A DNA stretch of 64,000 nt, from NCBI GenBank assembly GCA_964016885.1, contig OZ024760.1, positions 24,428,001-24,492,000 on the forward strand, written 5' to 3'. Of the stretch, positions 1-64,000 are shown piece by piece; the stretch's first letter is position 1; every line of letters starts with the position of its first letter. This DNA comes from Eledone cirrhosa (lineage: Eukaryota). The translations under genes and the position numbers were made by a program. The notes under the pieces are model-generated. The model searched no databases, was not told the origin of the DNA, and saw only the letters and a program-made list of their open reading frames with translations.

Positions 1-16
1 TAAATAAAAATAAAAA

Positions 17-105
17 TTGTTTCTACTTTTGGCACAAGGCCAGCAATTATCCAGTACATTACTGGTACTTTATTTTATCGACCCAGTAAGGATGAAAGGC
101 AAAGT
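17..105 (-). mobile_element. 3' fragment of the abundant tRNA-derived SINE (Nin/Deu-like domain)
   Basis: ttgtttctacttttggcacaaggcc...tatcgaccc.gtaaggatgaaaggcaaag. Confidence 0.75.
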
Positions 106-180
106 AAAGAAAAATAATAAGATGACAAAGAAGAAGAAGAAGAAGAAGAAGAAGAAGAAGAAGAAGAAGAAGAAGAAGGC

Positions 181-243
<63 letters not shown>

Positions 244-704
244 GAAGAAGAAGAAGTACGAAACAGATAAAGAAAAAAACAACAACAACAACAACAACGA
301 CAAATAATATTGTTCAGAAAGTATTTTTTTTTTAAATTACCCAAAACGGGAAAATTCCAAGAAGAAATCTTTGCCTCTATGAACACAGCCCTAACAAAAA
401 ATGTCGATCTTCTAAGCATGAAATCAAATAATGTTAATTTTTGGGGGCAATCATTTGTAAAGTGTAAACATTTCCTTGTTTTCAAAGACGTGTGTTAGTT
501 TTTTTTCTTATTATTTTACTAGTTTCATTCATTAGCCTGCAGCTACCGATGGATTTAGTCAATCTCATCGACACTAGAACTAACTAGAACTAACATTATC
601 CACCTGTTGAACACCCATGTTGCGGGACATAAAAAAACAGTAAACATTAGTTCAGAAACGGAAACATACACCCCACCCCATCTCTCTCTCTCTTCCACAC
701 ACAC

Positions 705-783
<79 letters not shown>

Positions 784-787
784 TAAT

Positions 788-1160
788 AAAAGGAATTCCA
801 ACTTTGTCTGATTTACTCGTTTTATTTACAATCCTTTAATATTTATAATGGTATTAGAATGAAATAGTATGGTAGAATATTAAATGTTAAGTGTTAATTG
901 AACAAGTACTTTCATGCTTTCGCAATCTTCAGGTTCTTAATGTGTGGTGACAGTCAAGTTTGCAATTTTCAACTGTTGAAAATTGCAAACTTGACTGTTA
1001 CCACACATTAAGAACCTGAAGATTGCGAAAGCATGAAAGTACTTGTTCAATTAACACTTAACATTTAATATTCTACCATACTATTTCATTCTAATACCAT
1101 TATAAATTTTAAAGGATTGTAAATAAAACGAGTAAATCAGACAAAGTTGGAATTCCTTTT
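788..1160. mobile_element. Near-perfect 373-bp palindrome (foldback PLE-type 3' end) with an HHR in each arm
   Basis: Arms 788-973 / 975-1160 centred on 974, next to (TA)n. Confidence 0.85.
1012..1048 (+). ncRNA. Minimal hammerhead ribozyme (mirror at 900-936, minus)
   Basis: GAAC-CUGAAGA-U-UGC(GAAA)GCA-U-GAAA-G(UA)C-UU^GUUC; palindromic AAGUACUU. Confidence 0.8.
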
Positions 1161-1312
1161 TACAATATAATCTTCTATACACAATCATACACACCCGTGT
1201 ATATTTATCTATCTATCGATCTATCTATCTATCTATCTATATATATGCAAATATATTTATCGAAGGTAATCGGTCCTATGCGATAGCTTCGTTTCAATAT
1301 TATATATATATA

Positions 1313-1524
1313 TTTCGTTTTGGAATTTGTTTTGCAAGATTTCTTATCTGAAAGCGTGTGTTGAAATGGATGGTGTTATACTTTGCGAGGGTCATGCTGC
1401 CAATACAAACACACGCACTTTGACGATATACAAACAACCATCCGGTTATCCAACCAACCAACCTGACATTTGTAATAAATTGTAGTGAAAACCAACAGGT
1501 GCGTGTGTTTTTATTGGCAGCATT

Positions 1525-1530
<6 letters not shown>
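1313..1530 (-). mobile_element. Short relic related to the 55-59 kb PLE 3' end, with a short inverted copy
   Basis: Similar to 55376-55480 (ttcgttt..gaatttgttt.gcaagatt...gagggtcatg.tgccaata..aacacacgcac). Inverted gtgcgtgtgttt..tattggcagcat at ~1499-1523. Confidence 0.75.
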
Positions 1531-1556
<26 letters not shown>

Positions 1557-1564
<8 letters not shown>

Positions 1565-1827
1565 AGAACAAAAGATGCTTAAAAGAGTTCCATGTATTTT
1601 ATTATGCGCATTTCAAAAACAAATATCATCATGCAATAATATTTGTGTTTTCATCAGATAAAACAGGAAGACATGATATGAAGGTTAAAAAACACTTGTG
1701 GATAGTGCAGTTTGAAATCAACATCTTTTGTTCTTATATATTATGTATACTCCAGTCCGACAAACTGTAGAGTGCTTCTTATCCGATATCTACCTTGCTT
1801 TATTGTACTACAATAAAACTCACCTCC

Positions 1828-1829
<2 letters not shown>
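1557..1829. mobile_element. Foldback element, same family as 5216-5905; HHR at 1597-1663 (minus)
   Basis: Inverted arm, then a truncated direct arm and tail ending ctcacctccta; (TA)n flanks. Confidence 0.8.
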
Positions 1830-1861
<32 letters not shown>

Positions 1862-1924
1862 TAAAAAAATAAATGGATTGGACAGACAACTCTTGGTAGA
1901 TTTATCTACATATATATATATATT

Positions 1925-2049
<125 letters not shown>

Positions 2050-2206
2050 GTATATATATATATATATGTGCAGAGGTTATATTTAATTTGTTGGGATTCA
2101 ACAGGCTTAAACAATTTTTATAACTGATATAAAGCACTCATCAAGTAAGTGGAGTAAATATACAATATATTAACATATGGAAACTATATTTATAAAACCA
2201 TATTTA

Positions 2207-2268
2207 TTTTATTATACATATTTCAAGGGCCACCAAGGCAAATTATGGTGAGCTTTCATCAGATAAAA
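2207..2268 (-). ncRNA. Hammerhead ribozyme in a TA-flanked island
   Basis: UUUUAU-CUGAUGA-(CACCA/UGGUG stem II)-GAAA-UAUGUA-UA^AUAAAA. A related degenerate copy (CAAA for GAAA) lies at 51353-51407 (+). Confidence 0.65.
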
Positions 2269-2451
2269 TACAATACATAATTAGTTTGTTAATATATTGT
2301 ATATATATATATTCATATATATATACTTCACTTCCTATATATACTTGTGTATATATCTCTGTGTGTATGGATGTATAATATAAACATATATAATGAATGC
2401 ATATACAAAATAATGCATGGATGTATCTGTACGACAGTGTATATATACATA

Positions 2452-2538
<87 letters not shown>

Positions 2539-2690
2539 GAAGTATTTCCGTAGGAAAGGTAACGGAAAAGAGAATGCTCTATGTAGGCTACAGAGCTTTA
2601 TATAAAGATATATCGAGCCCTCTTTGGACTTTAGTCTTCACATTTATTACTATTACTATATATACACATACATATATATATATAGAGAGA

Positions 2691-2789
<99 letters not shown>

Positions 2790-3172
2790 TTCTCTGAAAA
2801 GTACAAGCGTAAGATGGCCGATCTAACATTGTTCTAGATCTAACAGATTGGAAACAACCACATTTCTTCATCTTTCCCTATCTCGTTCCCCCCTGCTCCT
2901 CCTCCTCTTCCCTCGCTCTCTCTCTCTATCTCTTTCTCTCCCGCTTTGATCAAAGGTTTTCCAGCTGCCATGTGTGGGCCCTTTCATTCTATCTATCTCT
3001 GTTCATATGATAACAAACTTACTATTTACAGTTGATCTATAGCTTTTGCTCCATTTATCCAATGCATTTAAATATAGTTTCTATCTATCTTGGCATACTC
3101 TCTATCATGGTAGTTTATCTCATGTTTCCCTTGTGTTGCGTATATCTTTTTTCTTTCTCAGTATTCCTTTGG

Positions 3173-3216
<44 letters not shown>

Positions 3217-3257
3217 ATACTTCCATATATATACACACATGCATATATATTTATATA

Positions 3258-3448
<191 letters not shown>

Positions 3449-4191
3449 ATATATATATATATATATACACACACATACAGACACATACTTATACTTTTAC
3501 TTTAAAAATCTGGAGATGAATTTTTTTTCTATATTTTTTAAGTTATTTCCCTTTGAAGATATTTTCGTGTTTTTTTATTTGTATCTTTTTTAGTGTCTGT
3601 GAATGTTTTGTATGTATGTATATGTTTGTATGTATATGTATGTATGTGTATGTGTATATGTATGTTTATGTTTGTGTGCATGTGTTTGTATGTGTGTGTT
3701 TGTGTGTGTATGTTTGTGTGTGTGTGTTTGTGTGTGTATGTTTGTATGTGTGTTTTTGTGTGTGTATGTTTGTGTGTGTATGTTTGTGTGTGTATGTTAT
3801 GTATGTATATGTTTGTATGTATGTGTTTGTGTCTATATGTTTGTGTGTATATGTTATGTATATATATATATAAATAGATGTCTGTATGTATATATGTTTG
3901 TATGTGTATGTTTGTATGTATATGTATGTATATATATGGTTGTATGTATGTGTTTGCATCTACATGTGTGTGTGTCTATGTGTGTATGTATTTATATGGT
4001 TGCGAGTGTGTGTGTATGTGCATGTGGTTTATGTTTATATGTGTATCTATGTGAGACTGTATCATTAAATCTGTGCGTATATATGTGTTTGTATGACTAC
4101 GGTGTCTATGTATATGTTTGTATCTTTACATGTGAGTATGTATATGTTGTGTATGCACGTGTTTGTGTATGTGTATGTATATATGTACACA

Positions 4192-4321
<130 letters not shown>

Positions 4322-4462
4322 TATACATATAAAATAATATACTCTGCTATGTTATTGAGTACTTCTGTTCGCCATAAGGACACACGTAAAATGCATACAC
4401 ACAGACATATGCATACGCATACACGCACATACGTACACACACATATATATATATATCCTGTC

Positions 4463-4745
4463 GAGGCACGTGGCCTAGTGGTAAGAGTGTTGGACTTACG
4501 ATCATAATGTCGTGGGTTCGATTCCTTGGCTGCGTGTTGTGTTCTTGAGCAAAACACTTCATTTCACGTTGCTCCAGTATACTCAGCTGAAAATGAGTAC
4601 CAGTAATAGCTGGAGGTTTAACCCTGCGATGGACTGGTGTCCTGTCCAGGGGTGCTTCTTGTACTCTCAGTCGCTTCACGTCATGAAACCGGGATAAGCA
4701 CCGGCCAAATGAGCATTCTGGCTTAAGACAGACTTTAGACTTTAA
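4463..4745 (+). mobile_element. tRNA-derived SINE with CORE-like and V-like segments
   Basis: A box TGGCCTAGTGG, B box GGTTCGATTCC, gttcttgagcaaaacactt, cctgcgatggactggtgtcctgtccagggg, repeated agacttt tail. Confidence 0.8.
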
Positions 4746-4782
4746 ATATATATATCCATATCTCTCTATCTATCTATCTATC

Positions 4783-5110
4783 TATGTAATTGTCCCCTTC
4801 TTTTGCGCCCCCGTGGCAATAAATAGAAACATATCTATCTATCTATTTATCTATCTCTCTATCTATCTTTATCTATGTAATTGTCCCCTTCTTTTGCGCC
4901 CTTGTGGCAATAAATACAAACATATCTATCTATCTATTTATCTATCTCTCTATCTATCTTTATCTATGTAATTGTCCCCTTCTTTTGCGCCCTTGTGGCA
5001 ATAAATACAAACATATCTATCTATCTATTTATCTATCTCTCTATCTATCTTTATCTATGTATTTGTCCCCTTCTTTTGTGCCCTCGTGGCAAATAAATAG
5101 AAATTTATCT
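4783..5110. repeat. 91-bp tandem repeat x~4 with (TATC)n
   Basis: Units start at 4783, 4874, 4965 and 5056. Confidence 0.85.
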
Positions 5111-5215
5111 ATGAATCTATCACTCTCTGTCTCTTTCTTTCTTGCCCCCTCTCTCTCACTCCTCTCTCTGTACATACACACACACACACTCATATATATA
5201 TATATATATATACAT

Positions 5216-5905
5216 ATAATATATAAGATCAAAAGATGGTTAAAGGAGTTCCATGTATTTTATTATGCGCATTTCAAAAACAAACATCATCATGCAATAA
5301 TATTTGTGTTTTCATCAGATAAAACAGGAGGACATGATATGAAGGCTAAAAAACACTTGTGGATAGTGCAGTTTTAAATCAACATATGAAAAGTAATTTT
5401 AGATTGATGTGTGATATTGGGAAAATATTTTGTTTAGAGAGGGTGGGTGGGTGAGTGAGTGAGTGAGTGGGTGAGTGGGTGGCTGAGTGGGTGAGTGGGT
5501 GAGTGAGTGAGTGAGTGGCTGAGTGGCTGAGTGAGTGAGTGGGTGAGTGGGTGAGTGGGTGAGTGGGTGAGTGAGTGAGTGGTTGATACGCTGGTTGGTA
5601 GGCAAAATATTTTCCCAATATCACACATCAATCTAAAATTACTTTTCATATGTTGATTTAAAACTGCACTATCCACAAGTGTTTTTTAGCCTTCATATCA
5701 TGTCCTCCTGTTTTATCTGATGAAAACACAAATATTATTGCATGATGATGTTTGTTTTTGAAATGCGCATAATAAAATACGTGGAACTCCTTTAACCATC
5801 TTTTGATCTTATATATTATGCATACTCCAGTCCTACAAACTGTAGAGTGCTTCTTATCCGATATCTGCATTGCTTTATTGTACTACAATAAAACTCACCT
5901 CCTAC
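5216..5905 (+). mobile_element. Foldback element: 217-bp inverted arms, (GAGT)n spacer, ~85-bp tail
   Basis: Arms 5216-5432 / 5603-5819; (TA)n flanks. Confidence 0.85.
5711..5777 (+). ncRNA. Hammerhead ribozyme (mirror at 5258-5324, minus)
   Basis: UUUUAU-CUGAUGA-long stem II-GAAA-UG(CG)CA-UA^AUAAAA; palindromic AUGCGCAU. Confidence 0.8.
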
Positions 5906-6034
<129 letters not shown>

Positions 6035-6155
6035 TGTGTGTGTGTGTGTGTATGTATGTATATATACCAGTTAAGTTTTCATATTGTGAATAGTATTTTG
6101 TCGGTAAAGAAGATAAATTGCTATTTTATGAGTTCATGTGTTATGTACTCACGTG

Positions 6156-6249
<94 letters not shown>

Positions 6250-6384
6250 TCAGTAAGGGAGAGGGGGAGGGAGGAAAAGCGAGAAAAAGCGGGATAGTTT
6301 GATAGATAGATAGTTAGGTAAACACATATATATATATATAAATACATATATACAAATACACACGCACACATACACACACACACA

Positions 6385-6456
<72 letters not shown>

Positions 6457-6849
6457 AAGGTTATATTTCATATTAATAGATAGGAAAAGACTATCGATGT
6501 CATAGACATTAATCAAGACCGCCATATTGGAAAATGACATCTCGAGAAATACTTGGGAGATTTGCTATGGATTTTCTTTACAATCATCGTCATAGATCAG
6601 TTAAAGAACTATCATTCTTGTAAACTATTATTCCTTCAGATGTCCCTGTTGCTACATCAGCAGTAGTGGTAGCAGCAGTAACAGTAGTATCATAAGTAGC
6701 TGTCACCCTGGCATTTTTCTTCTTTCAATTGACATGGATATATCTCGGCTTTGCAGATTTTGTTTGATGGAATTTGGGTTTCATTCTAAGTGTTTGTCAT
6801 CGCTTTATATTTACATCAATGGTAACTTCTAACACCCCCCCATCCCCTT

Positions 6850-7715
6850 TCACTCACCTAACCAACCAGTCAATCACTCGCTTACTCAGTCACCCTCTCA
6901 CTTCCTCACCCTCACACTCTCTCCCCTCCCTCACTCTTACACCCACGCACCCTCTCTCCCACTTACTCACCCACTCACTCAAAAACCCACCTAACCAACC
7001 AGCGAATCAACCACTCACTCACTCATTCACCCACTCACCCACTCACTCACCCACTCACCCACTCACTCACTCACTCACTCACTCACTCACTCACTCACTC
7101 ACTCAGCCACTCAGACACTCACTCACTCACTCACCCACTCACCCACTCAGAAACCCACTCACCCACTCACTCACTCACTCCCCCACTCACCCCCTCCATC
7201 CCCTCTCCCCCACTCCATCCCCCCTCCTCCACTCACTCACTCACTCACTCACTCACTCACTCACTCACTCACTCACTCACTCACTCACTCACTCACTCAC
7301 TCACTCACTCACTCACTCACTCACTCAGTCACCCACTCACCCACTCACTCACTCCCCCACTCACCCATTCCCTCCCTCCCCCACCCCCACTCACTCACTC
7401 ACTCACTCACTCACTCACTCACTCACTCACTCACCCACTCACCCACTCACCCACTCACACCCCCTCCCCCCTCCCCCACTTCCCCACTCACTCACTCACT
7501 CACTCACTCACTCACTCACTCACTCACTCACTCACTCACTCACTCAGTCACTCAGTCAGTCACTCACCCACTCACTCACCCACTCACTCACTCACTCACT
7601 CACCCACTCACCCATTCCCTCCCTCCCCCACTCCCCCACTCACTCACTCACCCACTCACTCACTCACTCACTCACTCACTCACTCATTCACTCACTCACT
7701 CACTCACCTACCTAA
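6850..7715. repeat. (ACTC)n/(ACCC) degenerate tetranucleotide repeat
   Basis: Direct reading. Confidence 0.9.
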
Positions 7716-7861
7716 CTAACCAGCCAGCCAGCCAATCAACGCCCCTAGTATGATCAACCAATCAAAGCCCGCTATCATTAACGGATCACCCAACCAACAT
7801 CATCCAACACAATCTCACTACGATACATCTATTGCTGCAGTTGATGTCGTATGATAATAAC

Positions 7862-8240
7862 TTTTCTATTTTTTCCCACAAGGGCAGCAATTACCCCATT
7901 GCATTACTGGTACCTTATTTTATCGACCCCGTAAGGATGAAAAGTTAACCTTGGTGAATTTGAACTCAGAACGGAAAGGGGCCATAACTCTGGGCTGCAA
8001 GGCATGGCGTCCGACCTTTTCCGGTACATCTAATGCTGCAATTGATGTCGTATGATAATACATGATACTACTTTTGACACAAGGGCAGCAATTACCCGAG
8101 TGCATTACTGGTACCTTATTTTATCGACCCCCGTAAGGATGAAAAGTTAACCTTGGTGAATTTGAACTCAGAACAGAAAGGGACCATAACTCTGAGCTGC
8201 AAGGCATGGCGTCCGACCTTTTACGATACATATATTGCTG
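7862..8240 (-). mobile_element. Two tandem copies of the Nin/Deu-like SINE
   Basis: Repeated ggtaccttattttatcgacccc...atttgaactcaga. Confidence 0.75.
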
Positions 8241-8516
8241 TAGTAGCTGTGGTATGGTGATAATAACATCTCTGTGCCTCTGTCAACGATCCAATAAATC
8301 ATGTCTGCTAGTTGTGACTGTTACTTAAGCGTGTGGAAACAGGAATGGCTGCTGTCAGCTTTTCTATGACTGATCGCTCTCTTATTTCCCATTACCAACT
8401 GCAGTTTGCAAACAAGAAACTAACGTAAATGAAAATACGTGCGTCCATTGTTGTCATCTTTCTCTCTCTGTGTTTGTTTGTATGTGTGTATTTGTGGTGT
8501 GTGTGTATTTGTGGTG

Positions 8517-8582
<66 letters not shown>

Positions 8583-8587
8583 TGTGT

Positions 8588-8628
<41 letters not shown>

Positions 8629-8811
8629 GAAACACACACACACATACGTATACGTATATATAAATATATGTATACGTTTATATATATATGTCTGGATACA
8701 CAGAGGTATCCACTGTAAGTATGTATATATATGTATACTGATATGGGTATGTATATATATATGTATATGTATATATATGTATATGTATATATATGTATAT
8801 ATGTATGTATA

Positions 8812-8862
<51 letters not shown>

Positions 8863-9035
8863 GTAGATACCTATATGTATATATACATAGATACGTATAC
8901 GTATATATACATATATACGTATACGTATATATACATATATACGTATATGTATATATATATATATGTGTATATGTATATATATGTATACGTATATATATGT
9001 ATATGTACATATTTATATGTATATATATGTTTATG

Positions 9036-9088
<53 letters not shown>

Positions 9089-9173
9089 GTGTATATACAT
9101 ATGTCTATGTATACGTATATATATATGTATATACATGTATATCTATATGTATATATACATGTATATATATATG

Positions 9174-9205
<32 letters not shown>

Positions 9206-9210
9206 CACAT

Positions 9211-9315
<105 letters not shown>

Positions 9316-9544
9316 TATTTATATAAATATATCGATTTATTTATTCATATCTCTCTATATATATGTGGATATACCTATATATCCGTGAGTCTAAATCTGT
9401 TCGTTAAATTGATGATCTACCACTAACCAACTATTTAAAAATATGTTGACAACAGCCACAGCCCAATAAAACATAGGATCTGTTATATTTCTATTTATAT
9501 CCCTTTTTCTAAATGTTTCATATATATATATATAGAGAGAAAAA

Positions 9545-10610
9545 CAATGATATCTAATTTAGACACAAGGACAGTAAATATGGGAGAGGAGAAAGTTGAT
9601 TAATCGACCCAGTGCGTGATTGGTACTTTGTTTTTATCGGCACCTGTAAGGCTGAAAGGGAAAGCTAACTTCGGTAAATAATTGATATAGTGAGAGAGAA
9701 AAAAGAGGATTTCTTATTTAGACATAAGGCTAGAAAATTTGGGAGAGGGGAAAGTTGATTAAATTGACCCCAGTGTATTACTGGTACTTCATTTTATCGA
9801 CCCTGTAAGGCTGAAAGGCAAAAATAACCTCGGCAAAAGTTTGATATAGCGAGAGAGAAAAACAATGATTTCTAATTTAGACATAAGACCAGTAAATATG
9901 GGAGAGGAGAAAATTGATTGAGTCGACACCAGTGCCTGACTGGTACTTTGTTTTTATCGACCCCGTAAGGCTGAAAGGCAAAGTTAACCTCGGCAAATAA
10001 TTGATATAGTGAGAGAGAAAATCAATGATTTCTGATTTAGACATAAGACCAGTAAATATGGGAGAGGAGAACATTGATTGAGTCGACACCAGTGCGTGAC
10101 TGGTACTTTGTTTTTATCGACCCCGTAAGGCTGAAAGGCAAAGTTAACCTCGGCAAATAATTGATATAGTGAGAGAGAAAAAAACAGGATTTCTGATTTA
10201 AACATAAGGCTAGCAAATTTGGGAGAGGCGAAAGTTGATTAAATTGACCCCTGTGTATTACTGGTACTTCATTTTATCGACCCTGTAAGACTGAAAGGCA
10301 AAAATAACCTCGGCAAAAGTTTGATATAGTGAGAGAGAAAAATAAAGATTTCTTTAGACACAAAGACAGCAAATTTAGAGAGGGAGAAGTTGATTGAATC
10401 GACCCCAGTTCGTGACTGGTATTTTATTTTGTCGACCCCATAACACTGAAAGGCAAAGTTAACCTCAGCAATGTTTGATATGGTGAGAAAAAAAAAACAA
10501 TGATTTCTAATTTAGACACAAGGCCAGCACATTTGGGAGAGGGGAAAGTTGATTCAATCGACCCCAGTTCGTGACAGGTACTTTAATTTATCGACCCTGT
10601 AAGGATGAAA
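9545..10610 (-). repeat. ~160-bp tandem array (x~7) of SINE 3' halves
   Basis: Units start near 9558, 9717, 9877, 10037, 10197, 10353 and 10511. Confidence 0.8.
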
Positions 10611-10614
10611 AAAT

Positions 10615-10830
10615 GAAGGGGCCTTGCTTAGTGGTTAGAAAGTTGGATTTGCATTTGAGAGGTTGTGAGTTCGATTCTCAGAATGGGTGATGGGTTTCGT
10701 CCTTGAGCAAGACACTTTATTTCATGTTGTTCCAGTCAGCTCAGCTGTAGAAATGAGTTGTGATGTCACTTGTGTCAAGCTGTATCGGCTATTGACTTTC
10801 CATTATACACCATCGGTGGCATAGAGAGGA
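10615..10830 (+). mobile_element. tRNA/CORE-like SINE variant
   Basis: TTGCTTAGTGG...GAGTTCGATTCT; tccttgagcaagacactt. Confidence 0.7.
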
Positions 10831-11154
10831 GTATATAGCACCTATAGTGTATATATAGTGTGTATAATATATATAGTAAATACTGTGTATATATAGTGTA
10901 TATATAGTGCGTATAATATATACAGTAAATATTGTGTATATTTAGTGTGATTATGAGTAGTGATGTCACCGGTGCCAAGATGTTTGACCATTGTCTTTCT
11001 TTTGTACAAATACTTATATAGTACATATAGTGTATATATAGTGCGTATAATATATATGTTAAATATTGTGTATTTATAGTGTATATATGAGTTGTGATGT
11101 CACTGGTACCAAGCTGTATCGACCATTGTCTTTCTTTTGGACAACATCATATCT

Positions 11155-11556
11155 AGTCTAAAAGTCTAAAGTCTGTATTAAGCCAGAAAGCTTATTTGGC
11201 CGGTGTTTATCCTCCTGGTTTCATGTCGCAAAGCGACTGAGACTACAACACTCTTCCCTGGACAGGACGCCAGTCCATCGCAAGATTAAGGTCTGTCTTA
11301 AGACAGAAGGCTTATTTGGCCAGTACTTATCCCGGTTTCATCGCGTTAAGCGACTGAGAGTACAAGACTCCCCCCTGGACGGGACGCCAGTCCATCACAG
11401 GGTTAAACCCCAGCTATTGCTGGTACTCATTTTCGACAGAGTATACTGGAGCAACGTGAAATGAAGTGTTTTGTTCAAAAACACAACACGCAACCCAGGA
11501 ATCGAACCAACGACATTATGACCGTAAGTTTAACAGCCTTACCACTGGGCCACGTG
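11155..11556 (-). mobile_element. tRNA/CORE/V-like SINE with duplicated 3' part
   Basis: Reverse complement of the 4463-4745 family; 3' ~120 bp present twice. Confidence 0.8.
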
Positions 11557-12363
11557 GTGTGTATATAGTGCGTATAATATATATAGTAAATATTGCGTAT
11601 CTGTTAGACACGCAGTGACTAACAACAGAATGTTTTAAGTCTAAATGTTGTCTGACAATATATGCGTAGCTTGTGAATAAAATATTCAAAGGTATCGCTG
11701 GCCGTGGCGTGTCCTTCCAAACATGTTTTGTAATGTATCGTCTTATTGGCTAATTTCATCGTCTTATTGGCTAATCAACCAACGAGAGTAATTGTTGCTC
11801 AAAAGCGTTTTGTTTGCACGTTTATTCATCGTTTCGCTTTCGAGTCTCTCTCCTGTATTTTGTCGTTTTATCATCAAAATATTTTTCTCGTGTTGGTAAG
11901 TTATATTAATTTATATATGATTTTTTAAATTTATATTAACTATTTTTTTTTCAGTTCGTTATAACATACTTAGAATATTGGTTGTATCATATTTACTTGT
12001 ATATATGTCCATATTATTGTTCGTTTTATGTTAGATTATTTTATTATTATTATGTTAGATTATTTTTTTTATTATTATGTTAGACTATTTGTATGTAATA
12101 TTTAATTTTTATTAATTCAACTATACTAATTATTATGTAAAATATATTTATTTAATATTGATTGTTTTTTGTAGTTGTTTATATTAAAAGTCTCAAAATA
12201 TTATATCTTAAATCTTAAGTCTGAAAATATCTTACAATAATATTTATAAGATCATTTATAAAATAATAATTATATAATCTAATTACATTACAACGATAAT
12301 TTATTATTAATATATATTATGTTTAACTAGAGTTATTACAAGCGTTGCCATAAAAAATATTAA

Positions 12364-12801
12364 ACTAGACCTGAAAAATGCACCAGCACAAAAGAGCCAA
12401 GGAATGTTATAATAAACCTTCAAAAGTGTGGGACTAGAGTTGTTGCTCAAAAATATTGTAATCATTATCCATCGTACACTCTGTGGCATTCTTTTATAAA
12501 AAAAAAGACTCATAACGAACTCAAGATGACACGATAATTATTTAAGTGAATTTATAATATAGAATTCGGTTTAAGTGCATTTCGTATTAATCATTACTAA
12601 AAATCTAATATGAGATACTGAACATTAGCTTAAATAATTATCCTGTCGTCTTGAGTTCGTTATGAGTCTCTTTTTTTTTTATAAAAGGATACGATAGATA
12701 ATGATTACAATATTTTTGAGCAACAACTCTAGTCCCACACTTTTGAAGGTTTATTATAACATGCTGGGCTCTTTTGAGCTTGCGCATTTTTCAGGTCTAG
12801 T
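12364..12801. mobile_element. MITE-like element with ~175-bp terminal inverted repeats
   Basis: ACTAGACCTGAAAAATGC...GCATTTTTCAGGTCTAGT; arms 12364-12546 / 12629-12801; no HHR seen. Confidence 0.8.
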
Positions 12802-13719
12802 ATATATTATGTAGAAATGAGTTGTGATGTCACTGGTGCTAAGCTTTCTTTTGGACAACATCATATATAGTACATAGGGTATATAGTGTGTATAATATAT
12901 AAGTGCTTATAATATATATAGTAAATATTGTGTATATGTAGTGTATATATAGTATATATATAGTGTGTATAATATATATAGTAAATATTGTGTATACATA
13001 GTGATAATATAGTGTATATAAAGTGTGTATAATATATCTAGTAATTATTGTGTACATATAGTGTATATATAGTATGTATAATATATATAGTAAATATTGT
13101 GTATATATAGTGATAATATAGTGTATATAAAGTGTGTATAATATATATAGTAAATATTGCGTACATATAGTGTATATATAGTATGTATAATATATATAGT
13201 AAATATTGTGTATATATAGTGTACATACAGTGTGTATAATATACATATAGTGTATATATAGTGTACATACAGTGTGTATAATATACATATAGTATATATT
13301 GTGTATATATAGTGATAATATAGTGTATATAATATATATAGTAAATATAGTGTATATAATATATATAATAGATATTGTGTATATATAGTGTGGATAATAT
13401 ATATAGTAAATAGTGTATACTGTATATATATATATATATTGTAGAAAATAACTGTGATGTCACTGGTACCAAGCTGTAACGACCATTGATTTTCTTTTGG
13501 ACAACATCATATATAGTGCATATGGGGTATATATATAGTGTATATAATATATATAGTAAATAGTGTATATATATATAGTGTAGAAAACAGCTGTGAGTGT
13601 CACTGGTACCAAGTTGTATCAGCCATTGGCTTTCTTTTGGACAACATCTGTAACACAGAGTGGGAAGACTGGTTTGTATGGATAACTGGTAGTCTTCCAT
13701 AAACAACCGTGTCCAGGTT

Positions 13720-15197
13720 TATGGTGTTGGTGTTACTGTTGTTGTTGTTACTGTTGTTGTTGTTACTGTTGTTGTTATTGTTACTGTTGTTGTTGTTACT
13801 GTTGTTGTTGTTGTTACTGTTGTTGTTGGTGTTGTTGTTACTGTTGTTGTTGTGGTGTTGTTGTTTTTATGTTGCTATTGTTTTACTGTTGTTGTTGTGG
13901 TTGTTTTTTTGTTGCTGTTTTTCTTTTTGTCTTTGATTTTGATGATGTTGTTAGTGTTGGTGTTGGTTTTGGATCTGGTGTTGTTGCTTTTGTTGTTGTT
14001 GTTGTTGTTGTTCTTGTTGTCGTTATTGCTGCTGTTACTGTTGTTGTTTTTATGTTGTTGTTGTTACTGTTGTTACTGTTGTTGCTGTGGTTGTTTTTGT
14101 TGGTGTTGCTGTTTGATTTTGATGTTGTTGTTGGTGTTGGTTTTGGATCTGGTGTTGTTGCTTTTGTTGTTGTTGTTGTTCTTGTTCTTGTTTTTGTTGT
14201 TGCTGCTGCTGTTGTTGTTGTTGCTGCTACTCTCGTTGTTGTTGTTGCTGCTACTCTCGTTGTTGTTGTGGTTGTTGTTGCTGTTGCTTTTGCTGCTCTT
14301 ACTATTCACAGTGTTGCTGTCGTTGCTGTTGCTGTTGTTGCTGTTATTGTTGTTGTTCCTACCGATGATGTTTTTGTTGTTGCTATTGTTGTTATCATTG
14401 CTGTTATTGTCGTTGCTATTGTTGTTGTTGTTATTGTTGTTCTTGTTGCTGCTGTTGCTGTTGTTTTTTGTTGCTGTTATTGTCGTTATCGTTGCTACTA
14501 TTGTCGTTGCTGTTGTTGTTGCTGTTGTTGCTGCTGCTACTACTGTCGTTGTTGTTATTGTTATTTGTATTGTCGTTGCTGTTGTTGCTGCTGCTGTTGT
14601 TGTTGTTATTGGTGCTGCTGTTGTTGTTGCTTTTATTGTTGTTGCTGTTGTTGTTGCTTTTATTGTCGTTGCTGTTGTTGTTGTTGTTATTATCGTTGCT
14701 ATTGTTGTTGTTGTTATTGGTGTTGTTGTCATTGTCGTTGTTGCTATTGGTGTTGTTGTTATTGTCGTTGTTGTTGTTATTGTCGTTGTTGCTATTTGTG
14801 TTGTTGTTATTGTCGTTGTTGTTGTTATTGTCGTTGTTGTTGTTGTTGTTATTATCGTTGCTATTGTTGTTGTTATTATCGTTGTTGTTGTTATTGTCAT
14901 TGTTGCTATTGGTGTTGTTGTTATTGTCGTTGTTGTTGTTGTTATTATCGTTGCTGTTGTTGTTGTTGTTGTTGTTATTATCGTCGCTATTGTTGTTGTT
15001 GTTATTGTCGTTGTTGCTATTGGTGTTGTTGTTATCGTTGTTGTTGTTGTTGTTATTGTCGTTGCTATTGTTGTTGTTGTCATCGTCGTTGCTATTGTTG
15101 TTGTAGTTGTTGTTATTGTCGTTGCTATTGTTGTTGTTGTTGTCGTCGTCGTTGCTATTGTTGTTGTTGTTGTTGTTGTCATCGTCGTTGCTATTGT
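13720..15197. repeat. Degenerate (GTT)n trinucleotide tract
   Basis: Direct reading; explains the poly-L/V/C/T ORFs. Confidence 0.9.
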
Positions 15198-15521
15198 ATG
15201 CTTCATTACATGAACTTCGGCTCTAACAATCCATTATTTACACAACTGAAATTAAAGAATATTTGACAAACTATAAATCATTTTACACACAACTCTGCTG
15301 TTAGTTTCGACAAATAAGAATAGCCTGTACACTGCTCTCTCGACATGCATGGTATAGTAGCTAATTGTCCCTCACGTAATATCCTATCGTTAAAAACAGA
15401 CAAAAGAAATATACAAAAAAAAAAAAACAGCAATGAAAGTACACCTGGGAAACGAAATCGAATATTATTGATTGTAATTGTGTTTGTTTAGGAATGACCT
15501 GGGGCCTAAACCTACACTACC

Positions 15522-16725
15522 GGCACCACAACCACCACCTCCACACACCACTACCACCACCACACACCGCTACCACCACCACACACCACCATCAACATCA
15601 CCTCCACAATCTCCACCAAAACCAGCAAAACCAACAGCACACCACCACCACCACCACCACCACCACCAATACCCCAACACCAACAACAACACAATGACAA
15701 CCACCACCACAAGAAGAAGACGAAGAAGAAGAAGAACAACAACAACCACAACTACCACCATCACCATCACCATCATCACGCCTCCTCCACCACCACCACC
15801 ACAATCACCACCACTACCACAAGAACAAAACAACAACCACAACCACCACCATCACCATCATCACGCCTCCACAACCACCACTACCACCACCACCACCACC
15901 ACCACCACCACAAGAACAACAAAACAACAACCACAACCACCACCACCATCACCACCACCATCACCATCATCACACCTCCACAACCACCACCACCACAATC
16001 ACCACCACAAGAACAAAACAACCACAACCACCACCATCACCACAACCACCACCACCACCATCATCACACCTCCACAACCACCACCACCACAATCACCACC
16101 ACCACCACAACAACAACAAAACAACAACCACAACCACCACCATCACCACCACCATCATCACGCCTCCACAACCACCACTACCACAATCACCACCACCACC
16201 ACCACAAGAACAACAAAACAACAACAACCACAACGACCACCATCACCACCACCATCACCATCATCACGCCTCCACAACCACCACTACCACCACCACCACC
16301 ACCACCACCACCACAAGAACAACAAAACAACAACCACAACCACCACCACCATCACCACCACCATCACCATCATCACACCTCCACAACCACCACCACCACA
16401 ATCACCACCACAAGAACAAAACAACCACAACCACCACCATCACCACAACCACCACCACCACCATCAACACGCCTCCACAACCACCACCACCACAATCACC
16501 ACCACCACCACAAGAACAACAAAACAACAACTACCACAACCATCACCATCACCATCATCACGCCTCCACAACCACCACCACCACAATCACCACCACCACC
16601 ACCACCACAAGAACAACAAAACAACAACTACCCCAACCATCACCATCACCATCATCACGCCTCCACAACCACAACCACCACCATCACACCACCACGATGA
16701 CTACCACCACAACCGCTATCACCAC
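15522..16725. repeat. Degenerate (CAC/CAA)n tract with higher-order units
   Basis: catcacgcctccacaacc and caagaacaacaaaacaac recur. Confidence 0.9.
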
Positions 16726-16994
16726 TTCCCTTATTTCCCCTCTAATGGAGGGCGGCGAGGCGATCTTCACAATGGACTCAGTTGATAGTCGTGTCCGTCC
16801 TACACGTGACAGCAGGTGCTCGACATAAACCCGCAGCTCAGCAATACTTGAACCCTCGACGAGTGAGTGCAGGACGGTTTCGGACAGGCCCGACTGACGG
16901 CAGTTCCATGCTTGTAGAGTTCCTCCCGAACTCGCAAAGCTCCTCGGTAGCACTGCCAGAAGCTAAGGATTCCTGGATGTTATTCAAGTTCCCT

Positions 16995-17745
16995 GGTCTG
17001 AAAGTCCTCTGGAAAAGAGTGGCCAGATTTTCATCGACGTTCAGAATCTTCCCCAAAAGGTCATCGTTTTTGCATCCCCTGAAAGTCCTACGGAAAAGTA
17101 GGACTAGGTGCTTGTCGACGCTCATAGTCTCCCCAAGAACGCCGTCGTTTTTACCTCCCCTGAAAGTCCATTGGAAAAGAATGGTTAGTTGACTTTCGTT
17201 GACGTCCAGAGTCTATCCAAGAACATCGCCGCTCTTACCTCTCCTGAAAGTCCTTTGGAAAAGAGAGGTAAGTTGATTTTTGTCGATGTCCAGAGTCTAG
17301 CCAAGAACATCGTCGCTCTTAGCTCCCCTGAAAGTCCTTTGGAAAAGAGAGGTAAGTTGATTTTTGTCGATGTCCAGAGTCTAGCCAAGAACGTCGTCGC
17401 TCTTAGCTCCCCGGAAAGTCCTTTGGAAAAGAGAGGTAAGTTGATTTTTGTCGATGTCCAGAGTCTATCCAAGAACATCGTCGCTCTTACCTCCCCTGAA
17501 AGTCCTCTGAAAAAGAGAGGTAAGTTGATTTTTGTCGATGTCCAGTATCTTCCCAAGAAGGTCATCATTTTTACCTCCTCCTGAAAGTCCTCTGGAAAAA
17601 GTGTTTCTAGAATTTCATCGACGCCCAGAGTTTCCCAAAGAACGTCGTCATTTTTACTTCCCCTAAGATTTCTCTGGAAAAGAGAGGTAAGTTGACTTTT
17701 GTCGATGTCCAGAATCTTCTCACGAACGTCATCGTTTTTATCTGC
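16995..17745. repeat. 84-bp tandem repeat x~9
   Basis: Unit ctgaaagtcctttggaaaagagaggtaagttgatttttgtcgatgtccagagtctagccaagaacatcgtcgctcttagctcccc; 28-aa periodicity in the ORF track. Confidence 0.9.
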
Positions 17746-18067
17746 CACTAGAGGAAGCTAAAGTAGAGTTTCCACCTGTCGTCCCGCGCGATTGGCCGAG
17801 GGCTGTGAGCGCTTGGAGACATTCCAGCGTCCAATAATCATACTGTTTGTTAAACATATTATTTAAAGTACCTTTTAATGTACATAGCAAATAGATTTTA
17901 CCGCCATTATGGCAATCTACTTCTATAATTAAATTATAAAAATGATTTGATAAATAACATTATTGATGAGCATGATAATGATGATGATGATGATAATGAT
18001 GATGATGATGAAGGTGATAATGATGATGAAGATGATAATAACGATGATGATGATGTTAATAATAATA

Positions 18068-18635
18068 ATTGTTTCTACTTTTGGCACAAGGCCAGCAATT
18101 ATCCAATGCATTACTGGTACTTTATTCTATCGACCCCGGAAGGATGAAAATAATAATAATAATGGTTTCTTATATAGACCCCAATGCGTGACTGGTACTT
18201 TATATTATCAACCCCGTAAGGATGAAAGGCAAAGTTAACCCCGGCGAGATTTGAACTCATAATTTAAAGGGACATAACTCTATGCTGCAACGCATGTTGT
18301 CTGACGCTCTACCGATAATACTGCCAATGAACCGGTGATGATAATGATGATGGTGATAATGATAATGATGAAGGTGATAATGATAATGATGAAGGTGATA
18401 ATGATAATGATGATGATGATGACGATGCAGCTGATGATTAAGTTAATAAAAATAATAATTGTTTCTACATTTGGCACAAGGCCAGTAATTATCCAGTGCA
18501 TTACTGGTACTTTTATTTTATCGGCCCCATAAGGATGAAAGGCAAAGTCAACCTCGGCGGGATTTGAACTCAGATCGTAAAGGGACGTAACTATGCTGGA
18601 AAGCATGGCGTCCGACCCTCTACCGATACTGCCAA
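18068..18635 (-). mobile_element. Nin/Deu-like SINE copies separated by (ATG)n tracts
   Basis: Full copy at ~18460-18635, partial copies at 18068-18330. Confidence 0.75.
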
Positions 18636-20353
18636 TGATTTCTTTAATGGCTACAAGGGCTGACACCAAGAAAAACATTACAGACGGCCAAGAACGGTAC
18701 GATGTGGGTTTTGTGCGTGTAAAGATTTTTATTATTTATATAAGAAAATAATAAGAATAATAATAATAATAACAACAACACTAATAAATGACAAAATTCA
18801 ATTTTCATGGCGGCTAACTAGATATTTCTCACAGGCTTAAAACTGTCTTGGAGAAAGCCAGTTAATATGATGTCATACAATCTGCATGCAGATCTTTAAA
18901 ATTAATTAATTCATTAATTTATGCAGATATTTGACAAATGATGAAATATCGGGTGTCATGTCATTAAGGTGTGTGTCATGTGTCGTGTGTCATGTGATGG
19001 ATCTTCGTCGTTTTGTGACGACGTCTGGCTGGAAAATACTAGTTGTTGTTTTATTAACTAAAACAGCTTGCTCTTGAAGTTAACGTGCAACAGGCTCTAG
19101 AATTCACCACTGTTTGCCACTGGCAGGGTTAGATTTAATGGGACCCCCACTAGAAATGGCCGTAGCAATGGCCGTAGCAATTTATTTGTGCCATCTGCTG
19201 AGATTTTCAATTTTATCCTTTGTCAGCGTGTACTATTGTTTCACCAAAATGTATTTAATGTCTTTACTATGGCAAATTTCATCAAGTTTTCTTAACTTTA
19301 GAGACACCAGTCTTTGATGTTGCTGTGTAAATGTGGTTGTGCTGGCATAGCATAGACAAAACACAGTAAACACTCTAAAGTGGTTATGTTAAGAAGGGTA
19401 TCCAGCCATACAAAGCATGCCAAATATGTAATATCTGAACATTGTTCCCAGGGAGATATGACAAGCCTGGTCCTTTTGAAATTACTGGTACAAACACACA
19501 CGCACACACACACAGGTATGTTATAGACAGACGGACACACACACTCACACACACATACACACAGGCAGACAAACACTCCCATGCACACACGCAGACAGAA
19601 AGGCACGCACATCGATGCATGCACATATAGACAGATACGCATACACACCGCCAGACAGAAACACCCACATGCATATACAGATAGACACACACATGGGCAT
19701 ACGCACACATACATATACAGAGATATACACAAACCGATACATACGGACAGGCACACGCACGCACATACACACACCGACGCATTCACGCAGACACATACAC
19801 ATAAAGACACACATACACATACATGCGGACAGACATACACACACACGCACATACACACACGCACATACACACACCTACGCACATACACACACAGACGCAC
19901 ATACACACACATACAGACACATACACATGCAGACACATACACACATATACACATATCCACACATACACATACACACACATACATACACACATACACACGC
20001 ATGCAAACACACACTCATACACATACACACAGACATATACACACACATACACATACATACACACACAGACATACACAGAGACACACGCAGACAGGCACAT
20101 ACATACACATAATCACATACAAACACACACACATACACACACAAACACACTCATACAGACACACACACACGTACACCCACACACATACACACATACACAC
20201 ACACACACAGTCCCATAGACACATACAGGCGGACAGTAAGTCGTAAATATCAATTTAGGAGTATGTCCTGACATTTTTTTCTCACCGTTTACGGAAGCGT
20301 ATAATCTGTAAAGAAATTACTGCTTCCAACAGACTGGAACGTAATATTGGCAG

Positions 20354-20387
<34 letters not shown>

Positions 20388-20508
20388 TATAAATATATAT
20401 ATGGGATACACATATATATATATATGGGATATATATATATATATATATAATGGGTACATATATATATATATATAAGGGATACACACACACACACATGTAT
20501 ATATATAT

Positions 20509-20552
<44 letters not shown>

Positions 20553-20887
20553 TGAAACATATATATAAGGGATACATATATATATAATAGATATATATAT
20601 ACAATACACACACGAATATATATATATATATATATATATAAGGAATATATATATATATATATAATTAACATATAGGTTATATATATATATATATATATAG
20701 ATAGATACATATATATGGGATATATATATATATACATATGTATACATATGTATATATATATATATATATACTTAATATATACGATATACATATGTATATA
20801 TATATACTTAATATATACGATATAAATATATATATATATGTATATATGCACAAATATATATATATATATATTTATATATATAGATAG

Positions 20888-20946
<59 letters not shown>

Positions 20947-21289
20947 TACATACATACATACATACATACATACATACATACATACATACATACATACATA
21001 CATGTGTATATATATATATATACATACATATTATATACCCACACGCACATATACACACATATAAACATCACACGTGCCTGGTCTGAGAAGATATAAAATA
21101 AGAACAGGAAGAAAAACAGAACAACAAAACATAACATAAACCTTTCGCCCCCCCCTCTCCCCTACAAAAACAACAACAACCTTGAGACAGTCGAAGCTTC
21201 AATTTCTTGTCTGTCTTGCTGTAAAAGAAAATCTAAAATCTGTCTCAAAGCTAGAAGTTCATCAGTCTAATACTTGTCCCAGTTTCAGT

Positions 21290-21885
21290 GGCGTGAAGTG
21301 ATTTACCCTGGACAGAACGCCAGTCCATCGCTAGGTTAAGCTCCTAGCTATTTGCTGGTACTCAGCTGAAAATGAGTATACTGGAGCCACGTTAAATGAA
21401 GTGTTTGTCCTCAAAAACATAACATACAACCCAGTTCATTATGATTGTACCACGACATAACCCCAAGAACATAACACACAACCCAGTTCATTATGATTGT
21501 ACCACGACATAACCCCAAGAACATAACACACAACCTAGTTTATTATGATTGTACCACGACATTACCCCAAGAACATAACACACAACCCAGTTTATTATGA
21601 TTGTACCACGACATTATCCCAAGCACATAACACACAACCCTCTTTATTATGATTCCCTATATGATCTGAGTTCAAATCCCGCCGAGGTTAACTTTGCCTT
21701 TCATCCTTACGGTGTCGATGAAATAAAGTACCAGTGATACACTGAAATAATTGCTGGCCTTGTGCCAAAAGTAGAAGCAATTATGATTGTACCCAGGACA
21801 TTACCCCAAGAACTTAACTCACAACCACGTTCAGGGATGGAACCCACGAAATTGTGATTGTAAATCCAACACCCTTACCACGAAA
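21290..21885 (-). mobile_element. CORE/V-like SINE interrupted by a 52-bp minisatellite and a plus-strand Nin/Deu-like SINE fragment (21655-21785)
   Basis: SINE body at 21290-21430; head remnant at 21800-21885. Confidence 0.65.
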
Positions 21886-22341
21886 CCTCAATGAATATTC
21901 ATGAACACTGATCTTGTCAAACTTTAGCACTACAGGATTTCATATTTCAAATTATCGTTATATTCCACCATTTCTTTCCAATACTTTTTACTCTCGCATC
22001 AGACATGTACCAAAGTCCACCACTTTTAATCACTAAACTACGTGCAACAACGTCTTGCTGCAAACGTTTCTTTGTTGAATATATTTGAGTCGACGTCCCG
22101 TCTGAGTTTGCATAACGCTGCAGAGCATCCTTCAAATTTAAACCATCTTCTAATATGCATATATGCACAAAACGTGTTCACTTCACCAAACACAACGTCA
22201 CTGCTGACATCTATGTATGGATCAAGGAGTAATTTCTGTTTTCCAAGTGTATTAACTTAGAAGGATACATATAGCGTCTGATGATAAACACCTAAAAGTC
22301 AAAATATTATGAACAATTACTAAAAAATTGTATAACACATA

Positions 22342-22382
22342 CCGAGAACAATTGTTTCACCTTATGCGGATCTTCAGCTTGG
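22342..22382 (-). ncRNA. Minimal hammerhead ribozyme
   Basis: CCAAG-CUGAAGA-UCC(GCAUAA)GGU-GAAA-CAAUUG-UU^CUCGG; one stem I mismatch; palindromic AACAAUUGUU. Confidence 0.65.
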
Positions 22383-22593
22383 ACTGGTTATATATATGTA
22401 GTGTATATGTATTTCACCCTAGTGGTTTTATACCCCTGTAAATGAAAACACATTCTCCTGCGTTTTTTCCTCTCTATATTGTATTTTGAAGTGCCCAGGA
22501 ACTTTTCCTTTGTGCTCATTAAATTACAGGGATAAACGCGAGTCCTTTACTCCAGTGCTTTACTTGATATACATAACACACACACACACACAC

Positions 22594-22625
<32 letters not shown>

Positions 22626-23190
22626 GCGTATCGTAATAATAATAAATGTGAAGACTAAAATCCGAAGAGGGCTCGATAATATATTAAACCATTGAGCATT
22701 TGCTTAAACTTTAATCTGTTATTTTAATAAATATATATCTATGTGTGTGTGTGGGGGTGGGGTGCTGCGTGTATACGTGTGTGTATGTTAAGAACAAACG
22801 AGGTTTCACATTAAAGTCTTTATTGATTATGCACATTTACGAACGTTTCGCAGATGAGTGGCTCAGGGTCCATGCAAATGCCGTAGACCCGACTCCAACC
22901 CGAGATGAGATTTTCGTTTTACTTGATTAACATGTCTGCATTATCTACAAGCATATATATAGATACTATTAGATACCTTTTGATTCTCAGGAGTTCCTCA
23001 GCCCATTGATGGATATGGTTTTTGTTTTCCATCCCACATGGTGCACAAAAATTTTCCTCCTCCTCAGCAAGCAGGCTTAGTGAGGAATTGTCGGTTTCGA
23101 CGGCGATGATCCGACCATGCAACATGTGGTACTAGCTTCCATATTACCAGTGGCGCTCAACATTGTCATGTGAAAAAAAACCCAAAACAA

Positions 23191-23221
<31 letters not shown>

Positions 23222-24085
23222 AAAAACAAACGTTTAGAGAAAATCTAAACCATGAAAGCTGAACGTGCAAGAATAGTATGATTGATTTTTTGTTGTTACA
23301 ATTCACAGAGAATACATTGAACAGACGATTCTCTTAAAATAACAACAACAACAAAAAATTAAATAAAATGAAATAAATAAAATAAAAACCAAACAAACAG
23401 CAAAAAATACAATAAAACAAAGCAAAAAATAACCAGAAAAAAAGAAATCCACGCAAGAATTGATTAGCAATAACTCGAAGAATTAGGAATAAAAATCGTC
23501 TCTAGTTACAGGAACGGTGCCAAATATAATTGAATGATTCTGTGTACACCACAATCTTTAACAACAAATCGAACTTAGCTGATTTATATTCATATAATAA
23601 TTATTATCGGTTAGTCATGTTTTTTCTTTTCTCCTTCTCTATTTATTCCTTTCTTCAGACTTCAGAATTACCAACTTTTTACAAGACATTTCTTTGAAAT
23701 ACAAGAAGTATAACATACGTACATATACACATATATACACATATATATGCATACAGTCACACATACACACATATACACACATATATACACATATATACAC
23801 ATATATACGCATACAATCACACATACACTGACACATACACACAAACAAATATATATATATATATATATGTATATGTATGTATATTTATACCTGTATATAT
23901 ATGTATGAATAAATATATGTTTATATATACATACGTACATATATATATGTATATAGATATATTCACATGCATATTATATACATACATATATGTATTTGTT
24001 TTTACATATATATATATATATACACATATTTTACATATACACATATACACATGTATACACATGTATATTTACATATATATATATG

Positions 24086-24189
<104 letters not shown>

Positions 24190-24878
24190 CATCTTCATAT
24201 ATATGTCCCTGTGTATGTTATTGTAAATATATATATATACAATAACATATAATATATAATATATATAGCGTTATTTTGAAATAGATATATACATAAACAA
24301 ATACATACATACATACATACATATCCACGTGTCTGTGAATTTGTATATACCAATATATAGCAATATATACGTGATAAAATACATATATAAAAACAAAAGT
24401 AATTTCCAAAGAATATGTTAGCCAGAATATGTTCAAGTGATTCTATAGTGAATTTCTCTTTTATTGAATTCCTATTGGTCTTTTATATATTTTCGAAAGC
24501 TCCGTCGTTTACGCCAAGATATATGACTTGAAATAATGCAACTCGTTGTTCTCTTTAACCATAGAAAAATACCACGCCACTAAAACTCTCTCCAGCAGAA
24601 ATTCACAAAGAATTCATGTAGGCATGCACATACACGCTCAGAAACATAAACACATACACACACACACATATATACACGTATATATATATATGTATATGCA
24701 TATGTATATATATATATATATATATAATATAAATGTGCGTGAATATGTCTATATGTTTATACACACAGACATATATATATATATATATATATTTACACAC
24801 ACATAGAGACACACACACACATATATATATATTTCGTTTCTGAATTTATTGGCAACATGACCCTCCCAAAGTATAACA

Positions 24879-24920
<42 letters not shown>

Positions 24921-25106
24921 TAATTTAATATATCAACTAACATAAGCGCACAGATGCACGCCCATGCCAGCAAATACACAGGTTATGTCATAGTACCTAG
25001 GTGGTTCAATGCAGGAGAATGCAGAACAATAATATAAAGGACGTAAAATAAAAAAATATTTTTTTAAAAAAAATTTAAAAAAAATTTTTTTCTTACTTAA
25101 ATTTTC

Positions 25107-25188
25107 ACTCCAACTAATTAGTTTCTGCAATGGGATAAAGACAGTTACGTAATTCAACTGTCGAGAATTCATTGCGTCATCAGGAAGT
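25107..25188 (-). ncRNA. Hammerhead ribozyme, unit 1
   Basis: ACUUC-CUGAUGA-C-GCAAUG...CAUUGC-A-GAAA-CUA(AU)UAG-UU^GGAGU. Confidence 0.85.
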
Positions 25189-25663
25189 CTATTCTCAGTT
25201 AAGTTTCCAGGCAATGCGCGGACACTGGCGGCTCATATAAAAATAATAATAATTCGGTAGATCGAACAGCTTGCGAGGACTGAATTCTATGTACCGAAAT
25301 TCTCACTGCTTCAAGTCAAATGGCCGATTCTAAAGAATCAATCACGTGACACAGAGGCTAGTTAGAAGGAATGGGATGGTAAGATGACTGACGCCTACTA
25401 ACACCCCAAAAAAATTTTTTTAGAAGTGGTTTTGACAAGTTTGCTCGACAAATCAGTGATTTGGAGATAAATATAGATAATTTAATATATCAACTAACAT
25501 AAGCGCACAGATGCACGCCCATGCCAGCAAATACACAGGTTATGTCATAGTACCTAGGTGGTTCAATGCAGGAGAATGCAGAACAATAATATAAAGGACG
25601 TAAAATAAAAAAATATTTTTTTAAAAAAAATTTAAAAAAAATTTTTTTCTTACTTAAATTTTC

Positions 25664-25745
25664 ACTCCAACTAATTAGTTTCTGCAATGGGATAAAGACA
25701 GTTACGTAATTCAACTGTCGAGAATTCATTGCGTCATCAGGAAGT
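25664..25745 (-). ncRNA. Hammerhead ribozyme, unit 2
   Basis: Same motif, offset +557. Confidence 0.85.
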
Positions 25746-26220
25746 CTATTCTCAGTTAAGTTTCCAGGCAATGCGCGGACACTGGCGGCTCATATAAAAA
25801 TAATAATAATTCGGTAGATCGAACAGCTTGCGAGGACTGAATTCTATGTACCGAAATTCTCACTGCTTCAAGTCAAATGGCCGATTCTAAAGAATCAATC
25901 ACGTGACACAGAGGCTAGTTAGAAGGAATGGGATGGTAAGATGACTGACGCCTACTAACACCCCAAAAAAATTTTTTTAGAAGTGGTTTTGACAAGTTTG
26001 CTCGACAAATCAGTGATTTGGAGATAAATATAGATAATTTAATATATCAACTAACATAAGCGCACAGATGCACGCCCATGCCAGCAAATACACAGGTTAT
26101 GTCATAGTACCTAGGTGGTTCAATGCAGGAGAATGCAGAACAATAATATAAAGGACGTAAAATAAAAAAATATTTTTTTAAAAGAAATTTAAAAAAAATT
26201 TTTTTCTTACTTAAATTTTC

Positions 26221-26302
26221 ACTCCAACTAATTAGTTTCTGCAATGGGATAAAGACAGTTACGTAATTCAACTGTCGAGAATTCATTGCGTCATCAGGAA
26301 GT
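26221..26302 (-). ncRNA. Hammerhead ribozyme, unit 3
   Basis: Same motif, offset +1114. Confidence 0.85.
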
Positions 26303-26970
26303 CTATTCTCAGTTAAGTTTCCAGGCAATGCGCGGACACTGGCGGCTCATATAAAAATAATAATAATTCGGTAGATCGAACAGCTTGCGAGGACTGAATT
26401 CTATGTACCGAAATTCTCACTGCTTCAAGTCAAATGGCCGATTCTAAGAATTACGTAACTGTCTTTATCCCATTGCAGAAACTAATTAGTTGGAGTGAAA
26501 ATTTAAGTAAGAAAAAAATGTTTTTAAATTTTTTTTAAAAAAATATTTTTTTATTTTACGTCCTTTATATTATTGTTCTGCATTCTCCTGCATTGAACCA
26601 CCTAGGTACTATGACATAACCTGTGTATTTGCTGGCATGGGCGTGCATCTGTGCGCTTATGTTAGTTGATATATTAAATTATCTATATTTATCTCCAAAT
26701 CACTGATTTGTCGAGCAAACTTGTCAAAACCACTTCTAAAAAAATTTTTTTGGGGTGTTAGTAGGCGTCAGTCATCTTACCATCCCATTCCTTCTAACTA
26801 GCCTCTGTGTCACGTGATTGATTCTTTAGAATCGGCCATTTGACTTGAAGCAGTGAGAATTTCGGTACATAGAATTCAGTCCTCGCAAGCTGTTCGATCT
26901 ACCGAATTATTATTATTTTTATATGAGCCGCCAGTGTCCGCGCATTGCCTGGAAACTTAACTGAGAATAG

Positions 26971-27052
26971 ACTTCCTGATGACGCAATGAATTCTCGACA
27001 GTTGAATTACGTAACTGTCTTTATCCCATTGCAGAAACTAATTAGTTGGAGT
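26971..27052 (+). ncRNA. Hammerhead ribozyme, inverted copy
   Basis: acttc ctgatga c gcaatg ... cattgc a gaaa ctaattag tt ggagt. Confidence 0.85.
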
Positions 27053-27119
27053 GAAAATTTAAGTAAGAAAAAAATTTTTTTTAAATTTTTTTTAAAAAAA
27101 TATTTTTTTATTTTACGTC

Positions 27120-27151
<32 letters not shown>

Positions 27152-27155
<4 letters not shown>

Positions 27156-27299
27156 AAGTATGACCCCCGACGGCAGAGCTCAAGCCGTTTCGACGTAGCC
27201 GTCGGGGTCATACTTTTTCCTATTTCCCACTCTACTACCCTAAGTATTGAGTACTCTGGTGCGTTATGGTCCATCTGGTTCCTTACCACAATTCCTTTG

Positions 27300-27301
<2 letters not shown>
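27152..27301 (+). mobile_element. Mini foldback family F copy (half-HHR plus tail)
   Basis: gacccc.gacggc.gagctcaagccgtttcgac, then tail ccactctactacc...ccttaccaca; (TA)n flanks. Confidence 0.8.
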
Positions 27302-27374
<73 letters not shown>

Positions 27375-27375
<1 letters not shown>

Positions 27376-28115
27376 TTGAATATAGGTTAAGTATTTCGGA
27401 AGAAAGAGCAAAGGAAAACGGAGTGTTCCACGTATAAAACAGAGCTATTTAATTAGAAAGTGAACAACACAATATATAACTAATCCATTACCAAACGTTT
27501 CAAGACCCTGGATAATATTAACATACGTCTAGTTCGCTCATAAGACAGAGGGGTTATATATAAATATATAAGTGGTAACACAACAGTTAGTACATCATAC
27601 CGAGAACAATTCTTTCACCTTAGCGGATCTTCACCTGTAATGGACATGGTTATACGGAGCAGGAAGGACAACCGTATGAACGCGCATGCGCAGAAATGGT
27701 CACTTCACCCAGGCAATACAAAACTGCGTGCGAGATGTGCAAAGAAGATAACTGCGAAAGTTCGAAAGGTTCTAGTTGATAAGAAAATTAGGATTTGCTG
27801 TTAGTGAATCCGGAGCTTTGTAGTTATGTAAGGGGTGTTTCCAGACATGTGGACAACGCGTGAAGAATTCATTTCTTGGTTTATGCAATCGCTATTGCGT
27901 AATCTCTTTAGAATATTTATATGGATCATCAATACATAGTCCTTAGTGATGGCTTTCCATTGAATGGAGTAGTGTATACTTGAGTCCTTGATACGTGACT
28001 CGCGAGTTTCGTGGATGATCATTTATCCGGGTACCTAAAGGTCGACTGATGGTTCAGGAAGCGTTCCTTAAATCGGCCCTCCGCCATACCCACATAGGAT
28101 TTGACCTCCTGTGGT
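27375..28115 (-). pseudogene. Decayed PLE 3' end: GIY-YIG remnant, 3' UTR and degenerate HHR (27600-27640)
   Basis: Minus frames give YVGMAEGRFKERFLNHQSTFRYPDK*SSTKLASHV / IKDSSIHYSIQWKAITK / RNEFFTRCPHVWKHPLHN. The HHR resembles 22342-22382 with C3 changed to G. Confidence 0.8.
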
Positions 28116-28180
28116 TGATTTGGTAACTTCCAAACGACCAAATCAAATATGTTACTCTAAATAAAGCTATATTTAGAGTA

Positions 28181-28220
<40 letters not shown>

Positions 28221-28223
<3 letters not shown>

Positions 28224-28403
28224 AACCAGTAAGACCCCGACAGCTGAGCTCAAGCCGTTTCGACGGCTTGAGCTCAGCTGTCGAAACGGCTTGAGCTCAG
28301 CTGTCGGGGTCTTACTGGTTCCTATTACCCACTCTACTACCTCAAGTATTGAGTACTTTGGTGCCTTATGGTCCACCTGGTTCCTTACCACATTTCCTTC
28401 GTT
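28221..28403 (+). mobile_element. Mini foldback family F copy
   Basis: Inverted arms plus tail. Confidence 0.8.
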
Positions 28404-28631
28404 ATATATATATATATATATATTTATGTATATGTATATTAATAACTCCAGAAAACTTCACTGTAGAGTGCTTTTAATCTATTGTAAAACTATATTCATT
28501 GAGTAATCAATGAACGATATTAATCTTTGGTCATATGTATATATATATATTATGTGAGGGATTGTCTGAGATTATGGCACTGGGTACGGGGAATAATTGG
28601 CATTATAAATATATATATATATATTATATGT

Positions 28632-29020
28632 AAAATAGCTTCTACAGGACTAGAACTGTTTCATTCGTGAGAAATAATCAGGAAGCTGGCTGTCCAAGTA
28701 ATATGGTGGTATTTATTGTTAGCTTAAGTAAACCTTAAAAATAACGAGTGGCACCCCCAGTTTGAACTTGTCTATATAATTCTTTCTGCCTTTGTTACTC
28801 TAAATATAGCTTTTAAAGAATTCCTTTTTCTTTAAACCCATAAACCATTGACCTCCACCCATCCAAATCACCACCCTCTCCTACCAGCAGAAAATATATA
28901 AATAGCACCATATTACTTGGACAGGCAACTTCCTGATAATTTCTCACGAATGAAACAGTTTTACTCCAGTTACTCCAGTAGAAGCTTTTCTATATTAAAT
29001 ATTTATACTCTGCTTTATAT
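28632..29020. mobile_element. Older foldback of the 45865-46105 family with degenerate HHR cores
   Basis: Arms ~28638-28715 / 28900-28986; cores read CUGAUUA and CUGAUAA. Confidence 0.65.
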
Positions 29021-29130
29021 TGAAAATAACCAAATTAAATTAATTCCAAAGTTAAACACATAGGAATATTAGGTTGTTACCAAAGAGCAAGACAGTTGAC
29101 AAGTCGTCCCTAAATATGACTAATAATTCC

Positions 29131-29524
29131 AGGAAAGCCATGAACGACAACACAACTGTTTAACTTTGATTTTGGAAGTAGGTTTATAATTATTAATTTT
29201 CATTATACCTTTGTAGCTGTCTCGGTGGCCTAGTTGGAAGAATCACAGACGGTGGTGATCCTGCTCTGAAGTTCCGTCTTGGTCGGGAGTAAGGTTCCCG
29301 GTAAACATTTTAAGTTTTTTTCCTATGGGATGTAAAATAGAAACCGAAAAAGATTGCATGTACCTCTCGACCAGGATTGAACCAAAGTCCCGGTTTTCCA
29401 CCATCTCTACTACCCACCGCTAGGCCACAGCGACAACTACGAAACTATATTGAAAATGTATACTTATAGGCCTACTTTCAACATTTTTAAAACAAAATCA
29501 TGTGGTGTCGTTCATGTCTTTCTT
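29131..29524. mobile_element. MITE-like element with two inverted tRNA-like modules
   Basis: Termini gaaagccatgaacgacaacac / gtggtgtcgttcatgtctttc. Convergent A/B-box modules at 29213-29289 (+) and 29364-29440 (-). Confidence 0.7.
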
Positions 29525-29648
29525 AATGTTATTGCTCTTACTTAAGGTCGACTTCTAAATCATTTGGGTTGGGTGTTCCATAAACTACATCCTCGTTTTG
29601 TTTCTCATCTATCTAGACTATATTTTAAGCTGTAATCCATGTTTCATT

Positions 29649-29748
<100 letters not shown>

Positions 29749-29797
29749 ATCTCTCTCTCTGCGATATTTGAATCTACTATCATTTGGGCTAACTTTA

Positions 29798-29830
<33 letters not shown>

Positions 29831-29875
29831 CATTTATATATAAATATATATGCATTTACACACACACACACACAC

Positions 29876-29931
<56 letters not shown>

Positions 29932-30037
29932 AATATATATATAAAAGCTGAGAAAATTATAAGTTGGAATGGAAAGACCGATAGAGAAGGAAAGGGACAT
30001 TATGAGAACGTGTGTGTGAGAGAGAGAGTTAGCCAGG

Positions 30038-30083
<46 letters not shown>

Positions 30084-30271
30084 TGGCTGGTATGTAATCA
30101 TCTCGGAACAAGTTTGAAGATGTAATATATGATTGTTAATGTTGGAAATAGTTCGGTCTGAGAGTAAACAGGATATTTCTCTGTCTCCTACTCTACACTT
30201 ATGTTAACCGTTTACAAATGGACTTTTTTATTACTACACACACAGATACACACATATGTATATATATATAA

Positions 30272-30368
<97 letters not shown>

Positions 30369-30437
30369 TATATATATATATAATTATATATATATATATA
30401 AATATTTATATATATATATTTATATATATACATAAAG

Positions 30438-30475
<38 letters not shown>

Positions 30476-30483
30476 ACACAAAG

Positions 30484-30557
<74 letters not shown>

Positions 30558-30561
30558 ATAC

Positions 30562-30611
<50 letters not shown>

Positions 30612-30643
30612 ACATAAAGATATATATCTATATATATATATTT

Positions 30644-30910
<267 letters not shown>

Positions 30911-30931
30911 TATATTTATTTATATAAATAT

Positions 30932-30964
<33 letters not shown>

Positions 30965-31068
30965 AATATATATATAAATATATATATATATAAATATATA
31001 TATAAATATATATATAAATATATATATATATATAAATATATATTTAAATATATATATAAATATATATT

Positions 31069-31106
<38 letters not shown>

Positions 31107-31148
31107 GTTAAATAAAAGTCAAATGATTAAAATTTAGCTTCGTTTATT

Positions 31149-31203
31149 ACTGCTATATATATTTCAGTGACAGCCATCTTTGGCTGTGACCTCTTCAGGC
31201 AGT
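31149..31203 (-). ncRNA. Hammerhead ribozyme in a TA-flanked island
   Basis: ACUGC-CUGAAGA-G-GUCACAGCCA(AAGA)UGGCUGUCAC-U-GAAA-UAUAUA-UA^GCAGU. Confidence 0.8.
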
Positions 31204-31546
31204 TTGAATTAGTATGGTATAGACAAGTACATATGTTATTTAGGTGTATGATATTGTCAATACTCTGATATGCCCAGTTCCTTGTTGGGTTGTTAATTCA
31301 CTGGGGAACTGGAGTCATATGACTCCAGTTAAATATATATATAAATATATATATATATAAATATATATTTAAATATATTTTTATATATTTATATATATAT
31401 ATAAATATATATTTCAATATATATATATATATATATATAAATATATATTTCAATATATATATATATATATATAAATATATATTTCAATATATATATAAAT
31501 ATATATTTCAATATATATATATATATATATATAAATATATATTTCA

Positions 31547-31581
<35 letters not shown>

Positions 31582-31613
31582 TATTTATATATAAATATAT
31601 ATATATACATATT

Positions 31614-31696
<83 letters not shown>

Positions 31697-31699
<3 letters not shown>

Positions 31700-31888
31700 A
31701 ACCAGTAAGACCCCGACAGCTGAGCTCAAGCCGTTTCGACGGCTAATTCTGTCCAGAATTAGCCGTCGAAACGGCTTGAGCTCAGCTGTCGGGGTCTTAC
31801 TGGTTCCTATTACCCACTCTACTACCTCAAGTATTGAGTACTTTGGTGCGTTATGGTCCACCTGGTTCCTTACCACATTTCCTTCGTT
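31697..31888 (+). mobile_element. Mini foldback family F copy
   Basis: Palindrome 31697-31808 plus tail. Confidence 0.85.
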
Positions 31889-31963
31889 ATATATATATAT
31901 ATATATATATATAAATATATATTTAAATATATATATATATTTAAATATATATATATATAGATG

Positions 31964-32014
31964 AGATTCTACAGGACTAGAACTGTTTCATTCTTTAGAA
32001 ATCATCAGGAGATT
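31964..32014 (-). ncRNA. Hammerhead ribozyme (45971 family), stem I partly lost
   Basis: CUGAUGA-UUUC(UAAA)GAAU-GAAA-CAG(UUCUAGUC)CUG-UA^GAAUCU. Confidence 0.65.
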
Positions 32015-32016
32015 CC

Positions 32017-32945
32017 TGCTACGTTCGGTTGTTTGTCGGAGATTTCCCCATAAGAGAATTTATTCTTATAGCTTGCTCGGATTGATTTTGTATATGGTTA
32101 ATTATGCTAATTAGAAGAAGAAATAGTATATATTTTAATACCTGATGATTCTAAAGACATGATTTATGATATAATGCTCTGATTTTTTAATTTTAATTTA
32201 TTAATTCTTCATAGAGCTTAAAAGTGAACAGTTGCAACATATATATATCTTTAACTTTATGTATATGAAAACCTTTATATTTAATAATCTCCCAATAGGT
32301 TGAGATTAAATTTGGCGATATTTGGCTGCGCTTTCTAGCAGCAAGCCTACCCGCCGTAATCAACCAATCACATTCTTTCTCTCTGGCTTACACAGCCACA
32401 TAGCGATTTTTAGCCATTTTTGAATCTAATTTTGGCGGGATCGGATTGAAAAACTAGATGTCTGATTTTGAGTTTGTCTCCTGATGAATCCTGGCTCAGG
32501 ACATTCCTATTATTTGGATGTCCCAAATAAGGAAGAAACCATGGTAGAGATATAATTACGGTATGTGCGCATTTCTTCTAAGTTTAATTTTACAACTAAT
32601 TGTGTATGGTTGATGGTATATTTAGTCAGTTTCTACATGCTGTCGAAATGTTGGATAAATACTCGAACGGGGCCGCCACGAAGAAGCTACGTTCGGTTGT
32701 TTGTCGGAAATTTCTCCATAAGAGAATTTATTCTTATAGCTTGCTCGGATTGATTTTGTATATGGTTAATTATGTTAATTAGAAGAAGAAATAGTATATA
32801 TTTTAATATCTGATGATTCAGACATGATTTATGATATAATGCTCTGATTTTTTAATTTTAATTTATTAATTCTTCATAGAGCTTAAAAGTGAACAGTTGC
32901 AACATATATATATCTTTAACTTTATGTATATGATAACCTTTATAT
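32017..32945. repeat. ~260-bp direct repeat at ~669-bp period
   Basis: gctacgttcggttgtttgtcgga...aactttatgtatatga at 32017 and 32686; related copy at ~54740-54975. Confidence 0.75.
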
Positions 32946-33162
32946 AAATATATATATATATAAATATATATATATAAATATATATATATATAAATATATA
33001 TAAAAATATATATATATATATATATATATAAATATATATATATATAAATATATTTAAAAATATATATATATATAAATATATATATATATAAATATATATA
33101 TAAATATTTATATATATATCTATAAAAGTTTATTAGGTTCACGCTCTTATATGTATATATAT

Positions 33163-33287
33163 GAACAAGTATGACCCCGACGGCAGAGCTCAAGCCGTTT
33201 CGACGGCTATTTCTGGACTGAAAGTATGAAAGTATTGAGGATTTTGGTGCGTTATGGTCCATCTGGTTCCTTACCACAATTCCTTCG

Positions 33288-33289
<2 letters not shown>
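33163..33289 (+). mobile_element. Mini foldback family F copy
   Basis: Inverted arm joined to a partial tail. Confidence 0.75.
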
Positions 33290-33345
<56 letters not shown>

Positions 33346-33509
33346 ATGTATATATAGATATATGTATATATATCTATGTATTCACATATATACTGTATCT
33401 CTCCGCTTCATCCTCTCCTACGATACTTTAAATCTCTTATATACATACATAGATGTACATATTTCTATATATATGTATATATATATATGTATATATATGT
33501 ATATATATG

Positions 33510-33562
<53 letters not shown>

Positions 33563-33732
33563 ATATACACAGACACATATAAAACAATAAATATACATAT
33601 GTACATATATACATATATAAACATATACATATATATGCATATATATATATATAACACGCACGCACACACACACGCACACACCCACACAAACGCTCACACG
33701 CACACACATATATATAGATATATAGGCAAATG

Positions 33733-33777
<45 letters not shown>

Positions 33778-34279
33778 ATATACAGAGACACATATAAAAC
33801 AATAAATATACATATGTACATATATACATATATACATATATGAACATATACATATATATGCATATATATATATATATATATACACACACGCACGCACACA
33901 CACGCACACACCCACACAAACGCTCACACACACACACAGACACACACACGCACACACATATATATAGATATATAGGCAAATAAAACAACACATTTGCTCT
34001 ATAAGAAGTTCTGTTGAAGCAGGCCTCACCTGCTCTTCAATCTACAGTTTCTAGTCTCTTTTCTGAATTCTAAATGTTTTAGCTATACAATCATTACAGA
34101 ATATATTATCATCCCTAGACTTCTATAATAGCTATGTTGAAACTAGCATAAAGAATAGCTATGGAATAAATTGTGATAGTGAAGTTATTAACTCCAGTTT
34201 TTATATATATCTCTGTTGTGTTTCATGTGACTATAGCAGCTGAGATGAACATTTTCAACATGGCTGCCACACTCAAAAT

Positions 34280-35812
34280 AATTGTTTCTACTTTTGACAC
34301 AAGTTCAGCAATTATCCCAGTGCATTACTGGTACTTATATATATCGAATGTATAATGTGGATGTAGCATGTACTGTGGTTTGATATGAAGCCTACTTATA
34401 CCAAACACAACAACACGAACAACAATAACAACAAGACCAACACAAACAACCACATTGAGAATAAAATTAATAATAATTATTTCTACTTTTGGCACAAAGC
34501 CAGCAATTATCCCAGTGCATTACTGGTACTTATATATATTCAGTGAAGGCGCGTGGCTGAGTGGTAAGAGAATTGAATTCGCAATGATGAGGCTGTAAGT
34601 TCGATTCTTGGATCGGGCGATGCGTTATGTCCTTGAGCAAGACACTTGTTCCTTCTCCCTGGAGTTGTGACGGATAGATTGTATTAACAATTGGAAAGAC
34701 CAACGGAAACATTGTTTCCTCGGTCCGATTTGACGAAAGTCGATCGACTATATATATATATTGAATGTAGGAGTGGATGTAGCATCTACTGTGGTTTGAT
34801 ATGAAGCCTACTTATACCAGTCACAACAACAACAACAACAACAACATTGAAAATAAAATTAATAATAATTGTTTCTACTTTTGGCACAAGGCTAGCAATT
34901 ATTCCAGTACATTACTGGTACTTTATTTTACCGACCCCCGTAAGGATGAAAGGCAAAGTTAACCTGGGTGGGATTTGAAATCAGAATGCAAAGGGCCGTA
35001 ATTCTATGTGGCGAATTATTTGGTCTGACGCTATACCGAGTCTGCCAAAATATTTTCTAAATCCATCCAGAGCTAGTCCTCCAATTTGGAGGGTAAAATA
35101 GAATATATCGGCCCCAGTAATTGTCTAGCACTTTAATTTATCAATTCTGCTGTAAAAAAACATCTTACTCGACGCCATAAACGATTCTGAAAACGCATCA
35201 GTCTAAATAATAATTGTTTCTACTTTAGACACAAGGCCAGCAATTATCAGTACATTACTGGTACTTTATTTTATCGACCCCGTAAGGATGAAAGGCAAAG
35301 TTAACGTCGGCGGGATTTGAACTCAGACTGTAAAGGGACGTAACTATGCTAGAAAGCATGGCGTCCAACCCTCTACCGATACTGCCAATTCCACGCCCTT
35401 CTCTAAATAATAATGGTTTCTACATTTGGTACAAGCCCAGCTATTTGGAAAGTCGATTAAATCGGAGGAGAATGTCGACCGAAGTATGTTACTGGTACTT
35501 TATTTTATCCACTCCCGTAAGGATGAAAGGCAAAGTTACCCCGGTTTCTACTTTTGGCACAAAGCCAGCAATTACCCAGTGCATTACTGGTACTTTATTT
35601 TATCGACCCCGTAAGGATGAAAGGCAAAGTGAACCTCAGTTGGATTTGAACTCAGAACGTAAAGGGACATAACTTGATGCCATAACGAAGCACCTTGACC
35701 GACTCTCTACCGATTCTTGCAATCCACCACTCTAAATAATAATTGTTTCTACTTTTAGCACAAGGTCAGCAATTATCCGAGTGTATCACTGGTACTTTAT
35801 TTTATCGACCCC
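34280..35812 (-). mobile_element. Cluster of Nin/Deu-like SINE copies and fragments, plus a plus-strand CORE-like SINE head at 34545-34645
   Basis: At least 7 recurrences of gtttctactttt.gcacaagg...actggtac. Confidence 0.75.
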
Positions 35813-35894
35813 TGTGTGTGCGTGTGTCATTGTGTATGTGTGTATCTGTGTCTGTGTGTGTGTGTCAGTGTGTATATTTACTCGTGTGTCTGTA

Positions 35895-35934
<40 letters not shown>

Positions 35935-35943
35935 TGAGAATGT

Positions 35944-35990
<47 letters not shown>

Positions 35991-36087
35991 AGAATGTATG
36001 TGTGTGTGTGTATGAGAATGTATGTGTGTGTGTCAGTGTGTGTGTGTGTCAGTGTGTGTGTGTGTGTGTGTGTGTGTCTGAGAATGT

Positions 36088-36124
<37 letters not shown>

Positions 36125-36133
36125 TGAGAATGT

Positions 36134-36170
<37 letters not shown>

Positions 36171-36201
36171 AGAATGTATGTGTGTGTGTCAGTGTGTGTG
36201 T

Positions 36202-36238
<37 letters not shown>

Positions 36239-36389
36239 CAAGATGATATACTCCTGTGTTTGAATTGGGGTTGTACCGGTGGTTAAACTCACGTGGTTGT
36301 CATAGAAATAACGGCAACAACGTGAACAACGTCATGAAAGGTCAGTAAGTACAATAAGATCTTAATTATAGTATTGACAGACAATATAT

Positions 36390-37910
36390 AACAACAATAA
36401 CATCAATATCAACCACCACCACCACCACCACCACCACCTCAACAACAACAACAACACCGCCATTATCTCCACCACCACCACCATAACAACAACACCGCCA
36501 TTACCACCACCACCAACACAACTATAACCACATACCACCATCACAGCCACCACACCACCACTACCACCACCACCACCATCACAACCACCACCACCACCAC
36601 CACCACCATTACAGCCACTACCACTACCAACGCAGCTACAACAACACCACCATTACCACCACCACCACCAACGCAACTACAACCACCACCACCATCACAT
36701 CCACCACCACCACCACCACAACAACAACAAGAACACCACCATTACCACAACCACCACAACAACAACAAGAACACCACCATTACCACAACCACCACAACAA
36801 CAACAAGAACACCACCATTACCACCACAACAACAAGAACACCACCACAACAACAACACCACCACCACCACCACCACCACCACCAGAACCTCACCAACCCC
36901 CAGAACACCACCACCACCACCACTACCAGAACCTCACCAACCCCCAGAACACCACCACCACAGCTACCACCACCACCACTAACAACAACATCAACATCAC
37001 CACCACTACCAGAACCTCCCCAAGACCAACAGATCCACCCCACCACCACCACCACCACCACCACAACAACAACAAGAACACCACCACCACCACCACCACC
37101 ACCACCACCACCACCACCACAACAACAACAACAAGAACACCACCATTACCACCACCACCACCACAACAACAAGAACACCACCACCACCACCACCACTACC
37201 AGAACCTCACCAACCCCCAGAACACCATCACCACAGCTACAACCACCACCACCGCTAACAACAACAACATCAACATCACCACCACTACCAGAACCTCCCC
37301 AAGACCAACAGATCCACCCCACCACCACCACCGCCACCACCACCACAACGACAACAACAACAACAAGAACACCACCACCACCACCACCACCACCACCACC
37401 ACCACCACCACAACAACAACAACAACAAGAACACCACCATTACCACCACCACCACAACAACAACAACAACAACAAGAACACCACCACCACCACTACCAGA
37501 ACCTCACCAACCCCCAGAACACCACCACCACCACCACCACCACCACTAACAACAACATCAACATCACCACCACTACCAGAACCTCCCCAAGACCAACAGA
37601 TCCACCCCACCACCACCACCGCCACCACCACCACAACGACAACAACAACAACAAGAACACCACCACCACCACCACCACCACCACCACCACCACCACAACA
37701 ACAACAACAACAAGAACACCACCATTACCACCACCACCACAACAACAACAACAACAACAAGAACACCACCACCACCACTATCAGAACCTCACCAACCCCC
37801 AGAACACCACCACCACCACCACCACCACCACTAACAACAACATCAACATCACCACCACTACCAGAACCTCCCCAAGACCAACCGATCCACCCCACCACCA
37901 CCACCATCAC
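36390..37910. repeat. (CAC/CAA)n-based minisatellite with ~285-bp higher-order unit
   Basis: gaacctccccaagaccaac.gatccacccc near 37011, 37291, 37579 and 37864. Confidence 0.85.
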
Positions 37911-38568
37911 AAATACAACTATTCCGCAATATAATCAGTCTGAGTTTAAGCAGTTATTTCATTAATTAAGTATAATTATTAAATTGATTAGGATTGATTT
38001 CATATGTACTGTGTCTGGAATGAATAATTAGGAATAAATAATAAATGTATATATATATATACGCACATACAATCACAGACAGAAATATATGTGCGTGTAT
38101 ATATGTGTGTATATATATATATATATACACACACACATATATATTTGTCTGTGTTTGTATGTGGGTGTGTGAATAAATAAATAAATAATTATATGTATAT
38201 ATATATATATAATAGATATATATGTAAATGTATATACATATATATATATGTATATATATATGTATATATACACAAACACAATAAATAAATAAATAAATAT
38301 ATATATATACACAATATATATATATATATACACATATATATACATATATATATATACATATATATGTATACGTATATATACACACGCAATATATACATAC
38401 ACACACACACATACATATATAAATATATATAAATATATATATATTTTTATATAAATATATATAAATATATAGATATTTATATATAAATATATATAAATAT
38501 ATATATATTTATATATAAATATATATAAATATATAGATATATATAAATATATATATATTTATATATAA

Positions 38569-38685
<117 letters not shown>

Positions 38686-39171
38686 ACCAGATTTACAATA
38701 CCAAAACAACAAAACAATGTGATTTAATAAAATATAATTATGTTATAATTTCCCCTTGTTTTAAATTTTCGTCAATAAAAAATGGCGTTTTTCAAAAATC
38801 AATGATATACACACATTCATATATATTTTATATTTTTATTGGGCCATCAAGTATGAACCTTGTAGAAATTTGTAGGAAAAATCACAAAATTTTACAAATT
38901 CTATACTTGACGTCCCACAAAAAAATAATTTATTCTCAGGAGACAATGGCCAACTGAAATATTCAATTGTAGTAACCGCAGCATGACAAACTGTCAGCCA
39001 ATCAAATTAGTCGACAATCCCCAGTCATCTTCGCTTGACTCTATAAATCATTGGTTCCAACTGTTTTCAAATCCAAACACCCCTTTGCATTTAAATGGAC
39101 TACCCCCCCCCCCCCCGCGCCGCCGCACGGATTTCTTTGTTTTTTTATTATTGCAATTCTCGTTAGGACGG

Positions 39172-39950
39172 TGGATTGGCAGTATCGGCAGAACGTCGGG
39201 CCGCCATGTTTGCAGCATAGAGTTACGGTCCCTTTACGATCTAAGTTCAAATTCTGCCGAGGTTAACTCTGTCTTTCATCCTTACGGGGACGATAAAATA
39301 AAGTACCAGTAATGTACTGAGATTAATTGCTGGTCTTGTGCCAATTGTATAAACAATTATTATTACAATTCTCTTCAGTGAATTGGCAGTATCGGTAGAG
39401 GATTGGACGCCATGCTTTCTAACATAGTTACGTCCCTTTACAGTCTGAGTTCAAATCCATCCTTACGGGGACGATAAAATAAAGTACCAGTAATGTACTG
39501 ATATAATTGCTGACCTTGTGCCAATTGTATAAACGATTATTATTACAATTCTCTTCGGTGAATTGACAGTATCGGTAGAGGGTTGGACGCCATGCTTTCT
39601 AGCATAGTTACGTCCCTTTACAGTCTGAGTTCAAATCCCGCCGAGGTTAACTCTGCCTTTCGTCCTTACGGGGTCGATAAAATAAAGTACCAGTAATGCA
39701 CTGGGTTTAATTGCTGGTCTTGTGCCAATTGTATAAACAATTATTATTACAATTCTCTTCGGTGAATTGGCAGTATCGGTAGAGGGTTGGACGCCATGCT
39801 TTCTAGCATAGTTACGTCCCTTTACAGTCTGATTTCAAATCCCGCCGAGGTTAACTTTGCCTTTCATCCTTACGGGGTGGATAAAATAAAGTACCAGTAA
39901 TGTACTGGGTAAATGCTGGCCTTGTGCCTAAAGTAGAAACGATTATTATT
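39172..39950 (+). mobile_element. Four head-to-tail tRNA-derived Nin/Deu-like SINEs
   Basis: A box TGGCAGTATCGG, B box GAGTTCAAATCC, cctttcatccttacggggtcgataaaataaagtacc, (TTA)n tail. Confidence 0.85.
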
Positions 39951-40246
39951 ACAATTCTCTTCTGCTTAGCATTCTTATATTGTTTTGACATCCTATTGGT
40001 TCATTAGACAGAGGTAGTTCCAATCCTTTTGTTTTCAAACTAAACAATAACATAGTACGCCTGCTAAACTTAAAATTTTATTTGTCAGTCTTTGTCGTTT
40101 CTTGGTACATATTTAGAAAATTTCATAACAAAAAAAGGAACAAAAGAAAATAATAAGAAAATGTTAAGAAAGTATAGACTGTATGATATCAGCTGTAATC
40201 GTATATCATATAAGAATATATAATGTATGTATGTATGATGTGTGTG

Positions 40247-40277
<31 letters not shown>

Positions 40278-40282
40278 CTGTG

Positions 40283-40337
<55 letters not shown>

Positions 40338-40441
40338 ACATATATACAAATAGTTATATATATATATATATATATATGTATACATATATACAAATAGTTA
40401 TATATATATATATGTATACATATATACAAATAGTTATATAC

Positions 40442-40476
<35 letters not shown>

Positions 40477-40770
40477 TATACATATATACAAATAGTTATA
40501 TACACATATATACATATATATATATGTATATATATATTTATATATATATATATACATATAGTTTTATATACATATACATATATGTACATACATATATACA
40601 TATATATTATATATATACATATATATAAAATATATATACATATATATATGCATGTATATGTATATGTATATATATATGTATTTATATATATATATATACA
40701 TATATTGGTGTATTAAAATTTAATAGATTTCGAACACTCTAAAAATATATTTAGGCACAAACACACAAAT

Positions 40771-40822
<52 letters not shown>

Positions 40823-40956
40823 ACACACACGTGTATCTACGTCTATATATTTATGTATTTGTGCGTTTCTGTGGTATGGATCTCGTTTGTGATTTTCTAT
40901 TTACAATTCAAAAATCGATATCTCTTAACATATACACACATACACACAAGCACACA

Positions 40957-40999
<43 letters not shown>

Positions 41000-41004
41000 T
41001 TACC

Positions 41005-41512
41005 AAAGTTAACCTAGGTGGGATTTGAACTCAGAACGTAAAGGGCCGTAACTCTATGCGTCAAAGCATGGTGTCCAAACCTCTACCAATACAGAATATC
41101 CACCGCCCTAGTGAATTGTAATAATAATTGTTTCTACTTTTGTCACAAGGCCAGCAATTATATCAGTGTATTACTGGTACTTTATTTTATCGACCCCGTA
41201 AGGATGAAAGGTAAAATTAACCTCTGCGGGATTTGAAATCACAACGTAAAGTGCCATAACTCTATGCTGCAAAGCATGGTGTCCGACCCTCTACAGATAC
41301 TGCCATCCACCGAGAATTATAATAATAATTGTTTCTACTTTAGGCACCAGGCCAACAATCAACCAGTGTATTACTGGTACTTTATTTTATCGACCCCGTA
41401 AGGATAAAAGACAAAATTAACCTCTGCGGAATTTGAAATCAGAACGTAAAGTGCCATAACTCTATGCTGCAAAGCATGGCGTCCGACACTCTAGCGATAC
41501 TGGCAATTCTCC
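41005..41512 (-). mobile_element. Tandem Nin/Deu-like SINEs (~2.5 copies)
   Basis: Reverse complement of the 39172 family. Confidence 0.8.
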
Positions 41513-41935
41513 GCCCTGATGCTAATGATAAAAATAACAACAACAATGACGGCAACAACAATAACAAGAACGACAACTGCAGTAAAAATAACAGAAGTAT
41601 TATTATTCCTTTTATATTCAGTCCCTGATACATTTAAACATCAATAGATAAATATTTAAAGAAATTTAAGAAAATATTATATATATATATATTATATATA
41701 TATATATATATATAAATATATATATATATATTATATATATATATAATTATTTATATGTATACATATCTATGTATATATATACATACAAATCTCTCTCTCT
41801 CTATATATATATGTATATATACATTTATATATATGTATATATATACATATGTATATATATACATATATACACATATACATACATATATATATATATACAT
41901 ATATATTTAGATATATATATAATAATATATAATAT

Positions 41936-41983
<48 letters not shown>

Positions 41984-42082
41984 TATATAATTGTTTCTAC
42001 TTTATAATGATATATAATATTACACACATATATATATATATACATATATATATAATGATATTACATATATATATATATAATG

Positions 42083-42137
<55 letters not shown>

Positions 42138-42894
42138 TTATTCTTCAATGTTAAGATACAACGGACTATTGTTTTATACAATAGTTAGAAAGTAAAGATT
42201 TTGTGCATTAATCCGGAAACTAATCCTATTATAATAAGCTAGATGAAGGGCAATGAAAGAGATAGAAAGAATAGATAGAAGGGGGGGGGGGGGGGGTAGA
42301 TAGCCGGATAGATAGAGGGGGGGATAGAGAGGGATATATTTATTTATGTTATACAATATAATATAATATAATGTAGTATGATATATGTATGTGCGTGTAT
42401 ATATATATATATACATATATATATATTTAAATATAAGTATGTAATTACATGCACACACATATATATTTGAGTATATTCATATATAATTATTATATATACA
42501 TATATATATGTATATATATGTATATATATGTTATATATATATATAAATATATACATATATAATTATATATATATATGTGTATATATATATATATAAATAC
42601 ATATATATATAAATACATATATATATATATACATATATATATGTATATATATGTATATATGTATATATATGTATATATTTATATATATGTATATATATGT
42701 ATATATTTATATATATTTATATATATGTATATATTTATATATATATATATAATTATATATGTATATATGTATATGTTTATATATACTTGTATCTATCTAT
42801 CTATCTCTATCTTTCTCTCTCTCTCTCTCTATATATATACATATATATATATATATATGGTTATATGCACACACATTCGCACTCATACACACAC

Positions 42895-42937
<43 letters not shown>

Positions 42938-43351
42938 TTATATATAATGGAAACTCAAAAATTCGAAAACAAAACATACTTTAAAGGAAGATAAAAGGAA
43001 ACATTATTGAGGTCAAAAGTATGAAAAATGTAAAAATATTTGTAATCAGGGAAATAAAACCCTGACATATGTACACACACGCACACACACTCTCTCTCTC
43101 ACACACACATACACACATATATCTATATATACACTCACGAAACCTACGCATACTTACATCCATACGTACACATTTATTCGCCCTCCGAGACTACGAAAAT
43201 CTTCAGTGACGTTTCCATATTTATTCTTCTGGTTTTACGTGGAATTCTTTATATTATCCAGGTATTATCAACTAGTGTTTTTTCTGTCCAATTCTGATGC
43301 ATTGCAATAGAGCAGATACAACAAAATTATAGAGTGAGTCTTATAATATTA

Positions 43352-43560
43352 TCTATATATCTAAAACAGAGAATGTCTGTCTGTCTGTCTGTCTGTCCGA
43401 TCACTAGAACTCGAGAACCATCCAACCGATTGTTTTCAAACGTTACACATGTAACACGTATGGTCCTGTGAGTGTTTTGAGCAAACACAATTTCAAATTT
43501 TCAAATCGCTACGTCGAGTTAGGCGATTTAGTGATTTAGCGATCTCTCTCTATAACTCGT
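43352..43560 (+). mobile_element. Non-autonomous Helitron-like 5' portion
   Basis: A|TCTATATATCTAAAA start, (GTCT)n, aactcgagaaccatccaaccgatt; no 3' CTAG or hairpin seen. Confidence 0.6.
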
Positions 43561-43599
43561 ATCACAGCTTACAGATATCCGCTTACACACTCATACACA

Positions 43600-45010
43600 C
43601 ACATACACGCATACACACATTCACACATACAAACATAGATACACACATACACACATACACACACATATATATATACACACATACACATATACACACACGT
43701 ACACAGATACACATACACACATTATATTCCAATCGTATCTTACAGCCATCCGATTAAACATACACATACACACCCATATACACACACATATACACACATA
43801 TATACACACATAGATACACACATACACACATACACACATACACACACACATATATATATACACACATACACATATACACACACGTACAGAGATACACATA
43901 CACACATTATATTCCAATCGTATCTCACAGCCAATCGTATCTTACAGCCATCCGATTAAACACACACATACACACATACACACACACATATACACACATA
44001 GATACACACATACACACATACACACATACACACACATATATATATACACACATACACATATACACACACGTACATAGATACACATACACACATTATATTC
44101 CAATCGTATCTCACAGCCATCCGATTAAACACACACATACACACACATACACACACACATATACACACATATATACACACATAGATACACACATACACAC
44201 ATACACACACATATATATATATACACATACACATATACACACACGTACAGAGATACACATACACACATTATATTCCAATCGTATCTCACAGCCAATCGTA
44301 TCTTACAGCCATCCGATTAAACACACACATACACACATACACACACACATATACACACATATATACACACATAGATACACACATACACACATACACACAT
44401 ACACACACATATATATATATACACACATACACATATACACACACGTACATAGATACACATACACACATTATATTCCAATCGTATCTCACAGCCATCCGAT
44501 TAAACACACACATACACACACATACACACACACATATACACACATATATACACACATAGATACACACACACACACATACACACATACACACACATATATA
44601 TATATACACACACATACACATATACACACGCGTACACAGATACACATACACACATCATATTCCAATCGTATCTCACAGCCAATCGTATCTTACAGCCATC
44701 CGATGAAACACACACATACACACACATATACACACACATAGATACACACATAGATACACACATACACACATACACACACATATATATATATACACACATA
44801 CACATATACACACACGTACACAGATACACATACACACATTATATTCCAATCGTATCTCACAGCCAATCGTATCTTACAGCCATCCGATTAAACACACACA
44901 TACACACACATATACACACACATATACACACATATATACACACATTCACACATACACACATACAGACACGTACACATACACGCAGAGATTATTATCCAAT
45001 CGTATCACGA
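43600..45010. repeat. ~180-bp minisatellite x~7 in a (CA/TA) matrix
   Basis: cattatattccaatcgtatct.acagcc...atccgattaaac recurs. Confidence 0.85.
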
Positions 45011-45203
45011 CTTCTACCCATCCAATTTACATAATAATTACATGATTACTATAATGAATGACATTGTTTAGTAAATAATTATCTTTCGAGATAACCTCTA
45101 ATCAATGCTGAGATATAATTATAACGTTGATGGTGATGATGATGATGATGATGATGATGATAGAGGTGATGGTTGGTAGAGGTGGTGATGGTGGTGTTGT
45201 ATA

Positions 45204-45286
<83 letters not shown>

Positions 45287-45489
45287 ATGTAGATAAATCT
45301 ACCAAAATATACGGTAGTATGCAAACCGTATGAAGAACTCAATGTAATCCAAATATAGAAGATGATATGAAAAGAGAAGATGCATTCAAAATTTTACGAT
45401 AAAAATCATAGGAAACCAGAGTCAAGATAAATTAATAAGAACAATGAAATAAACACAAAGAACAAGTTCTTTATATTAAAAAATTCATC

Positions 45490-45611
45490 ATTTTACGATC
45501 GTTTCTGGGATGTATATGTGTATTGGTATGTATATCATATAGATCTATGTAAAAATATTACACATTATCAAAGGAAATATACATACCTTCACATATACAT
45601 GCCGTTCTCAG

Positions 45612-45615
<4 letters not shown>
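45490..45615 (-). ncRNA. Degenerate hammerhead with ~100-nt stem II
   Basis: AUUU-CUGAGAA-(GGCAUGUAUAUG...CAUAUACAUCCC)-GAAA-CGAUCG-UA^AAAU; G8 changed. Confidence 0.45.
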
Positions 45616-45659
<44 letters not shown>

Positions 45660-45808
45660 ACTAGAAATAGATTGACATATATATATATATATATAAAATA
45701 AACATATGGAACAATCACAGAGAATAACTTGTAAAGAATGTAAGCACACATAGCTAGGTAGGTAACCGTGTGTATATATATATATATTTTGTACCTAGGT
45801 AGGTAACC

Positions 45809-45867
<59 letters not shown>

Positions 45868-45970
45868 GAATTCCCTTTTCTATCAACCAATGACCTGCAC
45901 CCATCCCACTCCCCACCCTCTCCTACCACTTGTAGAGACCTATAAATACCATATTTATTTTTTGATACCC

Positions 45971-46021
45971 AGATTCCTGATGATTTCTAATGAATGAAAC
46001 AGTTCTAGTCCTGTAGAATCT
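45971..46021 (+). ncRNA. Hammerhead ribozyme in TA-flanked element 45865-46105
   Basis: AGAUUC-CUGAUGA-UUUC(UAAU)GAAU-GAAA-CAG(UUCUAGUC)CUG-UA^GAAUCU. Confidence 0.85.
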
Positions 46022-46178
46022 CATCTATATTAAAACTGTTATACTCTGCTATGTATTGAGTACCTTACTTACTGTGGTTACCTCCGATTCAACCCGGAAT
46101 AACGTATATATTATATATATATATATAAAACAATATCATTTGTACTGCCTCTCAGGTTTTTGTTCTCTCTGCATTTAT

Positions 46179-46220
<42 letters not shown>

Positions 46221-46226
<6 letters not shown>

Positions 46227-46690
46227 GACAGGTGGGAAGAAAAAATGGCTTCACTTGTGCTTTCAACAGATTTATTTTCTTCACAAAATCCAAAAAGAAT
46301 TTTTTTCCGGATTAGAAAAAATTTTTTTCTTAAAAATAATTTATTTTATAAATTAAGTTGTTGGTTGTTGGTGCCTCGACGGAGCATGCGAAACGGCTAC
46401 CACATCCAAGGAAGGCAGCAGGCGCGCAAATTACTCACTCTCGGCACGGGGAGGCAGTGACGAAAAATTACGACGCGTGACTCTGTCGAGGCACCAACAA
46501 CCAACAACTTAATTTATAAAATAAATTATTTTTAAGAAAAAAAATTTTTCTAATCCGGAAAAAAATTCTTTTTGGATTTTGTGAAGAAAAAAAAAATTGT
46601 TGAAAGCACAAGTGAAGCCATTAATTCTTCCCCCCCCCCCCTGTCTTAATATACCTAACTGTACCAAGGATTACACACATTTTCCAATAT
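46221..46690 (+). mobile_element. Foldback element with 18S rRNA-derived spacer and ~35-bp tail
   Basis: Arms 46221-46380 / 46485-46652; (TA)n flanks. Confidence 0.85.
46381..46492 (+). rRNA. 18S rRNA fragment (~110 bp, non-functional)
   Basis: Conserved SSU motif GAAACGGCTACCACATCCAAGGAAGGCAGCAGGCGCGCAAATTAC...GGGAGG.AGTGACGAAAAAT. Confidence 0.92.
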
Positions 46691-46766
46691 ATATATATAT
46701 ATATATAGTTAATAAATGAAGAGAGAACAAAAACGTGAGAGGCAGTACAAATGATATTGTTTTTAG

Positions 46767-46953
46767 TTCAAGACGCCGGCGTCAGAGCTGAAGCCGTTTC
46801 GACGGCTATTTCTGGACCAGAAATAGCCGTCGAAACGGCTTGATCTCTGCCGTCGAGGTCTTGAATATTTTCCTATTACCCACTCTACTACCCTAAGTAT
46901 TGAGTACTCTCTGTCCGTTATGGTCCACCTGGTTCCTTACCACACTTCCTTCG

Positions 46954-46955
<2 letters not shown>
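46767..46955 (+). mobile_element. Mini foldback family F copy
   Basis: Imperfect palindrome plus tail. Confidence 0.8.
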
Positions 46956-46993
<38 letters not shown>

Positions 46994-47138
46994 TATGGTT
47001 GATTTTAGACTTGTTCTATGTGTGACGGTATTTTAACGATAGTTATAGCTCTGATTCATCTGAATTATTGAGCCCTCTGCCGCTCATTTCGAATATTGTT
47101 TATCGTGAACTCGTGCGCCGATTTTTCGATACTCGATC

Positions 47139-47178
<40 letters not shown>

Positions 47179-47180
<2 letters not shown>

Positions 47181-47359
47181 CAAAGAGGGTGTGATAAGAT
47201 ACCAGATGGACCATAACATACGAGAGTACTCAATACTTAGTGTAGTAGAGTGGGTAATAGGAAAAGAGTCAAGACCCCAACGGCTGAGCTCCGGCCGTTT
47301 TGACAGCTAGATCTAGCTGTCGAAACGGCCGGAGCTCAGCCGTCGGTGTCCTGCCTCTT

Positions 47360-47362
<3 letters not shown>
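47179..47362 (-). mobile_element. Mini foldback family F copy, reverse orientation
   Basis: Tail on the left; palindrome centred on tagatcta. Confidence 0.8.
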
Positions 47363-47419
<57 letters not shown>

Positions 47420-47572
47420 AGCAAATTATAAATGTAAACATGTAAGTATGTTTTTGAAACGGTGCGCGAGTTTGAAATTAGAAATTATAAGCTTTCACCG
47501 TATTTTAGACTAAAGAAATTTCTAGCCTGATAGTGGGGTTTATAACCCTCGGAGAAATGGAAAAAGATGTTG

Positions 47573-47664
<92 letters not shown>

Positions 47665-47666
47665 TG

Positions 47667-47706
<40 letters not shown>

Positions 47707-47709
47707 ATG

Positions 47710-47746
<37 letters not shown>

Positions 47747-47751
47747 GTATG

Positions 47752-47784
<33 letters not shown>

Positions 47785-47830
47785 TATATATATATTGTAT
47801 GTATATATATATTTATATATATATTGTATG

Positions 47831-47869
<39 letters not shown>

Positions 47870-47877
47870 ATATATTG

Positions 47878-47922
<45 letters not shown>

Positions 47923-48237
47923 TATATATATATTGTATGTGTATATATATATATTATATATATATTGTATGTGTATATATATATATATGTATGTGTATAT
48001 ATATATATTATATATATATTGTATGTGTATATATATATATATGTATGTGTATATATATATATCCTAATATATATATATATATCCTATATATATATATATA
48101 TCCTATATATATATATATTCTATATCTATATATATATATATCTATATATATATATATATCCTATATATATATATATATATCCTATATATCCTATATATAT
48201 CCTATATATCCTATATATATATATATCCTATATATAT

Positions 48238-48448
<211 letters not shown>

Positions 48449-48699
48449 ACTAATCTCCATTCTAATGAAATAATAATTTTATATATTCAGTTCTATATCT
48501 GAATTTTATTAACTTATGCATAAATTGCTGGAGTCCATATGTCCATCGGTCTATCTATAGACTTATCCTAGGTATATATATATAGGTATGTATGTATATA
48601 TGTGTGTATGCATGTATGTATATATGTGTAGGTAGGTATGTGGGTATGTAGGATTGTATGTATGTATATATATGCATATATTATCTATGTATGTATATA

Positions 48700-49265
48700 T
48701 AACCTGTCTCAACGTCGGGTCGTTGGCGACTAAACTGGCAACCCCACCAAGGATTCTTGGTGAGGAGGGTGACTTTGGACATCCTGCAGGACCAAAAACA
48801 AAACCTGTCAAAGGGCAAAGGAGCTCTTAAGAGTCAATGGTCATCCAAAATCACCGGGTGAGATGGCCCCTTAGCCATAGTTAAGGCAGAATTCTAGGAG
48901 AAGGAAAACTCTGATATAACACCTGCAACCCTGATGGTATCCAATGATGTTGACTTGTTCTTCTTTTTGGTAAATATCATCTTGGTTAAGAGAGTGGGAC
49001 TGGCTTTGTGCAGTGCCTTTGCTCACTATAAAAGCTTCACGGCACAGTCATTGCTTTATATCTGGAGAGCTCTCTGCACTTGTCGTAACATGGTACCATT
49101 AGCCCAGCACTATGTGTCAATAATTGTTACAAGTGTAGTGTTTGTACCAGAGTTTTCAAGTCGCTGGCTGGACTAAAAAGTCACACTTGTTCAGCGCATC
49201 GGTAGGAGTTCTCCTACATGGATATAAAGTGGTGGCCGTACTCGAAAACGAGTTGGCAGCCACCA
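48700..49265. mobile_element. Probable RTE-related LINE/SINE fragments
   Basis: ctaggagaaggaaaactctga motif recalled from RTE-type 5' regions; (TATG)n flank; no ORF. Confidence 0.4.
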
Positions 49266-49414
49266 TGTATGTATGTATGTATGTATGTATGTATGTATGT
49301 ATGTATGTATGTATGTATGTACACACACACACACTTATTTACATATAAACTATTGTTTCTACATCACGTTAACGTGAACAACGCTTAGAATACAAATTGA
49401 ATAACATGACACAC

Positions 49415-49555
<141 letters not shown>

Positions 49556-49683
49556 GTGAGGTTTTTTTACAAAATGAAAAATAACCGAGGTGTCCTACAC
49601 GAGTGAAAGTATAAAGGAAAAAAGATGAAATCGAAAATGCATCTGGAGTCTTATTTAAAAAAAAATATATATATTTATTTGGT

Positions 49684-49723
49684 TCCTTTACCGGTTTCGC
49701 AGTTCTTCTGCTTTTCAAAAGTA
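49684..49723 (-). ncRNA. Hammerhead with U3-A8 core variant
   Basis: CUU-UUGAAAA-GCAG(AAGAA)CUGC-GAAA-CCGG-UA^AAG. Confidence 0.6.
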
Positions 49724-49907
49724 GAGTTGAGATGGAGGGTCTGTAGTTTTTCTCACATCTGGTTGGTCTTTGAATGTTACTTGTTTTATATGGAAAAAAG
49801 TGGCTCGAAACGCCAGGTTTTAGAGAAGTAATTTGATTGGTTGGTCAATAATTATAATAAATTTCGCGCCAGTTCGCGTTACAAAGTTCTTCAAACAAGG
49901 GGGAGGG

Positions 49908-49992
<85 letters not shown>

Positions 49993-50002
49993 AATATATG
50001 TA

Positions 50003-50033
<31 letters not shown>

Positions 50034-50234
50034 CATCATCATCATTTCATTTTACGTCTGCTTTTCCTTGCTTGCAAGGGTGGGACGGGAATTGATTCTG
50101 GCTTGATTTCTACAGCTGGATGCCCTTCCTAACACCAACCTCATTTACAGTGAGTGCTGGGTGCTTTTTTGCCGTGGCACCTCCACGACCACTTTGCAGT
50201 GGAATGATATGGACCCCAGTCTTTATCATCTCAT

Positions 50235-50372
50235 TTCTACAGCTGAGTAAACTGGAGCAATGTGAAATAAAGTGTCTTGCTCAAGGAAACAACACATCAC
50301 CCGGTCTGAGAATTGAACTCACAACCTTTCGATTGCAAGCCCAATGCTCTAACCACTAAGCCATGTGCCTCC
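50235..50372 (-). mobile_element. tRNA/CORE-like SINE head
   Basis: Reverse complement of ggcacatggcttagtggttagagc...gagttcaattctc...ccttgagcaagacactt. Confidence 0.7.
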
Positions 50373-50391
50373 AAAAAGAGCCATCTCGCGA

Positions 50392-50457
<66 letters not shown>

Positions 50458-50467
50458 AATATATGTA

Positions 50468-50513
<46 letters not shown>

Positions 50514-50657
50514 TATGTATATTTATATATATATATATATATATGTATATATAAATATATGTATATTTATATATATATACATATATATATACACATGCGT
50601 ATATATATATATATGTATATTTATATATATATACATATATATATATATACACATACG

Positions 50658-50690
<33 letters not shown>

Positions 50691-50797
50691 TTATATATAT
50701 ATATACATATATATATATACACACACGTATATATATATAATTATATTTATATATATATACATATATATATATACACACACGTATATATATGTATATT

Positions 50798-50831
<34 letters not shown>

Positions 50832-51440
50832 CACACGTATATATATATAATTATATTTATATATATATACATATAAATATATACACACACGTATATATAT
50901 GTATATTTATATATATATACATATATATATATATATACACACGTATATATATATGTATATTTATATATATATACATATATATATATATATACACACGTAT
51001 ATATATATGTATATTTATATATATATACATGTATATATATATATATATACACACGTATATATATATGTATATTTATATATATATATATACATATATATAT
51101 ATACACACACGTATATATATATATATATTTACATATATATACCTGGGTGTGTGTAACTGATTGTGTGTACTTGAATATATGTGTGCTTCAGTCCCTCTAC
51201 CTATCTATCTTTCTATCTATATATCTATCTATATATCATATTATTTGTAGTATAAACACGTTGAGGGTTGGTGAAATTAATCACCGCCACTATTGGAATT
51301 GAATAATCAAAACCGTAGCGGTATGTGTCACATATCCAATCTCTCATATACCTTATCTGATGAAAACGTACTTAAATACCATTGTACCTTTCAAATATGT
51401 ATCATAAAAATATATATTTGGGTTATTTATTAATATTTTG

Positions 51441-51508
<68 letters not shown>

Positions 51509-51510
<2 letters not shown>

Positions 51511-51595
51511 GAAAAGAGTCGGGACCCCGACGTCTGACTACCGTGTACTCTGGTGCGTTATGGTCCACCTGGTCCCTTACCACGGTTTCTTTGTT
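51509..51595 (+). mobile_element. Minimal family F copy
   Basis: ggaccccgacg plus tail gtactctggtgcgttatggtccacctgg. Confidence 0.7.
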
Positions 51596-51616
51596 CTTTA
51601 CATATATATATATATA

Positions 51617-52557
51617 GAGTCTCTTACAATAAATTAGCTCTAGGAAAGAGATTTTTCCGAACCGTATAATATAACTGAACAAAAACGAAAAGGGAACTCA
51701 GACATATACATATATGTGTTCAAATCGTAATGGACCAGATTCGCTAAGGTGAAAAAAAATACTAACTAGAGTCAATAGGGTTTGCCAGACTCAATTTAAG
51801 AATAAATCAAGAAAAATAAATACAAACCAGAACTGTGGTAACTACCAATCTCCCGGACAGTTTTGATAATACTGTTTCGCAATATTAATTGTGAACAGGA
51901 ATACAAAAATTCTTGCTCATCAGCGGATGAAGAATTTTTAGTATCTTGTCACTTCTAAGTATATTAAAAAACTGGATAGTGTGCGTATATATAACAACGC
52001 GCTTGGTACCAGACCTTAGCGTGTCTCGCAAACTCACGCCATTAAACATAGCAGCCGGGTTTACTCGATATTTGAATTAGCTCGACGAATTAACGGAGCC
52101 GAATATATCAAAGGCATATATTGAAATAGCAGCCGGGTTTAGTCGAGCTAATTCAAATGTCGAGTAAACCCGGCTGCTATTTTTAGTGGCGTGAGTTTGC
52201 GAGACAAGCTAAATTATGGTACCATTTGCGTTGTTATATTTACGCACACTATCCAGTTTTTTAATATACTTAGAAGTGACCAGGATACTAATAATTCTTC
52301 ACCCGCTGATGAGCAAGATTTTGGTATTCCTCTTCACAATTAATATTGCGAAACAGTATTATGAAAACTGTCCAGGGGAATGATAGTTACCATAATTCTG
52401 GTTTGTATCCATTTTTCTTGATTTATTCTTAAATTGAGTCTGTCAAACCCTATTGTCTATAGTTACTATTCTTTTCACCTCAGCGAATCTGGTCCCTTAC
52501 GATTTGAACACATATATGTATATGTCTGTTTTCATTTTGCTTTTTTGTTCAGTTATA
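51617..52557. mobile_element. Large diverged foldback (~415-bp arms) with an HHR in each arm
   Basis: Arms 51670-52086 / 52142-52557; unpaired tail 51617-51669. Confidence 0.85.
51852..51927 (-). ncRNA. Hammerhead ribozyme (mirror at 52302-52376, plus)
   Basis: UCCG-CUGAUGA-GCAA...UUGC-GAAA-CAGU(AUUAUCAAA)ACUG-UC^CGGG. Confidence 0.85.
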
Positions 52558-53012
52558 CATTTATATATATATATATAATATATATATATCGAAAAATCGA
52601 TCTATCTAACTAGCTTATGTATCCGTGAAATTTACTTTTAATACATTCAGGTATGGGTCGATAAAAAAAATAGGATTTCAGCGTGACTGTAATTGCCTTA
52701 CACACGTTATATAAACCATGCAAGGAAGAACGAAAATGGTGAATTTGGCCTGGTTTGAACCCCCAAAATAATGTGAAATACGAGCTAAATAATGACAAAC
52801 TTAGTGAATTCTAACACCATTAACGAGATTTATCAATCCAATTTCTTTATCATTGACAGCATCAGGTAAATAGAATATTTTTTTGGATTTGCAAGAAAAT
52901 CATTAGATGAAATTTTTTATTCAATTTCCAGAAAAAATAGCTGATCGAAAAAAAGCATAGAAAAAAAATCACTAGAAAAATATATTATATGTATATATAT
53001 ATATATATATGT

Positions 53013-53078
<66 letters not shown>

Positions 53079-53224
53079 TTATATATATATATACATATAT
53101 ACATATATACATATATATGTATATACGTATATATTTATGTATATATATATATATATATTATCTATATTATATATATATATATATATACATACATATCTGT
53201 GTGTTTGTGTGTGTGTGATATACA

Positions 53225-53259
<35 letters not shown>

Positions 53260-53306
53260 ATATAGATATACACACATATATATATATATAGACATACACT
53301 CACTCA

Positions 53307-53361
<55 letters not shown>

Positions 53362-53489
53362 GTATTCATATACAAATACATATGTACACATGCATGTATA
53401 TTATTTACATAGCCCGTTCCCATTATCTGGAAGCCGCGCTAATGTTCGCGTTAAACATTTTATATAAATAGAAACGTCCATACGTTACT

Positions 53490-53543
<54 letters not shown>

Positions 53544-53547
<4 letters not shown>

Positions 53548-53948
53548 TAAACGGAATAGAAAATGCTGACAAATTGTTCACAGTTGAAAAATGGTTTAAT
53601 TAGGAATAAAAGAGTATTAGTGATTGTATGGGTTAGTATTCAGTTGTGGTTTTAAGTTTTTAAGTTTTTACCGGTTGCGCATTTCTAAATGCTTTTCAAA
53701 AATAATTTTGAGATAGAGCAAACAGCACGGACACTCTATCTCAAAATTATTTTTGAAAAGCATTTAGAAATGCGCAACCGGTAAAAACTTAAAAACTTAA
53801 AACCACAACTGAATACTAACCCATACAATCACTAATACTCTTTTATTCCTAATTAAACCATTTTTCAACTGTGAACAATTTGTCAGCATTTTCTATTCCG
53901 TTTACCAATATATAATAACTTGTGTGTTACACCTCTATTCTTTTAACT
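53544..53948 (+). mobile_element. Foldback: 175-bp arms, 15-bp spacer, tail; variant HHR at 53748-53788
   Basis: Arms 53544-53718 / 53734-53908; UUGAAAA-GCAUUU(AG)AAAUGC-GCAA-CCGG-UA^AAA. Confidence 0.85.
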
Positions 53949-54117
53949 ATATATATATATATATATATCTTCAGTACAGCTCACTGTTCACCTGCCAAAC
54001 TGTCAGAGCTAGTGAAAATATATGTTATTTTCAAAAATACACAGTGACTTATCGGCCTGATTTGCATATATACATGCGCATAGTGATCCATCCATACATC
54101 CATATTATATATATATG

Positions 54118-54525
<408 letters not shown>

Positions 54526-54620
54526 ATATATATATATATATATATAGTAATAGAAGATCCCCTTAAGGGTGAAAGCAGCGATTCTTTGCTTAAACTTTAA
54601 TCTGTTATTTTAATAAATAA

Positions 54621-54723
<103 letters not shown>

Positions 54724-55047
54724 GTAATCCTGGTAATATAAATGCATTTTTTCTCCTAACTTAAATTTTATAACTAATTGTGTATGGTTGACCGTATATT
54801 TAATGTTGGGTTAATATTCTATGGCGGTTGACAGCGAATAAATTGCTGTCGTTTATTTATCTACTATTTCTTCTTTAAAGGTGCCGTTTAATTGACTTTT
54901 TGTGTGGTTGATTATGTTAATTTGAGAGAAAATGGTGTATATATATTATCAAATGATTCTATAGACATACTTTATAGTATATATATATATATATATACAA
55001 TAAAACAGAAAACACAGGTAAGCATTAAGAAAAGGATTTTATCCTGG

Positions 55048-55148
55048 TATTTACGACCGTTTCATTGGTAAGCGCAACCTTATATCACTATACTGCAAAT
55101 AGCAGCCACTCGATAATAACTGTTATTCACCTCCATATTTTCAAAATA
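55048..55148 (-). ncRNA. Hammerhead-like motif with U3-A8 core and long stem II
   Basis: UAUU-UUGAAAA-(UGGAGGUG...CGCUUACCA)-GAAA-CGGUCG-UA^AAUA. Confidence 0.5.
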
Positions 55149-55317
55149 ATCAAGAAAGGAACGGGATTTACTAACCAGATTCTTGCAAACTTGTGGAGTT
55201 ACCCTTAACCGTACGTTGCAAACCGCCCACAAAACTGACTTACTTAACTACGAACTGTATTACAATAAGCAATTTTCTGCTCTCTTAACTGTATATATAT
55301 GTGTGTGTATGCATATG

Positions 55318-55376
<59 letters not shown>

Positions 55377-55591
55377 TTCGTTTCTGAATTTGTTTAGCAA
55401 GATTCTTTATCTGAAATCGTGTGTTGAAACCGATATTGTTATACTTTGGGAGGGTCATGTTGCCAATAAGAAACACACGCACCAGTTGCTTTCACTTCAA
55501 TTTAATTTAATATATATTTATAAATTTACAAATTTATAAATTTCTGGTTGGTTGGTTGGTTCCACAACCAGATAGTTGTTTATATATATAT

Positions 55592-55636
55592 AGTCATAGT
55601 TCTTTCGTCACACACTCTGTGACCTCTTCAGTGACT
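55592..55636 (-). ncRNA. Minimal type I hammerhead ribozyme (mirror copy)
   Basis: Reverse complement of 59358-59402. Confidence 0.85.
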
Positions 55637-55932
55637 GGGGATTTCTTTCTTCGTTTCTGTGCCTTTCCTTTCTTCTATCCTACGCCATTTTGTTTGTGTG
55701 TGGGTTGCGTGCTCAGTTTGCGCATGCGCCACATCCGGGTGTCTGTGTGTGTTTGTGTTCATTTTTCTATTTTTCTATTTATATTTGTTTGTTTATTTAT
55801 TTATTTATTGTTGGTTGGTTGTTTGTTCTATGTGTGTGTGTGTTTTCATTTTGTCTTGTGTGTGTTTTCATTTTGTGTGTGTTTTCAATTGTAAGTTGTT
55901 TATATATGTGTGTGTGTGTTTTCATTTTGTCC

Positions 55933-56796
55933 TTAATTGTAAGTTGTGATGTTGCTGTTCCACTCATATTTTCTATTTAATTTTGGTTTTAATTCTTTTA
56001 TGCTTACTGCCTCTGTAATTTGCCTAAACATTGCGTCTTTCTTGTGTGTGGATTCTATTTTTATTTCTATGCTCTCTAATTTACCCCTGTGTTCTATCTT
56101 AGCATGTTGGTAGAGCACAGATGATTCTTTACTATCTTGGAGGTCTCGCCAGTGTTCATTTATTCGTTCCCCTATACTACGAGCTGTCTCACCTATGTAC
56201 ACTATATTTTTGTTTCTACATTGTCCCTCAGTACATCTTATGCTATATACTACATTTCTAGTTTTACAGTTAATATGGGGGCTTATTTTACAGGTTATAC
56301 ATTTCTTATCTATACATGAGGGTCTTTGGAACGGGTATGTCTTGCTAATAAGTGTTTTTACGGAGGTACCAGGTCTTTCTACTATCTTAATATTGAGATT
56401 ATGTTTCTTTAGGGCCCTTCTAAATTTGTAGGCTAGTTCACCTCTAGGGGTTGTATTGATGAACATTACACTCTGGTATTTATTGCTATCATACCATGAG
56501 TTTATTCTATTGGCCTTGTTCTTAGTTCTTTCTATTCTATTCCAAAATTTGCTCCTATACAAGGGGCAGGTCCCATTTATGTCATTATTTACCATTTTTT
56601 CCCATTTGGTTCTGGCTCCTTTATACACTCTGATTCTATCTCTCTGATTGTAGCCAGAGAACTGCATACGGTGGATGAAGTGTTGTATGTGTCTCTCTAG
56701 TTCTTCGGGGTTGCACATGCGGGACACATTTCTCATCACCCGTATCAAATCCGCAATCAGTATGTTGATTTTGGTATGGTCCGAAATGGCCGAGTT
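55933..56796 (-). CDS. PLE thumb / Cys-rich linker / GIY-YIG endonuclease, same frame as the RT after the TGA
   Basis: Read-through gives LIH*NSAISDHTKINILIADLIRVMRN. Linker C-x4-C-x2-C...C, then VVYSIRC...YIGETAR...RINEH...EAVSIKELKPKLN. Confidence 0.92.
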   Translation of the reverse strand, partial: NSAISDHTKINILIADLIRVMRNVSRMCNPEELERHIQHFIHRMQFSGYNQRDRIRVYKGARTKWEKMVNNDINGTCPLYRSKFWNRIERTKNKANRINSWYDSNKYQSVMFINTTPRGELAYKFRRALKKHNLNIKIVERPGTSVKTLISKTYPFQRPSCIDKKCITCKISPHINCKTRNVVYSIRCTEGQCRNKNIVYIGETARSIGERINEHWRDLQDSKESSVLYQHAKIEHRGKLESIEIKIESTHKKDAMFRQITEAVSIKELKPKLNRKYEWNSNITTYN

Positions 56797-58233
56797 TCAG
56801 TGGATCAGATGTTTGGAAGTCATGGGTTTGGCATAATGGGAATGGAGGATTTGTTTTTGGTTGTTAATAGTATCTAACCAGAGCTCTGTGTCTAGTACAG
56901 GTAATCGATGGTTGGGGTGTCTACTTGGGTAGTCTATAGTAACTCTAATGCTCTGGTGGATGGAGTTTGCTATTTGCTGGATGCTTTCCATTGTGTTTTT
57001 CTCAGGTTCCTGACTGTTCTTTAGTGGGGGTGTCTTAACTACGATGTTTATATCATCTACGTAGCGGGAGTACATTATCAGGGTTAATCTGTCTTCTAAT
57101 TGTTCTTTAAGTTTTTGTTTAAGTCTACTGTCCCACCATACCATGAACAAGTTAGCTATGTCGCCTGCAATGCTAACACCAATGGCTGCTCCTTCCTCTT
57201 GGGCATATGTTTTACCATTAAATTTGAACATATGTTCCTTAAGGGTTAATTTTATGCTGGCCCCTACCGCATGTGCAATCATTTTCTTCAGTTCATCGTG
57301 GTTTTCGGGTGTCCGTATGGCTCTGGTCCACCCGTTCCATCTATCTGTGTGGGTTTTCTTGGCCATTGAGGTAATGGTAGGTGGTCTGCCTCTTGCTGGT
57401 CTTGTAGGGCACAGGTTGCTAAGGTCATAAGTGTCTAGGTAACTATTACTATGGGTAAGCTTAAGTAGAAGTCCCAGCTCACTGGTATCAATCCCACGGA
57501 ACTCAACCTTGCTCTCGCTGATCATTTCGACGCATTTCTCCACAGCAAAATCCACGTCAATAGATGGATACAGGGACACAACATCCATACTGCCTATTAT
57601 GCAGTTTGTTAGGTCCCCAGATCGGTTACCCGCGTCGATTCTGCTGAGGAGGTCCTCCGTGCTGTCACACACATCTGGGGACATCTCAATGATGGGGCGT
57701 ATGATCAGGGAGAGGAAGTAGGACAGTCTGTAGTTACTAGCAATGTTAGCCCCACAGACTGGCCGTGTTGGTGGTCCCGCGACAGGGTCCCAGCCCGTTT
57801 TATGGTCTTTTCGAAGCCCATACAACGCCGGCACGTCATTGTTCCAGGCCTGGAAGTTGTTGGCAGTCCTTTTGTTGGGCTGCATTATATTTGTCCACAT
57901 CACCATATGGGCATTGAGGGTTTTTTCTCTGTCCTCATGCTCCTGTGGTGTTACCTCTCTTGTGTTAGTGATGTGGGGTTGCATTGCCTGGATGTAGTTT
58001 GGCAGGCTGTCAACCGACATTCTGCCAGACTTGTCTGTTGGAAAGCATGCTATCTCTCCATTACGCGAGCGCTGCATGAGCTTACGCAAGCCATTTGCAG
58101 ATTCTTCTCCCAGTTGCTGGGCCTCTATTCTATTATGCTTCTTGCTATACTGTTCTATAATATTTCTAAGTTCGGATTTAGCTATACTAAATTGTGCTTC
58201 TGTTTGTTCATCGACCTGCGACGGCAACTGCAA
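56797..58233 (-). CDS. PLE reverse transcriptase (5'-truncated; ends at an in-frame TGA)
   Basis: Motifs TDKSG, LYGLRKDHK, PTRPVC, GSMDVVSLYPSI (A), QEEGAAIGVSIAGDIANLFM (B), RYVDD (C), LPVLD (E), HYAKP. Confidence 0.93.
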   Translation of the reverse strand: MQLPSQVDEQTEAQFSIAKSELRNIIEQYSKKHNRIEAQQLGEESANGLRKLMQRSRNGEIACFPTDKSGRMSVDSLPNYIQAMQPHITNTREVTPQEHEDREKTLNAHMVMWTNIMQPNKRTANNFQAWNNDVPALYGLRKDHKTGWDPVAGPPTRPVCGANIASNYRLSYFLSLIIRPIIEMSPDVCDSTEDLLSRIDAGNRSGDLTNCIIGSMDVVSLYPSIDVDFAVEKCVEMISESKVEFRGIDTSELGLLLKLTHSNSYLDTYDLSNLCPTRPARGRPPTITSMAKKTHTDRWNGWTRAIRTPENHDELKKMIAHAVGASIKLTLKEHMFKFNGKTYAQEEGAAIGVSIAGDIANLFMVWWDSRLKQKLKEQLEDRLTLIMYSRYVDDINIVVKTPPLKNSQEPEKNTMESIQQIANSIHQSIRVTIDYPSRHPNHRLPVLDTELWLDTINNQKQILHSHYAKPMTSKHLIH

Positions 58234-59061
58234 CTGATTGCGGATTTGATACGGGTGATGAGAAATGTGTCCCGCATGTGCAACCCCGAAGAACTAGAGA
58301 GACACATACAACACTTCATCCACCGTATGCAGTTCTCTGGCTACAATCAGAGAGATAGAATCAGAGTGTATAAAGGAGCCAGAACCAAATGGGAAAAAAT
58401 GGTAAATAATGACATAAATGGGACCTGCCCCTTGTATAGGAGCAAATTTTGGAATAGAATAGAAAGAACTAAGAACAAGGCCAATAGAATAAACTCATGG
58501 TATGATAGCAATAAATACCAGAGTGTAATGTTCATCAATACAACCCCTAGAGGTGAACTAGCCTACAAATTTAGAAGGGCCCTAAAGAAACATAATCTCA
58601 ATATTAAGATAGTAGAAAGACCTGGTACCTCCGTAAAAACACTTATTAGCAAGACATACCCGTTCCAAAGACCCTCATGTATAGATAAGAAATGTATAAC
58701 CTGTAAAATAAGCCCCCATATTAACTGTAAAACTAGAAATGTAGTATATAGCATAAGATGTACTGAGGGACAATGTAGAAACAAAAATATAGTGTACATA
58801 GGTGAGACAGCTCGTAGTATAGGGGAACGAATAAATGAACACTGGCGAGACCTCCAAGATAGTAAAGAATCATCTGTGCTCTACCAACATGCTAAGATAG
58901 AACACAGGGGTAAATTAGAGAGCATAGAAATAAAAATAGAATCCACACACAAGAAAGACGCAATGTTTAGGCAAATTACAGAGGCAGTAAGCATAAAAGA
59001 ATTAAAACCAAAATTAAATAGAAAATATGAGTGGAACAGCAACATCACAACTTACAATTAA
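58234..59061 (+). CDS. Inverted duplicate of the PLE thumb/GIY-YIG region inside the pseudo-LTR
   Basis: Mirror of 55933-56760. The upstream part of ORF 57802-59061 is antisense RT sequence. Confidence 0.85.
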   Translation: MIADLIRVMRNVSRMCNPEELERHIQHFIHRMQFSGYNQRDRIRVYKGARTKWEKMVNNDINGTCPLYRSKFWNRIERTKNKANRINSWYDSNKYQSVMFINTTPRGELAYKFRRALKKHNLNIKIVERPGTSVKTLISKTYPFQRPSCIDKKCITCKISPHINCKTRNVVYSIRCTEGQCRNKNIVYIGETARSIGERINEHWRDLQDSKESSVLYQHAKIEHRGKLESIEIKIESTHKKDAMFRQITEAVSIKELKPKLNRKYEWNSNITTYN

Positions 59062-59357
59062 GGACAAAATGAAAACACACACACACATATATAAACAACT
59101 TACAATTGAAAACACACACAAAATGAAAACACACACAAGACAAAATGAAAACACACACACACATAGAACAAACAACCAACCAACAATAAATAAATAAATA
59201 AACAAACAAATATAAATAGAAAAATAGAAAAATGAACACAAACACACACAGACACCCGGATGTGGCGCATGCGCAAACTGAGCACGCAACCCACACACAA
59301 ACAAAATGGCGTAGGATAGAAGAAAGGAAAGGCACAGAAACGAAGAAAGAAATCCCC

Positions 59358-59402
59358 AGTCACTGAAGAGGTCACAGAGTGTGTGACGAAAGAACTATGA
59401 CT
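59358..59402 (+). ncRNA. Minimal type I hammerhead ribozyme (PLE 3' UTR)
   Basis: AGUCA-CUGAAGAG-GUCACA(GAGUG)UGUGAC-GAAA-G(AA)C-UA^UGACU. Confidence 0.85.
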
Positions 59403-59553
59403 ATATATATATAAACAACTATCTGGTTGTGGAACCAACCAACCAACCAGAAATTTATAAATTTGTAAATTTATAAATATATATTAAATTAAATTGAAGT
59501 GAAAGCAACTGGTGCGTGTGTTTCTTATTGGCAACATGACCCTCCCAAAGTAT

Positions 59554-59610
<57 letters not shown>

Positions 59611-60160
59611 GCCTGCATACACACATAAGTACATACATACAGAAATTCACAATTAAATACACGCATTCACAATTACATGCATACATAGATACATATATAC
59701 ATTCACATACATGCACACATACATGCATGCCTGCATACATACATAAATACATACATACACACATACATCATACATACACACTGATACATATACACACATA
59801 TACATACATACATACACTCTAACACACATATACCTATATACATACATGCACATATAGATACATACATACATACATACATACATACATACACAAACACACA
59901 TATACATACATACACGCCCACACATACACACACACATGTATACATACACACATACAGACGTATACATATACACACATACACACTTACACATACACAAATG
60001 CATACAAACACACATACATACACACGCACACATATATCTACCCAAATACATACATGCACACATATCCTCACTTACGCATCCACACACACACACACATACA
60101 TCTACCTAAATATATACATACACACACACATCCTCACACACATCCACACACACACACATC

Positions 60161-60210
<50 letters not shown>

Positions 60211-60439
60211 TACACACATACACACACATCCACACATATATACCTACATCCCACAGATAATAAAATGTCAGTCAATCCCAGAAGTGGCAGAACAAGAATA
60301 ACATGTCGATTTGCTAAAAAGCTCTTTCAATCACAACAGTAATTTAGAAATTACCCGCGGCCATTTTGGTTTTTTTGTGGAGCGGTTGTACATATATAGA
60401 GATTGTAAGAAAGAAAAGAATAGTTGTTAGTTTTACACT

Positions 60440-61760
60440 TGGTTGGTTGACTGGTTGGTGGTGGTGGCGGTAGTGGTGGTAGTGTTGGTGTGTTGTGGTG
60501 GTGGTGGTGGTGGTGGTGTTGGTGGTAGTGCTGGTGGTGTTGGTGTTGGTGGTGGTTGTGGTGTTGGTGTTGGTGGTGGGGGTGTTGGTCGTGGTGGAGT
60601 TGTTGTTGTTGTTGTTGGCGGTGGGGGTTGTGTTGGTGGTTTTGGAGGTGGTGTTGGTGGTGGTGATGGTGGTGGTGGGTGGTGGTGGTGATTGTGTGGT
60701 GGTGGTGGTGTCAGCGGTGGGGGTGGTGGTGGGGGTGGAGTTGGTGTTGGTAGTGGTGTTGTTGTTGGTGGTGGTGTAGGTGGTGTTGGTGGTGATGGTG
60801 GTAGTGATGGTGGAGTTGTTGTTGGTGTTGGTGGTGGTGTAGGTGGTGTTGGTGGTGATGGTAGTGGTGGTGTAGGTAGTGGTGGTATTTTTGTTGTTGT
60901 CGGTGTTGTTGTTATTGGTGGTGTTGGTGTTGGTGTTGGTGATGTAGGGGTTGTACATATATATAGATTGTAAGAAACAATAGTTGTTAGTTTTACATTT
61001 GATTGGTTGAGTAGCTGTTGTTGTTGTTGTGTTGTTGGTGGTGGTGGTGGTGCTTGTTGTTGGTGGTGGTGAGTGGTGATAGTGGTGGTGGGTGTTGTCG
61101 TATTCGTCGTTGTTGTTGTTGTAGTAGTGGTGGTTGAATTTGTTTTGATTTGCTGTTGTTGAGGTGGTTGTGAAGTTTATTTCTGTTGTTGTTGTTGTGG
61201 TGTTGGTGGTTGTTGAGTTCATTTTTTACTGTTGCTGTTGTTGTTGCTATTGTTGTGGTGGTTGTAGCTGTTATAGTGGTGGCAGTTATTGTTGTGGCGA
61301 TTGTTGTTGTTGTAGTGGTGATTGTTATTGTAGTGGTGGTAGTTGTTATATTGTGGTGGTTTTTCTTGTAGTGTAGTGGTTGTTGTTACAGTGGTCGTAG
61401 TTGTTGATGTAGTGGTGGGGTGTTGTTGCGTTCATGTTTATGTTGTTGCCGTTGTTGCTGTTGTTGTTGTTGTTGTTCTTATTTATGCTGCTGCTAACAC
61501 CACACCCACCACAGCCACAACCACAACAACAACAACTACTACTACTACTACTACTTTTATACTCTAATTATTATTTTCATCACTATCACCATCATCACCA
61601 CTATCATCACCATCATCATCACCACCACCACCATCCCCAACGTCACCATTATCATCAACATCACCACCATCATCAACATCACCACTATAATCAACACCAC
61701 CACTACCATCATCATCGCTATCAACATCACCACTAACATCATCATCATTATCATCAATTA
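60440..61760. repeat. (GGT/GTT)n followed by (CAT/CAC)n tracts
   Basis: Direct reading. Confidence 0.9.
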
Positions 61761-61952
61761 TTATTCTTGTTATTATTTGTTTTTATTATTTTTTTCCAAT
61801 GTTCTTTCTTTCCACTTCAATATTGAGTTCTCGTGTTTTCTCGTAGCAGAGTGATATCTTAGCGAATCCACATCACATCAAAATGTCTATACGTATTAAG
61901 CATCACTATTCTAATGAAACAAAATACACATACACACATATACACCCGCCAC

Positions 61953-62079
<127 letters not shown>

Positions 62080-62225
62080 CATTAAGTTGTTAAATTATAT
62101 TCGATGATTATGTCAAAGAATGAGTTTTACAGTAGATTGGAAGCACTCAACTGCAAACATTATTTTCAGGAGTTATTATTAAAATATAAGTATTAATAAA
62201 ATAGATGTTCTTTTGATCAATTACA

Positions 62226-62276
62226 TTTTATTATAAATATTTCGGATGTACATCAGTACGTCCTCATCAGACAAAA
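62226..62276 (-). ncRNA. Hammerhead ribozyme in a TA-flanked island
   Basis: UUUUGU-CUGAUGA-GGACGUAC(UGAU)GUACAUCC-GAAA-UAUUUA-UA^AUAAAA. Confidence 0.8.
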
Positions 62277-62292
62277 TATAATGATACATGAC

Positions 62293-62366
<74 letters not shown>

Positions 62367-62367
62367 T

Positions 62368-62705
62368 TTATACTTGGGGAGGGTCATAATATTGCCAGAA
62401 ATAATAACAGAACACACTCACAGTTTGGTTGGTTTTCACTTCTCTATCTTTTATATCTCTATAGTTAATTTATGTGGCAATCAACGTTTATCGTTGATTG
62501 ACCAACGGTTAAAAATAATACTGATATAAATATGTATATATAGTCTATCAACGTTCTTTCGTTGCACATCTGCAACATCATCAGTGGTACTATTATTATG
62601 TTCCCTCCTATTGTATTGTATTGTATTGTATTGTAATGTCTACGCCATTTTAATTTTATTTATTTATTTATTTCTTCTTGTCTCCGTCTCTACTCATGCG
62701 TTTGC
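62368..62705 (-). mobile_element. Diverged relative of the PLE 3' UTR with a degenerate HHR (~62546-62590)
   Basis: ggagggtcat..ttgcca and ctacgccatttt are shared with 55440-55690; CUGAUGA-U-GUUGCA(GAUG)UGCAAC-GAAA-GAAC. Confidence 0.65.
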
Positions 62706-62974
62706 AGCAAGACCTAGGCTGACAGCAGCACCAACACCACTACCAAAATATGGGTAGAGGTCAGATATACTTAACAATAGCAAAAACAAACACTACAGAT
62801 AGCCTCACCCCAGAAAGAATTTCTATAGACTTTTGACTGAGGAATGCTCTCACAACTGACCAATGGGAGGAGAGGATCTTACAAATCTTTCTAACTTTTA
62901 GATTGGTTATAACACGCACACATTTTATTTGATTATCTTATTTTATCTCTTACCATATTATTCATTCTACCATT

Positions 62975-63243
62975 GACACGTGGAAATAAAAAAGGTGCTC
63001 ACGGTTGTTGTTGGCAAGATGGTTAATAATTTTGTGGGTGTTTACCAAGTCAGTTGCCAGACGTCGGAGCTTCAATGTATCCAGTGTTTCCGAAAGTCAT
63101 GGGAGCTGTACTGTTTTCTAACTTTGTTGGCTTGCCCACGTGTGTTAGACACATGGAAATAAAAAAAGGTGCTCAGGGTTGTGTTGGCAAGATGGTTAAT
63201 AATTTTAAGTCAGTTGCCAGACGTCGGAACTTCAATGTATCCA
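62975..63243. repeat. ~100-bp direct duplication
   Basis: gacac.tggaaataaaaaaggtgctca...cttcaatgtatcca at 62975 and 63148. Confidence 0.8.
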
Positions 63244-63800
63244 TGCCCAGGGAAGCAAGGCGTTCAGAGTATGGTAGATGCCTGATGGGGGTGGGGTTAG
63301 GGGTGGGTGGGGGTATTCGCTTGGTTGCACGTCTCGAATATGTCGGGGTAATACTGGTACAGTGAGTCTGGACTATAGTGTGCTACTATTTCTAGCACGC
63401 AGTTCCATCGACAGCGTAATGACTCTTTCCATCAGTTCATTGGCTTCTAATTCATCATGTATGGTTGAAATGGGTGTCGATGTGTGTGTGCGTATGTGTG
63501 TATGTCTGTGTGTGTATGTGTGTGTGTGAGTGTCTATAGGTCGGCCATGTTGACTCAACGTATTGATACTGTGTTATGTGAAGTTCAAAGCCTTCAAGAT
63601 CTTGGCCTTCCTCCAAATTGTCTGCAACCTATAATCTAATATAATTATTGTTTAAAGGCCTTTTTCAAGCATACATACATATGTACATTTACACATGCAC
63701 ACACGCAGACTTATATATCTACCCATACACACATAAATATACATATATGTACACATATATATGCATATACATACACACACACACACACACATACACACAC

Positions 63801-63832
<32 letters not shown>

Positions 63833-63879
63833 GAACATTTAGACATGCACACACGCACACACGCAGAAATACCCCCCCC

Positions 63880-63919
<40 letters not shown>

Positions 63920-63955
63920 ATATACATAGATACTTACGTATATATACATCTGATA

Positions 63956-64000
<45 letters not shown>

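Follow-up and report, generated by a model that had tools for sequence, protein, structure and literature searches.

The locus described here raises the question of how a short non-coding repeat with a hammerhead ribozyme motif came to lie, as a tandem array with an inverted arm, inside a (TA)n tract of the Eledone cirrhosa genome, and which machinery and which template produced it. Within the window, that is the whole 64,000-nt stretch of contig OZ024760.1 that was analysed, the array consists of 2.77 units of 557 bp followed by 1.22 units in inverted orientation (Table 1). Two units (24916-25472 and 25473-26029) are 100% identical, and the third extends to 26451. Unit positions are counted from the first base past the predicted cleavage site. 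A preliminary description had reported about 2.75 direct and 1.2 inverted units in (TA)n, outer junctions on TATAT motifs and the absence of a credible open reading frame (ORF). The measurements agree with each of these points: both arms end on TATAT, at two sites designated A and B, and the longest ATG-initiated ORF in the circularised unit encodes 79 aa, is of low complexity and crosses an A/T tract. The description had also likened a tail of ~115 bp to that of a Penelope-like element (PLE) at 55 kb. A tail does exist, but at 118 nt it differs in length from the 60-nt tail of the PLE.

Table 1. Features of the hammerhead array, its flanks and the PLE copy at 55 kb (window positions)
Feature	Position	Strand	Details
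Left (TA)n tract	24879..24913	.	
Long arm, 2.77 units	24914..26451	-	3' end site B (unit position 198, TATAT) at left (TA)n; inner 5' end at unit position 331
Tail, 118 nt, between sites A and B (unit positions 81-198)	24914..25031	-	present only at the long-arm end
Type I hammerhead, copy 1	25107..25188	-	core CTGATGA at 25183; predicted cleavage between 25112 and 25111
Type I hammerhead, copy 2	25664..25745	-	core CTGATGA at 25740; predicted cleavage between 25669 and 25668
Type I hammerhead, copy 3	26221..26302	-	core CTGATGA at 26297; predicted cleavage between 26226 and 26225
Head-to-head joint	26448..26451	.	4-nt microhomology (GAAT) of the two arms
Inverted arm, 1.22 units	26448..27127	+	inner 5' end at unit position 514; 3' end site A (unit position 80, TATAT) at right (TA)n
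Hammerhead, 3' half only	26491/26492 (cleavage point)	+	short arm
Type I hammerhead, copy 4	26971..27052	+	core at 26976; predicted cleavage between 27047 and 27048
Variant 464A	26954; also 25205, 25762, 26319	+ (26954)	all four covering copies, both arms
Right (TA)n tract	27128..27151	.	
Autonomous PLE copy, putatively Neptune-like	55373..59561	.	minus arm 58231-55373 to its site B; plus arm 58233-59561 to its site A

Several properties of the unit are those of a retrozyme. It is a non-coding tandem unit a few hundred bp in length with a low GC content (35%) and without a pair of long terminal repeats (LTRs), it contains no ORF for reverse transcriptase (RT) plus GIY-YIG endonuclease as expected of an autonomous PLE, and a type I hammerhead is present in each tandem unit. 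The circular form of the unit is predicted to be self-paired (z -3.6), and the tail region includes a strong predicted hairpin, unit positions 60-230 folding at z -3.1. Tandem Repeats Finder, run with a period limit of 500, missed the 557-bp unit. When a 481-bp part of the unit was compared with contigs of four sequencing runs, cover was deep in one run, thin in two and zero in a run guessed to be RNA. This comparison bears on the existence of the unit and not on its expression or on the present array; since the unit is covered in separate runs, it exists outside the assembly.

In total, the array holds four complete type I hammerheads and one 3' half, on the minus strand in the long arm and on the plus strand in the short arm. 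Hammerhead positions follow the standard numbering convention. In copy 4, helix I has 5 bp, a C.A mismatch precedes a 6-bp helix II with an extra hairpin, helix III is the palindrome AACTAATTAGTT and the cleavage site is GUU. The palindrome, the GUU site and the extra hairpin had all been recognised in the preliminary description. Its statement that the hammerhead is intact has to be qualified: helix II opens with the C.A mismatch, a place where canonical hammerheads have a purine-pyrimidine pair. This mismatch is kept in 13 of 13 aligned sequences from sister families, which were located beside the arrays and via the arrays. These families, which are 69-91% identical and include ones with units of 527 and 541 bp, also retain the core and the palindrome. 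Rfam searches at gathering scores gave no hammerhead match in the window and the local fold is no better than that of shuffled sequences (z -0.06), so that support for the structure comes from covariation. Among the 13 hand-picked sister-family sequences, 96.6% of the cells are paired and 7 of 18 pairs have changed on both sides; structures slid along the alignment as a control pair at only 35-47%. None of 500 shuffles reached the covariation score, a count that is not a probability because the 13 sequences are related.

In the predicted monomer fold, the core CUGAU pairs with a helix III strand, and the active fold is estimated to cost 2.5 kcal/mol locally, lying 5.9 kcal/mol above the minimum of the circle. 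By a rough estimate for two copies joined through a 10-bp palindromic duplex, the active form would be favoured by about 1.4 kcal/mol. These predictions fit a ribozyme that would cut multimers and rest in monomer circles, as described in PMC4209133. Of nine Xenopus retrozymes, one cleaved in vitro (bioRxiv 10.64898/2026.07.22.740005), a ratio that we count against an active ribozyme here, together with the C.A mismatch and the GUU site.

A search of the 3.0-Gb assembly with the unit yielded 1900 candidates, of which 40 were scored, and 150 of 228 matches were listed. Together with the window, 38 other loci among the matches listed provided 63 arms in 40 arrays. One array was excluded as a DNA duplicate (the second array of L037, with the same right flank), leaving 39 insertions, which are the best-scoring ones and thus biased towards long young arrays. 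At L037 (G000:C4:196736500-196744000), part of the array and the right flank were duplicated ~1.9 kb downstream, at the DNA level and after insertion. All 63 arms end at site A or site B, that is 80 or 198 nt past the cleavage site. Each of the 23 two-armed arrays has one A end and one B end, and of the 17 one-armed arrays, 7 terminate at A and 10 at B. Inner ends are scattered, joints mostly overlap by 0-5 nt, and arms in this sample reach up to 5-7.5 units. In a further sample, selected by one end pattern and composed of the first 30 loci for each pattern, the other end was found in 21 of 22 distinct complete two-armed copies, the exception being an alignment split by a poly-T expansion; many of these insertions are short, often with fewer than two units per arm. 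Both ends are likewise kept, at corresponding positions, in the sister families with units of 527 and 541 bp (50/55 and 50/52 arm ends, respectively, with overlapping loci counted).

At least 300 young insertions, of which the array in the window is one, are dispersed in the genome. Counts of exact patterns for TA-abutting ends gave 308 A-ends and 851 B-ends, the B pattern also catching close subfamilies, and the shared hammerhead 3' half has 12089 exact matches in the assembly; reversed controls gave 0. The reading as a dispersed non-coding retrozyme is thus supported, an assembly artefact is excluded at the family level, and the arm-end rule agrees with the view of a single insertion of Penelope-type geometry. 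Indeed, a tandem-plus-inverted layout with a tail delimited by two fixed 3' ends is that of a non-autonomous PLE. Sites A and B are read as PLE start sites because two internal RT start sites define the tail of an anole PLE in vitro (PMC11167929).

The targets point in the same direction: the 3' ends nearly all abut TA (median run 29 nt), and insertion into microsatellite or AT-rich sequence, with a short target duplication where one is visible, is characteristic of PLEs. Few empty sites could be reconstructed since the flanks are mostly simple repeats. A TA-poor site (L138) has a target duplication of ~9 bp with zero added TA, and at L060 a (TA)n run lies within a duplicated 12-bp segment of a host repeat that is itself free of TA. 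In one-armed copies, the TA run at the 3' end is longer than that at the 5' end in 12/16, 17/18 and 15/19 cases (44/53). Addition of TA by the RT is no more than a lead here, as 5' deletions and later truncations could also yield longer 3' runs. The further idea that the RT stutters on UAUAU start sites and adds (TA)n in a telomerase-like manner, thereby seeding its own future targets, is speculative and improbable. PLE-type insertions of several families pile up in the same TA tracts, in the window as well. Near positions 3050-3090 of L050, where a one-armed 5' end lies, a 19-nt stretch of the left flank recurs as an inverted repeat on the other side of a TA tract, as expected from snap-back fill-in.

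Based on the footprint, the retrozyme very probably was mobilised by PLE-type machinery, and the PLE at 55 kb is a candidate mobiliser. This copy has a stop in its minus arm between the RT and endonuclease regions; a full unit elsewhere in the genome has 4286 bp, a 1267-aa ORF and one minimal hammerhead. A search with the PLE endonuclease returned 150 of 150 scored matches at 100% identity, which argues that the family is active. The PLE obeys the same end rule as the retrozyme: among 19 insertions read, all 18 complete two-armed copies have their ends at 164 and 224. Its closest protein homolog is 70% identical and is an octopus protein by name, Pfam gave only a weak RVT_1 match for the PLE of the window, and the label 'Neptune-like' is provisionally applied solely on account of a Cys-rich linker as described in PMC8557442. 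The PLE ORF (L100, L102-L104) begins 139 nt past the hammerhead cut, with both end sites within the first codons, and carries an Asn/His/Thr-rich insert like those of rotifer PLEs (PMC3846280). In one PLE insertion (C4_102), an arm begins 5 nt past the cut and crosses one junction.

The retrozyme and this PLE have the end rule in common but no sequence, which leaves the PLE at 55 kb as a candidate only. The 557-bp unit showed no likeness to it (best E 0.58), to the 3' ends of its relatives or to 30 GIY-YIG loci of other PLE families (30 read among 150 listed). Thus, in the PLE families sampled, no autonomous partner with a similar 3' end was found. Searches with the endonuclease of the local PLE and with a 35%-identical homolog returned almost only the local family.

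To learn about the template, variants were compared within and between insertions after masking of homopolymer positions (90 of 557). Pairs of arms are identical in 22 of 23 cases within insertions, as compared to 70 of 506 across insertions; permutation gave a mean of 4 and a maximum of 12 identical pairs in 100000 rounds. Deviation within arms amounts to 32 of 92004 base calls (0.035%), relative to 0.43% between insertions. In 10 of the 39 insertions, a variant private within the sample is fixed in all covering copies. Genome-wide, variant 464A of the window was found in the four copies of this array and in a single further unit whose background differs, and the haplotype of the window has no other copy in the assembly as judged by exact patterns, which copies changed further can escape. 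Likewise, 75A is present in all 8 copies of one insertion and otherwise only in a family 12-14% diverged, and 381T with 386C is present in all 7 copies of another insertion and in one unit on another background. For all three private variants tested genome-wide, no other copy was found on the same background, an argument that is weakened by the possible absence of source arrays from the assembly. For a variant to fill both arms, it must have gone through a single-unit stage followed by re-amplification. Variants within insertions comprise 20 singletons, to which assembly errors may add, and 3 that are partly shared, a pattern that fits arrays born long.

The PLE behaves similarly. After masking of simple repeats, of the N-rich insert (420 bp) and of 195 bp of 3' UTR, differences are 0.07% within arms and 0.07% between arms, as compared to 0.41% between insertions, and private variants have become fixed in as many as five copies, spanning both arms. 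Exceptions are a unit-long stretch with 7 discordant sites in one array and one arm-specific variant. In the retrozyme family, the longest array (15 units) is built from five unit types that recur in repeated blocks; it probably expanded at the DNA level or is misassembled, and for this reason it was dropped as evidence for rolling synthesis. In two further arrays a variant is common to adjacent units, and DNA-level duplication is thus visible in 3 of the 39 arrays.

The positions of the cleavage site and of the ends are informative as well. Both start sites lie downstream of the cut, and a linear cut monomer would therefore yield only 80 or 198 nt, so that arms of several units need a ligated or uncut junction. 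This junction is exact in 223 of 225 copies, with zero indels, which argues against template jumping. Inner 5' ends fall within -1 to +25 of the cleavage site in 25 of 233 cases (11.5 expected), and within -1 to +3 in 5 cases (2.1 expected, p 0.065; an A/T hairpin there may contribute). In one insertion both arms begin exactly at the cleavage site, and in 7 of 87 pairs (1.1 expected) both arms stop at most 3 nt from the same unit position. From the equal 5' ends and the enrichment near the cleavage site it follows that RNAs with a free 5' end, whether linear or nicked, or priming by fold-back (PMC3846280) also play a part. The original claim of a rolled circle thus gains indirect support from the single haplotype per insertion, but it has to be qualified, since linear cleaved templates are indicated too and some arrays grew at the DNA level. 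A monomer circle is the simplest fit to the haplotype data, and we hold rolling reverse transcription of such a circle to be reasonably probable.

How the arms could otherwise have acquired one haplotype depends on the template assumed. A PLE-type insertion might be copied from a linear read-through multimer that is uncleaved or cut only in part, provided that the parents are young and uniform and that array length is regenerated by DNA-level duplication. Such a scenario has been proposed for the anole PLE (PMC11167929), which in vitro used uncleaved RNA and did not need its hammerhead. It would accommodate the excess of 5' ends near the cleavage site, the equal 5' ends in both arms, the duplications detected in three arrays and the discordant stretch in an autonomous PLE array. 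However, a variant of one unit cannot fill four to eight copies in both arms of an insertion unless it passes through a single-unit bottleneck and is re-amplified, the private variants tested have no detectable parent, singletons prevail over shared variants, and inspection by eye revealed no heterogeneous unit order common to both arms. Moreover, dimeric hammerheads should cut best in tandem transcripts (PMC4209133). We regard a linear multimer as possible but rather unlikely. Compatible with either template is the formation of the second arm by fold-back self-priming of the first cDNA, followed by a cut at A or B. Self-priming has been proposed from palindromic joints (PMC3846280) and would also account for identical arms as well as for the pairs with equal 5' ends. 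In 80 of the 87 pairs, however, the distance between the 5' ends exceeds 3 nt, both sites serve as the end of one-armed copies, and both correspond to RT start sites in vitro in another PLE (PMC11167929), which makes fold-back an improbable origin of the second arm.

Two other explanations concern the unit itself rather than its copying. According to a proposal in bioRxiv 10.64898/2026.07.22.740005, one pseudo-LTR-like unit inserts and expands locally as a satellite by unequal crossover, the RNA step being limited to about one unit or less. Growth of this kind fits the 15-unit array, but young, near-invariant insertions already hold several units in both arms, the older sister families sampled are not longer (up to 2.9 units, in loci of only 3.6 kb) and variants are mostly singletons; as a general explanation it is very unlikely. 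The unit could also be nothing but the 3' end, that is the pseudo-LTR, of an autonomous PLE outside the sample, which had been named in the preliminary description as a possible refutation. The genome has many PLE families and the searches scored only the best candidates, which leaves some room for this idea. Against it, units join head to tail with nothing between them, and none of 57 one-armed 5' flanks shows an arm continuing into an ORF. PLE protein matches in four of these flanks are three N-terminal stubs of neighbouring insertions and a mid-RT piece with other sequence intervening. A four-family profile found no pseudo-LTR among the 30 GIY-YIG loci or other PLE 3' ends, its one strong match being an antisense repeat copy at a locus edge. 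The unit was thus not seen as part of an ORF-bearing PLE at the loci examined, and the chance that it is one is slight at best.

Returning to the monomer circle, we propose the following course of events. The tandem array would be transcribed, and its hammerheads, predicted to act as dimers via the palindromic helix III, would cut the transcript into monomers. A host ligase would close the monomer to a circle, probably of 557 nt, by analogy with known retrozymes. A PLE protein would nick both strands of a (TA)n tract and, in keeping with the ends observed, prime cDNA at site A on one strand and at site B on the other. Each cDNA crosses the unit junction zero to several times and halts at a variable point, and the haplotype of the template is thus found in all units and both arms. 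The two cDNA ends would then be joined by a microhomology of a few bases, as seen at the joint, giving rise to the head-to-head form; if only one cDNA survives, a one-armed array would result. Some templates would be linear, owing to an opening at the hammerhead site or at another point, and the length of a minority of the arrays would later be altered by DNA-level duplication. That the retrozyme and the 4286-nt PLE are both copied from hammerhead-made monomer circles, and that this is the general origin of the pseudo-LTRs, tandems and inverted arms of PLEs, is a tentative extension with less than an even chance of being right.

The family resembles metazoan non-LTR retrozymes (PMC7229834; bioRxiv 10.64898/2026.07.22.740005) in its dispersed, non-coding tandem units with one type I hammerhead each, its low GC content and its self-paired predicted circle, and the unit length is within the range of 51-972 bp given in the preprint. 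The weak palindromic helix III and the mismatch at the base of helix II are reminiscent of the axolotl motifs. In contrast, inverted two-armed insertions, two fixed ends and one haplotype per insertion are not described in the available text of these sources, and the words 'tail', 'haplotype' and 'junction' are absent from the main text of the preprint. The 557-nt unit also exceeds the RNAs of 170-400 nt shown there, and its helix II is long and branched. With endonuclease-positive PLEs (PMC8557442, PMC11167929, PMC3846280), the family has in common the head-to-head arm, the tail at one end, variable 5' truncation, a microhomology joint, microsatellite targets and short target duplications (~9 bp at L138, ~12 bp at L060). 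It differs in that the unit has no ORF, in that the tail exceeds the 30-40 nt in print, and in the absence of the conserved terminal motif common to the local PLE families. Chlamys elements such as MRC1 are likewise non-coding PLE parasites with multicopy head-to-tail insertions (PMC8557442), but they generally resemble their autonomous partner at the 3' end; the unit resembles no sampled PLE, has no pseudo-LTR relative among the families sampled and carries a conserved, full hammerhead.

A circular template was proposed for PLEs in 2014 (PMC4209133) and for retrozymes in 2020, along with PLE mobilisation of the latter (PMC7229834), and the link between both has been argued from phylogeny in a preprint that also puts forward a pseudo-LTR origin (bioRxiv 10.64898/2026.07.22.740005). 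Non-autonomous head-to-tail PLE parasites are also in print, and the mechanism behind tandem, inverted and tailed PLE insertions has been called an open question (PMC8557442). In the passages of the cited papers that were available, a direct test of a circular template was not found, and the searched literature, whose supplements could hold examples, gave no cephalopod retrozymes and no footprint or haplotype evidence for retrozyme insertion. The link between retrozymes and PLEs is therefore already published, and less novel than the preliminary description implied; what appears to be added is the footprint and haplotype evidence.

This genome thus offers a readable PLE footprint, with two fixed starts and one template per insertion, and a compact pair for experiments, namely a substrate of 557 nt and an active PLE whose 1267-aa ORF is intact, by which the circle-template model of PLE replication becomes testable. 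If the model is true, it assigns genomic hammerheads a function and gives the mobilisation of retrozymes by PLEs a mechanistic basis, and a share of the genome's (TA)n and repeat load may be accounted for.

Further elements were noted in the window. The TA tract to the left of the retrozyme also holds, about 30 bp away, a very small two-armed copy of the PLE at 55 kb (24829-24882), which comprises a short B arm and a 37-nt A arm. To the right, a third two-armed element (27152-27302) has a short inverted arm, a direct arm and a tail of ~85 nt, and related copies lie near 28200, 31700 and 51500. At about 860-1200, a two-armed element with a palindromic joint carries a minimal hammerhead (helix III GTAC) on both strands; the same GTAC motif occurs ~390 bp downstream of a GIY-YIG ORF at L326, a possible autonomous partner of this two-armed family. 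The only Rfam match in the window is a partial, tRNA-like one of 31.2 bits on the minus strand (50306-50363), possibly the head of a SINE.

The genome seems to hold many retrozyme-like families, as at least ten further families of hammerhead-like motifs were noted (L033, L042, L065, L092, L115, L149, L167 and window position 32480), some with tandem units of ~310-480 bp and inverted arms. Finally, the E-box-like motif GTCACGTGATT is present at window positions 25336-25350, 25893-25907 and 26809-26823, and all sister families have retained it. Motifs resembling it are found in the 3' region of another PLE family (L315), and GTCACGTGATT may represent a promoter element.
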